DNA from: Scenedesmus sp. PABB004
Lineage: Eukaryota
Direction: 5' to 3'
DNA: 64,000 bases
Assembly: GCA_014905635.1 (NCBI GenBank)
Contig: JABVCE010000002.1
Span: 1,674,001 to 1,738,000 of the forward strand
The notes beneath the pieces were generated by a model, which saw only the letters and a list, made by a program, of their open reading frames with translations, ran no database searches and was not told where the DNA came from. A program made the position numbers and the translations under genes. The stretch's first letter is position 1. Each line of letters starts with the position of its first letter. Shown piece after piece: positions 1-64,000 of the stretch.

Positions 1-3000
1 GCCCGCCAAGCTGCTGCAGCCGGGCGCCGACCCGCGCGCCGCGCTGCGCGCCGTGCTGCGCGCGTGGCTGCCGCTGAGCGAGGCCGTGCTGGGCATGGCC
101 GTGGCGCACCTGCCCAGCCCCGTCGAGGCCGCGCCGCTGCGCCTGCCGCGCCTGCTCGCGGGCGGCGCGACGACCGCGCTGCTGGGCGGCGCCGCGGCCG
201 GCGGCGCTGGCGACCCCGGCGATGGCGGCGGCGCGCCCGGCGCGGCGCTGGACGACGCGACTGCGGCGGAGGTCGCTGCGCAGCTGGAGCGCACGCAGGC
301 GGCGCTGTGCGCGTCGAGCGCGGCGCCCGACGCGCCGCTCGTGGTGTACGTGTCCAAGATGGTCTCCGTGCCCGCCAGCCTGCTGGCGCGCGCGCCGGGC
401 GGCGGCGGCGAGGGCGCGCCGCCCGCCAACGCCGCGGGCGAGGTGTTCCTTGCGTTTGGGCGCGTGTTCGCGGGCGTCGCGCGCGAGGGCGCGCGCGTGC
501 ACGTGCTGTCGGCCGCGTACGACCCCTCCGCGCCGGCGCGCGGCCGCCAGACCGCGGTGCTGCGGGGGCTGTACCTCATGATGGGACGGTGAGACGCGCA
601 CGCCCGCACGGCGGCGTGCGGCGCGCGCGCGCCGCCCGCCCGGGGCGGCGCCCCGCTCGTTCCTCGCGCGCGCGCGCCGACCCGCCCCGCCCCGCCCCGC
701 CCCGCCCGCCCCGCCCCGCCCCGCCCCGCCCCGCCCCGCCCCGCCCCGCCCCGCCCCGCCCCGCCCCGCCCCGCCCCGCCCCGCCCCGCCCCGCCCCGCC
801 CCGCCCCGCCCCGCCCCGCCCCGCCCCGCCCCGCCCCGCCCCGCCCCGCCCCGCCCCGCCCCGCCCCGCCCGCCCCGCCCCGCCCCGCCCCGCCCCGCCC
901 CGCCCCGCCCCGCCCCGCCCCGCGCCGCGCCGCCCCGCCCCGCCCCGCGCCGCGCCCCGTGCGGCGGCAGCGCGCTGGAGCGGCTGCCGGCCATCCCCGC
1001 GGGCAACGTGTGCGCGCTGGCGGGCCTGGAGACGGCGATCCTCAAGAGCGCGACGCTGTGTGCCAGCCCCGCGGCGCGGCCGCTGGCGCCGATGACCTTC
1101 CAGGCCGCGCCCATCGTGCGCGTCGCAATCGAGCCGTCCGCGCCCGCCGACATGGCCGCGCTCGCGGCGGGGCTCAAGCTGCTCAACAGGTGCCCGCGCC
1201 GCCCCGCCCGCGCGCGCTGTGCGGGCCGCGGCGCGCGGCCGCCGCGCTCACGCTCTGCCCCCGCGCGCGCGCGCGCTGCGTCCGTGCTGCTGGTCAGGGC
1301 GGACCCGTTTGTGGAGGTGGGTGTGAGCGAGAAGGGCGAGCACCTGCTGGGCGCGGCGGGCGAGGTGCACCTGGAGACGGTGGTGAAGGACCTGCGCGAG
1401 CGCTTTGCGCGCGTCGACTTCCAGGCGCGACTCGGCCCCCGCGCGCGCGGCCCCAGACAGGCAGCGCCGCGGACGCGCAGCGGCGTTTGCGGCGCCCGCG
1501 GCTGACGACGCCGCGCCGCGCCGCGCCGCGCCGCGTGCCGCGCGCCAGGTGTCGCCGCCGCTGGTCGCGTTCCGCGAGTCCGTGTTGTGCGGCGCCGAGG
1601 CGGGCGAGGGCGCGCCGCCGCGGCCGCCGCGCGTGGTCGAGGCGGCCACGCCGAGCGGCGCGTGCGTGGTGCGCGTGCGCGCGCACGCGCTGCCCGCGGC
1701 CTCCGCGACGCTGCTGGACGAGCACGCGGCGCTGCTGCGGGAGCTGCTGGACGCGCAGGGCAGGAGCCGGGCGCAGCCGGCGCAGCCGGGCGGGCAGCGG
1801 CGCAGCCTGGACGGGCGCGACCTTGGCCGCGAGGTGGCCAAGTTCCGGGAGGCCTTTGCCGCCAGCCTCGCCGCCGACAGCGCGCACAGCAAGGCGCTGC
1901 CGCACCTGCTGGAGCGTGCGTGGCTGCTGGGCCCGCGCAACGTGGGGCCCAACCTCGCGCTCTGCAGCCCCAGCGCGGCGGGCGGCGACGGCGGCGGCGG
2001 CGGCAGCCTGTTTGAGACCCCTGCGGCGCAGGTGGTGCGCGCGACCACGCGGCAGGGGACCAAGCAGCAGCACCAGCAGCAGCCGCAGCAGCAGCAGCAG
2101 CAGCCGCAGCAGCAGCAGCAGCCGCAGCAGCAGCCGGCAGGGGAGCCTGCCGTCAACGGCGCGCCGGGCGAGGTGGACGTGCACGCCGCCGCCGCGTCCG
2201 CCGCCTCCGCCGCTGCCACCGGCGAGGGCGAGCTGGATGTGGCTGGGCTGCAGCAGCTGGACGTGCCGTTTGGGCGGCCCGCCGTCGCCGCCGTGCTGGC
2301 CGGCGGCGATGGCTGCGGCAGCGCCGACGCGCAGCACGCGGCCGCCGCGGCGGCGGCGGCAGCGGGCGCGGGCGAGCTGTGGCCGCACGTGTCCAGCAGC
2401 GTTGAGTCTGGCGTGATCGCTGGCTTCCAGCTGGCGGCGGGGTGCGGCCCGCTGTGCGACGAGGCGCTGTGGGGCGTGGGGTTTGAGGTGGAGGTCCGCC
2501 TCGTGCTGCCGCCCGGCGGCGCCGCGCCGCCCGACCTGGGCGAGGCTGTGTATGGGCCCCTCTCGGGCCAGGTGAGGGCTGCGCACACCTGGGGGCCGCG
2601 GCGCGGCGCGGCGCGGCGCGGCACGCGCCCGGGCACGGTGCTGCCGGGGGCACGGGCACGGTGCTGCCGCGCCGCCGGCTGCACGCTCACGCGTGCGCGC
2701 CCCCCCCCCCCCCCCCCCCCCCACCCCCAGGTGATGAACGCTGTGGCGGGCGCGGCGCGGCGCGCGGTGCTGGAGAGCGGGCCGCGGCTGGTCGAGGCGA
2801 TGTACCTCTGCCAGGTCCAGGCCTCGGCCGAGGCGCTCAGCGGCGTCTACGCGGTGCTGGGCCGCCGCCGCGCGCGCATCCTGCAGGCGCGTGCGGCGCG
2901 GCGGGGCCCGCGCGCGGGGCGCGGGCGGCGGCGCCGCCGTGCCGCCCGGGCCCGCTGCGCTGTGCGCTGCGCCGTGCCGCGCTGCTGACGCGCGCCGCCC

Positions 3001-3349
3001 GCGCGTGCGCGGCGCGCAGGAGGAGCTGCGCGAGGGCAGCGGCGCGTTCATGGTGCACGCCTTCCTGCCCGTCGAGGCGAGCTTTGGCCTCGCCGACGAG
3101 ATGCGGCGCCGCAGCAGCGGCGCGGCGAGCGCGAGCCTGCTGCTGAGCCACTGGGAGCGCCTGGGCGTGGACCCGTTCTTCGTGCCCACCACGGAGGAGG
3201 AGCTGGAGGAGTATGGCACCGAGGCGGGCGGCCCCGCCAACCTCGCGCGCCGCCTCATCGACGCGGTGCGGCGGCGCAAGGGCCTGCCGGTGGAGGACAA
3301 GGTCGTGGCCAAGGCCACCAAGCAGCGCACGCTCAAGCGCAACGTCTGA
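1..3349 (+). CDS. EFL1: Elongation factor-like GTPase 1 (EFL1/Ria1, 60S ribosome maturation), 5' partial
   Basis: Exons <1-588, 971-1189, 1298-1424, 1549-2571, 2731-2886, 3020-3349. EF-2/EFL1 motifs: FLAFGRVFAG, LYLMMGR, PIVRVAIEP, LNRADPFVEV, EHLLGAAGEVHLE, SPPLVAFRE, GFQLAAGCGPLCDE, PRLVEAMY, LPVEASFG. The C-terminus RRRKGLPVEDKVVAKATKQRTLKRNV is EFL1-like. Confidence 0.93.
681..925. repeat. (CCCGC)n pentanucleotide microsatellite in the first visible EFL1 intron
   Basis: Long, nearly perfect run of ccgcc units inside intron 589-970. Confidence 0.95.
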
Positions 3350-3601
3350 CGCGCCCGGTTACACACACACACGCCGCCGGCGCTCAGCGGAACCCCGCGC
3401 GGCCGCCCGCCCCAGCCACCCGCCAGCAGCCCGCCAGCAGCCCTACAGACGCCGCACTAATACCGCCGGCACGCGCGCCGTGCCCGCGCCCAGGCCCCCG
3501 CCGCGCGCCACAGCGCCGGCGCGGCGGCTGCCGCTGCAGCCGCCGCGCGCGCGCCGCGCGCGCTCGCGCTCTCGCGCTCTCGCGCTCTCGCGCTCTCGCG
3601 C

Positions 3602-4954
3602 TCACGCGGCGGCGAGCAGCGCCGCCGCGGCGCCGGCGCCGCCGGGCGGGTGGGGCGTTGGAAAGAAGATGCCGAACAGCACGCCCAGCACCGCGCCGGC
3701 GCAGACCTGCAGCGGCGTGTGGCCCAGGACCTCCTTGAGCTTCACGTCGCTCACGGGGTGGCCGTCGAGCAGCTCCCCGATGACCTGGTTCAGCACCTCC
3801 GCCTGCTTGCCCGCGTGCCGCCGCACGCCCGCGGCGTCGTACATCACGATCGAGCTGAACGCCAGCCCCAGCGCAAACGACGCGCTGCCAAGGCCGTGCT
3901 GGAACGCGATCGCGGTCGTGATGCCCTGCGGGCGCACCGGCGCACAGGCGGCGGCGTGAGGAGCGGCGGCGTGAGGCCAGGGGCGGCGCGCGCCGCCGCG
4001 GACGGCTGCCGCGGGCCCGCTGCACAGCGCCGCCGCCGCCGCGGGCCGCACGCGCGCGCGCGCGCCGCCGCCGCGCACCGCGCACAGCGCCGAGTGCGAG
4101 CTGGGCATGCCGCCCGAGTCGACGATCGCCCGGATGTCCCACACGCCCTTCTTGAGGCGCTTGGTGAAGATCTGCGCGGCACCAGCGCGCGCGCAGCGGG
4201 GCGTGAGCGCTGCGCGGCCGGCGGCGGTGGCCACCGCCGCAGCACGGCGCGGCCGCGCCCCCGCGCGCCCCGGCTGCCCCCGCACGCGCCCCCGCGCGCG
4301 CCTTGAGCGTCTGCGCCGTGAACCAGCCCCAGAAGCCCGCCAGGAAGACGCGGTTGGTGAAGAGGTCGGAGAAGCCGCCCCCGGGCAGCGCCGGCAGCAT
4401 GCTCAGCGCGGCCAGCCCCGCCGGCGCGGCGCCGTGCGGCCTGCGCACGCAGCGGCGGCGGGCGGCGCGGGGTCGGGCGCGGCCGGCGCTGCGAGGGGGC
4501 GCAGCGGCGCGCCAGCCCCCCGGGCTCCGCCACGATGCACGCGCGCTCACCCCAGCAGCAGTTCGCGCACGCGGTGCCGCCGCGCCCACGCGCCGAGGCG
4601 CGCCGCGCCGGCGCGCGCTGCGGCGGCGACCATCGCCGCCGCCAGCCGCCGCGCGCTCTGCGCCGCCGCCTGCACCTCCGGCTGCAGCGCCTGCTGCTGC
4701 TGCTGCGGCTGGCCCGGCGGCGAGGCGCTCGCCGGCTGCTGCTGCGCGGGGCGGGGCTGCGCTGTCCAGCCCGCCGCCGCTGCTGCGCGCGCGCCCGCCG
4801 CCGACGCGCCGCCGGCGCCGCTGCCGCGCGCGAGGCCCCGTGCGCAGCTGGACAGCGCGGGGCGCCCGCCAGCGCTCATCGATCTGCAGCAGCGCCGCTG
4901 CGCGACGGGCCCCAGCGGCCGCGCGCCCGCCCCGGCCGCTGCTGGCGCCAGCAT
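3602..4954 (-). CDS. DUF212 / acid phosphatase-vanadium haloperoxidase-related (divergent PAP2) membrane protein with probable transit peptide
   Basis: Exons 4954-4551, 4440-4302, 4171-4079, 3925-3602. Motifs AQTLKIF, SGGMPSSHSALC, VMYDAAGVRRHAGKQAEVLN, LKEVLGHTPLQV. TGTAA on the minus strand at 3359-3363. Confidence 0.9.
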
Positions 4955-5310
4955 TGCTCTGCGACGCGCTGAGACGCGCGCGCGCACGACCACAAGCGGA
5001 CACGCCGCCAATGCGCGGCAATCCGGGCGAGGACGGGCGAGTTGCTGCTCTCGGCCTCCCCGCGCGCCGAATCCTCACTCTGGGCGCGCTCGCCGGCCTG
5101 TCTGTGCGCGGGAGCCCCGCGGGCCACCGGATCTTGGCGCCGCGCGACGGCGGCGGCCGCGGGGCTCTGCGCCGCGGACCGCCGCGCGCCAAAGCGCGCC
5201 GGCGCCCGCCGCCGCCCCGCGCGCGGCGGCGGGGGGGCCGGCCGGGCCGGGGGAGGAGCCGCCGCCGCCGGGTTACACGGGAGCCCGCGCCCCGCCGCCG
5301 CCGCGGGCGG

Positions 5311-7420
5311 TCACTTGTTCCAGTCCGGGTCGAACTCGCCGCGCGCCCAGGCCTTGAGGCCGTCGAGCAGCTGGCGGGGCTTGCGGGGGAGGTCGTCGAT
5401 GAAGTCAAACACCTCCTTGATGTCGGCGTTGGGGTCGGCCATGCCGCCGCCCTTGGTCGGGATGCCGCGGATCGGCGCGAGGCGGCGTCGCACCGCATCC
5501 ATCGTCGCGCTGAGGATGGCCTGCTCGCCGCGGCGCAGCCGCGCGGCGAGGCGCTCGCGGCCCGAGACCTCGGGGCGCTGCAGCAGCTTGGTGTCCTCCT
5601 CCAGGCTGGTGCGGTAGCCGGCCAGCGCCTCGCGGCAGTCGCCCATGAGGAGCTGCAGCACCTCGTACTCGTTCATGTCGCTGATCGGGGCGTCGCTCTC
5701 AAACGTCACCTGCCACGGGTCACGCCCCGCGCGCGCGGGAGGGAGGGGGGAGCGCGGGGGAGGGAGGCCGGAGCGCGGGGCAGGGAGAGGAGCGCGGGCG
5801 CGCGGTCGGCGCGGGGCAGGGGGGAGGGAGCTCGGGGGCGGCGGCGGCGGGGCGATGGGCGCGGGGCGCCCGGCGCGGCCGCCGCGCGCGCACACCTTTG
5901 CGAAGAGCCCCGGGTCCTGTATGCGGCTGAGTCGGAGGTAGCTGAGCAGCTGTATGGGGAAGCGGTCGGCGTAGACGGGGAACGACTCGGCCGGCCCAAA
6001 GCCAAAGCTCTCCAGCAGCTGCGCCTTCATGCCGTAGTACCTAGCAGTGGTGGCACGGGGGTGCAGGGCGCGGGGGCAGGGGCAGGGGCGGGCGCTGAGC
6101 CGCGAGCCGACGGCAGGCGCCACGCGGCCGCCGCGCCGCTGCTGCCGCGCCCACGCCCGCGCCGCCGCCGCGCCGCTGCTGCCGCGCCCACGCCCGCGCC
6201 GCCGCCGCGCCGCTGCTGCCGCGCCCGCGCGCGTGCCTGTCGGCGGGCACGAGGGCGGCCGGGAACATGCAGCAGTCGGAGAGGTTGCCGTCCTGCAGCG
6301 TCCCCGTGCTCAGCAGCAGCTCGCCGTTGGGCCGGCCGTCGTTCAGAAGCACCTCCTGCCCCTCGCTGCGCGCCCGCGGGCGAGCGCGCGGGCGGCGCAG
6401 CGGTCGGCGACTGCAGCGGCGGCGCGGCCACGCTGCGCGCGCGCGGCCACGCTGCGCCGCGATGCCCCGCCGGCGCGGCCGCACCGGTAGGGGCGCGTCG
6501 CCGTGACGACGACGCGGCCGCGCTGCGCGTCAAAGTCAAGGGTGCAGCCGTTGTCGTTGCCGGTGCGGCCCATGAGGCACGCGCCGGGGACGAGCCCGAA
6601 GCACCCCGCCGCGGGCAGGTAGGTGCTGTGCGCAAGCACCACGCTGAACGCGCGCATGAAGGCCGCCTCGTTCCACACCGCCGGCGGCCACGCCGCCGGG
6701 TCGGACCCAAAGTGCGCGCCCGCGAGCTCCGCCCACTGCTGCTGCAGCGCCGCCTGGCGCGCGCGCGCCTCGCCCAGCACGCGCGAGCCCGCCAGCAGCT
6801 CCTCGCGGTCCGGCTCCTCCCACAGTATCGGCGACGCGCTCGCGTCCGGCAGCGTCGCCAGCAGCGCCGCCCAGGGCGACGCGCCGCCCGCGGCGCGCTC
6901 CGCCATGAGCCACAGCGCCAGGCCCACCAGCTCGCTCGTGCCCGCCGCGACGCGCCCCACCAGCGCGTGCTGCTCGGCGTCCACCGCCGTCACCACGAGC
7001 GCCTCGGGCACCTCCAGCACCTCCTCGCCGCCCGACACGTCGCGGCCCGCGATCAGCCCCACGCGCTGCCCAACGTCCGCCTTGAAGCGCTTCGGCTGCG
7101 GCCGCCGCAGGCGCGTGGCAGGCGGGCGCGCGGTCAGCCCCGGCGGCGGCGGCGGTGGTGGGAGGGCGGCCGTTGCACCGCGCCGCGGCCACGCGCCGCG
7201 CCGCGCTGCAGCGGCGCACCTCGAGCGGCGTCGGCGGCGCGCCCTGGGCCTGCAGCCACTTCATGAGCTGCGATGCCGTGGCCGCGAGCTCCACGTCGCT
7301 CTGCTGCTGCCCCGCCACGGCGCGCAGGCGCTGGGCGCCGGATCTGCCCGGCCAGGCCGTGCTGCTGCGCCGCGCCAGCCCGCCTCGCGCGCGCGCTGCG
7401 GGCGCCGCCGCCGCGCGCAT
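5311..7420 (-). CDS. Rubisco LSMT-like SET-domain protein lysine methyltransferase, probably plastid-targeted
   Basis: Exons 7420-7220, 7095-6485, 6365-6237, 6040-5896, 5709-5311. Motifs GLIAGRDVSGGEEVLEVP, LALWLMAER, ATRPYREGQEVLLNDG..NGELLL and ISDMNEYEVLQ (substrate-binding domain). Ala/Arg-rich N-terminus. TGTAA at 5273-5277 (minus). Confidence 0.85.
6127..6226. repeat. 37-bp minisatellite, about 2.7 copies, in intron 6041-6236
   Basis: Unit gccgccgcgccgctgctgccgcgcccacgcccgcgcc repeated in tandem. Confidence 0.8.
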
Positions 7421-7779
7421 GGCTGCGTACGGCGTGCGATCGCCACGGGAGCGGCAATTGAGCTGCGCAGCGGGTGCCGGCTGAGCGCTGGCGCAAAAAC
7501 TTGGCGCGGCAGCTTGCTCTCGCGAACGCGCGCGGACTGGCACGGCGCGTTCGCGGCGACGACGTGAGCAGGTGGTAGAAGGCGGCGGCGGCGCAGCAGC
7601 CCTCCCCGCGGCGGCGGCGGGTGCAGCGGCGCGGCGCAAAGCCGCGGCCGGCCAACTGCCTGCTGTTCGCGCCAGCCTCCCGAAAACACACTGGGCGCTC
7701 TTGCCGACCAGCCGCCGCCGCTCGCGCCGCCGCCCCTGCAACGGCGGTGTCGCCAGCCGCCGCGCGGCGCTGGGGACAC

Positions 7780-9044
7780 ATGACCACGCTCCGGCTCACC
7801 GTCAAGGGCTGGGAGGACGGCGAGCCGGTGGAGCGCGAGCTGGAGCGCCCGGACCGCTGGGCGCTGCATGCGGCAGAGCAGGCGCGCCCGTCGCCGCCGC
7901 AGCGGGCCGGCCTGCGGCGGCGGCGGCCGCAGCGGGCGCCGCGCGGCGCCTGAGTTTCGCCGCACCGCATCGGCGGCGCAGGTGACGATGACCATCGACG
8001 ACCTCAGCGTGACCATCAACCAGCGGGTGCGCCCGCGCCCGCGCGGCCGCACGCGCGGCCGCACGCGCCAGCCGCGCCAGCCGCGCCGCCGAGCGCGCTG
8101 GCCGCCCGCCCGGCCGGCGCAGCCGCACGCGGTCACGGCCAAGAAGCTGGGCGTCGGCGCGTGCGCGTGGGAGGGGGAGATGCTGCTCGCGGCGTTCTTG
8201 CTCAGTGAGCGGCCGCGCTGGGGCGCCCCCGGTGTGTCATCAGCCAGCCGCCACGCGGCTGCGCGCGCCGACCGCCGCCCGTGCGCGCCGCCTGCGCCGC
8301 CGCTCCGCCGCCGCCCGCCCCTTCCCGCAGGCGACGCGCCGCGGCACCGCTACACGGGCATGCGCGTGGTGGAGCTGGGCTCGGGGCCGGGGCTGGCGGG
8401 CCTGCTCGCGGCGCGGCTGGGCGCGCAGGTGGTCATCACCGACAAGGCCGTCGTGCTGCCGCTCATACGGGAGAACATCGCACTCAACGGCCTGCGCGAC
8501 ACGCCCACCGGGCACTCCAGCGGCACTGCCGAGGTGCGCCGCGCAGCGGCTGCGCGGCAGGGCGCGCGGCAGGGCGCGCGGCGTGCAGCGCGGAGACGCC
8601 GCGGCCGCGGCCGCGCGCAGGCGGAGGAGCTCGAGTGGGGCGCGCCCGGCTGCGACGCGATCGTGGCGCGCCTGGCCAGCCGGCGGCCGGAGCTGGTGCT
8701 CGCGGCGGACTGCTGCTACGTGGACCAGGACGGGCAGAGCCCCAGCACGCCGCACTTCGTCGCCGCCGCGCGCGGTGAGCAGCAGGGCGCTGCGGCGGTG
8801 ACGTGGCGCCGCGCAGAGCGCGCGAGGCCCCGGCCGCGCGGCCCGACGCACGCGCCGCCGCGCAGGGCTGTGTCACGGCGGCACGCGCGTGCTGGTGTCG
8901 TTTGAGCTGCGTTCGAGCGCGGTCAAGGAGACGTTCCTGGCGGAGGCGCGCAGCGCGTTCAGCCGCTGCACGCGCGTGCCGCTGTCGCGCCTGCCCCGCT
9001 GCTACCGCGTGGAGCACATCGAGCTCTACGAGCTCCACCCCTGA
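7780..9044 (+). CDS. METTL21/VCPKMT-like seven-beta-strand protein lysine methyltransferase (Methyltransf_16)
   Basis: Exons 7780-7881, 7982-8026, 8123-8204, 8331-8533, 8621-8774, 8866-9044. Motifs GVGACAWEG, RVVELGSGPGLAG, VVITD, LIRENIALN, ELEWG, LVLAADCCY. Confidence 0.88.
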
Positions 9045-9633
9045 GCGCGCCGCCGCGCTGGGCCGCCAACACCAACGCGCCGCGCCGCGGTGCCGCGGTG
9101 AGCGGCGGAGAGGGTTGACTGCAGCGCCGTTACGGCATCCCCCGGGGCGCCCCGGCGCCGCACGGCATGCGTGCCGTCGCCGCCCCGACCTGCCCGCCTG
9201 CCACGCTCTCTCCTGGCCTGCTCGCGCTCCCTCTCTTTATGCACCGCTGCACCAGCGGATCGTCCGAGAAATGCTTGCGCGCCCGCGGCAGCCTGGGAGC
9301 CGCCTGCACGCGGCACGTGCCCCAGCGGGGCGCGGGGACTGAGGCTGCGCAGGCGTGCGCCCGCGCCGGGCGCCGAGAGATGCAATGCTCACCCACAGCT
9401 ATGCGTTGGTTCGTTTCCGGCGGCAGCGAGCGCCGCCGCTGGGCGGGCCCTGTTGCCGCCGCCCGCGGCCTAGGCAAATCACTCAAGCACGTGTGTGGCT
9501 TGTGCACGCGTTGCCGCGCGTGTGTGCCGCCTCAGCTACCGAGATAGTCCTCTGCCGCTCGCGCCGGCCTGCAGCTGCTGCTCACGGCGCCCCGCCCGCG
9601 CTCGCAGGGCCGGCGACGCCCGCACACCCCGCC

Positions 9634-11017
9634 CTACACCACCGCCGCCGCGAGCAGCGCGGCGCCGGCGAGCGCCAGCACGTGCACGGCCGCGGCGCTG
9701 GCGCCGCTGCCCGCGGGCGCCCACACCGGCGGCGGCGGCGGCGCGCCCGGGGTGAGGCTGAAGGGCGTGGCCTTGCCTGGCGGGCCCGGGCGCCCGCCCG
9801 GGAGCTGCTCGCGGCAGAGGTAGAGGCTGGCGTCGGCGGTGCACATCTTGCGCCACGGCGCGCTGCGCGGGCGGCGGCGGTGGCGGTGGCGGCTGAGCGC
9901 GCGCGGCGCGCAGCGGCCGCCGCGCGCAGCCCCCCTCCCCTGCATCCCCGCACGCCCCCCTCCCCAGTGCACCGCGCGCGCGCACCACTCGTTCTGGTCG
10001 GGGTTGCGGTTGCAGAGGCCGGCGTATACGGAGAGCAGGTCGCAGCTCGGCAGGTCGCTGTCCCACTGGCAGCGCCGGCACGCCTCGCTGTTGCTGCCCT
10101 TGCACATCGTGCGCGAAAGCTGCAGCGCCGCCGCGGTCGGCACGACGTAGGCCAGGCCGCTGTGGCTCGCGCACTGCTGCACGACGCTGCCGTCGCGGCA
10201 GAGGCCCTTGTAGCTCGCGCACGCCTGCGGTCGCACGGCGTGAGCCTGCGCGCACGTGCGCGTGCTGCGCGCGCGCAGCATGGCGCCCCGCGCCCGCGCG
10301 CGTGCCCGCGCGCCGCGCGCGCGCCCGGCCCACCTGTGCATCCCCGGCGTGCTTGTCGCTGGCGCACGCGGTCGCGAGCAGCTGGAAGCGGTCGCACGTC
10401 GTCGGCGTCTTGCCGATGGCCGCAGGGTCCACGCCCTGGCTGCACTGGCGGTGCAGCGAGCACGCGCTCAGCTGCGCCCGCTCCTTGCACAGCGCCTGGA
10501 GGTCGGCGTCCGCCGCCTCAGCCGGGTGCTCGAAGCCCGCGCAATCGCCCTGGCTGGGGTCGGTGTAGCACGGGCCGCTGGCACCGCTCGTGCTGGCGGG
10601 CGGCGCCGGCGCCGCGGAGCTGTCGGGGGAGCTGCTGGGGGAGCTGCTGCTGCTGTCGCCGCCCGCGTCGCCCCCGGCCGGGGGGCTGCTGGCGCTGCTG
10701 CTGCCAGCGGCGTCACCCGCGGCCGCGGGGCTCTCGCCGCCGTCGCCCGGCGCGGGCGAGGAGCTGGGCTGGCTGTAATCCTGCGGCGGAGCTTGCTGCT
10801 GCTCGCCCGCTGGCGCTGCAGCTGGCTCCGGGCTGCTGGCGGGCGGGGGCGCTGGCTCCGGGCTGGCCGCCGGGCTGTCGGCGCTGCTCGCCTGAGTCTC
10901 CGCTGGCGACGGGCTGGACTCGGCGCTTCCCGGCGCGGCCTCCTGCGCGCCGCACTGCGCGAGCAGCAGCAGCACCGCCACCAGCGCGCACGCGGTCGCT
11001 GGGGCGCGGCGCGCCAT
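9634..11017 (-). CDS. Secreted, probably GPI-anchored Cys-rich protein resembling the ectodomain of algal CTR copper-uptake proteins
   Basis: Exons 11017-10334, 10224-9986, 9862-9634. Signal peptide MARRAPATACALVAVLLLLAQCGA, a Ser/Pro stalk, a Cys-rich domain (CYTDPSQGDC...LLATAC...SYKGLCRDGSVVQQC...CDLLSVYAGLC...WRKMC) and a hydrophobic C-terminus ending at the stop. Confidence 0.72.
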
Positions 11018-11554
11018 GTCGAGGGGCGCGGTTAATCCAATCGCTTCACGCGAGCGCCGCCGGGCGCGGCTGGCAGGACGCGCGGGGCGGTGGTGCTGGC
11101 GGGCGGCCGACTCTGCGGCGCGCTGCGGCCAGGCGGTCACACGCGGAGTGGCTCCACAGTGCGGATGGCGGCCCGCCGCCCGTTCGCGCCCCCTGGCAGG
11201 CCGCCAGCCGTCAGCGCCCCGCGCGGGTGACGCTCGAGCGGTTGAGCGCCGCAGTCGGCGCCCGCGCCGCCCAGCGGGCGTCCGCACCATCCAGGAGCGC
11301 GGCACGCGCCACAATCAGGGAGAGAGCACGCCGCCGAGCAAAGCAGAGCGAAAAATTGCGTTGGGTGCAGCGCGAACGCCCGCCGCGGTGCAAGAGAGAG
11401 GCGACGACGCGCCCGCCGCGCGCGCTCGCGCCGCGCGCGCGCCCAAAAATTCCGAACCGCGGCACGTCCGGAGCAACACATGGGGTTTCAGAGCGGCGCG
11501 CGCCGCCTGAGCGCGGCGCCTGAGCGCGGCCGGCGCGGCCGCGCGCGCCCGGGC

Positions 11555-13414
11555 TCAGGCGGCGGCGGGCTTGGGCTTGATGGTGAGGCAGTTGATGCCG
11601 AGGTGGTCGCAGATCTGGGAGATGACGCGGAGCACGTAGTGCAGGTACCCTACGAGCAGCGCGCCCAGCACGCACAGCGTGACGGTCATCGGGTCGGCGA
11701 GGCGCAGCACGCTGTTGAGCGCGCCGACCGCGAGCGACGCGATGGCCCACAGCGGCGGCGCGAACGGCTCCTTGCACATGTGGGCCATGATCAGCTGGCT
11801 CGCAAACAGCGCGTACGCGAGGCCGAAGCTCGCGTTGGCTGCGCGGCAGAGGTAGGGCGTGTCGCACGGCCGCCACAGCCACACGCAGCCGAGCGTAAGC
11901 AGCGTCGCAATGACCACAAAGTGCGCCGCCGCGCTGCCCTTGGCCAGCTGCTTGTGCCCGCGCTCCTGCGCGCGGCACGGCGGCGGCGGCGGGTGGGTGG
12001 AGCGCGGGCGCGCGGCGAGGGCGGCGCGGCGGGGGCGGCCCGCGGGCGGCGGCGGCGCTGGCCGGCGGCGGCGGGCGTGGGCGCCGCGCCTTTGCGGGCA
12101 GGGTGCTGGGGTCGAACGCGACGACGCGGCGGATGTTGGTGGTGGCCTGGTAGCTACCGACGGTGATCATGAGGATGATGATCGCGTCGTTCATGTCTGC
12201 AGGGACAGAGCGCCGCGGCGCGGCGGGGCGGCGAGGCGGGGCGCGTCGCGCGGTCAAGACCGCCTGCGGTCAGCCCGCGCCGCGCGCCCGTGCCGCGCCG
12301 CGCCGCTCACTCCAGCCGTCGAAGAGGGGCAGGGGGACGTAGTCGGTGACGGGGCTGCGCCAGAAGGCCGGGCCCAGCGCAAAGGTGAGCAGGTGCACCG
12401 ACGCGAGCGTGTAGTTGCACTCGAGCACGCCGTAGTAGGAGTTGCCGTAGAGCATGAGGCTCGTGTGGTACTCCTCCCACTGCGCGAGGATCCACGTGAA
12501 CATCACCTGCGCCCGCGACGCGGCGACGGGGCCTGAGCAGCCGGCGGCCGGGCGGCCGGGCGCCGGGCGCGGCGCAGCGCGCCGCCAGGCGCGGCGTGGC
12601 GGGCGGCCGGGCGCCGGGCGCCGGGCGCGCGCACGGCGCGCGCGCGCACCCCGAGGTTGCCCAGCGCGTGGGCCCAGCTGCAGCCGATGCTGAGGCTGCA
12701 CGCGATGTTGGCGAGCAGCAGGTTGACGCTCAGCGCGTCGCAGCCGTGGTCAAACAGCTGCCCCAGCGGCGACGACGTGCCCGTGCGGCGCGCCTGCTTG
12801 CCGTCTATGCAGTCAAGGATGGTGTAGAAGACAACCGCGCCAGCGCTAAACAGGTACGTCCAGCGCGGCGCGTCGCCTGCGCGCGGCGCGGCGGCGGCGG
12901 CGCGGCGGCGCGGCGGCGCGGGGGCGGCGTCTCCGACCGCGCACCGCCGCCGGTGCTGGTGCGCTGGCTGCGGTGGCTGCGGTTGCTGCAGTGGCTGCGC
13001 TGGCTGCGCTGGCTGCGCTGGCTGCGCTGGCTGCGCTGGCTGCAGTGGCTGCGCTGGCTGCCGTTGCCGCCGCCGCTGCTGCGCCCGGCGGCGCACCCTC
13101 AAAGTCTGGCGTGTACGACATCGACACCAGGTACGCGGCGACGAGGGCCATCGTGCCCGTCAGCGTGATCAGGTTGGGCGCCAGCCACAGCGGCGTCCTG
13201 TCCGTCACCCCTGGCAACGCGCGGCGCGCGGCGTGGGCGGGGCGCGCGGCCGGCGTCGGCCGCCGCTGCTGCCGCCGCGCCCGCCGCCGCCGCCGTGGGC
13301 CTCACAGGCAAGGAAGGGCGCGTGCAGGTTGTCTAGCATGGTGTAGCCGCTGCTCTTGTACTGGTAGGCCTTGAGGCCGTCCAGCGCGCGCTTGGTGAGG
13401 TACCCGCCCGCCAT
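11555..13414 (-). CDS. AAPT1: Choline/ethanolamine (aminoalcohol) phosphotransferase, CDP-alcohol phosphotransferase family
   Basis: Exons 13414-13306, 13210-13097, 12876-12650, 12506-12311, 12196-12090, 11965-11555. Motifs YQYKSSG, PLWLAPNLITL, LDCIDGKQARRTGTSSPLGQLFDHGCD, QWEEYHT, QICDHLGINCL. Confidence 0.93.
12958..13060. repeat. 9-bp tandem repeat (gctggctgc-type) in an AAPT intron
   Basis: About 11 imperfect copies inside intron 12877-13096. Confidence 0.8.
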
Positions 13415-13881
13415 CTCGCCGCCTCCTGCGCGCAACAACGGCGCTGCCGCAGCCGCAGGCGCTGGCAACGAGCGCAGTGGCCTCTGATGGTTGACTGAGG
13501 CGGCGCGTGCGATCAGCCGGCGTCCCAGCGCGCGGGAGGGACCTCTGCGGTGGGCGTTGGTGGGCGGCTCGTGCGAGCGAGAACGGGGCGCCGTTCAGTT
13601 GCACGGGCAGCGTGACGGGTGTGATGCACTGCGCAGCAACGTCACGCGCAGCGCAGCAACGCAGCGCGGTTCGGCGGCGACGCGCGTCACGACGGCGGCG
13701 CTGCGGTGTGCGGTGTCCACCGCCTGCTCACCCTCGCCGCACCCGCTCCTGCAGCAGCACCACACGCTCCCCCGCGCCGGCCAGGAGCGGACCCGCGCCG
13801 ATCGACTCGCGCGCGAGCTCGAACGCTCGGCGCGCAGCAGCGGCGCCCGCGCATGTCGCGCGGCGGCGGCCGGCGGCGGCG

Positions 13882-15731
13882 ATGAAGTTCCGCGCCACGC
13901 TCACGCTGCAGGGCTGCCACTCGCTGTGCCGCGGTGAGCGCCCGGCGCCGCTGCGCGCGGGCGCGGGCGGGCGGGCGCGGCGCGCCGACGCGCCGGCGCC
14001 GCGCGGCCGCGCGCCGCCGCTGCCGCAGCCTTCCTGCCGACGCTGGACAAGTTTGGCAAGAGCGCGCACGTGCTGATCGGGCCGGAGGAGGTGCACTTTG
14101 TGCAGACGCCGCTCGAGGCGGACGGCGCGAGCGTGACCGTGCGCTTCGCCGTGGTGCGGCCGCACGCGCGGCGGCAGCGGGCACACATGCGCGTGGAGCC
14201 GCCCGCCGCAGCCGGCGGCGCGGCGCCGCACGCACGCCCTGCGCGCCACGCCGCACACCGCTCGCAGGACAAGCTGTTTGTGCGCGAGGCGTTCAAGGTC
14301 TCCAGCCGGCACTTCAACCTCATCGCGTTTGCGGTGGACGTGGGCCTGCTGCTCAAGGCGCTGCGCAGCGCGCTCGCCAACGACGCCGACAGCGTGGACG
14401 TGCGGCTCACGCAAAAGGCGGTGCAGCTGCCCGGCAGCAGCGACACCGAGAACCGGCCCTTCCTCTGCTTCACGGCGCGCGTGAGCCGCCGCGCCGCCGC
14501 GCCGGCGCCTGCCTGCACTGCGCCCTGGCACCCGCGCGCCCGCGCGCACCCGCGCGCCTGCCGCCGCGCCGTCGCCGCGCCGCCGCAGGGCGCCGCGCTG
14601 AGCCTGCTGCAGGACATGCCGGTCGGCAAGCCGTGCACGGCGTCCGAGATCGACGCCCTGGTGGCGGCCAAGGACGTGAGCGCGCTGAGCCCCTTCTACC
14701 TAGACCTTGCCTCCGCGGGCGCCCGCCTGCCCGCGGTCGTCGACAAGCTGCGCGCGCTCAGCGCTGTCATGCAGGCGGCGGTCTGCAAGGCACGGCGCGG
14801 CGCGGCGCCTGCGGCCCGCCCGGCCCTGCGGCGCCGCGCGCCCGCGCGGCCGCGCGCCCACTCGCCGCGCCGCGGCGCGCCCGGCCTTGCGCAGAGCGGC
14901 GACTTCCATGCGCAGGTCGCTGAGGGCGTCATGCTGGGCGCCGCGTTCAGCGGCCTGGCCGTGTACCCCGCAGGCGCGGCGCGCGCGGCGCCCCGCAGAG
15001 CAGCGCGCACGTGCGGCCCCGGGCCCGCGCTCACAGCTGCGCGGCCGCCGCCGCGGCCGCCGCCGCCGGCGCAGATGCCCGGAGCGAGCCGGACAACGCG
15101 GACGGGTGCGGCAGCACAACGGGTGGCAGGCGCAGGCCCGCTGGCCCACTCGCGGGCGGGGGAGGGCGGGGTGCTGCGGCGCCGACACGCGCCCGCCCGG
15201 CGCCGTCGTCGCAGGCAGCTGACGGCCGAGCAGAAGCTGCAGGCGGCGCTGGACGCGGGCGACGCCATGGCCGTGGTGCGCGGGCGGCGCGGGCGCGGGG
15301 CGGCGGGGCGGCCTGCACCTCGGCCCCGCGCTCGCCGCTGAGAGCGCCCGCGCCGCGCGGCGCGCGTCGTCGCGCGCAGCACGTGCAGGTGAAGCACCTG
15401 CTGAAGGTGCTCAACGTCAGCCACCTCTCGCAGCCGGCGCAGGTGCTGTTCGGTGAGCGGCGCGCGCCCGCGGCCGCGCGCACATCAGCCTGTGCCTGGC
15501 CTCGTCGGGCGGCGGCGCTGCCGCGGCGCGCCAGCGCGCGCCGTTGCTGCGGCGGCCGCGGGCTGGCTCGGGCGCGCACGCGCCCGCGCCCGCGGCGGCG
15601 CGCGCGCAGGCATCGCTGAGGGGTGTGGCCACGTGCACGTGATGTACGTCTACCGCGACCCCTCGGGCGACGCCGCGTACGACGACTCGCTCAGCCTCGC
15701 GTTCAAGCTGCCCGTGCGCGAGGAGGACTGA
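13882..15731 (+). CDS. HUS1: Checkpoint clamp (9-1-1) subunit HUS1
   Basis: Nine exons: 13882-13933, 14029-14153, 14268-14480, 14589-14789, 14895-14973, 15075-15105, 15215-15275, 15380-15452, 15610-15731. Plant-HUS1-like motifs MKFRATL, FLPTLDKFGK, SSRHFNLIAFAVDVGLLLKALRS, PFLCFTARG, LLQDMPVGKP, VQVKHLLKVL, FKLPV. Confidence 0.85.
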
Positions 15732-15986
15732 GTGACGGCGGCGGCGGCGGCAGCGGCGCAGGGCTGCGCGGCGGCGGGCGAGGGCTGAGCGGGGGCGGCG
15801 CGGCGCGCGGGCGGGGCGTCGGCGGGCGCGGCCGGCTGTCGCCCTCTGTGACGAGCTGGCCGCGCGCGGGGAGGGGGCGGACGGCAACCGAGGGTCGTGC
15901 GTTACAGACACACAGAGGCACCCAGCACCATCCCAGGCCGTCCGCGGCGCTTGCACAGCGCGCGCGCGTCTGCGCTCGGGTCACGC

Positions 15987-16862
15987 TCAAAACCCCGTCG
16001 CCAGCTTGCGCAGGCGCTGCAGCTTGCTTGGCCGCGCGGGCGCGGCGTCGAAGCGCCGCTGCCCCGCCGCCGGCTGCTGCGCCTGCTGCTGCGCCTGCTG
16101 CTGCGCCTGCTGCTGCGGCGGCGACGTGTGGGCCGCCTGGATGGCGTCCAGCAGCGCGTTGGCGCGCCGGCTGAGCCGCTTGCGCACGTCGCGCAGCTCG
16201 ACCGCGGCGCCGACGCTCACGGCGTCCAGGTTGAACAGGATTTTCATCACGCTCTCGCTCAGCTCCAGGAAGCGCTTCTGGCTGAGCGCCGCGCCGCCCG
16301 CCTCGGCGCGCGCCGCCGCAAACGCGGCCTCGACGCCGGCGAGCTGCGCCGCCGCGCTGCCGAGCTGCCGGAGCGCGCCGCGGTGCCGCGCGAGCCTGCT
16401 GCAGCGCCACGCGGCCTGGATGGCCGTCGCCGCCTGCGCCGGCGTCAGCGCGGGCCGCTGCTGCTGCTGGCGCGGGTGCGCCTGGCGCCGCGCCGCAGGC
16501 TGGTGCTGCTGCTGCGGCCGCGGCGCAGGCTGCTGACGCGGCGCAGGACCGGCCTGCGCCGGTTCAGGCTCCTGCTGCGGCCGCGGCGTGGGCTGCTGCT
16601 GCTGTTGCTGCCGGTGCCGCTGCGGCGCCGCCGCCTGCCCGCCCGCGTGCTGGCCGCGGGCGTGCCGCGACGGTCGCGCGCGGGACCAGGCGTCGATGTC
16701 CATGTCCATGGGCTCCGGCCGGGGGCGAGGCGCTGCAGCAGCGCGGCAGCAGCGTCCGGTGCCTGCGCTCTGCGGCCAGCCAAACGTGTCGCAAGAGGGT
16801 CCGCCGAAGAAGCCAGGTGTTCCCCAGGGGTCGGCGGCGAAGGCGCTTGGGAAGGCAAACAT
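15987..16862 (-). CDS. IQ-motif plus BAG-domain Hsp70 co-chaperone (BAG5/BAG6-like)
   Basis: Single exon. IQ motif AATAIQAAWR is followed by BAG-like helices LSESVMKILFNLDAV..ELRDVRKRLSRRANALLDAI. TGTAA at 15902-15906 (minus). Confidence 0.8.
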   Translation of the reverse strand: MFAFPSAFAADPWGTPGFFGGPSCDTFGWPQSAGTGRCCRAAAAPRPRPEPMDMDIDAWSRARPSRHARGQHAGGQAAAPQRHRQQQQQQPTPRPQQEPEPAQAGPAPRQQPAPRPQQQHQPAARRQAHPRQQQQRPALTPAQAATAIQAAWRCSRLARHRGALRQLGSAAAQLAGVEAAFAAARAEAGGAALSQKRFLELSESVMKILFNLDAVSVGAAVELRDVRKRLSRRANALLDAIQAAHTSPPQQQAQQQAQQQAQQPAAGQRRFDAAPARPSKLQRLRKLATGF

Positions 16863-16977
16863 CGCGGCTCAAGGGACGCGGAAGCAAAGGGTCGTGTGTC
16901 GGCTGGGCGCGTCGTCGTTGTGAGGGCTGGTGATGGGCGGCTGCATCGGAGGGACGGGCCTCTTGTAGGCGGCGCGG

Positions 16978-17022
16978 AGAAGCTGGAGGAGGCGTCGGGA
17001 GTCGTCGCGAGTCTTCGCGAAT
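16978..17022. promoter_or_regulatory. Putative heat-shock element in the BAG/DnaJ bidirectional promoter
   Basis: Triplets phased every 5 bp from 16979: GAA, TGG, GAG, GTC, GAG, GTC, GAG, TTC, GAA. A perfect TTCnnGAA core sits at 17014-17021. Confidence 0.55.
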
Positions 17023-17273
17023 GGCCATGATTCGACGCCCTCCCCCGCCGCGCCTACAAGGCCGGCCCGCCCCGGGCCCGGACCACTCTCTTCCGTATCG
17101 CAACCACGACTTTGTGCGCTCCCTGACGACACACGCCGAGCCCTCTCACCCGCAGCAGCGCAGTAGCCAGCTCGAGCTCGCCCAGACCTCTCACGCGCTG
17201 CCCTTGAGCTCGCGGTGCCCCGTGAGCAGCACATCAGAGCAAGCAGGAGCACACAGCAGCAGCAGCAGCAGCG

Positions 17274-18062
17274 ATGGGGGCCGACTACTACGCCTTCCTA
17301 GGCGTCCCGCGCGACGCGTCGGCGGAGGCCATCAAGAAGGCCTACCGCGCCGCCGCGCGCAAGTGGCACCCAGACAAGAACCCCAACCAGAAGGACGCCG
17401 CGGAGGCCAAGTTCAAGCAGCTGGCGGAGGCCTTTGAGGTCCTGTCCGACCCGGAGAAGCGGCAAATCTACGACGCCGTGGGAGAGGAGGGGCTGAAGGC
17501 CGGCGTGCCCCCGCCCGGCGCCGGGGGCGGCGGCGGCGCGGGCGGCGCGCCGGGCGGCTTCAGCTACGGCGGCGTCGACAGCGAGGCCGCGCGCCACATC
17601 TTCGAGAGCCTCTTTGGCGGCGGCGCCGGCGGCGGCGGCGCCTTCAGCGGCGGCCGCCCCGGCGCCGGTTTTGGCGGCCGCCCCGGCGGCGGGGGCTTCC
17701 AGTTCTTCTCGGCCGGCGGCGACAGCGACGAGGACATGTGGGACACCGGCTCCACGTCGTCGGCGCACCCCTTTGGCGGCTTTGCGTCGGCGGCGCGCAA
17801 GCGCCCCGGCAGCGCGGCCGCGAGCCCCCGCGCCGCGCAGCAGCCGCGGCAGCAGGAGGTGGAGCTCCTGCTCAGCCTGGACGAGCTGGCGCGGGGCGTC
17901 ACCAAGAAGCTCAAGATCACGCGCCGCACCTTTGACGCGGCCGGCCGGCCCGCGCAGCCCCCCGCGCAGGAGGTGTTGGAGGTCGCCGTGCGCCCCGGCT
18001 GGAAGGAGGGTGAGTGCCCGCGCTCCTTGCGCCGCCGCTGGCGCCTGCAGCAGCCCGCGCGC

Positions 18063-18098
<36 letters not shown>

Positions 18099-18562
18099 GC
18101 CAGCCCGACCCCGCCGCGCCGCGCCCCTGCCGACTGACCGCCCCGCTGCGCCCCGCCCCGCGCCCCGCAGGCACGCGCATCACCTTCCACGGCAAGGGCG
18201 ACATGCTGGCCCCCGGCGGCCCCGCCGCCGACCTGGTGCTGGTGGTCAAGCAGCGGCAGCACCCCACGCTCAGGCGCGAGGGCAACGACCTGCACGCGAC
18301 CGTGCGCCTGCCGCTCGTCACGGCGCTGACCGGCGGCGAGGCCAAGGTGGAGCTGCCGGGCGGCGCGAAGCACACGCTGACGGTCGTGGCGCCCGTGCCG
18401 GCGGCCGGCGGCCGGCAGGTCGTGCGCGGGCTTGGCATGCCGATCAGCAAGACCCCCGGCGCGCGGGGCGACCTGGTTGTGCACTACGACGTGCAGATGC
18501 CGCACCTCGACGCGCAGCAGCGCGAGGCGCTGCGCCGCGTGCTGCCGCCCGCGGCGGCGTGA
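17274..18562 (+). CDS. Class II (DNAJB-type) Hsp40 chaperone
   Basis: Exons 17274-18009 and 18171-18562. J domain with WHPDKNP and [15 protein letters not shown], a G/F-rich region, and a C-terminal domain ([35 protein letters not shown]). TGTAA at 18745-18749. Confidence 0.93.
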
Positions 18563-18795
18563 GCGGGGCAGGGGCGGCGGCGGCGGCGCCGAACCGGGCG
18601 CGCGCTCGAGCGAATGTTTTGACCAGAACTGCGCTTTGGGGACTGAACCTAACGCGCGTGGGAGTGCCCCGGCGCATTGCCGGGCGCTGCAGGCAGGCGG
18701 GCATTCCTTGTTGCCGGCGGCTGCCGGCTGCAGTGTCTGGCATCTGTAACGCAACGCAACGCGTGCCGCTGTCCGATGGGCTGCGCCGGAGCTGC

Positions 18796-18905
18796 GCGAT
18801 CGCGCCACGCCGCCGCCGCGCGATCGCGCCCACGCCGCCGCCGCCGCGCGATCGCGCCCACGCCGCCGCCGCCGCGCGATCGTGCCCACGCCGCCGCCGC
18901 CGTCG
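18796..18905. repeat. About 25-28 bp tandem repeat, four copies, between the convergent DnaJ and ankyrin-RING 3' ends
   Basis: gcgatcgcgc(c)cacgccgccgccgc repeated four times with minor variation. Confidence 0.8.
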
Positions 18906-19011
18906 CCGCACGGATGTTGCCGCACGGACGCACACAACGAGGCCTCAACGCGCAAAAACCCACGGCAGGTGGGCGGCCCCGCCGCTGCAACGCACGCACG
19001 CGCGCGGCGGC

Positions 19012-22000
19012 TCACGACAGCACGACAAAGTCGGACAGCGCCGCCGAGCACAGCGGGCACGCCGCTTCGCCGCCGCGCTGCTTCCAGTGCCCCGCGCAGC
19101 GCTGGCACACGCAGCGGCAGCCGCACGGCACGCAGGCCGTGTCGCACCGCGCGGCGCGGCACACGGCGCACGGCTCGCCGCCGGGCGGCGCGCCGCCGGC
19201 CAGGCCCGTGTCGCGCTCGTCGTCCGAGAGCAGCGCGTTGGCCATGGCGTACGCGGGGTGCGCGTGGTCGTCCAGCACGTCCGGCTCGCCGCCGCCGCCG
19301 CCGCCGCCCAGCAGCGGGCCGCCGGGTGCGAGGCTGCCGCTGCCCATGCTGTCGCGCCGCGCGAGCGCCGCGCCGCCGGGGCCCATGCTGGGCGGCGGCG
19401 TGACGAGGTCGAGCGAGAGCCGCCCGCTGCCCACGGGGCTGCGCACCATCGGCTGACCCACAGAGCCAAAGCTGCCCGGCGCAACCAGCCCCGGGCGCGG
19501 CCAGAAGCCCGCCGCGAGCTGCTGCGCCGCCGCCGCCTGCGCGAGCCGCGCCTGCGCCTGCGACGCGGGCGCGAGCCCCAGCTGCGGGTGCAGCATGCCG
19601 CCCGGCGACGTGCCCAGCATGCCGCCGCCGCCGCCGCCGCCGGGCGAGGGGCTGAGCAGGCTGGCCATGCCGCCAAGGCCTCGCTGCAGCTGCCCGCCCT
19701 GACGCTGCGACGCAAACAGCTGCTGCTGCTGCAGCAGCTGCAGCTGGCTCAGCGCCTGCTGCTGCCCTGCCGCCAGCAGCGACGGCGCGCTGCTCACGGG
19801 CGCGCCACCGCCGCCGCCCTGCGCCAGCAGCTGCAGCGGCGACGCCAGCAGCTGCTCCTGCTGCAGCTGCCGCGCGGCCGCGTGCTGCTGGTGCTGCTGG
19901 TGCTGCTGCTGCGTGTGGAGCGCGCGCAGCTGCTGCTGCAGGAACGCGGTGGTGCTGCCGGGCGGCTGCAGGCCGCCGTGCTGCGCCGCCGCCGCCGCCG
20001 CTGCCGCCTGCAGCTGTGCCTGCGCGAGCGCCTGCTGTTGCGCCGCGGTTGGCGACGTCTGCGCCAGCAGGCCCAGGCCCAGCACGCCCTGCTCCGGCGC
20101 GTCGGCATCCCACGACACCGCCGTGGCGTCCCGCTGCTGCTGCTCCAGCTCTTCGAGCCGCCGCCGCTGCTGCTGCTGCGCCTCGGCCAGCCGCTGCTGC
20201 CGCTCCGCCTCGGCCGCGCGCGCCTCCGCCGCGGCCTCCTCCAGCAGGCCCGCCAGCAGCTCCTCCGCGGCGCCCACCAGCTCCTCCTCCAGCAGGCAGC
20301 GGCAGCTCTTGCACGCGCCCAGCGCGGCCTCCAGCTCGGCGCAGCTCCGCGGCTCGGCCGCGAGCGCCGCCTGCAGCGCGGCGCGCGCGGGGCCGACCGC
20401 CTGCAGGCGCTGCAGCACCTTGCGGCCATACTTGACGCTGATGCCACTCTCCGCGCAGCGCGACAGCATGCCAGACACCCTGCGCGCCGCGCGCGGGCAG
20501 AGGACAGCAGCGTGGGCGTGGGCGCGCGAGCCGCGCGCAGCAGCCGTGGCCGCCCTGCATGCCGCCGCGCAGCGCCGCGCCGCGCCGCGCCGCACCGCTC
20601 GAGGAGCACGGGCTGCGCCGCGGGGTCCCTGCAGCGCGCCGCCTGCTCCAGCAGGGCCTCCCACTCGCGCCGCAGCGCCTCCAGCTCGGCGGCGGCGGGG
20701 TCGGGCGGCGGCGCGGGCGCCGCGTCGTCGCCCTGCGTGGAGCCCGCGTGCGAGTCGGCGTCGCCGCCGCCGCTGCCAGGCGACGCCGCGGGCGCCTGCT
20801 TGGGCTGCTTGCGCGGCTGCTGCTTCGCCTCGGTCGAGGCCTTGGCGCCGTCGTCGTGCTCCCCGCCGCCGTGCGCCTCCTGGCTGGGCCACGCCGCCGC
20901 CGTGGCGGCGCTGTCGTGCGACGGGCTCGCCGGCTGCTGCGGCTGCTGCTGCGGCTGCTGCTGCTGGCGGCGCTGCCGGCCGCCCGCGCCGGCGCGGTGC
21001 GCCTGCGCCGCCTCCTGCGCAGCGGGGGCGGGGTCCGGGGCGGGCTCCTGCTGCGGCTGCTCCGCCGTGTCCGAGGCGGCGTCGTGCGCGGCCGACTTGG
21101 ACTTGCCTGCGCACACGAGGGGTGGCGGAGCGGCGGCGGCACGCGGGCGGCGTCGGCGCGCGCCCCGTCGCGCACCTGCGCGCATGCGCGCGCACGACCG
21201 CCCCTTGCCCCCTGCCTCCCTCCCGCGCCCCGCCGTTGTGGCCGCGCCGGCGCACCCTTCTTCTTCTTCTTGCCCCCCTTGGCCTCCTTGGCGCTGCGCG
21301 CCGCCTCCTCCTTCTCCAGCTCCTCCAGCAGCTCCGCCGCCGCGCGCGCCGCCTCCTGCTCCTTGGCCTGCAGCTGCTCCGCGTCGAGGTCGAGGCACCC
21401 AGGGCGGCACTTGCTCTGCTTCACCTGCGCACGCGGCGGCGGGACCGCGGGACCGCGTCGGACGCCGCGCCCTGCCGCCGCCGCGCGCTGCGCCCGCCGC
21501 CCCCCGTTGCGCCGCCCTGCTGCACCCCCCCAATCCCCAGCCAGGGCTGGGCGTGCCTTGCGCTTCTCCTGCATCTTCACGCGCAGCTGCAGCTTCTTCA
21601 GCGCGTCCACCGCCGACTGGCGGCCGCTGCCCTCGGCGAGCTCGAGCGGCGTGTTGCCGTCGTGGTCGACGTGCGCCACGTCGGCGCCGCGCGCGGCGAG
21701 CAGGTAGATGCAGTCGGTGCTGCCGTACATCGCCGCGTAGCTCAGCGCGGTGCGCCCCGCGCGGTCCGCCGTGTCCACCGCCGCGCCGCCCTCGACCAGC
21801 GCCTCCGCGGCGCTCGACCTGCGCGCGCATGGCGCGCACGCGCGTCAGCGGCGGCGCGCCGGCGCGGCCCCCGGCCCCGGGCTGCCGCGGCCGCGTCGCG
21901 GGCGCCGCCCGCGGCGCAGCCGCGCCCGCCGCGCGGGCGCGCTGGCGCGCGGGCGCTGCCTGGCGCGCGCGCTCGCCTGTCGGAGAAGACTGCGACCATG

Positions 22001-23167
22001 AGCGCGGTGTAGCCGTTGTCGTCGGTGGCCTCCGGGTCGGCGCCGCAGTCGACGAGCGCCTTGACCGCGGCGGTGTGGCCGTTGTTGGCCGCGTGCATGA
22101 GCGGCCGGCCCCGCCGGATGCTGTCCGTCTCCTCCATGTCGGCGTCCCACTCCGCGAGCAGCCGGATGACCTCGGGCTGCCCCACCTGCGCGGCGCCGGG
22201 CCCGGGGGTGTGTGCCTGTGCAGCCACGCCGCGCCCCGGCCTGCCGCGCCGCGCCGCAGCTGCCGTGCCGCGCCGCGCCGCAGCACCCGTGCCGCGCCGC
22301 GCCGCACCTGCGCCGCGCTGATGATGAGGTACGTCGCGATCTCGGTGGCGGTGCCGCCCTCCAGCACGCCCTCGCTCTCCGCCTCCTCAACCTGCGCGCG
22401 CGCCGCGGCCGCGGCCGTCAGGGCCAGCACGCGCCGCCGCCCCCGGCGCTGCCCCGGCGCTGCGCGGGCACCGCCGCCGCCGGCGCTGCTGCGGGCTGCT
22501 GCGCGCTGGCTGGCTGGCGCCGCCCCGCGCGCCGCGGCACGGCGCGCACCTCCAGGAACGAGTCGCGCAGGTGGCCGACGTCGCCGCTCTCAACGCAGGC
22601 CATCATCTCCTCCGCGCGCGCGCGGTGCTCGTCCGTGACCCGCACCTCCAGGTCGGGCGAGTCATCGTAGACGTTGGCCAGCGCGTACGTGATCTGCACC
22701 AGCTTGTTCCTGCGCGCGCGCGCGCCCGGCCGGCGGCGCGGCGCCGTTGCAGCGCGCTGCCGCCGCGGCGCCCGGCGCCCGGCCCGCCGCCGCGCCTGCC
22801 GCCGCGCCTGCCGCCGCCCCTGGCGCGCCCCCTGCCCGGGCCGCGCCCGCCCGCGGCGGCGGAGCTGCCGCGCCGTCGCCGGCGCACGCGCCGCGCGCCG
22901 CGCGCGCCGGCGCCGCCGCTGCTGCCGCCGCCGGCGGCGCCCCGGGCGCCCCGGCGCGCCGCGGCGCGCGCCGCCCCGGCGGCGGCGCGCTCACTCGACG
23001 TCCTCCCTGATGGGGCCCGCGCGGCGCATGCAGCGGGCGCAGGTGCACACGCCCTCGCCGAAGCCGGAGTAGCCCGACTTCATGCGCGACAGGTTGCTCG
23101 CGTCGCTCACTGCCTCCGCACACGCGGCCAGAGTGGCGGCCTTGGCCAGGGGCGAAATCCTGGGCAT
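19012..23167 (-). CDS. Ankyrin-repeat protein with coiled coil, Q-rich region and C-terminal RING finger (probable E3 ligase)
   Basis: Exons 23167-22995, 22709-22550, 22391-22308, 22185-21977, 21818-21557, 21424-21256, 21106-20596, 20479-19012. Ankyrin motifs GRPLMHAANNGHTAAVKALVDCGAD, GYTALMVA, GRTALSYAAMYG, GNTPLELA. RING: CAVC..CVPCGCRCVCQRC..CPLC. Confidence 0.82.
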
Positions 23168-23749
23168 CCTGCGCGCGCGGTCAAGGCGGGGGGGCGATGG
23201 GCGCGCGCCCATCGCGCCCCACGCGCCGCCCGCGCCGCGCCCGCGCCCGTGCGCCACCCTCGCGGGACGGCAAGCTGCCACCACGCTCCTCGCAAGGCCC
23301 CAGCCCGCCCAGCGTTCGGGGGCGCTGCCGGCGCAGCCCGCCAAGCGCCCGCCACGCCGCACCTGGCGCCCACGCGCCCTCCGGCCCCGCCGAGCGCCGC
23401 GACACGATCAGGGCTGCCCCAGGGCGCCGGCTGCTGCTCTGCTGCGCGCGCGTGGGGAAAAGGAGCGCGCACTTGAACACACGGCCGCCTGCGCGCCTGG
23501 GCGAGCGACGAGCGGCGACAGCGCGGCGATCGATCTGCGCGGGCGAGCGGGCGCGCGCCGGCGGGCCCTGTGCCCGCCGCGACCGCCCTGCTGCCGCCTC
23601 GTCTGTCGCTGTTCTGCGTGCGGCGCCCCGCGCACCCCACCCGGCCTCTCTCTCTCCGCCCCCACCAGCTCGCTACGCACACGACCCCTGCCCGCCGCCG
23701 AGCCGCCGCCGCCGCTGCGCCGCCGCCGCCGCTGCCGCTGTCGGCAGCC

Positions 23750-25283
23750 ATGCGCGCCGCCGCTGTGGCGCGGGGAGCTGGCGCGGCAGCTGCAGCAGCA
23801 TCAGCATCGGCGGCGAGCGCCTGCCCCGCCGCGCTGGCCGCGCGCCTGCTGGCGGCGGCGCCGCGCCCGTGGCCGGCGCAGCGGCACCGTGGTGAGCTGA
23901 GCGGCGGCGGGGGCGCGCCGCGCCCAGAGCTGCGCGCCGCCGGGCCCCACACGCACTGCGGCCGGCCGCCGGACGCGCAGGCGGCGCCCGGCGGGGCGTG
24001 CGCGCGCGCAGCGGCGCCGCGGCGCCTTTGGACGCGGCGGCGGCGGCGCCGCCGCCGCCCGGCGCGGCGCTGTACGACCGCCCGCAGCTCTACGACGACG
24101 CGTTCAGCTACCGAGACTTTGCGGCAGAGGCGCGCGCAGGCGGGCGGCGCGCGCCGCGCCAGGCGGCCGGGCGGCCCAGGCGCGCGGCGCCGTGCCGCCG
24201 CACTGCGCCCTCTCTGCCCGCAGGCCGAGTTCCTGCTCGCCGCGTACAGGCAGCACGCGCGCGGCGGCGGCGGCGCGCCCGCGACCGTGCTGGAGCTCGG
24301 GTGCGGGCCGGCCAACCACGCGGTGCAGCTCGCGGCGCGCGGCGCGGCGGTGTGGGCGCTGGACGTGAACGCCGCGATGCTCGACTACGCGGCGGGCAAG
24401 GCGGCCGCCGCGGGCGTGGCGGGGCCGCGCTTCACCGCCGTGCAGGCCGACATGGCGGCCTTTGACCTGCCCGGCCTCGCCGGCCGGCTCGACATGGCCG
24501 TGTGCCTGTTGGGCACGCTCAGCCACATGCTGGACAACGCCGCCGCGGCGTCGTGCTTCGCCGCGGTGGCGCGCCACCTCCGCCCGGGGGGGCTGTTTGT
24601 CGTGGAGCTCGCGCACCCGGGTGCGCCCCCCCCCCCCCCCGGGCGGGGGCGCGCCAGCGGCGGCGGCCAGGCTCGGCGGCGGCCGGCGCCGCGCCGTGCC
24701 GCGCCCTCACTCCGTGCCCGCCCGGCCGCGCCGCGCGGCGCCCTCACGCCGCGCCCGCTGCGCCGCGCGCCCCGCCCGCCGCGCCGCGCGCCAGGCGACC
24801 TGTTTGACGGCAGCCTGCTGCTGCAGGACACGGGCGCGGAGATGTGGGAGGTGGACCGGGAGGGGCGTCAGCTCATGGTGATGTGGGGCACCGACGTGGA
24901 CGACTTTGACCCCCACACGCAGGTGCGGGGGGGGGGGGGGGGGGGCGTGCGTGGGCGCGGCCGCCGCGCCCGCGCGCGCAGCGCCGCGAGGCTGCCGCCC
25001 CGCGCGCGGCGCCCGCCGACGCGGTCCCACCGTCGCGCGGCAGGTGCTGCGGCGCACGGTGAGCATCCACGGCATGACCAAGGGCGGCGAGGTGGGCGAG
25101 TGCCTGCTGGAGGAGGTGGTGCCGTGGCGGCACTTCACCGCGCAGGAGGTCGACCTGCTCGCGACGCTCGCGGGCCTCGAGGTCGTGGGGACCTACGGCG
25201 ACCTAGATCTGGGCGTGGGCCTCACGCACGAGGACGCCTTCCGCCTGGTCGTGGTGCTGCGCCGCCCGGCCGCCCCGGCGTGA
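23750..25283 (+). CDS. Class I SAM-dependent methyltransferase (Methyltransf_25-like) with transit peptide
   Basis: Exons 23750-23891, 23981-24129, 24224-24620, 24795-24922, 25044-25283. Motifs YDRPQLYDDAFSYRDFAAEAEFL, VLELGCGPANH, ALDVNAAMLDYA, QADMAAF, VARHLRPGGLFVVELAHP. Confidence 0.88.
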
Positions 25284-26072
25284 GCGCGCTCGGCGCCGCC
25301 TGCGCTGCTCGGCGCCTGCGCCTGCGCGCCTCCCCGTGTCCTGTGGCCCGCGGGCGCTCTCCCTTTTCCGAGCCGCCGGCAGGCGGGGCTGGGCGTGGCG
25401 TGCCGCTGAGCGTGAGCGCCCCGGCTGACGCCCGCCGGCGCGGCCACGCGCCACGCCGGCCCGGGCCATCCCGTGCGCATTGGCCCGTCGAACGTCCTGC
25501 AACGATGTCACACGCGTCCGAGCGTCAAACGAGCTGCGGGCGCGCAAACCAGTGACTTCGCAGCAGAAGTGCCGCCTGCGATCTTCTGCGCACAGGCCGG
25601 CGATCTTAGCCCTGCGCACGCGCCGGCTCCCGCTCACTCTCGCCCCTGCCGTCCTGCCGTCCACCGGCCCTCCGCAGCTCTCCGCCGGCCCCGTTGGCGC
25701 ACCGCACGACCCTGCCGCCCGGTGAGCCATGTCGACAAGGCCGCACGCCCGCAGGGCGACAGGTCGCCCCGAGCCAGCGCCCGGGATGGGTGCAGGCAGT
25801 GGGGAGGGGCGCGTGGGAGGCGTCGCGGCATTGTCGGCGCGCCCAGGGCGACAGGGCAGGCTCAGATGGATGGCCAGCGGGCCCAGCGGGCCCTCACGGC
25901 GCCCGCGCCGCGCGCCGCTCTGCACGCACCGGTGCACGCATGCACCTCAGCACGCCCGCTTCTTGAAGCACATGTGCTTACACCCCGCCGCCCCCCCGCT
26001 GCCCCCGCCGCCCCCGCCGCCTGCTGCCCGCCCACCCCCGCCACGCAGGAGCTGCCGCCACTACCCGGCAAG

Positions 26073-26944
26073 ATGGCAAGCCGTGCGTTCATGTTGGCCG
26101 CCGTGGCCCTCTTCGCCGTCCTCGCGGCCGCTCGCGCGCAGCAGGGGGCCCCCCCGCGGTCTCCTGCCCCGATCACCTCCCCGTGCGACGGCAACTTCAC
26201 CGCGCTGTCCGTGGCGATGACCAACGCCACCAACACCGAGCTCGCCAAGAGCTTCGGCCAGGTCAACACCACCAGCAAGGACAGGAGCACCAAGTTCACC
26301 GTGCCCAGGATCTGCGGCCCCCTTGGCACCTGCGCCGGCGGCAACACCTTCTCGGCCTCGACGGGCAAGACCAAGACCACCAGCGGCGCGCACGACATAA
26401 CCTCCAGCTGGACTCTGACCGAGTCGTCGTGCAAAAACAAGTCAGGCACCTGGACGGTGTCTGGCCCTCTCGACGTGCTCTTCACCTGGACCGACACCAT
26501 CGTGATGGGTGAGTGCGCTGCCCAGGCCACGGGGTCGCATTGAGTTGGATCGCAGCAGCGCGTCGCGCCCCATGCCTTCCCCTTCCCCCTCACCCCCCAC
26601 CCCCCCCCTGTGCCCACCTTGCAGACACATCGATGTTCGTGGATGGCTTCCTGGGCGCCGAGCTCAGCTTGACGTTGGACACGACGATCACCGGCATGAC
26701 CGTCAACGCGGGCGGCAACTGGACGGTCACCTCGACGGATGGCGTCACCGGCACCCTTACGGCGCTGAGCTTTGCCGACTGCATCATCAACACGGTGGGC
26801 GTGGAGGTGTCCGCCAACGGCGCGGCCCTGATCACCCCTAGCGGCATAGTCCAGGGCAATCTCGATGCCTCTGGCCCCCAGTTCTGCGCCAGCCTCAACA
26901 AGAAGCTTGCCCCCAAGCTCATTAACAAGACCTTCCCCCTGTGA
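26073..26944 (+). CDS. Secreted Thr/Ser-rich glycoprotein, array copy 1 (251 aa; candidate BPI/LBP-like TULIP domain)
   Basis: Exons 26073-26508 and 26625-26944 (GT-AG, phase 1). Signal peptide MASRAFMLAAVALFAVLAAARA, six Cys, several N-x-S/T sequons, strong coding-type codon usage. Possible 5' UTR intron 25722-26048. Confidence 0.85.
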
Positions 26945-29900
26945 CAGAACCGTCTATGATGGCGGCGCCGTCGGCCGGCGCCGCGCAGCCGGGGCCCGCG
27001 CGGCGCCCGCGCACGGCCGGCGGGGCCCGGGCGCGCGGCGGCGGCGCGGGCGCGCGCGCGCGCACCGAGGCTCGTGCGCGCCGAGGCGGCGGCGGCCGCC
27101 TCCGGGCGCCGCACCCGCCCGCGCCGGCTGAGATGGTGCGGGTGGCGGCGCGCGCACTGCCGCTGGCCGGCGCCGCCGCGGCGCGCGGCGCAGCCGCAAG
27201 GCCCGGGCCGCAGCGTTTGAGCGGAGAGCGCCCGCTCTCCGTCCCAGGCCGGCGTGTGTTGTTGATATTGCCGGCCTGTGTGTTTTTGCATCACATCCGG
27301 ACCCATTGTCAAACGGTGCTGCGTGCCATCATCAGCAGCAAGCACCTGGCCTATTGCTGGCTGCATGGCCAGGGCTGGCCAGGTCTGGCCTAGCCCGGTC
27401 TGGGCCGGACATGGCACCTGTGCGCACGTTGCAGCGGTCAGGGGCTGACTGCTGGCTTGTGCGGGCTGCCTGCCTGCTTCCTATTGCTTGTCGTGATATC
27501 TATCGCGCGGCTGCCTGGGAGGCGCTGGGCGCATCTGCTTCCCCTGCGCGCGCGTCGTACGCGCATCATGTCGGTCGTTGCACCGCCGTCGCCACGCGCC
27601 CGTGGGTGCGCCACGCAGCCTACGCGCGCCTGCTCGGCGACAGCTGGAGCCTCGGCACGGTGCGCGCCGCGCCGCGCCGCGCCGCGGCGGCGTCAGCGGC
27701 GGCGCCGCGCAGCGGGCGCGGTCGTGGCTGCGCGGTCGCCCACTCGTCGCCGCCCGAGCGCGCGGCGCCGCGGCGCAGGTCCAGGCGGCCGCGTCGATGC
27801 TGATGCAGCACCTTCAGGACCGCGCGTCAATGATCGACGATGGCAGCGAGCGGGTGCTCGCACCGCGTGTCGCTGCAGATCTGGTACGGCATGCTGGGCG
27901 AGTTCACGGACCGCTGGGCGGCGGCGCCGGCGCCGGCGGCGAGTCGCGCTACGCGGACTGCAACAAGCTCGCAGCGGCGGCGCGCGCGCTGCAGCGCCCG
28001 GGCTGCGCGCGCCGGCGGCGGCGGCGGCGGCGACGCGCGCTGCAGCCGCCCGCGCTGCGCGCCGCCGGCGGCGGTGGCGGCGACACGCGCGCTGCAGCCG
28101 CCCGCGCTGCACACGCCGGCGGTGGCGGCGACGCGTGCGCTGCCCGCCTAGGCGTGCGGTGGGTGCGTGGGAGGGGGTGGTTGGCCGGCGCAGCCAGCCC
28201 TGCGGCAGCCGCTGCTAGCGTGTGCGCGCGTGTCGTAGAGCAGTGACAAACGACACCACACCGTGTGCCCCCTCCCCCCATTTTTTCTGCACTGCAATCG
28301 TAGCTTGGGCGCCGCGTCGTCGGCGGCAGGCAGGCGCCTGCCCTGCCCTCAAGCGCATGCAAGGGGCGCAGCGCGTGCGCTTCGTGCGGGCGGGGCCCAG
28401 ACTCTGGGACCTCGGGCGACGACGGTGGCATGTTATTGCTGCGCCTGCCGCAGCTGCGAGAGTCGGCTGCGGCGCGCGGGCTGGGCCGCACCGCACGAAG
28501 AGCGCGCGAGTCGGTGCCAGAGTAACACGTCCTGCTGCTCAGCTCAAGCCTAGTGATTGCCGGCTCACGGTCAAGTGCTTTCACGCGCGCGCCGCGCCCG
28601 GGTTCAGCCGCACCGCGCCGCCGCCCGCCGGCCGCGAGCTCAGCAGCGCGCGCCGCACGGCGCCCGCGCTGCAGCCCAGGAGCGCTGCCCACAGCCGCCG
28701 CCCGCGCTGCACACGCGGCCGCCGCGACGCCGCCCTCTCAAACGCGCAGGCCGGCCGGTGGTGCCCTCCTTGCGCACGTCGGGCAACATCACCCCTTGCC
28801 CTGGCGACCAGGTCCGCCCGCCCGGCTTGGCGCCGCCGCTGTAGCTGCGCGGGGGCCCGCCCGCGCACGTGAGCGCGCCCACCGCGAGCTCCTGGGGGAA
28901 GGCCGGCGGGAAGGCCAGCGCGCCGCGGCCTCGCTCGCAGGGGCGACCAGCAGCACGTCGGGCGCGCGGCCCTCGGCGGTCACGCCCGTCGCCGCCGCGC
29001 GCCACTCCGCCCCGCCCACGCGCATTGCGCCGCTGCCGATGGGCTCCGCCGGCCCGCGCTGGTCAGGCCGGCCAGCACCACCATGCGCCAGCGCGGCGCG
29101 CCGCCGGGCGCGCCGTAGTGCTCCGCCGGCAGGCCCCGCAGCCGGCCCTCGCGCACCGAGTGGGCGCGCAGCCGGCTGCGCCTGCCTGGCGCTGACGCGC
29201 CCGGCTCGATCGAGCCGCTGTCGGGGTTGACGCCCACCGCGTTGCAACGCCGCGCCGCCGGGGGTGACGCTCGCAACGCGCGGGCCCGAGCCCCGGCCGC
29301 GCCGCGATTGATGGACGCAGCGCAGGCGGCCGCGCGGCGTCGGCAAACGCGCCCAGCGCAGCACAGCGCGAGCGCGCTGGCGGCCGAGCGGGTCCGCGGT
29401 CGCGCAGCCGCTCCCCGTTGTGCAGGCGGGGCTGCTGCGCCGCGGCGTGCCGCTGCGTGAGCGCCCCGGCTGACCGGCTGACGCCGGCGCGGCCACGCGC
29501 CACGCCGGCCCGGGCCATCCCGTGCGCATTGGCCCGTCGAACGTCCTGCAACGATGTCACACGCGTCCGAGCGTCAAACGAGCTGCGGGCGCGCAAACCA
29601 GTGACTTCGCAGCAGAAGTGCCGCCTGCGATCTTCTGCGCACAGGCCGGCGATCTTAGCCCTGCGCACGCGCCGGCTCCCGCTCACTCTCGCCCCTGCCG
29701 TCCTGCCGTCCACCGGCCCTCCGCAGCTCTCCGCCGGCCCCGTTGGCGCACCGCACGACCCTGCCGCCCGGTGAGCCATGTCGACAAGGCCGCACGCCCG
29801 CAGGGCGACAGGTCGCCCCGAGCCAGCGCCCGGGATGGGTGCAGGCAGTGGGGAGGGGCGCGTGGGAGGCGTCGCGGCATTGTCGGCGCGCCCAGGGCGA

Positions 29901-30119
29901 CAGGGCAGGCTCAGATGGATGGCCAGCGGGCCCAGCGGGCCCTCACGGCGCCCGCGCCGCGCGCCGCTCTGCACGCACCGGTGCACGCATGCACCTCAGC
30001 ACGCCCGCTTCTTGAAGCACATGTGCTTACACCCCGCCGCCCCCCGCTGCCCCCGCCGCCCCGCCGCCTGCTGCCCGCCCACCCCCGCCACGCAGGAGCT
30101 GCCGCCACTACCCGGCAAG

Positions 30120-30991
30120 ATGGCAAGCCGTGCGTTCATGTTGGCCGCCGTGGCCCTCTTCGCCGTCCTCGCGGCCGCTCGCGCGCAGCAGGGGGCCCCC
30201 CGCGGTCTCCTGCCCCGATCACCTCCCCGTGCGACGGCAACTTCACCGCGCTGTCCGTGGCGATGACCAACGCCACCAACACCGAGCTCGCCAAGAGCTT
30301 CGGCCAGGTCAACACCACCAGCAAGGACAGGAGCACCAAGTTCACCGTGCCCAGGATCTGCGGCCCCCTTGGCACCTGCGCCGGCGGCAACACCTTCTCG
30401 GCCTCGACGGGCAAGACCAAGACCACCAGCGGCGCGCACGACATAACCTCCAGCTGGACTCTGACCGAGTCGTCGTGCAAAAACAAGTCAGGCACCTGGA
30501 CGGTGTCTGGCCCTCTCGACGTGCTCTTCACCTGGACCGACACCATCGTGATGGGTGAGTGCGCTGCCCAGGCCACGGGGTCGCATTGAGTTGGATCGCA
30601 GCAGCGCGTCGCGCCCCATGCCTTCCCCTTCCCCCTCACCCCCCCCCCCCCCCCCTGTGCCCACCTTGCAGACACATCGATGTTCGTGGATGGCTTCCTG
30701 GGCGCCGAGCTCAGCTTGACGTTGGACACGACGATCACCGGCATGACCGTCAACGCGGGCGGCAACTGGACGGTCACCTCGACGGATGGCGTCACCGGCA
30801 CCCTTACGGCGCTGAGCTTTGCCGACTGCATCATCAACACGGTGGGCGTGGAGGTGTCCGCCAACGGCGCGGCCCTGATCACCCCTAGCGGCATAGTCCA
30901 GGGCAATCTCGATGCCTCTGGCCCCCAGTTCTGCGCCAGCCTCAACAAGAAGCTTGCCCCCAAGCTCATTAACAAGACCTTCCCCCTGTGA
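30120..30991 (+). CDS. Array copy 2; matches copy 1 but has a -1 frameshift as assembled
   Basis: Exons 30120-30554 and 30672-30991. The tract at 30191-30201 reads G5C6 instead of G5C7. Confidence 0.75.
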
Positions 30992-31007
30992 CAGAACCGT
31001 CTATGAT

Positions 31008-34000
31008 GGCGGCGCCGTCGGCCGGCGCCGCGCAGCCGGGGCCCGCGCGGCGCCCGCGCACGGCCGGCGGGGCCCGGGCGCGCGGCGGCGGCGCGGGCGC
31101 GCGCGCGCGCACCGAGGCTCGTGCGCGCCGAGGCGGCGGCGGCCGCCTCCGGGCGCCGCACCCGCCCGCGCCGGCTGAGATGGTGCGGGTGGCGGCGCGC
31201 GCACTGCCGCTGGCCGGCGCCGCCGCGGCGCGCGGCGCAGCCGCAAGGCCCGGGCCGCAGCGTTTGAGCGGAGAGCGCCCGCTCTCCGTCCCAGGCCGGC
31301 GTGTGTTGTTGATATTGCCGGCCTGTGTGTTTTTGCATCACATCCGGACCCATTGTCAAACGGTGCTGCGTGCCATCATCAGCAGCAAGCACCTGGCCTA
31401 TTGCTGGCTGCATGGCCAGGGCTGGCCAGGTCTGGCCTAGCCCGGTCTGGGCCGGACATGGCACCTGTGCGCACGTTGCAGCGGTCAGGGGCTGACTGCT
31501 GGCTTGTGCGGGCTGCCTGCCTGCTTCCTATTGCTTGTCGTGATATCTATCGCGCGGCTGCCTGGGAGGCGCTGGGCGCATCTGCTTCCCCTGCGCGCGC
31601 GTCGTACGCGCATCATGTCGGTCGTTGCACCGCCGTCGCCACGCGCCCGTGGGTGCGCCACGCAGCCTACGCGCGCCTGCTCGGCGACAGCTGGAGCCTC
31701 GGCACGGTGCGCGCCGCGCCGCGCCGCGCCGCGGCGGCGTCAGCGGCGGCGCCGCGCAGCGGGCGCGGTCGTGGCTGCGCGGTCGCCCACTCGTCGCCGC
31801 CCGAGCGCGCGGCGCCGCGGCGCAGGTCCAGGCGGCCGCGTCGATGCTGATGCAGCACCTTCAGGACCGCGCGTCAATGATCGACGATGGCAGCGAGCGG
31901 GTGCTCGCACCGCGTGTCGCTGCAGATCTGGTACGGCATGCTGGGCGAGTTCACGGACCGCTGGGCGGCGGCGCCGGCGCCGGCGGCGAGTCGCGCTACG
32001 CGGACTGCAACAAGCTCGCAGCGGCGGCGCGCGCGCTGCAGCGCCCGGGCTGCGCGCGCCGGCGGCGGCGGCGGCGGCGACGCGCGCTGCAGCCGCCCGC
32101 GCTGCGCGCCGCCGGCGGCGGTGGCGGCGACACGCGCGCTGCAGCCGCCCGCGCTGCACACGCCGGCGGTGGCGGCGACGCGTGCGCTGCCCGCCTAGGC
32201 GTGCGGTGGGTGCGTGGGAGGGGGTGGTTGGCCGGCGCAGCCAGCCCTGCGGCAGCCGCTGCTAGCGTGTGCGCGCGTGTCGTAGAGCAGTGACAAACGA
32301 CACCACACCGTGTGCCCCCTCCCCCCATTTTTTCTGCACTGCAATCGTAGCTTGGGCGCCGCGTCGTCGGCGGCAGGCAGGCGCCTGCCCTGCCCTCAAG
32401 CGCATGCAAGGGGCGCAGCGCGTGCGCTTCGTGCGGGCGGGGCCCAGACTCTGGGACCTCGGGCGACGACGGTGGCATGTTATTGCTGCGCCTGCCGCAG
32501 CTGCGAGAGTCGGCTGCGGCGCGCGGGCTGGGCCGCACCGCACGAAGAGCGCGCGAGTCGGTGCCAGAGTAACACGTCCTGCTGCTCAGCTCAAGCCTAG
32601 TGATTGCCGGCTCACGGTCAAGTGCTTTCACGCGCGCGCCGCGCCCGGGTTCAGCCGCACCGCGCCGCCGCCCGCCGGCCGCGAGCTCAGCAGCGCGCGC
32701 CGCACGGCGCCCGCGCTGCAGCCCAGGAGCGCTGCCCACAGCCGCCGCCCGCGCTGCACACGCGGCCGCCGCGACGCCGCCCTCTCAAACGCGCAGGCCG
32801 GCCGGTGGTGCCCTCCTTGCGCACGTCGGGCAACATCACCCCTTGCCCTGGCGACCAGGTCCGCCCGCCCGGCTTGGCGCCGCCGCTGTAGCTGCGCGGG
32901 GGCCCGCCCGCGCACGTGAGCGCGCCCACCGCGAGCTCCTGGGGGAAGGCCGGCGGGAAGGCCAGCGCGCCGCGGCCTCGCTCGCAGGGGCGACCAGCAG
33001 CACGTCGGGCGCGCGGCCCTCGGCGGTCACGCCCGTCGCCGCCGCGCGCCACTCCGCCCCGCCCACGCGCATTGCGCCGCTGCCGATGGGCTCCGCCGGC
33101 CCGCGCTGGTCAGGCCGGCCAGCACCACCATGCGCCAGCGCGGCGCGCCGCCGGGCGCGCCGTAGTGCTCCGCCGGCAGGCCCCGCAGCCGGCCCTCGCG
33201 CACCGAGTGGGCGCGCAGCCGGCTGCGCCTGCCTGGCGCTGACGCGCCCGGCTCGATCGAGCCGCTGTCGGGGTTGACGCCCACCGCGTGCAGCGCCGCG
33301 CCGCCGGGGGTGACGCTCGCAACGCGCGGGCCCAGCCCCGGCCGCGCCGCGATGATGGACGCAGCGCAGGTGCCGCGCGGCTTCAACAAACGAGCCCAGC
33401 TCAGCACACAGCCGCTGGGGCCGAGCGGGTCCGCGGTCGCGCAGCCGCTCCAGGCGTTGTGCACCAGGTTGGGGCTGCTCGCCGCGACGCCGCTGCTGAT
33501 CAGGCACACCAGCACCACCAGCACGCGCGGCGCGGACGCCGGCAGACCGATCGTGGGCTCGCCGATCGCGGCCAGGGCCCACGGCCAGCCGTCCGGCGCC
33601 GCCGCGCACGCCGCGCCCGTCACGGCGGCGCTGCTGGCGTTGCCGCCGCCGCTGCCGCCTTCGCCGCCCGGCGCGGGCGAGGCGGCGCGTGGCAGCTGGC
33701 TGGCCTGCGGCGGGCGGCAGGACGTGAGCGCGAGGTGCGCGTGCGGCGTCGGCGGCCAGAGCAGGCGCCAGGATGCCAGGATGCTTCTACTGAAGTGGCC
33801 ACCGCGCGCTGGCCAGCAGCACCAGCAGCCACAGGCAGGGCACGCCGGCAGCGCCGTGCTGCATTGACCGGGTGTGTTCTGGCGAGGCTCCTGTGCTGCC
33901 GCTGTCGCAGTTGCGGGTCCCCCTGCTCCTCTCCACGCACACGCTGCGGCCCGGGCCTCTCGGCTGCGCCGCGCGCCGCGGCGGCGCCGGCCTGCGGCCG

Positions 34001-34052
34001 TGCGCGGGCGCCGCGCGGGCCTGGCTGCGCGGCGTCGGCCGACGGCGCCGCC
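31008..34052. mobile_element. About 3 kb inverted-repeat-bounded spacer, candidate non-autonomous foldback/Pack-type element (unit 2)
   Basis: The right arm 33929-34052 is the reverse complement of the left arm 31008-31275 apart from a ~140 bp internal gap. No target-site duplication or transposase seen. Confidence 0.4.
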
Positions 34053-34818
34053 GCGCTCGCTTTCGGAGCCGCTGGCGGCTCCGTGTCCTGTGGCCCGCGG
34101 GCGCTCTCCCTTTTCCGAGCCGCCGGCAGGCGGGGCTGGGCGTGGCGTGCCGCTGAGCGTGAGCGCCCCGGCTGACGCCCGCCGGCGCGGCCACGCGCCA
34201 CGCCGGCCCGGGCCATCCCGTGCGCATTGGCCCGTCGAACGTCCTGCAACGATGTCACACGCGTCCGAGCGTCAAACGAGCTGCGGGCGCGCAAACCAGT
34301 GACTTCGCAGCAGAAGTGCCGCCTGCGATCTTCTGCGCACAGGCCGGCGATCTTAGCCCTGCGCACGCGCCGGCTCCCGCTCACTCTCGCCCCTGCCGTC
34401 CTGCCGTCCACCGGCCCTCCGCAGCTCTCCGCCGGCCCCGTTGGCGCACCGCACGACCCTGCCGCCCGGTGAGCCATGTCGACAAGGCCGCACGCCCGCA
34501 GGGCGACAGGTCGCCCCGAGCCAGCGCCCGGGATGGGTGCAGGCAGTGGGGAGGGGCGCGTGGGAGGCGTCGCGGCATTGTCGGCGCGCCCAGGGCGACA
34601 GGGCAGGCTCAGATGGATGGCCAGCGGGCCCAGCGGGCCCTCACGGCGCCCGCGCCGCGCGCCGCTCTGCACGCACCGGTGCACGCATGCACCTCAGCAC
34701 GCCCGCTTCTTGAAGCACATGTGCTTACACCCCGCCGCCCCCCGCTGCCCCCGCCGCCCCCGCCGCCTGCTGCCCGCCCACCCCCGCCACGCAGGAGCTG
34801 CCGCCACTACCCGGCAAG

Positions 34819-35691
34819 ATGGCAAGCCGTGCGTTCATGTTGGCCGCCGTGGCCCTCTTCGCCGTCCTCGCGGCCGCTCGCGCGCAGCAGGGGCCCCCCC
34901 GCGGTCTCCTGCCCCGATCACCTCCCCGTGCGACGGCAACTTCACCGCGCTGTCCGTGGCGATGACCAACGCCACCAACACCGAGCTCGCCAAGAGCTTC
35001 GGCCAGGTCAACACCACCAGCAAGGACAGGAGCACCAAGTTCACCGTGCCCAGGATCTGCGGCCCCCTTGGCACCTGCGCCGGCGGCAACACCTTCTCGG
35101 CCTCGACGGGCAAGACCAAGACCACCAGCGGCGCGCACGACATAACCTCCAGCTGGACTCTGACCGAGTCGTCGTGCAAAAACAAGTCAGGCACCTGGAC
35201 GGTGTCTGGCCCTCTCGACGTGCTCTTCACCTGGACCGACACCATCGTGATGGGTGAGTGCGCTGCCCAGGCCACGGGGTCGCATTGAGTTGGATCGCAG
35301 CAGCGCGTCGCGCCCCATGCCTTCCCCTTCCCCCTCACCCCCCACCCCCCCCCCCTGTGCCCACCTTGCAGACACATCGATGTTCGTGGATGGCTTCCTG
35401 GGCGCCGAGCTCAGCTTGACGTTGGACACGACGATCACCGGCATGACCGTCAACGCGGGCGGCAACTGGACGGTCACCTCGACGGATGGCGTCACCGGCA
35501 CCCTTACGGCGCTGAGCTTTGCCGACTGCATCATCAACACGGTGGGCGTGGAGGTGTCCGCCAACGGCGCGGCCCTGATCACCCCTAGCGGCATAGTCCA
35601 GGGCAATCTCGATGCCTCTGGCCCCCAGTTCTGCGCCAGCCTCAACAAGAAGCTTGCCCCCAAGCTCATTAACAAGACCTTCCCCCTGTGA
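34819..35691 (+). CDS. Array copy 3; matches copy 1 but has a -1 frameshift as assembled
   Basis: Exons 34819-35253 and 35372-35691. The tract at 34890-34900 reads G4C7 instead of G5C7. Confidence 0.75.
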
Positions 35692-35707
35692 CAGAACCGT
35701 CTATGAT

Positions 35708-38700
35708 GGCGGCGCCGTCGGCCGGCGCCGCGCAGCCGGGCCCGCGCGGCGCCCGCGCACGGCCGGCGGGGCCCGCGCGGCGCCCGCGCACGGCCGGCGG
35801 GGCCCGGGCGCGCGGCGGCGGCGCGGGCGCGCGCGCGCGCACCGAGGCTCGTGCGCGCCGAGGCGGCGGCGGCCGCCTCCGGGCGCCGCACCCGCCCGCG
35901 CCGGCTGAGATGGTGCGGGTGGCGGCGCGCGCACTGCCGCTGGCCGGCGCCGCCGCGGCGCGCGGCGCAGCCGCAAGGCCCGGGCCGCAGCGTTTGAGCG
36001 GAGAGCGCCCGCTCTCCGTCCCAGGCCGGCGTGTGTTGTTGATATTGCCGGCCTGTGTGTTTTTGCATCACATCCGGACCCATTGTCAAACGGTGCTGCG
36101 TGCCATCATCAGCAGCAAGCACCTGGCCTATTGCTGGCTGCATGGCCAGGGCTGGCCAGGTCTGGCCTAGCCCGGTCTGGGCCGGACATGGCACCTGTGC
36201 GCACGTTGCAGCGGTCAGGGGCTGACTGCTGGCTTGTGCGGGCTGCCTGCCTGCTTCCTATTGCTTGTCGTGATATCTATCGCGCGGCTGCCTGGGAGGC
36301 GCTGGGCGCATCTGCTTCCCCTGCGCGCGCGTCGTACGCGCATCATGTCGGTCGTTGCACCGCCGTCGCCACGCGCCCGTGGGTGCGCCACGCAGCCTAC
36401 GCGCGCCTGCTCGGCGACAGCTGGAGCCTCGGCACGGTGCGCGCCGCGCCGCGCCGCGCCGCGGCGGCGTCAGCGGCGGCGCCGCGCAGCGGGCGCGGTC
36501 GTGGCTGCGCGGTCGCCCACTCGTCGCCGCCCGAGCGCGCGGCGCCGCGGCGCAGGTCCAGGCGGCCGCGTCGATGCTGATGCAGCACCTTCAGGACCGC
36601 GCGTCAATGATCGACGATGGCAGCGAGCGGGTGCTCGCACCGCGTGTCGCTGCAGATCTGGTACGGCATGCTGGGCGAGTTCACGGACCGCTGGGCGGCG
36701 GCGCCGGCGCCGGCGGCGAGTCGCGCTACGCGGACTGCAACAAGCTCGCAGCGGCGGCGCGCGCGCTGCAGCGCCCGGGCTGCGCGCGCCGGCGGCGGCG
36801 GCGGCGGCGACGCGCGCTGCAGCCGCCCGCGCTGCGCGCCGCCGGCGGCGGTGGCGGCGACACGCGCGCTGCAGCCGCCCGCGCTGCACACGCCGGCGGT
36901 GGCGGCGACGCGTGCGCTGCCCGCCTAGGCGTGCGGTGGGTGCGTGGGAGGGGGTGGTTGGCCGGCGCAGCCAGCCCTGCGGCAGCCGCTGCTAGCGTGT
37001 GCGCGCGTGTCGTAGAGCAGTGACAAACGACACCACACCGTGTGCCCCCTCCCCCCATTTTTTCTGCACTGCAATCGTAGCTTGGGCGCCGCGTCGTCGG
37101 CGGCAGGCAGGCGCCTGCCCTGCCCTCAAGCGCATGCAAGGGGCGCAGCGCGTGCGCTTCGTGCGGGCGGGGCCCAGACTCTGGGACCTCGGGCGACGAC
37201 GGTGGCATGTTATTGCTGCGCCTGCCGCAGCTGCGAGAGTCGGCTGCGGCGCGCGGGCTGGGCCGCACCGCACGAAGAGCGCGCGAGTCGGTGCCAGAGT
37301 AACACGTCCTGCTGCTCAGCTCAAGCCTAGTGATTGCCGGCTCACGGTCAAGTGCTTTCACGCGCGCGCCGCGCCCGGGTTCAGCCGCACCGCGCCGCCG
37401 CCCGCCGGCCGCGAGCTCAGCAGCGCGCGCCGCACGGCGCCCGCGCTGCAGCCCAGGAGCGCTGCCCACAGCCGCCGCCCGCGCTGCACACGCGGCCGCC
37501 GCGACGCCGCCCTCTCAAACGCGCAGGCCGGCCGGTGGTGCCCTCCTTGCGCACGTCGGGCAACATCACCCCTTGCCCTGGCGACCAGGTCCGCCCGCCC
37601 GGCTTGGCGCCGCCGCTGTAGCTGCGCGGGGGCCCGCCCGCGCACGTGAGCGCGCCCACCGCGAGCTCCTGGGGGAAGGCCGGCGGGAAGGCCAGCGCGC
37701 CGCGGCCTCGCTCGCAGGGGCGACCAGCAGCACGTCTGGCGCGCGGCCCTCGGCGGTCACGCCCGTCGCCGCCGCGCGCCACTCCGCCCCGCCCACGCGC
37801 ATTGCGCCGCTGCCGATGGGCTCCGCCGGCCCGCGCTGGTCAGGCCGGCCAGCACCACCATGCGCCAGCGCGGCGCGCCGCCGGGCGCGCCGTAGTGCTC
37901 CGCCGGCAGGCCCCGCAGCCGGCCCTCGCGCACCGAGTGGGCGCGCAGCCGGCTGCGCCTGCCTGGCGCTGACGCGCCCGGCTCGATCGAGCCGCTGTCG
38001 GGGTTGACGCCCACCGCGTGCAGCGCCGCGCCGCCGGGGGTGACGCTCGCAACGCGCGGGCCCAGCCCCGGCCGCGCCGCGATGATGGACGCAGCGCAGG
38101 TGCCGCGCGGCTTCAACAAACGAGCCCAGCTCAGCACACAGCCGCTGGGGCCGAGCGGGTCCGCGGTCGCGCAGCCGCTCCAGGCGTTGTGCACCAGGTT
38201 GGGGCTGCTCGCCGCGACGCCGCTGCTGATCAGGCACACCAGCACCACCAGCACGCGCGGCGCGGACGCCGGCAGACCGATCGTGGGCTCGCCGATCGCG
38301 GCCAGGGCCCACGGCCAGCCGTCCGGCGCCGCCGCGCACGCCGCGCCCGTCACGGCGGCGCTGCTGGCGTTGCCGCCGCCGCTGCCGCCTTCGCCGCCCG
38401 GCGCGGGCGAGGCGGCGCGTGGCAGCTGGCTGGCCTGCGGCGGGCGGCAGGACGTGAGCGCGAGGTGCGCGTGCGGCGTCGGCGGCCAGAGCAGGCGCCA
38501 GGATGCCAGGATGCTTCTACTGAAGTGGCCACCGCGCGCTGGCCAGCAGCACCAGCAGCCACAGGCAGGGCACGCCGGCAGCGCCGTGCTGCATTGACCG
38601 GGTGTGTTCTGGCGAGGCTCCTGTGCTGCCGCTGTCGCAGTTGCGGGTCCCCCTGCTCCTCTCCACGCACACGCTGCGGCCCGGGCCTCTCGGCTGCGCC

Positions 38701-38782
38701 GCGCGCCGCGGCGGCGCCGGCCTGCGGCCGTGCGCGGGCGCCGCGCGGGCCTGGCTGCGCGGCGTCGGCCGACGGCGCCGCC
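35708..38782. mobile_element. Inverted-repeat-bounded spacer (unit 3)
   Basis: Left arm 35708-36005, right arm 38659-38782; same structure as unit 2. Confidence 0.4.
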
Positions 38783-39522
38783 GCGCTCGCTTTCGGAGCC
38801 GCTGGCGCAGGCCGGCAGCTTCCTCTGAACTAGCGGCGGGTGAATCACGTGTGAGGCGGAGCCAGGGCACCAGGTGACGCACGCGAGCTGACGTCCACCG
38901 GCGCGGCCACGCGCGGCCACGGTCTGGGTGCTTTCGCTTTCGAATCGCCCTGGTAAGACGTCACACGCGTCCGACCGCCGAAGCGAGCTCAGAGCGCGCG
39001 CACAGGTCACTTCACAGCAGAAGTGCCGACCAAGAGCTTCTCCTTTGCACGGCCGCGATCTTAGCCCTGCGCACGCGCCGGCTCCCGCTCACTCTCGCCC
39101 CTGCCGTTTCGCCGTCCTCCGGCCCTCCGCAGCTCTCCGCCGGCCCCGTTCGCGCACCGACCCTGCCGCCCGGTGAGCCATGTCGACAAGGCCGCACGCC
39201 CGCAGGGCGACAGGTCGCCCCGAGCCAGCGCCCGGGATGGGTGCAGGCAGTGGGGAGGGGGCGCGTGGGAGGCGTCGCGGCATTGTCGGCGCGCGCAGGG
39301 CGGCAGGGCAGGCTCAGATGGATGGCCAGCGGGCCCACGCCTCACGGCGCTCGCGCCGCGCACCGCTCTGCACGCACCGGTGCACAGCATGCACCTCAGC
39401 ACGCCCGCTTCTTGAAGCACATGTGCTTACACCCCGCCGCCCCCCCGCTGCCCCCGCCGCCCCCGCCGCCTGCTGCCCGCCCAACCCCCGCCACGCAGGA
39501 GCTGCCGCCACCACCCGGCAAG

Positions 39523-40381
39523 ATGGCAAGCCGTGCGTTCATGTTGGCCGCCGTGGCCCTCTTCGCCGTCCTCGCGGCCGCTCGCGCGCAGCAGGGGGCC
39601 CCCCCGCGGTCTCCTGCCCCGATCACCACCCCGTGCGACGGCAACTTCACCGCGCTGTCCGTGGCGATGACCAACGCCACCAACACCGAGCTCGCCAAGA
39701 GCTTTGGCCAGACCAACACCACCAGCACGGACAGGAGCACCAAGTTCACCGTGCCCAGGATCTGCGGCCCCCTTGGCACCTGCGCCGGCGGCAACACCTT
39801 CTCGGCCTCGGCGGGCAAGACCAAGAGCACCAGCGGCGCGCACAACATCGTCTCCGCCTGGAACCTGACCGAGAACTCGTGCTTTAACAACTCTGGCACC
39901 TGGACGGTGTCTGGCCCTCTCCAGGTGGTCTTCACTTGGACCGACAGCATCAGCGTCAGTGAGTGCGCTGGGGGGTCGCATTGAGTTGGATCGCAGCAGG
40001 CACGCGCCCCATGGCTCCCCCTCACCCCTCACCCCCCCCCCCCCCCCTGCCCACCCTGCAGACACAAAGTTTTTCGTCAATGGCTTCCTGGGCGCCGAGC
40101 TCAGCTTTACGGTGGACGCATCGATCACCGGCATGACCGCCCTCTCGGGCGGCACCTGGACGGTCACCTCGACGGATGGCATCACCGGCACCCTTACGGC
40201 GGTGAGCTTTGCCAACTGCGTCATCGACACCGCCTCCGTGGACGTCACGGCGGACGGGTCGTTCCTGGCAAGCGCTAGCGCCACGGTCCAGGCCAATCTC
40301 GATGCCTCTGGCCCCCAGTTCTGCTCCGCTCTCAACAAGAAGCTTGCCCCCAAGCTCATTAACAAGACCTTCCCCCTGTGA
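39523..40381 (+). CDS. Array copy 4; intact, diverged paralog
   Basis: Exons 39523-39958 and 40062-40381. Same signal peptide and six Cys, with many substitutions in the mature region. Confidence 0.85.
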
Positions 40382-41054
40382 CAGCACCGTCTATGATGGC
40401 GGCGCCGTCGGCCGGCGCCGCGCAGCCGGGGCCCGCGCGGCGCCCGCGCATGGCCGGCAGGCCCGCGCGGCGCCCGCGCACGGCCGGCGGGGCCGGGCGC
40501 GCGGCGGCGGCGCGGGCGCGCGCGCGCGCACCGGGGTGCGCGCGCGCGTGCGCCCCGAGGCGCGTGCGCGCCGAGGCGGCGGCGGCCGCCTCCGGGCGCC
40601 GCGTCCGCCCCCGCCGGCTGAGATGGTGCGGATGGCGGCGCGCGCACTGCCGCTGGCCGGCGCTGGCGCGGCGCGCGGCGCAGCCGCACCTTGCCCGCGC
40701 CGCAGCGTGTGCGCGGGGAGCGCGGCCCGCTCTCCGTCCCAGGCCGGCGTGTGTTGTTGATGTTGCCGGCCTGTGTGTTTCTGCATCACATCCGGACCCA
40801 TTGTCAAACGGTGCTGCGTGACATGTGACAGCAGCAAGCACCTGACCTATCGTGTCCTGGCTGCATGGCCAGCGCTGGCCACGCGCTGCAGCGGTTAGGG
40901 GCTGACCGCTGCTGGCTTGTACGGGCTGCCTGCTTCCTATTGCTTGTCGTGATATCTATCGCGCAGCTGCCTGGGAGGCGCTGGGCGCATCTGCTTCCCC
41001 TGCGCGCGCGTCGTACGCGCATCATGTCGGTCGTTGCACCGCCGTCGCCACGCG

Positions 41055-41450
41055 CCCGTGGGTGCGCCACGCAGCCTACGCGCGCCTGCTCGGCGACAGC
41101 TGGAGCCTCGGCACGGTGCGCGCCGCGCCGCGCCGCGCCGCGGCGGCGTCAGCGGCGGCGCCGCGCAGCGGGCGCGGTCGTGGCTGCGCGGTCGCCCACT
41201 CGTCGCCGCCCGAGCGCGCGGCGCCGCGGCGCAGGTCCAGGCGGCCGCGTCGATGCTGATGCAGCACCTTCAGGACCGCGCGTCGATGATCGACGACGGC
41301 AGCGAGCACCCGCACCGCATGTCGCTGCAGATCTGGTACGGCGTGCTGGGCGAGGTCACGGACCGCTCGGCGGCGGGCCTGGCAGAGGCGGGCGCGGCGG
41401 CGCAGGTCTCTGCTCCATCGGCGGCGAGTGGCGTTACGCCGACTGTGACA
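41055..41450 (+). pseudogene. Spliced gene relic in the spacer (other copies at about 27600-27960, 31650-32010, 36380-36740)
   Basis: YARLLGDSWSLGT|gtgcgc...cgcag|VQAAASMLMQHLQDRASMIDDGSEHPHRMSLQIWYGVLGEVTDR. The intron is typical. Units 1-3 are frameshifted after DDGSE. No clear start codon. Confidence 0.45.
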
Positions 41451-42284
41451 AGCTCGCCGCGGCGGCGCAGCGCGCCGCCGCAGCCGCGGCGACGCGCGCG
41501 CTGCAGCCGCCCCGGCTGCGCGCCGCCGGCGGCGGTGGCGGCGAAGCGTGCGCTGCCCGCCTAGGCGTGCGGTGGGTGTGCGTGGGAGGGGGTGGTTGGC
41601 CGGCGCAGCCAGCCCTGCGGCAGCCGCTGCTGGCGTGTGCGCGCGTGTCGTAGAGCAGTGACAAAAGACACCACACCGTGTGCCCCCTCCCCCCATTTTT
41701 TCTGCACTGCAATCGTAGCTTGGGCGCCGCGTCGTCGGCGGCAGGCAGGCGCCTGCCCTGCCCTCAAGCGCATGCAAGGGGCGCAGCGCGTGCGCTTCGT
41801 GCGGGCGGGGCCCAGACTCTGGGACCTCGGGCGACGACGGTGGCATGTTATTGCTGCGCCTGCCGCAGCTGCGAGAGTCGGCTGCGGCGCGCGGGCTGGG
41901 CCGCACCGCACGAAGAGCGCGCGAGTCGGTGCCAGAGTAACACGTCCTGCTGCTCAGCTCAAGCCTAGTGATTGCCGGCTCACTGTCAAGTGCTTTCACG
42001 CGCGCGCCGCGCCCAGGTTCAGCCGCACCGTGCCGCCGCCCGCCGGCCGCAAGCTCAGCAGCGCGCACCGCACGGCGCCCGCGCTGCAGCCCGGGAACGC
42101 TGCCCACAGCCGCCGCCCGCGCTGCACACGCGGCCGCCGCAACGCCGCCCTCCCACACGCGCAGGCCGGCCGGTGGTGCCCTCCTTGCGCACGTCAGGCA
42201 CCAGCACCCCTTCCCCCCGCCACCAGGTCGGCCCGCCCGGCTTGGCACCACCGCTGTAGCTGCGCGGGGGCCCGCCCGCGCATG

Positions 42285-43090
42285 TGAGCGCGCCCACCGC
42301 GAGCTCCTGGGGGAAGGCCGGCGGGAAGGCCAGCGCGCCGCGGCCTCGCTCGCAGGGGCGACCAGCAGCACGTCTGGCGCGCGGCCCTCGGCGGTCACGC
42401 CCGTCGCCGCCGCGCGCCACTCCGCCCCGCCCACGCCCATCGCGCCGCTGCCGATGGGCTCCGCCGGCCCCGCGCTGGTCAGGCCGGCCAGCACCACCAT
42501 GCGCCAGCGCGGCGCGCCGCCGGACGCGCCGCAGTGCTCCGCCTGCAGGCCCCGCAGCCGGCCCTCGCACACCGAGTGGGCGCGCAGCCGGCTGCGCCCG
42601 CCTGGCGCTGACGCGCCCGGCTTGATCGAGCCGCTGTCGGGGTTGACGCCCACCGCGTGCAGCGCCGCGCCGCCGGGGGTGACGCTCGCAACGCGCGGGC
42701 CCAGCCCCGGCCGCGCCGCGATGATGGACGCAGCGCAGGTGCCGCGCGGCTTCAACAAACGAGCCCAGCTCAGCACACAGCCGCTGGGGCCGAGCGGGTC
42801 CGCGGTCGCGCAGCCGCTCCAGGCGTTGTGCACCAGGTTGGGGCTGCTCGCCGCGACGCCGCTGCTGATCAGGCACACCAGCACCACCAGCACGCGCGGC
42901 GCGGACGCCGGCAGACCGATCGTGGGCTCGCCGATCGCGGCCAGGGCCCACGGCCAGCCGTCCGGCGCCGCCGCGCACGCCGCGCCCGTCACGGCGGCGC
43001 TGCTGGCGTTGCCGCCGCCGCTGCCGCCTTCGCCGCCCGGCGCGGGCGAGGCGGCGCGTGGCAGCTGGCTGGCCTGCGGCGGCGGGACGT
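42285..43090 (-). pseudogene. Minus-strand gene relic in the spacer (other copies at about 32920-33720 and 37650-38450; truncated at about 28870-29430)
   Basis: Protein-like reading PDGWPWALAAIGEPTIGLP..VLVVLVCLISSGVAASSPNLVHNAWSGC..WRMVVLAGL. The frame is continuous in unit 4 and shifted in units 1-3. No family recognised. Confidence 0.35.
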
Positions 43091-44150
43091 GAGCGCGAGG
43101 TGCGCATGCGGCGTCGGCGGCCAGAGCAGGCGCCATGATGCTTCTACTGAAGTGGCCACCGCGCGCCGGCCAGCAGCGCCAGCCACAGGCAGGGCACGCC
43201 GGCAGCGCCGCGCCGCATTGACCGGGTGTGCCTGGCCTCCTGCTGCCGCTGTCGCAGTTGCGGGTCCCCCTGCTCCCTCTCCACGCACACGTTGCGGCCC
43301 GGCCTTTCGGCTGCGCCGCGCGCCGCGGCGGCGCCGGCCAGCGCCGCTGGCCGTGCGCGGGCGCCGCGCGGGCCTGGCTGCGCGGCGCCGGCCGACGGCG
43401 CCGCCGCGCTCGCTTTCGGAGCCGCTGGCGCAGGCCGGCAGCTTCCTCTGAACTAGCGGCGGGTGAATCACGTGTGAGGCGGAGCCAGGGCACCAGGTGA
43501 CGCACGCGAGCTGACGTCCACCGGCGCGGCCACGCGCGGCCGCGGTCTGGGCGCGGTCGCTTTCCAGTCGATCGTCTTAGACGTCACACGCGTCCGACCG
43601 CCGAAGCGAGCCCCGAGCGCGGGCACAGGTCACTTCACAGTAGAAGTGCCGACCAAGAGCTTCTCCTTTGCACCGCCGCGATCTTAGCCCTGCGCACGCG
43701 CCGGCTCCCGCTCACTCCCGCCCCTGTCTTCCCGCCGTCTACCGTACCTCGGCAGCTCTCCGCCGCCTCGCCGCCGCACCACACAACCCTGCCCCGAGAG
43801 GTGAGCCATGTCGACAAGGCCGCACGCCCGCAGGGCGACAGGTCGCCCCGAGCCAGCGCCCGGGATGGGTGCAGGCAGTGGGGTGCAGGCAGTGGGGAGG
43901 GGCGCGTGGGAGGCGTCGCGGCATTGTCCGCGCGCCCAGGGCGGGGCTCAGATGGATGCAGAGCCGGCCCACGCCTCACGGCGCCCGCGCCGCGCACTTC
44001 TGCTCGCACCGGTGCACGCATGCACCTCAGCACGCCCGCTTCTTGAAGCACATGTGCTTACACCCCGCCGCCCCCGCTGCCCCCGCCGCCCCCGCCGCCT
44101 GCTGCCCGCCCACCCCCGCCACGCAGGAGCTGCCGCCACCACCCGGCAAG

Positions 44151-45010
44151 ATGGCAAGCCGTGCGTTCATGTTGGCCGCCGTGGCCCTCTTCGCCGTCCT
44201 CGCGGCCGCTCGCGCGCAGCAGGACGACGGGGTCCGGCCCTCCCCCTCCCCCATCACCAACCCGTGCGACGGCAACTTCACCGCGCTGTCCGCGGCGATG
44301 ACCAACGCCACCAACACCCAGCTCGCCAAGAGCTTCGGCCAGACCAACACCTCCAGCACGGACAGGAGCACCACGTTCACCGTGCCCAGGATCTGCGGCC
44401 CCTTTGGCACCTGCGCCGGCGGCAAAACCTACTCGGCCTCGGCGGGCAAGACCAAGAGCACCAGCGGCGCGCACGACATCGTCTCCGCCTGGACTCTGAC
44501 CGAGGACCAGTGCTTTAACAACTCTGGCACCTGGACGGTGTCTGGCACTCTCCAGGTGGTCTTCACTTGGACCGACAGCATCAGCGTCAGTGAGTGCGCT
44601 GGGGGGTCGCATTGAGTTGGATCGCAGCAGGCACGCGCCCCATGGCTCCCCCTCACCCCTCACACCCCCCAACCCCTGCCCACCCTGCAGACACAAAGTT
44701 TTTCGTCAATGGCTTCCTGGGCGTCAGCCTTGACTTCACGGTGGACGCATCGATCACCGGCATGACCGCCACCGCGGGCGGCACCTGGACGGTCACCTCG
44801 ACGAACGGCATCGTCGGCACGCTTACGGCGATCAGCTTTGCCGACTGCGTCATCGACACGAACTCCGTGGACATCACGCTGCAGGGCTCGCCCCTGTCCA
44901 GTGCTAGCGCCAAGGCCCAGTCCAAGATCGATGCCTCTGGTCCCCAATTCTGCACCGCCCTCAACAACAAGGTCGCCCCCAAGCTCATTAACAAGACCTT
45001 CCCCCTGTGA
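44151..45010 (+). CDS. Array copy 5; intact, most diverged paralog
   Basis: Exons 44151-44589 and 44691-45010. The mature protein starts QQDDGVRPSPSP and the six Cys are conserved. TGTAA occurs downstream at 45662 and 45703. Confidence 0.85.
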
Positions 45011-45842
45011 CAGCACCGTCTATGATGGCGGCGCCGTCGGCCGGCGCCGCGCAGCCGGGGCCCGCGCGGCGCAGCCGGGGCCCGCGCGGCGCCCGCGCAC
45101 GGCCGACGGGGGCCGGGGCGCGGGCGCGCGCGCGCGCACCGAGGCGCGTGCGCGCCGAGGCGGCGGCGGCCGCCTCCGGGCGCCGCACCCGCCCGCGCCG
45201 GCTGAGATGGTGCGGGTGGCGGCGCGCGCACTGCCGCTGGCCGGCGCTGGCGCGGCGCGCGGCGCAGCCGCACCTTGCCCGCGCCGCAGCGTGTGCGCGG
45301 GGAGCGCGGCCCGCTCTCCGTCCCAGGCCGGCGTGTGTTGTTGATGTTGCCTGCCTGTGTTTCTGCATCACATCCGGACCCATTGTCAAACGGTGCTGCG
45401 TGACATGTGACAGCAGCAAGCACCTGACCTATCGTGTCCTGGCTGCATGGCCAGCGCTGGCCACGCGCTGCAGCGGTTAGGGGCTGACCGCTGCTGGCTT
45501 GTACGGGCTGCCTGCCCGCTTCCTATTGCTTGTCGTGATATCTATCGCGCGGCTGCCTGGGAGGCGCTGGGCGCATCTGCTTCCCCTGCGCGCGCGTCGT
45601 ACGCGCATCATCACGACCGTCGTTGCATCGCCAGACCCTGACGCCGCCACCGTGTTCCAGCTGTAACGGCCCGTGCGCCCTTTGAATCGGCGTCCCCCAA
45701 TCTGTAACGGAGCACTCTCCCCACCCGCCGTGACACAGGCCGCAGCGGGCCGCTGCCTCTGCGCGCACACGCTGCGGCCTGGACTCAGTTACAAGCCAGT
45801 CTCGCGGTGCGCGAGCCCCCGGGCTGCCTCATCTCGGGTGCA

Positions 45843-46900
45843 TTACGATCGCGCTGACTGCAGTGCGCGGCGCAACTCTTGCACGGCCGCCGCGAGCTGA
45901 GCCTGCGTGGCCGTCACTGACCGCACCACAACCGTCTGCAGAGCCACGCGGAAGGCCCTACGCGGCGCGAGGCGGCACCGAGCCCGGCAGTGGGCGGCAG
46001 CCGCGCGCAGCCCCGGCCCGCTCGCACGGCAGCCCCGCTGGCGCGCCCCCTTGCGGCTGGCGAGCACTCGCAGCTCGCCCGCCTGCGCTCGCACGCTCAC
46101 CTGCGCTTGCACGCTAGCTGCGCAGCGAGGCCGTTCGCACGGGACGCCGCCTCGGCGGCTGCATCCTGCGCGGCGGTCGGGCCAGCTGGCGGTCGGCCAG
46201 CTCACGACGCAGCTCCGCCAGCACCGCCGCGCCAGTGCTGCGCTCCTCCTCGGACGCCGCCAGGCGCGCACCGCAAGGTCGGAGACCTGCGCCGCGGGGC
46301 GTCGGCGCAGCGAGGTGAGCGCAGCCGGCAGGGGAAGGGCAGGAGGCGCGCAACCGCCTTGAACAGCAGCCGCACCTGGTGCACCAGCCCCGCCCTGTTG
46401 GCTGAGCGCATGTCGCAGCCGGGCCCGGGCGTGCTCACGCCGCACTCGCCGCCGTCGCCAACCGAGGTCGCCTCGCCACCGTCGCGAGCGGTGTCGGCTG
46501 GCGCCGCCTGCGACGCCAGCTCGGCGCGCACCGTCGCGAGCTGCACCGCAAGCAAGTGCGTCGCGGGTGGCGGCGGCCTCGCCCAGCTGGCTCGTGAGCG
46601 CATCCAGCGCAGACGCGCTCGAGGCGTCCGGCTCTGCCAGCTGCTGCTGCGCGGCGTTCCGCTGGTCGCAATCGCACCCAGGCTGTCTTGCTTTGCCGCC
46701 ACCTCGGCCTGCAGCTGCGCGAGCTGTGCAGCAAGCAGCGGCGGCAGCGGCGGGCCGCGTCAGCACGCGCAGCCGGCCCCGCGGGCGAGGCGGCGCGCTC
46801 TCCGCACCCGGGGCGCTGCGCGGCTGGCGGGCCTCACCCGCGCGTGCAGCGCAATCTCTGCCTCTGCCACGTCGTCGTCGCCGCCTCTGGGTGCTCAGCA
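45843..46900 (-). pseudogene. Degenerate coiled-coil protein gene
   Basis: GGDDDVAEAEIALHAR|gtgag..gctgac..cacag|LAQLQAEVAAKQDSL is followed by heptad-like segments in changing frames (ALDALTSQLGEAAATRDAL, LATVRAELASQ, LAELRRELADRQL, QAQLAAAVQELRRALQ). This implies several frameshifts. Confidence 0.5.
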
Positions 46901-47256
46901 GCTGGCAGCTCGCAACCGCACGCACGGCACACGCGTCGGCGGCTCTGCGCCGGCGCGGCGCGGCCGCGGGCTGCGGGCGTCGCGGGCGCCGCTGCCCCCC
47001 GCGCGGGCGCGATGTCGCCGCGTGTCCTCGCCTGTCAGAGAAGACCGCGATCGCATGGCGCGGTGTGGCCTGGCGCGCGCACAGACGCCAACTCAAACAT
47101 TCTGCTGTCGTATTCGAGCGCCGCGCCTCCCGCTCTGCCGGCGGCGCTCAACAACCAGCTCCCCCGGGCCCGCGCCCACACGCCGCCCACACGCCGCCCG
47201 TGGCGCTCCCGTGCCGCCTCAGGCCGCCCTCGGCGCCGCCAGCGCCCAGCAGCGCC

Positions 47257-49417
47257 ATGGCGAGCAAGACGGCGTATGAGCTCGAGCGCGACCGCCGCGT
47301 GGAGGAGAACCGCGCCAAGATCGCGGTGGGTGGCGGGCGAGGTCCCCCGGGCCGATCGGGCGCGCCGCGGCCGGTCCTGAGCGCGCGCGCGCGCCGCCCG
47401 GGCGCAGGAGCTGGGCCTCGCATCTGCTGCCGAGGGCCTGGCGGCCCTGGCGCCGGCCAAGCCGGCCCGCAAGAAGCGCGACAAGAAGGAGGCCGACCCC
47501 GACATCCCCGTGGAGACGCGCCGCAGCGAGCGGCCGCGCAAGGAGGTGTCCTACCTCGAGTTTGAGCGCGGTCCGCGCGTGGAGCGCGAGCCCGTCGACT
47601 ACAGCGAGCGCATCAAGGTGCGCCCGCGCCGAACGCGTGCAGGCCGCTGCGGGCCGCGTCCCACGCCCCGCGCCGCGGCGCGCAGGCCATGACGCTGGAC
47701 GCGGAGGCCGCGGAGAGGCTGCGCGCCGAGATGGAGGCCAAGCGCGCCGAGGGGCCCAAGGGCGGCAAGAGCCGTGGCCCCGTGGACTCGGGGCGCGGCG
47801 TGCGCATCCAGGTGCGGCGCGCCAGGCCCGCGCGAGAGCGCAGGCCGCCCGGCCGGCGCCGCGACCGTTTCGCTCCTCCCGATCGCGACCGCCCCCACCG
47901 CCGACCGCGCCAGGGCGGCCGCGTCTACGACTCCAAGCACGGCGTGACCTGCCACTGGTGCGCGCCGGCACGCCGCGGCGCGCCGGAGGTGCAGGGTGCC
48001 GCCGCGTGTCGCGCTGACCGCCGGCCGCTCCGCGTCCCGGTCCCGCAGGTGCCGCCAGAAGACGCTGGAGGAGCACGTGACCTGCACCAACCCCAACTGC
48101 GGCGGCGGCGGCGGCAAGCGCATGCCGCGGTCCTTCTGGTGAGCCCGTGCCGGAAGCGCACGACAGGCCGGCGGCGGGGTGCCGCGAGGGCGCCGCCGCC
48201 GCCCCGGGCGCACCGCGCACCATTCGACGTGCGCGTGCGCGCGCCGCGCGCTCGCAGCGCCAAGTGCCTGCGCAACCGCCACGGCGAGGACTGCGTCGCG
48301 GCGGACGCGAGCGGCGGCTGGTGGTGCCCCGGCTGCCGCGGCAGCTGCGGCCCCGGCTGCGTGATGTGCTGCAACTGCGGCCCCTGCCGCAAGAAGGTGC
48401 GCGCCGGCGGCGCCGCCGCGCCCGTCGCGCGCGCGCCCGTGCGACGCGCGCCGCCGCGCCGCTCGCGCCGCCGCAGGCGGGCCTGGAGCCGACGCACCAG
48501 GTGGCCAAGCTCGCGCGCGACGCGGGGTTCACCAACGTTCACGACTACCTGGTGCACCTGGTCACGGGTGAGGGTTTAGCAGAGGGGGGGGGGTTGTTGG
48601 GTGTGGGTGTGGGTGGCGGGGAGAGGAGGGCGCGCGGCTGGCAGCCATGGGCGGCGCGGCGAGCGCGCAGAGGGCGCAGCAGCTGCGGCGGGGGCGCGGC
48701 CCGACCTTGGCCGCGCGCGCGGCGCCGCCGCCGCCGCCGCCAGGCGAGACGCCCGAGGTCGTGACGGCGCGCAAGCTGAAGCACGGCTGGGGCGCGTGGC
48801 TCAAGCCCGACGGCAGCGACGCGAGCGAGCAGACCGGCGGCGCGTGCGACGGCGGCGGCGGCTGCGAGGAGCACGCGCACAGCGGTCAGCAGCAGTCGCG
48901 GCAGCGGCAGGCGTCGGAGAGCAGCGAGCAGGCGGACACGGCCAAGCCTGCCGACCAGGTGGGTGGCGGGCCCGCGGCAGCGCAGCAGGTGCGTGCGTGC
49001 GGCCGGGCGCGCGTGCCGCGCCACGCCGCACCGCGCCACCGGGCGCGGCCGCGGCCGCGCTCACGCGCCGCGTGCGCCCGCGCCGCGGCCCCGCAGAACG
49101 CCGCGCGCGGCAAGCGCGCCGGCAAGGGCCGCAAGCCCGCCGCCAAGCCCTCCGCGTCGGCCGGCAAGCAGAAGGCCGCGGGCGGCAAGCGCAAGGCGGC
49201 CGAGGCGGTGGAGCCGCCGCCGCCGGCCGAGGCGGAGGAGGAGGACAGCGCGGGCGCGGCCGACATCGGCGACGCGCCGCTGCTGTCCAGCCAGGACACC
49301 AAGCTGTCGCGGTGCGGGCGACGGGCCGCCACCGCCGGGGCGCTGCGCGCGCGCGCGCGTCGCCCGCTGCGCCCGCCCAGCCGCCCACTGCGCCCCGCCC
49401 CGCTGCCCCCGCTCCCC

Positions 49418-49465
<48 letters not shown>

Positions 49466-49534
49466 GTGCCCCGCAGCAAGCAGCGCATCATGCAGCGCAT
49501 GGGCCTGGCGCCCGTCACAGTGTGCAGCCAGTGA
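47257..49534 (+). CDS. CDCA7: CDCA7-like zf-4CXXC_R1 zinc-finger protein
   Basis: Ten exons: 47257-47325, 47408-47617, 47686-47811, 47914-47957, 48049-48138, 48258-48396, 48477-48567, 48744-48958, 49097-49311, 49477-49534. N-terminal helix YELERDRRVEENRAKIAELGL. Finger motifs GRVYDSKHGVTCHWCRQKT, FCAKCLRNRHGE, WWCPGCRG..CNCGPCRKKAGLEPT, GFTNVHDYL. Confidence 0.82.
49421..49463. repeat. (CT)n microsatellite in the last CDCA7-like intron
   Basis: About 21 perfect CT units just upstream of the acceptor. Confidence 0.9.
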
Positions 49535-50181
49535 GGCCCCGCCGGCTGGCCGCGAGGCCAGCCCTCTTGACTCGACGACGACGCTCGCACGCACGCACCC
49601 ACCTGACAGCGGCGGCCCGGCCGCCGTCAGCAGCGCGGCCGCCAGCCGGGCGCGCGCGCGCTGCTGCTGCGCTGCACACCCCGCGCGCGCGGGGCAGCGC
49701 GACGAAGACAGGACGCCGGGGGGCTCCGGGGTCGGCGGGGAGGGGGCGCGGGACGGCCACGCCCGCGGCGCGGCGCGGCGTGCCGCCGGGTGGGCCAGGG
49801 GCGCCGCCCGGCACACCTTGGCCGCCACTGCGCACTGCTAGGGGCGGGGTGCGATCAAAGCTGACCCACAGGCTGACGCTCAGGCAGGACGTGGGACGGG
49901 GACCGTGTGAGGCGTGTGAGGTAGATAAGGACGGGGGCGGAGGAGCACCCAGGTTTTGACGGCCCCGCCGCGTGCGAGGGCGGGCGGGCGGGCGGGCGCG
50001 GGGGGGGGGGGGGGGCAGATCGAGGTGTGCATGGCCGCGCGCGGCCGCTGCCGCTCCGGGGGAGCGGCGTGTCCAGGTGTAACATGGTGTGAGGCACGCC
50101 CCGCCCCGCACCCGGCCCGCGCACGCGCCCGGTGCGCGGTGCGCGGCGCCGCGCGGCGCCGACGCTCCCTCGCTCGCTCGC

Positions 50182-53100
50182 TCAGCGGCTGCGGCGCTGC
50201 TTCTCCTCCCACTCGCGGATCGCGGAGCGCAGGCCGAGGTTTGGCGTGAGGCCGAGGTGCGCGAGGGCCAGGTTGGTCATGGGGCTCGTGGTGTGCCCGC
50301 TCGCGAGCCACCCCGCGATCGCCTCGCGCTCGTAGGTGTGGCCGTCCGCCGCAAACACGGGGTCGGCCATCACGTCCTGCCGCGCCCCGCGCGGCGCGGC
50401 GCGGCGGCGCGGGCGCGGGCGCGGCCGCGGCCGCGGCCGCGTCAATCGCGCGAGCGCGCACGCGCGGGCAGGGCCGGCAGGCCGGGCGGCGCCAGGCGCG
50501 GGCAGGCCCCGGCGGCGCGCCGCCGCCGCCCCGCGTGCCCCCCCTCCCCCGCGCACACACCCCGGCACGCGCCTGGGTGATGGGGCACAGAAACATGGAC
50601 GGCGGCTGCCCCGCCCCGCCCGCGCCGAGGCTGAGGCTGCGCTTCGCGGCGCCGCGGGCGGGGTCGTACAGCGCGGCACGCTCCGCCAGCTGCAGCAGCG
50701 CCGGCAGCACCTCCTCGCGCAGCTCCGGCCGCGCCGCGCGGCGCTGAGCCGCGCAGCGCATCGCGAGGTGCGCAAAGCTCGCGGCCTCGGTGATCGGCCA
50801 CGCCCCGGCGCGCGGGTCGACGACCGCCGCGAACGACGCCGCGTCGCCCTGGCTGCGCGCGAGCGCCGCGTCGACGACGCCCACCACGCGCGCCGCGTCG
50901 AGCCCCGTCAGCATCTGCAGCAGGATCACGCCTGCCGGGGGCGGCCGGCAGCGGGGGGGGGGGGGGGGGGCGGCGGCAGGCGGCGAGACGCGGCGGGCGC
51001 GGCGGACGCGTGAGCCCGCCGGCGTCGGCGCGTCGTCGCGGCGTCGCGCTGCCGTGCTGCAGCCGCGCCCCGGCGTGCCGCGCCGGGGGCTCACCGAGCG
51101 AGTACGTGTCGCTGCGGGGGCCGTAGCGCCCCGTGGTGAGGTACTCGGGGTCCATGTAGCACGGCGTGCCCACGAGGCGGCTGTCCAGCGCGCTGCTCGG
51201 CGGCGCCCCGCGCGCGTCGCCGCCGCCGCCGCCGCGCCCGGAGAGGTCCAGCTGGGTGCGCCCCGGCGCGCCGGGCATGAGGCGCGACAGGCCGACGTCG
51301 CCCACCTGCGCGGCGGCGCGGCGGCGCGCGGGGCATGGGGCGCGCCGCGGGCGGGCCAAGCCGGGCGCGCGAGCGGGGCTGGTCTCGGCCCCCGCGCGGC
51401 GGGGGTGGGGTGCGCTCTGCCTCCCCCTCCCGCTCCCCTTCCCTCCCCCTGGCCCTGCGTGCCGCGCCTTGCACACGAGGGCTTCATTAAGCAGCAGGTT
51501 CCCCGGCTTGAGGTCCATGTGCACGATCGGCTCGGCCGCGCTGTGCAGGAACACGAGCGCCGACACGACCTCGCACGCGATGCGCACGCGCTCCTGCGCG
51601 CGGCGCGGCGCGGCGCGCAGGCGCGCGGGAGCGCGCGCGGGCGGGCGGCGGGCGGCGGCGCGGCGCGGGCGGGGCGTCACGCGCGCGCCGCGCCGCCCGG
51701 CGGCGCGCGCGAGGGCGCCCTCGTCCGCGCGCGCCTGCCAGGGCAGTCCGGGGGCGTCGCGGCCAAAGAGGTGGTCCTCCAGGCTGCCGTGGTCGAGCAG
51801 CTCATACACGAGCGCGCAGCGCGCGGGGCAGCTGCCGATGAGCAGCACGATGTGGGGGTGGTGCAGGCGGCTCAGGATGGCGACCTGCGGGCGAGCCGGC
51901 GGCGCCGGCGCCGGGGTGGGTGGGCCGCGGGCCGCGGCGGCCGCACTGGACGGGCGCGCGAGCGCGCGCGCCGCTGGCCGCCGGCGGGCGCGCCGCGCGC
52001 CGCGCCGCGAGGTCCGCCCCGGCGCGGACCTCTGCCGCAAACTCCTTGGGTCCCTGGGTGCCGCTGCCGCTCGCGTCGAGGAGCTTCACCGCGACGGGCA
52101 GGCCGTCGAGCCGCCCCCGGAACACCGGCCCGTACCCGCCCGCGCCGAGCTTGTTCGCGGGGCTAAATCCCTGCGCACGGCGGGGCGGGGCGGGGCGCGA
52201 CGCGGCGGTGGCGCGAGGGGAGTGAGCGAGCGGCGCGCGCGTGCACGGCGCGCCGCGCGCGCCCTTGCGCGTCCGCCCTGCAAGAACGCCACCAACCTGC
52301 GTGGCGCGCGCGAGCTCGTCGTAGGTGTACACGCGGCCGGGCGGGCCCGACAGCGTGCCGCCGGCGCCGCTGTCCCACGCGCCGCCGCCGGGCGAGTCGG
52401 GGCCGCTCGAGCCGTCGCCCTGCCGCCGCGGCGCGCGCGCGCGGGTGAGCGGCAGCCGCGGACGCGCGCGCGCGATGCGCCGGCCGCCGGCGGGCGCGCC
52501 CGGCGCGGCGCGCGGCGCACCTGTCCTGGGGGGCGGGGGATGAGCCCGGTGAGGAGGTGCCTCATGCCGCCCACCGCCGCGCTGCCCACCGCGCCCGCGA
52601 CCCTGCTGGCGCCCGACGCCACCGCGCCCACGGCGGCGTTGAGGTCCACGGGCGGCCCCGGCGGCCTGCCGGGCGGCGGCTGCTGCTGCCGCCCGCCCGC
52701 GGGCGGTCCAGCGCTCGGCGGCTGCGGCGCGCCGCCCCAGTCGTCGTCGTCGTCCGCCGCAGCGCCCCAGCCGCCGTCGTCGTCGTCGTCGTCGTCGTCG
52801 TCGCGGCGGCCGCCGCCGTGCGGCGCAGCAGCCGGGGCCGAGCCTGTGGCGCCGCCGGCCGGCGGCGGCGGCGGCATCCCTGCCAGCCACGGCTGCTCCG
52901 CCGCCTGGCCCGGCGGCGGCGCCGCGGGCGGCCAGCCTGCTGGCGCCTGCTGCTGCTGGTGCTGCTGCGTCTGCTGCTGCTGGTGCTGCTGGTGCTGGTG
53001 CTGCTGCTGCCGCTGCTGCGGGTAGCCTGCCTGACCGACGGGCGGCGGCACCGAGGGATACGGCGAGCCGCCGACGCCCGCGCGAGCGCCCGTCCCCGGC

Positions 53101-54021
53101 GGCGGCAGGGGGCGGATGTAGCTGTAATAATCGGGCAGCGGCGCGCCCGCCAGCGGCGGCGCGCCGGGCGCGGGCGGCGCGGACGGCGCGCTCACGCTCG
53201 CGCCGCCGCCCGGCGGCACCGGCAGGCTGCTCAGCCAGTCGTCGTCGCCGCCGCCCGGGAGCGGCTGCGGCACGCTGGGGTAGGCGCCGCCGCCGCTGCC
53301 GAGCGTGAGGGCCGCCAGGTCGGGCGCGGCCACGCGGCCGCCGCCGCCGCCGGTGACCGCCACGTCTGGCGCGGCTGCGCCCCGTGCCTGCCAGGCGACG
53401 GGCGAGCCTGCACGGCAGCCGCAGCGCGGCGGGCGGCGGGGCGGGTTGTGTGCTCGGTGTGTGTGTGTGTGGGGGGGGGGGGGAGCTGGTGAAGCCGCCA
53501 GCGGCGCACCTGACGGAGGCGTGGCGACGCCGCGCCCCGCGAGCGCGTCTGAGAGCAGGCCGACGACCGCCGTGTGCTGCCCCGCCAGCGCCAGGTCCAG
53601 CGGCGTGCGCCCCGCCTCGTTCTTGCGCAGCGGGTCGGCCCCCCGGCGCAGCAGGTCCTTCGCAACGACTGCGTGGCCCTCGCCCGCGGCGAGGTGCAGC
53701 GCGGTGCGGCCCTCCCTGTCGACCAGGTTTGGCGCCGCGCCGCGCGCCAGCAGCTCGCGGGCGATCGTGTCGAAGCCCTTGACCGCGGCAATGTGCAGTG
53801 CCGTCCAGCCCTTCTGCGGGAGGGCGCACCACACCCGCCGCCCGGGCGCGGCTCGGCGCGGAGCAGACTGCCGGCGCCGCCGGCGCAGCTGCGCCGCGCC
53901 GCCGCACCGTGGGCTCAGAGTCGTCGATCGAGGACGCCGGCGCGCGCTGTATCGCCACGCGCACGGCCGAGATGTCGCCCTGCTCGACGGCCGCGTGAAG
54001 CGCGGAGCCGGCGTTCCCCAT
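50182..54021 (-). CDS. Ankyrin-repeat, RLK/Pelle-like Ser/Thr kinase and U-box protein
   Basis: Exons 54021-53908, 53813-53510, 53407-52521, 52419-52297, 52170-52030, 51884-51735, 51593-51468, 51305-51095, 50931-50573, 50376-50182. Ankyrins GWTALHIAA, GRTALHLAA, GRTPLDLA. Kinase YTYDELARATQGF, LGAGGYGPVF, VAVKLL, HMDLKPGN, GDVGLSR, GTPCYMDPEY. U-box [42 protein letters not shown]. Confidence 0.9.
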
Positions 54022-54592
54022 TGTGCGCCGCTGCCGCTGCCGCTGCCGCTGCTCGCTGCTGCTCGCGAACCTGGTGCCTGGCGGGCGCCGCGCGAGCGCG
54101 TGCGAGCGCGACGGTGGGTCCGAGCGCAGGGGCGCGAGCGCTGGGGCGAGCTGGGACTCGCGCAGGCGCGCGGGCGCAGCGGCGGCGCCGAGCAGCGCCC
54201 GCGCGAGGTTGAATGGACTGGCCGCCGCTCCGTCTGGCCCGTGCAGTGCGGGCCACGGGGGAGCGAGAGTGCGACCTGCGGCCAGCGGCGCGGCCGAGCG
54301 GTCGCGCAGTGCGCGGCGCACGGGCGGCCAACCGATGACGGAGCGAGCAGCGGCAAGGCGCCAGCGGCGCCCAGAGCCTGTGCCCGGTCACCAGCAGGGA
54401 GTCACAAAAAACTGGCCGCACGCGCGCCGCCGCCGCGTGGCCGCACGTGCCTGCCCGCGCCCTTGGACAGCGCGCGCCCCGCAGGCTGCGCTCGACCCCC
54501 CTGCGGGCACAATCCGGCGCCGCGCCCACACCCCCTCTGCCACCCTCTCACTCTCACACGCCGTGCGTTCATCGGCACGCGCGCCCGCCGCG

Positions 54593-57500
54593 CTAGCGCG
54601 GCTGCTGCTGCCGCTGCAGCGCCGAGCCCGCCAGGATGGGCACGAGGCTCGGGTGGTGGAACTTGCAGGACGGCCCGTACTTGCAGTTGGCGGTGCGCGA
54701 GTAAAAGGTGCACAGCGGCTGGCCCGGCCGGAACGGCAGCCCCGCCGCGGTGAGCTGCACCGCCGCCTCGGGCGGGTGGTCAAACACACACTCGGCGCCA
54801 TACTTGCAGAACCCTGTCTTGAGGTAAAACTCGCACGCCGTCTTGCCGGGGCGCGCGGGGAAGGTCGGCGTGTGCAGCTCCTCCTCGCCCTCCGCGACGG
54901 CATAGCCGACGACCGGCGCCGCCGCAGCGGCGCCGGCGCCAGGCGCGCCGCCGGGCCCGGGGCTCTTCGGCGCGCCGCCGGCGTCCGCGCCGCCGCCGCT
55001 GCCGCCGCCCGCGGCCGCCTTGGCAAACGACAGCACGCCCGGCCGGGCGGGGCCGGCCGCGGCAGCCGCTGCTGCTGCGCCGCCGCCGCTGACGGCCGCC
55101 GCTGCCACCACCGGCCCGCCGCCGCCGCCGCCGCCGCTGTGCGGCGCCGGCCGCGGCGGCGGCGGCGGCGAGTGCCCCGGCGGCAGCGGCGACGCCGCGA
55201 GCCGGCTGAGCCCGCCGCCGCTGTTGCGCCGCGCGCCGCCGCTGCCGCCGCCGGAGCGCGGCGCGCGGCCCGCGCCGCGCGCCGCCGCGGTCGCGGCGGC
55301 CTGCTCCCAGGGCTTGACAAAGGGCGTGTAGAGGTGCTGCCCGCCCGCCCAGTACTTGGCGAGGTTGGGGTCGTCGCACAGGTGGCGCAGCGCGAAGAAA
55401 AACACGCCCAGGAGGAGCATGGGGAAGCGGCTCGCAAAGTACCTGGCGTGTGCGGAGCGGCGGCGGCGGGCGACGCGTGGGCGCAGGTGCGGCGCCGTGC
55501 CCGCGCCTACGCCGCACGGCCCCCGCGCGCGCCGCACCGGTAGAAGCCGTCTGGGATGGGTCCCATGAGCGCCTGCAGGGGCTCGGGCATCTCCCGGAAG
55601 TGGTTGCGCTTGTTGCGCACCACGCGCAGCAGGTCGCGCAGCGCGGTGAAGTCGTAGCGCCTGTACCGCCCCAGGTTGGCCACGAGCCCCGGGTCGACCG
55701 CGGCGCCCCAGTTGGCGCCGTTTGGCGACAGCGCCGCGGGGGCGTAGCTCTCCAGCGCGCGCAGCAGCGAGGGGTCGGGCTCGCGGTCCTCGTTCTCGAC
55801 CCTGTCGCTGACGTCGACGAGGAACTGCAGCGCCGCGTCCTGGCTCCACCAGAAGGGGTGCCCCAGCACGCCCGCCATGCTCGGCCGGCCGCCGGGGGCC
55901 TTGCACAGCATCGCGGCCACCAGGTTGGCCGCCTCGGGCCAGCGCGCGAGCGGCGCGAGGTTGCAGAGGCCGCGCAAAATGTTGGTGTCGCGCTCGTAGC
56001 CCTCGCCAAAGGGGTGCCGCCCGCCGGCGAGGCAGTGCGCGAGCACCACGCCGAGCGAGAAGACGTCGACGGCGCGGCTCTGCCGCACCGCGCCGCCGTC
56101 GCGCGCGATGAGCTGCTCAGGCGCCTGCCACCCGCTCGACCCGCCTGGCGCGGCGACGCGCGGCGCGGCGGCGTGCGTGAGGCGCTGGCGGCGCGCGGCG
56201 CGCTGCGGGCGCGCTGCGGGCGCGGCCGCCTCGAGGGGCGCGCGCCGCGCCGCGTGCCGCGCCGCGTGCCGCGTGCCGCGTGCCGCGTGCCGCGTGCCGC
56301 GTGCCGCGTGCCGCGTGCCGCGTGCCGCGCGCGCCGCACCCGAGCCGTGGCTCTCGAAGCTGCTCTGCTCGCTCACGAGCTGCTTGCTGAGCCCCATGTC
56401 GCTCAGCTTGGCGCGCCCGCCCTCGGTGAGCAGCACGTTGTGGGGCTTGAGGTCGCGGTGGACGATCTGCCGCGCGTGCAGCGCCGCGAGGCCCGCCGCG
56501 ACGTCGGCCAGCACCGCCATGCACCACGGCGTCGGCTCCCCGGTCGCGGGGTCCTGCGGCACCGCGGCGCGGCGGCGGGTTTGGCGGCGGGTTACGCGAC
56601 GCGCACCCGCAGCGCCCGCAGCCTTGGCCGGCCGGCCGCCCCCCTTCCCTGCGCCAAACACGCCCCACGCCCCCGCCCACGCCCCGCGCGCGCGGCGGCC
56701 CGCACGCGCGGCAGCGCGCCGCCCGCCGCCGCGCCTGCATCGCCGCGACGCCGTCCTTGGTCGCGAGCGTGTCTGCGAGGCTCGTGCGGCAGCGCTCGAG
56801 CGCGAGGTACACAAACTCGCGGTCCTCCTCCATCGCAAAGCAGCGCACGACGTTGGGGTGCTCGTCGCTGAGCACGAGCACCGCGATCTCCTTGCGCGCG
56901 AGCGTGTAGAACTGGCGCAGCAGGCGCTTCACAGCGACGGGGCGGCCGTCGAGCACGCCCTCGTACACGACCGTGCCTGGGGCGGAGCGTGGGTGTGGGT
57001 TGTGTGGGGTGTGTGAGGCGTGTGAGGTGTGCGTGGGGTGTGTGGGGCGTGTGTGGGGTGCGTGAGGTGTGTGGGGTGCGTGTGAGGTGTGTGAGGTGTG
57101 TGGGGTGTGCCGCTCGCCGCCCCTTGCCCCCCCGCCCGCCCGCCCCGCGTGTCTCTCTCTCTCTCTCTCTCTCACCCGCGCTGCCGTAGCCAAGGATGCC
57201 CGGCCCGACGCGCAGGCGGCCGATGACGACCGCGCCGTCCTCGTCCACGTAGCTGCGCGACTGCAGCCCCGGCGGGCCGCCGCCCTCGGAGCCCACGGGC
57301 ACCGGCGACAGCGCGCCGGGGTCGCGCGGCACGGGGCTCGCGGCGGGCGCGGAGCCCGCGGCCGACGGCGGCCGCGACGGCGCCGCCGCGTCGTCGCCGC
57401 CGCCCGGCGCGTCGGCGCCGCCGCTGCTGCGCGCCGCGCCGGGCTCGTCGCCGGCGCCGTCGTGCGCCGGTGCGGCGACGCCGTTGGCGGCAGCGCCTGC

Positions 57501-58592
57501 TGCCGCCCCAGCTGCTGCTGCTGCTCCCTCTGCTGCCTCTGCTGCCTCTGCCGCCGCTGGCGCCTCGCCGCCGCCCTGGGTGTGGCGGTGCTTGGCCTTC
57601 TTGCCCGCGCCGCCCTTCTTCTTGCCCGCCCCGCCCCGCACAGGGCTGACGGGGTCGCCGGCCGCAACGGCGCCGGCGACCGCGGCGGCTGCCGCCGCGC
57701 CGGCCGCGGGCGGAGCGGGCACGGCCGCCGCCGCCAGCGCCGCCGCCGCGCTCGCCGCGCCGCTCTGCACGTACGCGCGCCAGCCCAGCGCCAGCGGCAC
57801 CAGCAGCAGCAGCGCGACCGTGAGCGCGAGGCGCACCGCCTGCCACCACCACGCCAGCTGCGGCGGCTCCGCCCTCTGCGGCGCAGGGGAGCACGGCGGC
57901 GGCGCGTGAGGCAAGCGCCGCCGCGCCTCAGCCGCAGGGCCCTCCGCGAGCGCCGACCGCGCCCCCGCCCCCGCGCCCGCCCGCGCCGGCGCACCTTGCC
58001 CGCCACCACGGTGCTGTCCGGCAGCCACGCCACCGTCTGCGCCTGCTGCGTCGTGATGCTGTGAATGCCCAGCGGCGGCGTGGGGCAGGTCAGGCTGCCC
58101 AGCTCGTCCATCAGCCCGTTGTCGCTGGGGTCCAGCGCGACCAGCGACGCGGTGCCGCCGTCGTCCACCAGCGCCAGCGCACTCCCGCCGCCGCCGCCGC
58201 CGCCGCCGCCGCTGCTGCCGCCGCAGTCGTCGCCGTCGCTGTCGCTGCCGGACGCGCCGCACTCGCCGGCGGCCGGCAGCAGCGGCCTGCTGGGCGGCGC
58301 GGCGGCGCCGCCGCGCGCGCCGTCGTCGCTAGCGGCCTGGCACACGCCCGGCGCGTCGGCAGGCGTGATGTCGAGCGGCAGGCTGCCGACGCGGCGCGGC
58401 CACACGACCGCGCCCGCGCCGCTGCCAGCCGCGAGGCCGCCCTCCTCGCCCTCAGCCAGCATCAGGTGGTCCGCCGGCAGCGCGTACAGGCTGCCCCGCA
58501 GCGCGCCGACGAGCACCGTCGTGCCGCCCGCGAGCTTGCCCCGCAGCTTGTTGCTGCTCGGCAGCAGCGCGCTCGCCGCGAGCGGCAGCAGC

Positions 58593-58686
<94 letters not shown>

Positions 58687-60132
58687 TCGGCGGCGCGGGG
58701 CGCTGCCAGGGCGCACGGCCCGCACCGGGCAGGCCCGCGGCCTGCGCCTCCGGGTCGAGGCAGTTGCCGCCGGAGCCGTCCTGGCGGTATGCCGCGACCG
58801 GGGGCGTGTCAAACGCCACGTACCAGGCCCGCAGCATCGTGCGCCGGTCGTACGCCTGCAGCGAGTTGTCGCTGCCCACAACGAGGCGCAGCAGCCCTGC
58901 GGGCGCGGCGCGGCGCGGCGCGGAAGGTCGGCAGACGAGGCCGCCGCCGCCGCGGTTCGGCGTTCTGTTCTCTCTCTCTCTCTCGCGCGCGCGGCCGCCG
59001 GCGCCGCGCAGCGCCAGCGCACCCGCGCCGCCGCCGCGGTGCGGCGCGCGCGCGCTCTCGCTGGGCGGCACGTCGCCCGCGAGGAAGTCGCGCAGGCGGG
59101 TGGGCTCGTCAGGGGGGATCATGAACAGACGGCTGAAGGTCGCGTTCCACGTCTCGCTGCGGCTCTCCACGCGCAGGCTGCGCACGACGTAGTCCTGCCG
59201 CCCAAGCAGCAGCAGGTGCTCGCGCGGCACGCCGAGCGACAGCCCTGCGGCGCGGCGGCCGGCGCGCGGACGGGCGTGGGGGGCGCCGGGGCTGCCGCCG
59301 CCCGGCCGCGCCGCGCCGCACCGCGCCGCGCCGCGCCGCGCCGTGCCGCTGCTGGCTGCAGCCGCCGCGCCCCGCACCCAGCGAGCCGGTGTGGTCCTCA
59401 AGCGACTCGTCGGCGTTGCTGATGGCGGACAGCCCCCGCCCGCTGCGCGCGTCGACCACAAAGACCTTGCTCTCGCGCCGCCCCAGGATGATGGAGCCGT
59501 CGGCGGTCATGCTCGGCGCCGCCTCCACCAGCTCGGGCAGCGAGATGGGCAGGCGCTGCGCGCGCGCCGCCGCGGCGACGGCGGGGCGGGTCACACCCAC
59601 CCTGGGGCGAGCGCCGCACGGCGCGGCGCGGCGCGCGGGGGCGCGCCTCCGCCGCCGCCGCCGCGCGCTGCCCGCCTTCCGCCGCCGCGCGCCGCACCTC
59701 CAGCCCCGGGGTGAGGTGCTTCACGCCGTGGTACGCATACAGCCCGCCGTCGGTGCCGGGGAACACGTTGCTGCCGTGGCTGGGCGCCGTCGCCTGGCGC
59801 GCCGACACGAGCGGCGCGCCGGTGTCGTACGTCCACAGTATGCGGCCCGTCGTGTGGTCCAGCGCCACGACGTGCCCGTCCAGCAGCGTCACCAGCAGCA
59901 CGTCCGCCGAGCTGCGCGCACGAAGGCGGCGGCTCAGCGGCGGCGCGCGGCGCGGCAGCAGCAGGGACGGCGCTGCCAGGCCGTCGCACGGCGCCGGCGC
60001 GCACCTCGGGGCGCCGCGCGGCACCAGCTGCAGCCCCGTCGCTGGCTCCAGGTCGCCGCCCGCCGCCAGCGCCGCCGCCAGGGCCAGCAGCAGCGCCCAG
60101 GCGGCGGCGCGGGCCGCGCCGCGTCGCCTCAT
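54593..60132 (-). CDS. IRE1: ER-stress sensor kinase/endoribonuclease IRE1 with C-terminal tandem CCCH zinc fingers
   Basis: Nine exons. Signal peptide; luminal domain ([48 protein letters not shown]); TM segment [17 protein letters not shown]; kinase [57 protein letters not shown] RNase [26 protein letters not shown]; two C-x8-C-x5-C-x3-H fingers. Confidence 0.95.
56248..56328. repeat. (GCCGCGT)n heptamer repeat in an IRE1 intron
   Basis: About 9-10 tandem copies. Confidence 0.85.
58593..58685 (-). repeat. Coding (GGC)n tract, about 31 Gly, in the IRE1 luminal domain
   Basis: Uninterrupted ccg repeat on the + strand, lying in frame within exon 58896-57995. Confidence 0.9.
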
Positions 60133-60898
60133 GCTGCTGCCCCGGCCCTGCCGGCGTGCCGCATCGCGGCGGCGGTCAGGCGCGGTGCTGGAACGGCCTG
60201 GACGCGGCGTGGGCGCGTCTGGCGCGGCTCAGGCCCGGTCTGCGCGCCAAGGGCCGGCTGGCAGCGCTTCGGCAGGCTCTCGAAGCGTGGCGCGCGGGGC
60301 GATGGACGCAGCCGCTGGGGCGGGCTGTCGGCGGTTGCGTGCGCGCGGGAGCCGGGGGATCCCGGGACCTGGGGCTTGCGCCGCTCTGGGCCCTGAACAC
60401 TTGGCTTGCTGCTGCCTTTTTGCCAGCCCTGGCAGCCCGGCTCATCCGCCGGCGTCCCGCGCACCACGCACCACCCGCACGCAGCTGTCTCCACCCTGTG
60501 CAGGCAGGCCGGCCGCTCGACGCCCCCTCCGGCCGCAGCAGCAGCGCGCAATCGCCGCCGCCGCCGACCCGGCCGCCGCTCGTCTCTGCCTGCCCTGCGG
60601 CTAGCGCTGTCCCGGGTGGCGTTGGGCGTCGTCGTTGGCTTGCCGCAGCGCGGCTGATCAGCGGCGCAGGTGCGGTGTGGCGGCAGCGGCGGCAGCGGCT
60701 GCGGCGCAGCAGCGGCCCCGCCTGTGCGGCCCGCCCCCTCACGCCCTCCCCGCGCCCCCGCTCGCCGGCCCCAGCCCCGGCAGCAGGCGCGGCGCCGTCC
60801 AGCGCCGCCGGCGCGGCGCGGCGGGGGGCGGCGGCCCGGGCGCCGGCACGGCCGCAGCAGCAGCAGCGCGCGCGGTCCGCGCCGCGGCGCGCGGCGCG

Positions 60899-61408
60899 AT
60901 GAACCAGCCGGACCGCTACTCGCGCTTCGTGCTGCCCGAGGGCGCGGCCAAGGTGGAGTACCACCTGGACACGAAGAACAAGAACGCGGGGCACTACGTC
61001 GTGCGCCTGGAGGACCACACGCTCGGCAACCTGCTGCGCACGTCGCTGCACCGCGACGAGGCGGTCGTGTTTGCCGGGTACCGCATCCCCCACCCGCTCG
61101 ACCCGCTCATGGTCGTGCGCGTGCAGACGACCGACGCAAAGGCCCCGCAGGACGCGATGGCCCACGCGCTCGCCGACCTCAAGGCCGAGGTCGCGGAGCT
61201 CAAGGCGAGCCTGGAGGCGCAGGTGCCGCGCGGCGCAGCGGGCGCCTACGCCGGCGCGGCGGCGCCGCCGCCGCCCGGGCCCGGCGGCTACGGCCCGCCG
61301 CCGGGCGCTGGGGGGTACGACCCCTACAGCGCCGCGCCGCCGCCGGCGCCCGGCGGCGGCGGCATGTACATGCCCGGCCAGGCGCCGCCGGGCGGCTTCT
61401 ACGGCTGA
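60899..61408 (+). CDS. RPB11: RNA polymerase II subunit RPB11 with a Gly/Pro/Tyr-rich C-terminal extension
   Basis: Single exon. Motifs MNQPDRYSRFVLPEG, EDHTLGNLLR, VVFAGYRIPHPL, VRVQTT. TGTAA at 61445-61449. Confidence 0.93.
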   Translation: MNQPDRYSRFVLPEGAAKVEYHLDTKNKNAGHYVVRLEDHTLGNLLRTSLHRDEAVVFAGYRIPHPLDPLMVVRVQTTDAKAPQDAMAHALADLKAEVAELKASLEAQVPRGAAGAYAGAAAPPPPGPGGYGPPPGAGGYDPYSAAPPPAPGGGGMYMPGQAPPGGFYG

Positions 61409-61483
61409 GGCCGCGCGCGGGCGGGCGCGGCGCGGCGCGGCGGCTGTAACGAGCAGTCACACCAGGCCAGGGGCGGCCGCCGC

Positions 61484-62602
61484 TCAGCCCGGCGGCGCCT
61501 GCGCGGCGCCGGCGCGTGCTTCCAGCGCCGCGAGCCGCGACTCCAGCCGCCCCACGCCGGCCAGCAGCTGCCCGCCGAGCGCGTCCAGCCTGGCATCGAC
61601 CCGCGCCTCCAGCCGGTCCAGCCGCGCCTCCAGCCGCGCCACCGCCGCCAGCACCGCCTCGTCGCCTCCGCCGGCGGCGCCGTCCGCGGGCGGTCCAGGC
61701 GCCGCCGCGCCGCGCAGGCCTGGGAGCGCGGGGCCCTCGGCGCCGGCGTGGGCCGTGCTGCTGCGTCGCTGCTCCCGCTGCCCCGCGGCCTGCTGCTGCG
61801 CCTGCAGCAGCGCGCCCTTGGCCAGCAGCGCCGAGAGCGACTTGATCGCCGCGGCGCCCCCGCCGGGCGTCGGCTGCGCCGCCGCCTTGCTCTGCAGCAG
61901 CCGCAGCGACTCTGGGAGCGCCTGCGCATCGCCTGGATGCGCATGCAGCAGCGACGCGTTGAGCAGCCTCAGCTCGTCCACCTGCGACATCAGCGCGCCC
62001 GCCGGCCTCCCGGCGCCGCCGCCGCCGCCCTCCGGCCCGGCCGTGGCCGCCGCGTCGCTGGGCGGCAGCGCCGCCAGCGCCCAGAGCGTGCAGGCGTCCT
62101 TGTCGCCCTGCAGCGACGCCAGCCTGAGCTCCAGCCGCTCCCACGTGCTGTGCAGCAGCTGGCGGTTGCCGCGGGGCGCGGCGCGTCGGCGCCGACCCAC
62201 GGTGCCAGCCCCGCGCGCGGCGCGGCGGCCGGGCTGCTGCTCCCCGGCGCACCGGCTCACCTGCAGGTCGACCACCACCTCAAAGCCCTGCGGCCCGGGC
62301 GCGCCGCGCAGCGTGGTGATGTAGGCCGCCGCGCCGCCGCTGGCCGGCGTCGCGGCGGCGACCTCGCACACGCGCGCGCTGCTCACGACCGCGAGCGCGC
62401 CGTCGCAGCCCTGCAGCGCCGCCCGCCGCAGCGTGACCACGCACGGCCCCGCCCCAGCCGGCCGCGCCAGCACCGCCAGCGGCGCGCCCGCTGCCGCCGG
62501 CAGCGGCGCGTCCGCAGCGCGCAGCGGCAGCACCGGCGGCAGCCCGCCCGCCGCCGCCGGCCAGGTGCTGCTCAAGGGGTTTGGCTGCTCCGGCGCCGCC
62601 AT
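61484..62602 (-). CDS. Hypothetical protein, possibly PAAT/C10orf88-like, with C-terminal coiled coil
   Basis: Exons 62602-62261 and 62158-61484 (102-nt in-frame intron). [24 protein letters not shown] recalls the SSARxxE..YxxTxRG..LLS pattern of that family. Coiled coil [19 protein letters not shown]. Confidence 0.6.
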
Positions 62603-62888
62603 GGCTCGCTGGGCGGCGGACTGCGGCGGCGGACTGCGGCGGCTCGGGCGGCGCGCGCGGCAGCAGCGGCGCGCGCCGTCAGGCGTCGCGCGGTTCACCG
62701 GCCCACCGCTGCGCCTGCTCCCGCCCAGGGGGCAGGCCCTGCCCCCCGGACGAGCACAAGCCGCCGCCCAGCGCTCGCCGTGCGCCCGGGGCCGCTGCAG
62801 CCCGTCGATCGCAGCCCCCCCTCCCGCGCGGCCGCGCAGCCTCCCGTGGCCCTGGCGCGGGCCTGAGCGCCTGCTCGCTGCGAGCGCC

Positions 62889-64000
62889 ATGCTGGGCAGC
62901 GGCGTGCGGGGCGTCTCGCGCTGGGCGCGGGGCCTCCGCGGCCTGCGCACCAGCGCTGCTGCCGCGCAGCAGGCCGCGCCGGCGGCGGACACGATCGAGG
63001 TGTTCGTGAATGACGAGCCGGTGAACATCCCCAAGGGCTCCAGCGTGCTGCAGGCCTGCGATGCAGCGGGCGTGGACATCCCTCGGTGCGGCCCCCGCCC
63101 AGCAGCGCCGCCCGCGCCGCGATCCACGCGGCCTCACGCCTCCGGGACCCCGCCCCGCAGGTTCTGCTACCACCACCGGCTCTCAATTGCCGGCAACTGC
63201 CGCATGTGCCTCGTCGAGGTGCGCCGCTGCCGCCGCTGCTGCTGCAGCGCCGCCGCTGCCGCTGCCGCCGCACCCGCACCCGGCGGGCGCGCGGCGCGTG
63301 CGGCGCGGCGCTCGAGCCCGCTGTGGCCTGCCCGCAGGTTGAGAAGAGCCCCAAGCCGGTCGCGTCGTGCGCGATGCCGGCGGGGCCGGGCATGAAGATC
63401 AAGACGGACACGCCGCTGGTCAAGAAGGCGCGCGAGGGCGTCATGGAGTTCCTGCTCGTGAGACACCCGCGGCGGCGGCACGCGCGCGGCGGCCCGCGCG
63501 CGGCGGCGCAGCGCGGGCAGCGATCTGCGGCGGGGACGGCAGGCCGGCGGCGCCGGAGCGCGGCCGCGGCGCTGACGCCGCCGCCCCACGCGCGCCGCAT
63601 GCGCGCCGCAGATCAACCACCCGCTGGACTGCCCCATCTGCGACCAGGGCGGCGAGTGCGACCTGCAGGACCAGGTGGGCCGGCGCGGCGCGCGCGCCGA
63701 GCCCCGCCCCGCCCCGCGTGCTGGTGCCAGGGCGAGCGGCCGACCCCCGCGCGCGCCGCGCCGCCGCCAGGCCATGGTGTTTGGCAGCGACCGCAGCCGC
63801 TTTGTGGAGGTGAAGCGCGCGGTGGACGACAAGAACCTGGGCCCGCTGGTCAAGACGGTCATGACGCGCTGCATCCACTGCACGCGGTGCGGCGCGCCGC
63901 GGCGGGGCGCAGCCGCGCCGGCAGCGGCAGCCGCGCCGGCGGCAGCCCGCGCGGCGCGCGCTCGCGCGCTCACGCGCCGGCCGGCCCCGCGCGCGCGCGG
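62889..64000 (+). CDS. NDUFS1: NADH:ubiquinone oxidoreductase 75 kDa Fe-S subunit, 3' partial
   Basis: Exons 62889-63085, 63161-63218, 63338-63457, 63612-63674, 63770-63886, continuing past the window. Mitochondrial presequence; motifs [63 protein letters not shown]. Confidence 0.96.

Follow-up and report, generated by a model that had tools for sequence, protein, structure and literature searches.

Organization of the gene array

The 64,000-nucleotide stretch of DNA analyzed here (the window) belongs to a very GC-rich eukaryotic genome and carries a tandem array of five direct repeat units, each 4.0 to 4.7 kb long and containing one gene. The neighboring genes are eukaryotic nuclear ones: Hus1, BAG, DnaJ, ankyrin, RING, kinase, zf-CCCH, and zf-4CXXC_R1. 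A five-gene tandem array was what the initial annotation had described, and its ends match exactly, from the first ATG at 26073 to the final stop codon, which ends at 45010. From start to start, the units lie 4046, 4699, 4705, and 4631 bases apart. The gene in each has one non-coding leader exon followed by two coding exons, with the features listed below.

25722..26048, plus strand: putative leader (5'-UTR) intron of copy 1, placed by conserved donor and acceptor motifs
26073..26508, plus strand: coding exon 1 of copy 1, with the ATG at 26073, the putative signal peptide, and Cys 1 to 4; donor GTGAGT at 26509
26509..26624, plus strand: coding intron of copy 1, 116 nt, GT..AG, with a poly-C run
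26625..26944, plus strand: coding exon 2 of copy 1, with Cys 5 and 6, the predicted C-terminal helices, and the stop; spliced product of 251 aa
30120..30991, plus strand: copy 2, frame broken as assembled (exon 1, 30120-30554; intron, 30555-30671; exon 2, 30672-30991)
34819..35691, plus strand: copy 3, frame broken as assembled (exon 1, 34819-35253; intron, 35254-35371; exon 2, 35372-35691)
39523..40381, plus strand: copy 4, intact, 251 aa (exon 1, 39523-39958; intron, 39959-40061; exon 2, 40062-40381)
43801..44126, plus strand: leader (5'-UTR) intron of copy 5, 326 nt, with GT at 43801 and AG at 44125-44126, spliced in RNA
44151..44589, plus strand: coding exon 1 of copy 5, 100% identical over parts to RNA contigs of run X5
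44590..44690, plus strand: coding intron of copy 5, 101 nt, with the splice present in an RNA contig of run X8
44691..45010, plus strand: coding exon 2 of copy 5, whose stop ends at 45010; product of 252 aa

The leader intron is delimited by motifs that all five copies keep, namely the donor GGTGAGCCATGTCGAC and the acceptor ...CACGCAG|GAGCTGCC, which has the same letters in every copy. The coding introns, all GT..AG, measure 116, 117, 118, 103, and 101 bases in copies 1 to 5; a poly-C run makes their length vary, and not every length is divisible by three. A product of about 251 aa had been expected from each copy. This holds for copies 1, 4, and 5 (251, 251, and 252 aa after splicing) but not for copies 2 and 3, which equal copy 1 save for one base absent from a G/C run directly after the signal peptide. 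The run reads G5C7 in copies 1 and 4, G5C6 in copy 2 (at about 30191-30201), and G4C7 in copy 3 (at about 34890-34900), and the missing base causes the frame of copies 2 and 3 to stop after 48 codons. The exon 2 translation of copy 2 is that of copy 1. The lesion may be either a homopolymer sequencing error or the mark of a real pseudogene. The five copies form one family, but three of the five units are identical and the effective diversity is three sequences. Copy 4 has 202 of 251 residues in common with copy 1, and the stored protein P0007 starts with the spliced copy 5 product.

Are these genes transcribed? Both the leader and the coding intron are spliced out in RNA contigs from public metatranscriptomes, the support for leader splicing coming from copy 5 only. 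A 151-nt contig from metatranscriptome run X5 is mismatch-free on 44125-44227 and carries 48 extra letters, at least 30 of which match 43769-43798 exactly. X5 contigs are likewise 100% identical to copy 5 over 44416-44566. An oligo-dT RNA run, X8, yields a 439-nt contig with 27 differing letters over the 419 aligned to copy 5; it contains a diverged form of the last 16 bases of exon 1 and then resumes exactly at 44691.

Features of the encoded protein

The N terminus, MASRAFMLAAVALFAVLAAARA|QQ, resembles a signal peptide when judged by inspection, in line with the initial annotation, which had also listed six invariant cysteines and several sequons. All six cysteines are kept in copies 1, 4, and 5, and five sequons can be counted in mature copy 5. 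The latter is a single domain of 230 residues with a roughly neutral charge (K+R 13, D+E 14). Copy 5 is 17% Thr and 11.5% Ser, together 28.5% of the chain, with Leu at 5.5%. Six strands between residues 105 and 188 are amphipathic, one face being 67 to 100% hydrophobic, while strands 43-55 and 71-83, the first two long ones, are nearly devoid of hydrophobic residues on either face. Given these two polar strands and the high Thr+Ser content, a large lipid tube is not assured.

To what family does the protein belong? Pfam and PDB sequence searches returned nothing over threshold, and a scan of 1.84 billion protein representatives gave 25 matches only. The best Pfam match in the window, copy 5 exon 2 to PF01273, reaches 12.0 bits (E 0.17), where the gathering cut-off is 28.8 bits; mature copy 5 scanned whole had no Pfam match at E <= 10. 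Among the relatives, P0016 scores best against PF01273 (22.7 bits, E 8.6e-5, positions 82-164 of 168), followed by P0015 (E 0.1) and P0028 (E 0.16). All of these matches lie in the C-terminal half of the profile, and those of the relatives land on the very segment that had earlier been likened to BPI. Because every score lies below the gathering cut-off, membership in PF01273 proper is not supported. Profile and single-sequence searches of PDB sequences found no TULIP protein, and hmmscan of the window copies and relatives, at E <= 1 to 10, gave no match to PF16984 (group 7 allergen) or PF06585 (JHBP/Takeout). The ESM Atlas feature neighbors of P0001 and copy 5 are Grp7_allergen, JHBP, and latherin-like clusters (0.87 to 0.92), but this evidence is weak, since the Atlas "recognition" value for P0001 is 1982, below the 2300 mark. 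Some relatives (P0023, P0026, and P0012) have Pro-rich tails, e.g., SPSPRPPPSP. This unnamed protein family is read as a new family inside the known TULIP superfamily.

Predicted fold

As set out by Wong & Levine 2017 (PMC5507252), a TULIP protein starts with a helix, continues with a long curved antiparallel sheet, and ends in a C-terminal helix that packs in the concave face of that sheet. This plan fits the AlphaFold2 model of mature copy 5. Built on a 35-row alignment, it reaches a pLDDT of 86.8 and a pTM of 0.75 (82.3 to 86.8 across five models); a 9-row alignment gave a pLDDT of only 37.4. Its elements are a helix at 22-37, strands between 43 and 188, and helices at 194-205 and 208-223, the same order of helix, long strands, and helix that had been read from the sequence.

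When the model was compared to the PDB with Foldseek, all seven matches at E <= 0.001 were Der p 7 or Der f 7, BPI, and LBP, with Takeout, SPLUNC1, CETP, and JHBP next, though the scores were middling (TM 0.26 to 0.41, rmsd 11 to 13 A). In a second look with VIA-align, rows 1 to 19 were all TULIP: Der p 7 was best (Z 9.0), and SPLUNC1 reached Z 8.4 (rmsd 4.2 over 154 residues) and BPI Z 8.3 (on BPI residues 11-191). An unbiased VIA-align comparison with 48,161 representative chains placed TULIP proteins at all four positions with Z >= 8 and in 13 of the first 14 rows, one porin, CarO, standing amid them at Z 7.2; models without a true match typically top out at Z 7 to 8. The best structural matches, all of them TULIP proteins at Z 7 to 9, are Der p 7, beta-carotene-binding protein, SPLUNC1, BPI-N, Takeout, JHBP, LBP, and CETP. 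A TULIP fold is predicted with good support. The earlier proposal of a single-domain secreted TULIP of the BPI/PLUNC/JHBP/group-7-allergen kind agrees with AlphaFold2, Foldseek, VIA-align, and the PF01273 and language-model signals alike; structure prediction and Foldseek brought out no confident non-TULIP fold, and no other known family claimed the protein.

Two cysteine pairs come and go together. Of the 32 alignment rows that cover both Cys177 and Cys212, 30 keep the pair, 2 lack it altogether, and none has a single one; for Cys60 and Cys66, both are kept in 13 rows, both are replaced in 15 (6 clusters), and a single one is found in none. The model puts Cys177 in strand 166-180 and places Cys212 in helix 208-223. 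The last two cysteines had been predicted to be adjacent; this is supported by their joint presence or absence and by where they lie, one in the last long strand and the other in the C-terminal helix. According to Wong & Levine 2017 (PMC5507252), the 5th and 6th elements of BPI-N are disulfide linked, and the array proteins probably have a bond of the same style.

Comparison with known systems

Which known proteins are the closest counterparts? The group 7 allergens Der p 7 and Der f 7 (PF16984; PDB 3H4Z, 3UV1, and 9HAE) are secreted single-domain TULIPs of about 200 aa, and they supply the best Foldseek E (5.3e-5), the best VIA-align score, and the top language-model neighbors. However, identity in the structural alignments is 7 to 10%, at an rmsd of 6 to 11 A, and the predicted three-disulfide pattern is peculiar to the array family.

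SPLUNC1/BPIFA1, latherin, and BSP30b, which are single-domain PF01273 members, are likewise secreted. SPLUNC1 gives the tightest superposition of all the matches (rmsd 3.9 to 4.2 A over 151 to 154 residues). The array family differs from this group in its two further predicted disulfides and its PF01273 scores under the cut-off. These proteins are Leu-rich, whereas the array family is Thr/Ser-rich, and it is encoded in a GC-rich microbial eukaryote as well as in prokaryote-like metagenome contigs. According to PMC3253384, mammalian SPLUNC1/BPIFA1-type genes are, like the array, tandemly duplicated and fast-evolving.

BPI is a two-domain boomerang with a strongly cationic N-terminal domain. The BPI/LBP N-terminal domain (PDB 1BP1, 1EWF, and 4M4D) resembles the model in the segment aligned, which the weak PF01273 matches also cover, and in the predicted disulfide described above. 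The array protein nonetheless has one domain rather than two, the C-terminal BPI domain PF02886 was not found in it, and it is not cationic; a bactericidal BPI proper is not supported. Takeout, JHBP, and beta-carotene-binding protein (PF06585; PDB 3E8T, 2RCK, and 9INK) are secreted single-domain carriers of hydrophobic molecules, as the array proteins may be, and align at Z 7.6 to 8.8 over 160 to 170 residues, but they are arthropod families with another Cys pattern.

LmeA/DUF2993 (PF11209), described in PMC6791001 as a TULIP family of cyanobacteria and algal picoplankton, is similar in size, signal sequence, and cyanobacterial and algal occurrence. When the 35-row family alignment was compared by hhalign with 11 LmeA sequences drawn from the genome family of one marine Synechococcus, the probability was 0.1% over 11 aligned columns, and hmmscan found no match to PF11209. 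No relationship between the two is detectable.

Divergence between copies

The copies have diverged much more in the mature protein than in the signal peptide and the flanking sequence. Between copies 1 and 4, identity is 99% just upstream of the ATG, 97% in the signal-peptide window, 92 to 100% in most spacer windows (85% in one), and 83 to 85% in the mature coding region. None of the 72 nt encoding the signal peptide is changed, set against a dS of 0.11 to 0.15 in the mature part. dN/dS between copies is 0.87 to 1.47, calculated without a significance test, and values near 1 are inflated by extreme codon bias; diversification of the array is suggestive only. Recombination alone can produce the mosaic identity pattern.

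What might the array do?

Secretion and glycosylation of the protein are inferences, as are its binding of a ligand and whatever ecological role it may have. The best explanation, with a probability of about 70%, is that the array encodes a secreted TULIP-domain glycoprotein for extracellular uptake of a hydrophobic ligand, varied between copies. Each unit would encode a small secreted glycoprotein with a cleavable signal peptide, 5 to 6 N-glycosylation sequons, three disulfides, and one TULIP domain, in which an N-terminal helix leads into a long curved antiparallel sheet whose concave face holds two C-terminal helices. As in the BPI N-terminal domain, a disulfide would hold the C-terminal helix to the last long strand. 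The mode of action would most likely be that of extracellular single-domain TULIPs (PLUNC/BPIFA, Takeout/JHBP, Der p 7, and beta-carotene-binding protein), with the hydrophobic sheet face and the helices enclosing a pocket where, outside the cell, a lipid or another hydrophobic compound would be taken up and either carried or presented. The array itself probably arose by recent tandem duplication and recombination; its leader and signal-peptide module has stayed uniform, and the mature part has come to differ, chiefly at one end of the domain (residues ~178-206). Such a pairing of a uniform module with a variable mature part suggests that targets or ligands vary.

Could the proteins serve in defense, as BPI/PLUNC-like recognition or antimicrobial factors that bind bacterial lipids (LPS or lipoproteins) and diversify under microbial pressure? 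The TULIP fold and the BPI-N-type disulfide would suit this role, as would the invariant signal peptide ahead of a variable mature part (dN/dS 1.28 for copy 1 versus copy 4 and 1.47 versus copy 5). On the strands, the changes favor the polar, outward-facing positions (20 of 36, versus 10 of 35 on the hydrophobic face), and they cluster in helix 191-206 (11 of 16 positions). A dN/dS above 1 is not established, however, the identical units leave few sequences to compare, and the absence of a cationic character, unlike in the BPI N-terminal domain, makes BPI-type killing unlikely. A defense role is possible, if rather unlikely.

An improbable alternative is that the Thr/Ser-rich glycosylated sheet belongs to the cell wall or matrix, acts as an adhesin, or works as a latherin-like surfactant, without a specific ligand pocket. 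The composition, the two strands polar on both faces, latherin among the fold matches (Z 6.3), and the Pro-rich tails of some relatives all fit, but the window's copies have no such wall-anchoring tail, the six later strands have a hydrophobic inner face, as for a pocket or core, and the low Leu content is unlike that of latherin. Least probable is that an over-confident shallow-alignment model hides another beta-rich fold, e.g., a small barrel: the drop in pLDDT with 9 rows, the modest Foldseek TM, the barrels CarO and OmpW at Z 5.9 to 7.2, and a poor Atlas ESMFold model (pLDDT 0.53) that also matches barrel and autotransporter clusters are outweighed by four independent kinds of evidence for TULIP (Pfam profile, language-model features, Foldseek 3Di, and rigid-body alignment), by a disulfide pattern that fits helix-on-sheet packing, and by the fact that membrane barrels lack two long terminal helices and would be unexpected in a secreted eukaryotic disulfide protein.

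Beyond ligand uptake by a secreted TULIP protein, a bolder and distinctly doubtful speculation is that the array is part of a system by which a free-living microalga recognizes lipids outside its cell. Its BPI-like single TULIPs would have a common leader and signal module and an exposed end diversifying to recognize the lipids of different bacteria in the surroundings, and marine picocyanobacteria would have the same family in an island-borne gene pair, whether through descent or through transfer. If true, the TULIP fold would here have been put to an innate-immunity-like use outside animals and plants.

Organization of the array

The window is extreme in its GC content, which ranges from 0.70 to 0.835 in 2-kb steps. 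The surrounding genes encode eukaryotic nuclear domains (Hus1, BAG, DnaJ, ankyrin, RING, protein kinase, zf-CCCH, and zf-4CXXC_R1), and a methyltransferase gene lies immediately 5' of the array. The green algal origin given in the initial annotation is plausible. Direct-repeat analysis delineates five units with start-to-start spacings of 4046, 4699, 4705, and 4631 bases, and tblastn places five family copies in the window and none beyond these. Every unit has a coding-intron donor, GTGAGT, about 436 bases past the ATG and an acceptor (...CAG/ACAC) 101 to 118 bases beyond. The spliced products of copies 1 and 4 are 251 amino acids (aa) long, and that of copy 5 is 252 aa.

Features of the five tandem copies
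26073, plus strand: ATG of copy 1
26144-26155: G/C run after the signal peptide cleavage site, copy 1
26509-26624: coding intron of copy 1, 116 nt
30120, plus strand: ATG of copy 2
30191-30201: G/C run after the signal peptide cleavage site, copy 2
30555-30671: coding intron of copy 2, 117 nt
34819, plus strand: ATG of copy 3
34890-34900: G/C run after the signal peptide cleavage site, copy 3
35254-35371: coding intron of copy 3, 118 nt
39523, plus strand: ATG of copy 4
39959-40061: coding intron of copy 4, 103 nt
44151, plus strand: ATG of copy 5
44590-44690: coding intron of copy 5, 101 nt

The initial annotation described a five-gene array, which is right overall, although as assembled only copies 1, 4, and 5 are intact and copies 2 and 3 are broken. 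Each is one base short in the G5C7 run behind the signal peptide (copy 2 reads G5C6, and copy 3 reads G4C7), and the frame ends after 48 codons. Are these lesions real? Units 1 to 3 are otherwise about 100% identical across 4 kb, and because a single homopolymer pair has lost a different base in each of two such units, the frameshifts look, from the sequence, like sequencing error. Alternatively, they may reflect real slippage in the run. The length of the coding intron also differs among all copies via a poly-C run and is mostly no multiple of three, which again points to unstable homopolymers or to their miscalling in the assembly.

Transcription and splicing

Contigs from four public runs were aligned to copy 5, the run shares being small (0.05 to 0.19). 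A 439-nt contig from the oligo-dT RNA-seq run X8 extends through exon 1, has 16 diverged bases replacing the last 16 of that exon, and then continues exactly at 44691, which indicates that the coding intron was removed in RNA. With 27 differences from copy 5 across 419 aligned bases, this contig comes from a close relative or paralogue. A 151-nt contig from the metatranscriptome X5 is mismatch free on 44125-44227 and has 48 additional upstream bases, of which the 30 inspected are an exact match to 43769-43798. Taken with a GT at 43801 and an AG at 44125-44126, this junction defines a 326-nt leader intron and a noncoding first exon in copy 5. All five copies have the conserved leader donor motif ahead of them and share an identical acceptor region. 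The DNA runs X1 and X2 contain exact 151-mers with intron sequence in them.

A predicted single-domain TULIP fold

The initial annotation proposed that these secreted proteins adopt a single-domain TULIP fold, the lipid-carrying fold of BPI, PLUNC, Takeout/JHBP, and Der p 7. A first AlphaFold2 attempt with a 9-row alignment was unusable (pLDDT 37.4). The second, with a 35-row alignment headed by mature copy 5 (residues 17-246 of the database protein P0007), gave a pLDDT of 86.8 and a pTM of 0.75, with the five models at 82.3 to 86.8. The modeled elements are a helix at 22-37, a run of strands at 43-188, and helices at 194-205 and 208-223. In a Foldseek search of the PDB, all seven matches with E <= 0.001 were Der p 7 or Der f 7, BPI, and LBP, followed by Takeout, SPLUNC1, CETP, JHBP, and beta-carotene-binding protein. 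A second look with VIA-align put TULIP proteins in the first 19 entries, among them Der p 7 (Z 9.0), SPLUNC1 (Z 8.4, rmsd 4.2 A over 154 residues), and BPI (Z 8.3, on BPI residues 11-191). In an unbiased comparison with 48,161 representative chains, the four that reached Z >= 8 were all TULIP, as were 13 of the top 14 rows, including latherin, BSP30b, the E-Syt2 SMP domain, and Mdm12-Mmm1; the lone non-TULIP protein was the porin CarO (Z 7.2). These structural scores are moderate, with Foldseek TM values of 0.26 to 0.41 and Z values of 7 to 8 possible by chance according to the tool's own note, so the weight rests on the uniformity of the TULIP matches and on independent lines of evidence from Pfam, the ESM Atlas, and the cysteine pattern.

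What do the sequence profiles add? Sub-threshold matches to PF01273, the LBP/BPI/CETP N-terminal family (cut-off 28.8 bits), lie without exception in the C-terminal half of the profile, and this is the same segment that was likened to BPI in the initial annotation. The strongest is in the relative P0016 (E 8.6e-5, 22.7 bits, positions 82-164 of 168), with weaker traces in the relatives P0015 (E 0.1) and P0028 (E 0.16) and in exon 2 of copy 5 (E 0.17). ESM Atlas feature neighbors of copy 5 and of its database relative P0001 are Grp7_allergen, JHBP, and latherin-like clusters (0.87 to 0.92), a weak line in that the recognition value, 1982, falls short of the tool's mark of 2300. The TULIP reading is thus supported, as a prediction, by the AlphaFold2 model, three structure searches, the PF01273 traces, the ESM Atlas, and the cysteine pattern. 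A homodimer prediction for mature copy 5, run without a family alignment or controls, had a median score of 0.16 against a mark of 0.32 and is neutral as to a dimer.

The cysteines vary in pairs. Among the 32 rows that span Cys177 and Cys212, 30 keep the pair and 2 lack it; the Cys60-Cys66 pair is intact in 13 rows and replaced at both positions in 15 (six clusters); and a single cysteine of either pair was never seen. Cys17 and Cys99 always co-occur in complete sequences. This joint presence and absence argues for predicted disulfides 17-99, 60-66, and 177-212. In the model, Cys177 belongs to the final long strand and Cys212 to the C-terminal helix, and the predicted bond between them matches the position of the disulfide of BPI-N, described as joining the fifth and sixth elements (PMC5507252).

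A new family inside a known superfamily

The array proteins are a new, unnamed family inside a known superfamily. The six exon translations had no above-threshold Pfam match, no scanned copy or relative reached the PF01273 cut-off, and PF16984 (group 7 allergen) and PF06585 (JHBP/Takeout) were absent from every hmmscan run. PDB sequence searches with the copy 1 exons, a 9-row profile, a C-terminal profile, and P0016 recovered no TULIP protein, the sole rows being at chance level (rhizavidin and an ephrin receptor). Kinship with LmeA/DUF2993, the TULIP family reported from cyanobacteria and algal picoplankton (PMC6791001), was rejected (hhalign probability, 0.1%).

Relatives are few. Word-indexed searches of 5.8 billion proteins matched only P0001 to P0004, and a third round, based on a 15-row alignment, brought hardly anything new. 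Exhaustive profile scanning of 1.84 billion representatives yielded 25 proteins at E <= 0.001. Two of these are mis-merged gene models from this same genome, and a third, the 7048-aa P0006 (64 stretches), was rejected as a false positive, being a repeat protein without the family motifs. The mis-merged models, P0005 (2050 aa) and P0007 (685 aa), map to the window at 97 to 100% and span 23477-49531. P0005 joins the upstream methyltransferase, copies 1 to 4, and pieces of spacer such as 27620-28051, and in P0007, copy 5 runs on into the zf-4CXXC_R1 gene downstream of it. Because the public models fuse copies with one another and with their neighbors, the family is invisible in annotation. The full-length relatives (P0008, P0012, P0013, P0015, P0017 to P0019, P0021 to P0023, and P0026) are 21 to 49% identical to P0001 and, where the sources give any name, are hypothetical proteins. 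Some have Pro-rich stretches, such as PPRAPPSPRPP at the N terminus of P0012 and SPSPRPPPSPRG-like tails in P0023 and P0026; in the latter two, the last disulfide is replaced by cysteines elsewhere in the sequence.

What might these proteins do? Ligand binding is the most likely mechanism, with a probability that we put at roughly 0.5 to 0.6 by analogy with the superfamily. Defence against bacteria is a minority reading and rather unlikely; its BPI-type form, cationic membrane attack, is unlikely since mature copy 5 is about neutral (13 K+R, 14 D+E).

Evolution of the copies

Units 1 to 3 are practically identical, and unit 4 combines a gene body near that of unit 5 with a spacer resembling those of units 1 to 3, a mixed likeness that makes it a recombinant. 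Between copies 1 and 4, identity is 99% in the segment just 5' of the ATG, 97% in the signal peptide segment, 92 to 100% in most 200-column windows of the spacer (one is at 85%), and 83 to 85% in the mature coding part. No pair differs anywhere in the 72-base signal peptide sequence, and mature-part dS is 0.11 to 0.15. Nei-Gojobori point estimates of mature-part dN/dS are 1.28 (copies 1 and 4), 1.47 (1 and 5), and 0.87 (4 and 5), ratios that the extreme GC3 bias inflates. The variable positions are distributed as follows.

Variable positions by predicted structural element
Helix 1: 2/24
Strands 105-188, hydrophobic face: 10/35
Strands 105-188, polar outer face: 20/36
Helix 191-206: 11/16
Last helix: 4/24

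Two explanations fit this pattern. (i) Diversifying selection acts upon an exposed end of the protein. (ii) Recombination or gene conversion homogenizes the flanks and the leader module and spares the gene body. The divergence of copy 5 begins exactly at the G5C7 run, which makes this tract the border between a uniform and a variable module. The roughly 200 bases ahead of each ATG (25930-26144 and equivalents, comprising the end of the leader intron and the 5'-UTR) are 99 to 100% identical in all five units, even the diverged unit 5; such uniformity suggests that this module is regulated in common or is still undergoing conversion. Unit 1 falls short of units 2 to 4 by about 650 bases (4047 versus 4699, 4704, and 4628), and the block missing from it lies right before the leader region of the following unit (about 29340-29420 versus 33400-34120 and 38100-38820).

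Distant relatives on marine contigs

The most abundant distant clusters, P0022 (39 members) and P0019 (10 members), have marine metagenomes, including Tara, as their sources. On two metagenome contigs (L001:952-2733 and L002:4795-5901), two members without introns stand in tandem, separated by 33 bases and 29% identical to each other. The pair on L001 lies beside a methyltransferase with 82 to 98% identity to marine Synechococcus genomes, and that on L002 adjoins RmuC and a VapE-like gene. Searches that had no positive control and carry little weight did not find the family in the 4 Synechococcus genomes sharing the L001 methyltransferase or in wider samples of 301 genomes from their family and 401 from their phylum. 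P0022-based scans of viral contigs and of genome contigs found no relative. The Synechococcus-like neighbor, together with absence from the sampled genomes, suggests that a rare picocyanobacterial island is the probable carrier of the pair.

Significance

In animals, extracellular TULIPs of a single domain are a familiar and studied group, represented by PLUNC/BPIF, Takeout/JHBP, and mite allergens. The available part of one review mentions for algae and plants only full-length two-domain BPI/CETP homologues of >450 aa (PMC5507252), and a full-text literature search, judged by titles and the starts of abstracts, turned up nothing on secreted green algal TULIPs with a single domain. New here is a compact, transcribed, and predicted disulfide-stapled single-domain family, unnamed by any Pfam model and with very few relatives. 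The prokaryote-like relatives on marine contigs are a data point on how eukaryotic and bacterial TULIPs connect. If lipid binding is true, the array would offer a simple system for the role of secreted TULIPs in a unicellular phototroph, one in which it could be asked whether tandem diversification tracks microbial partners.
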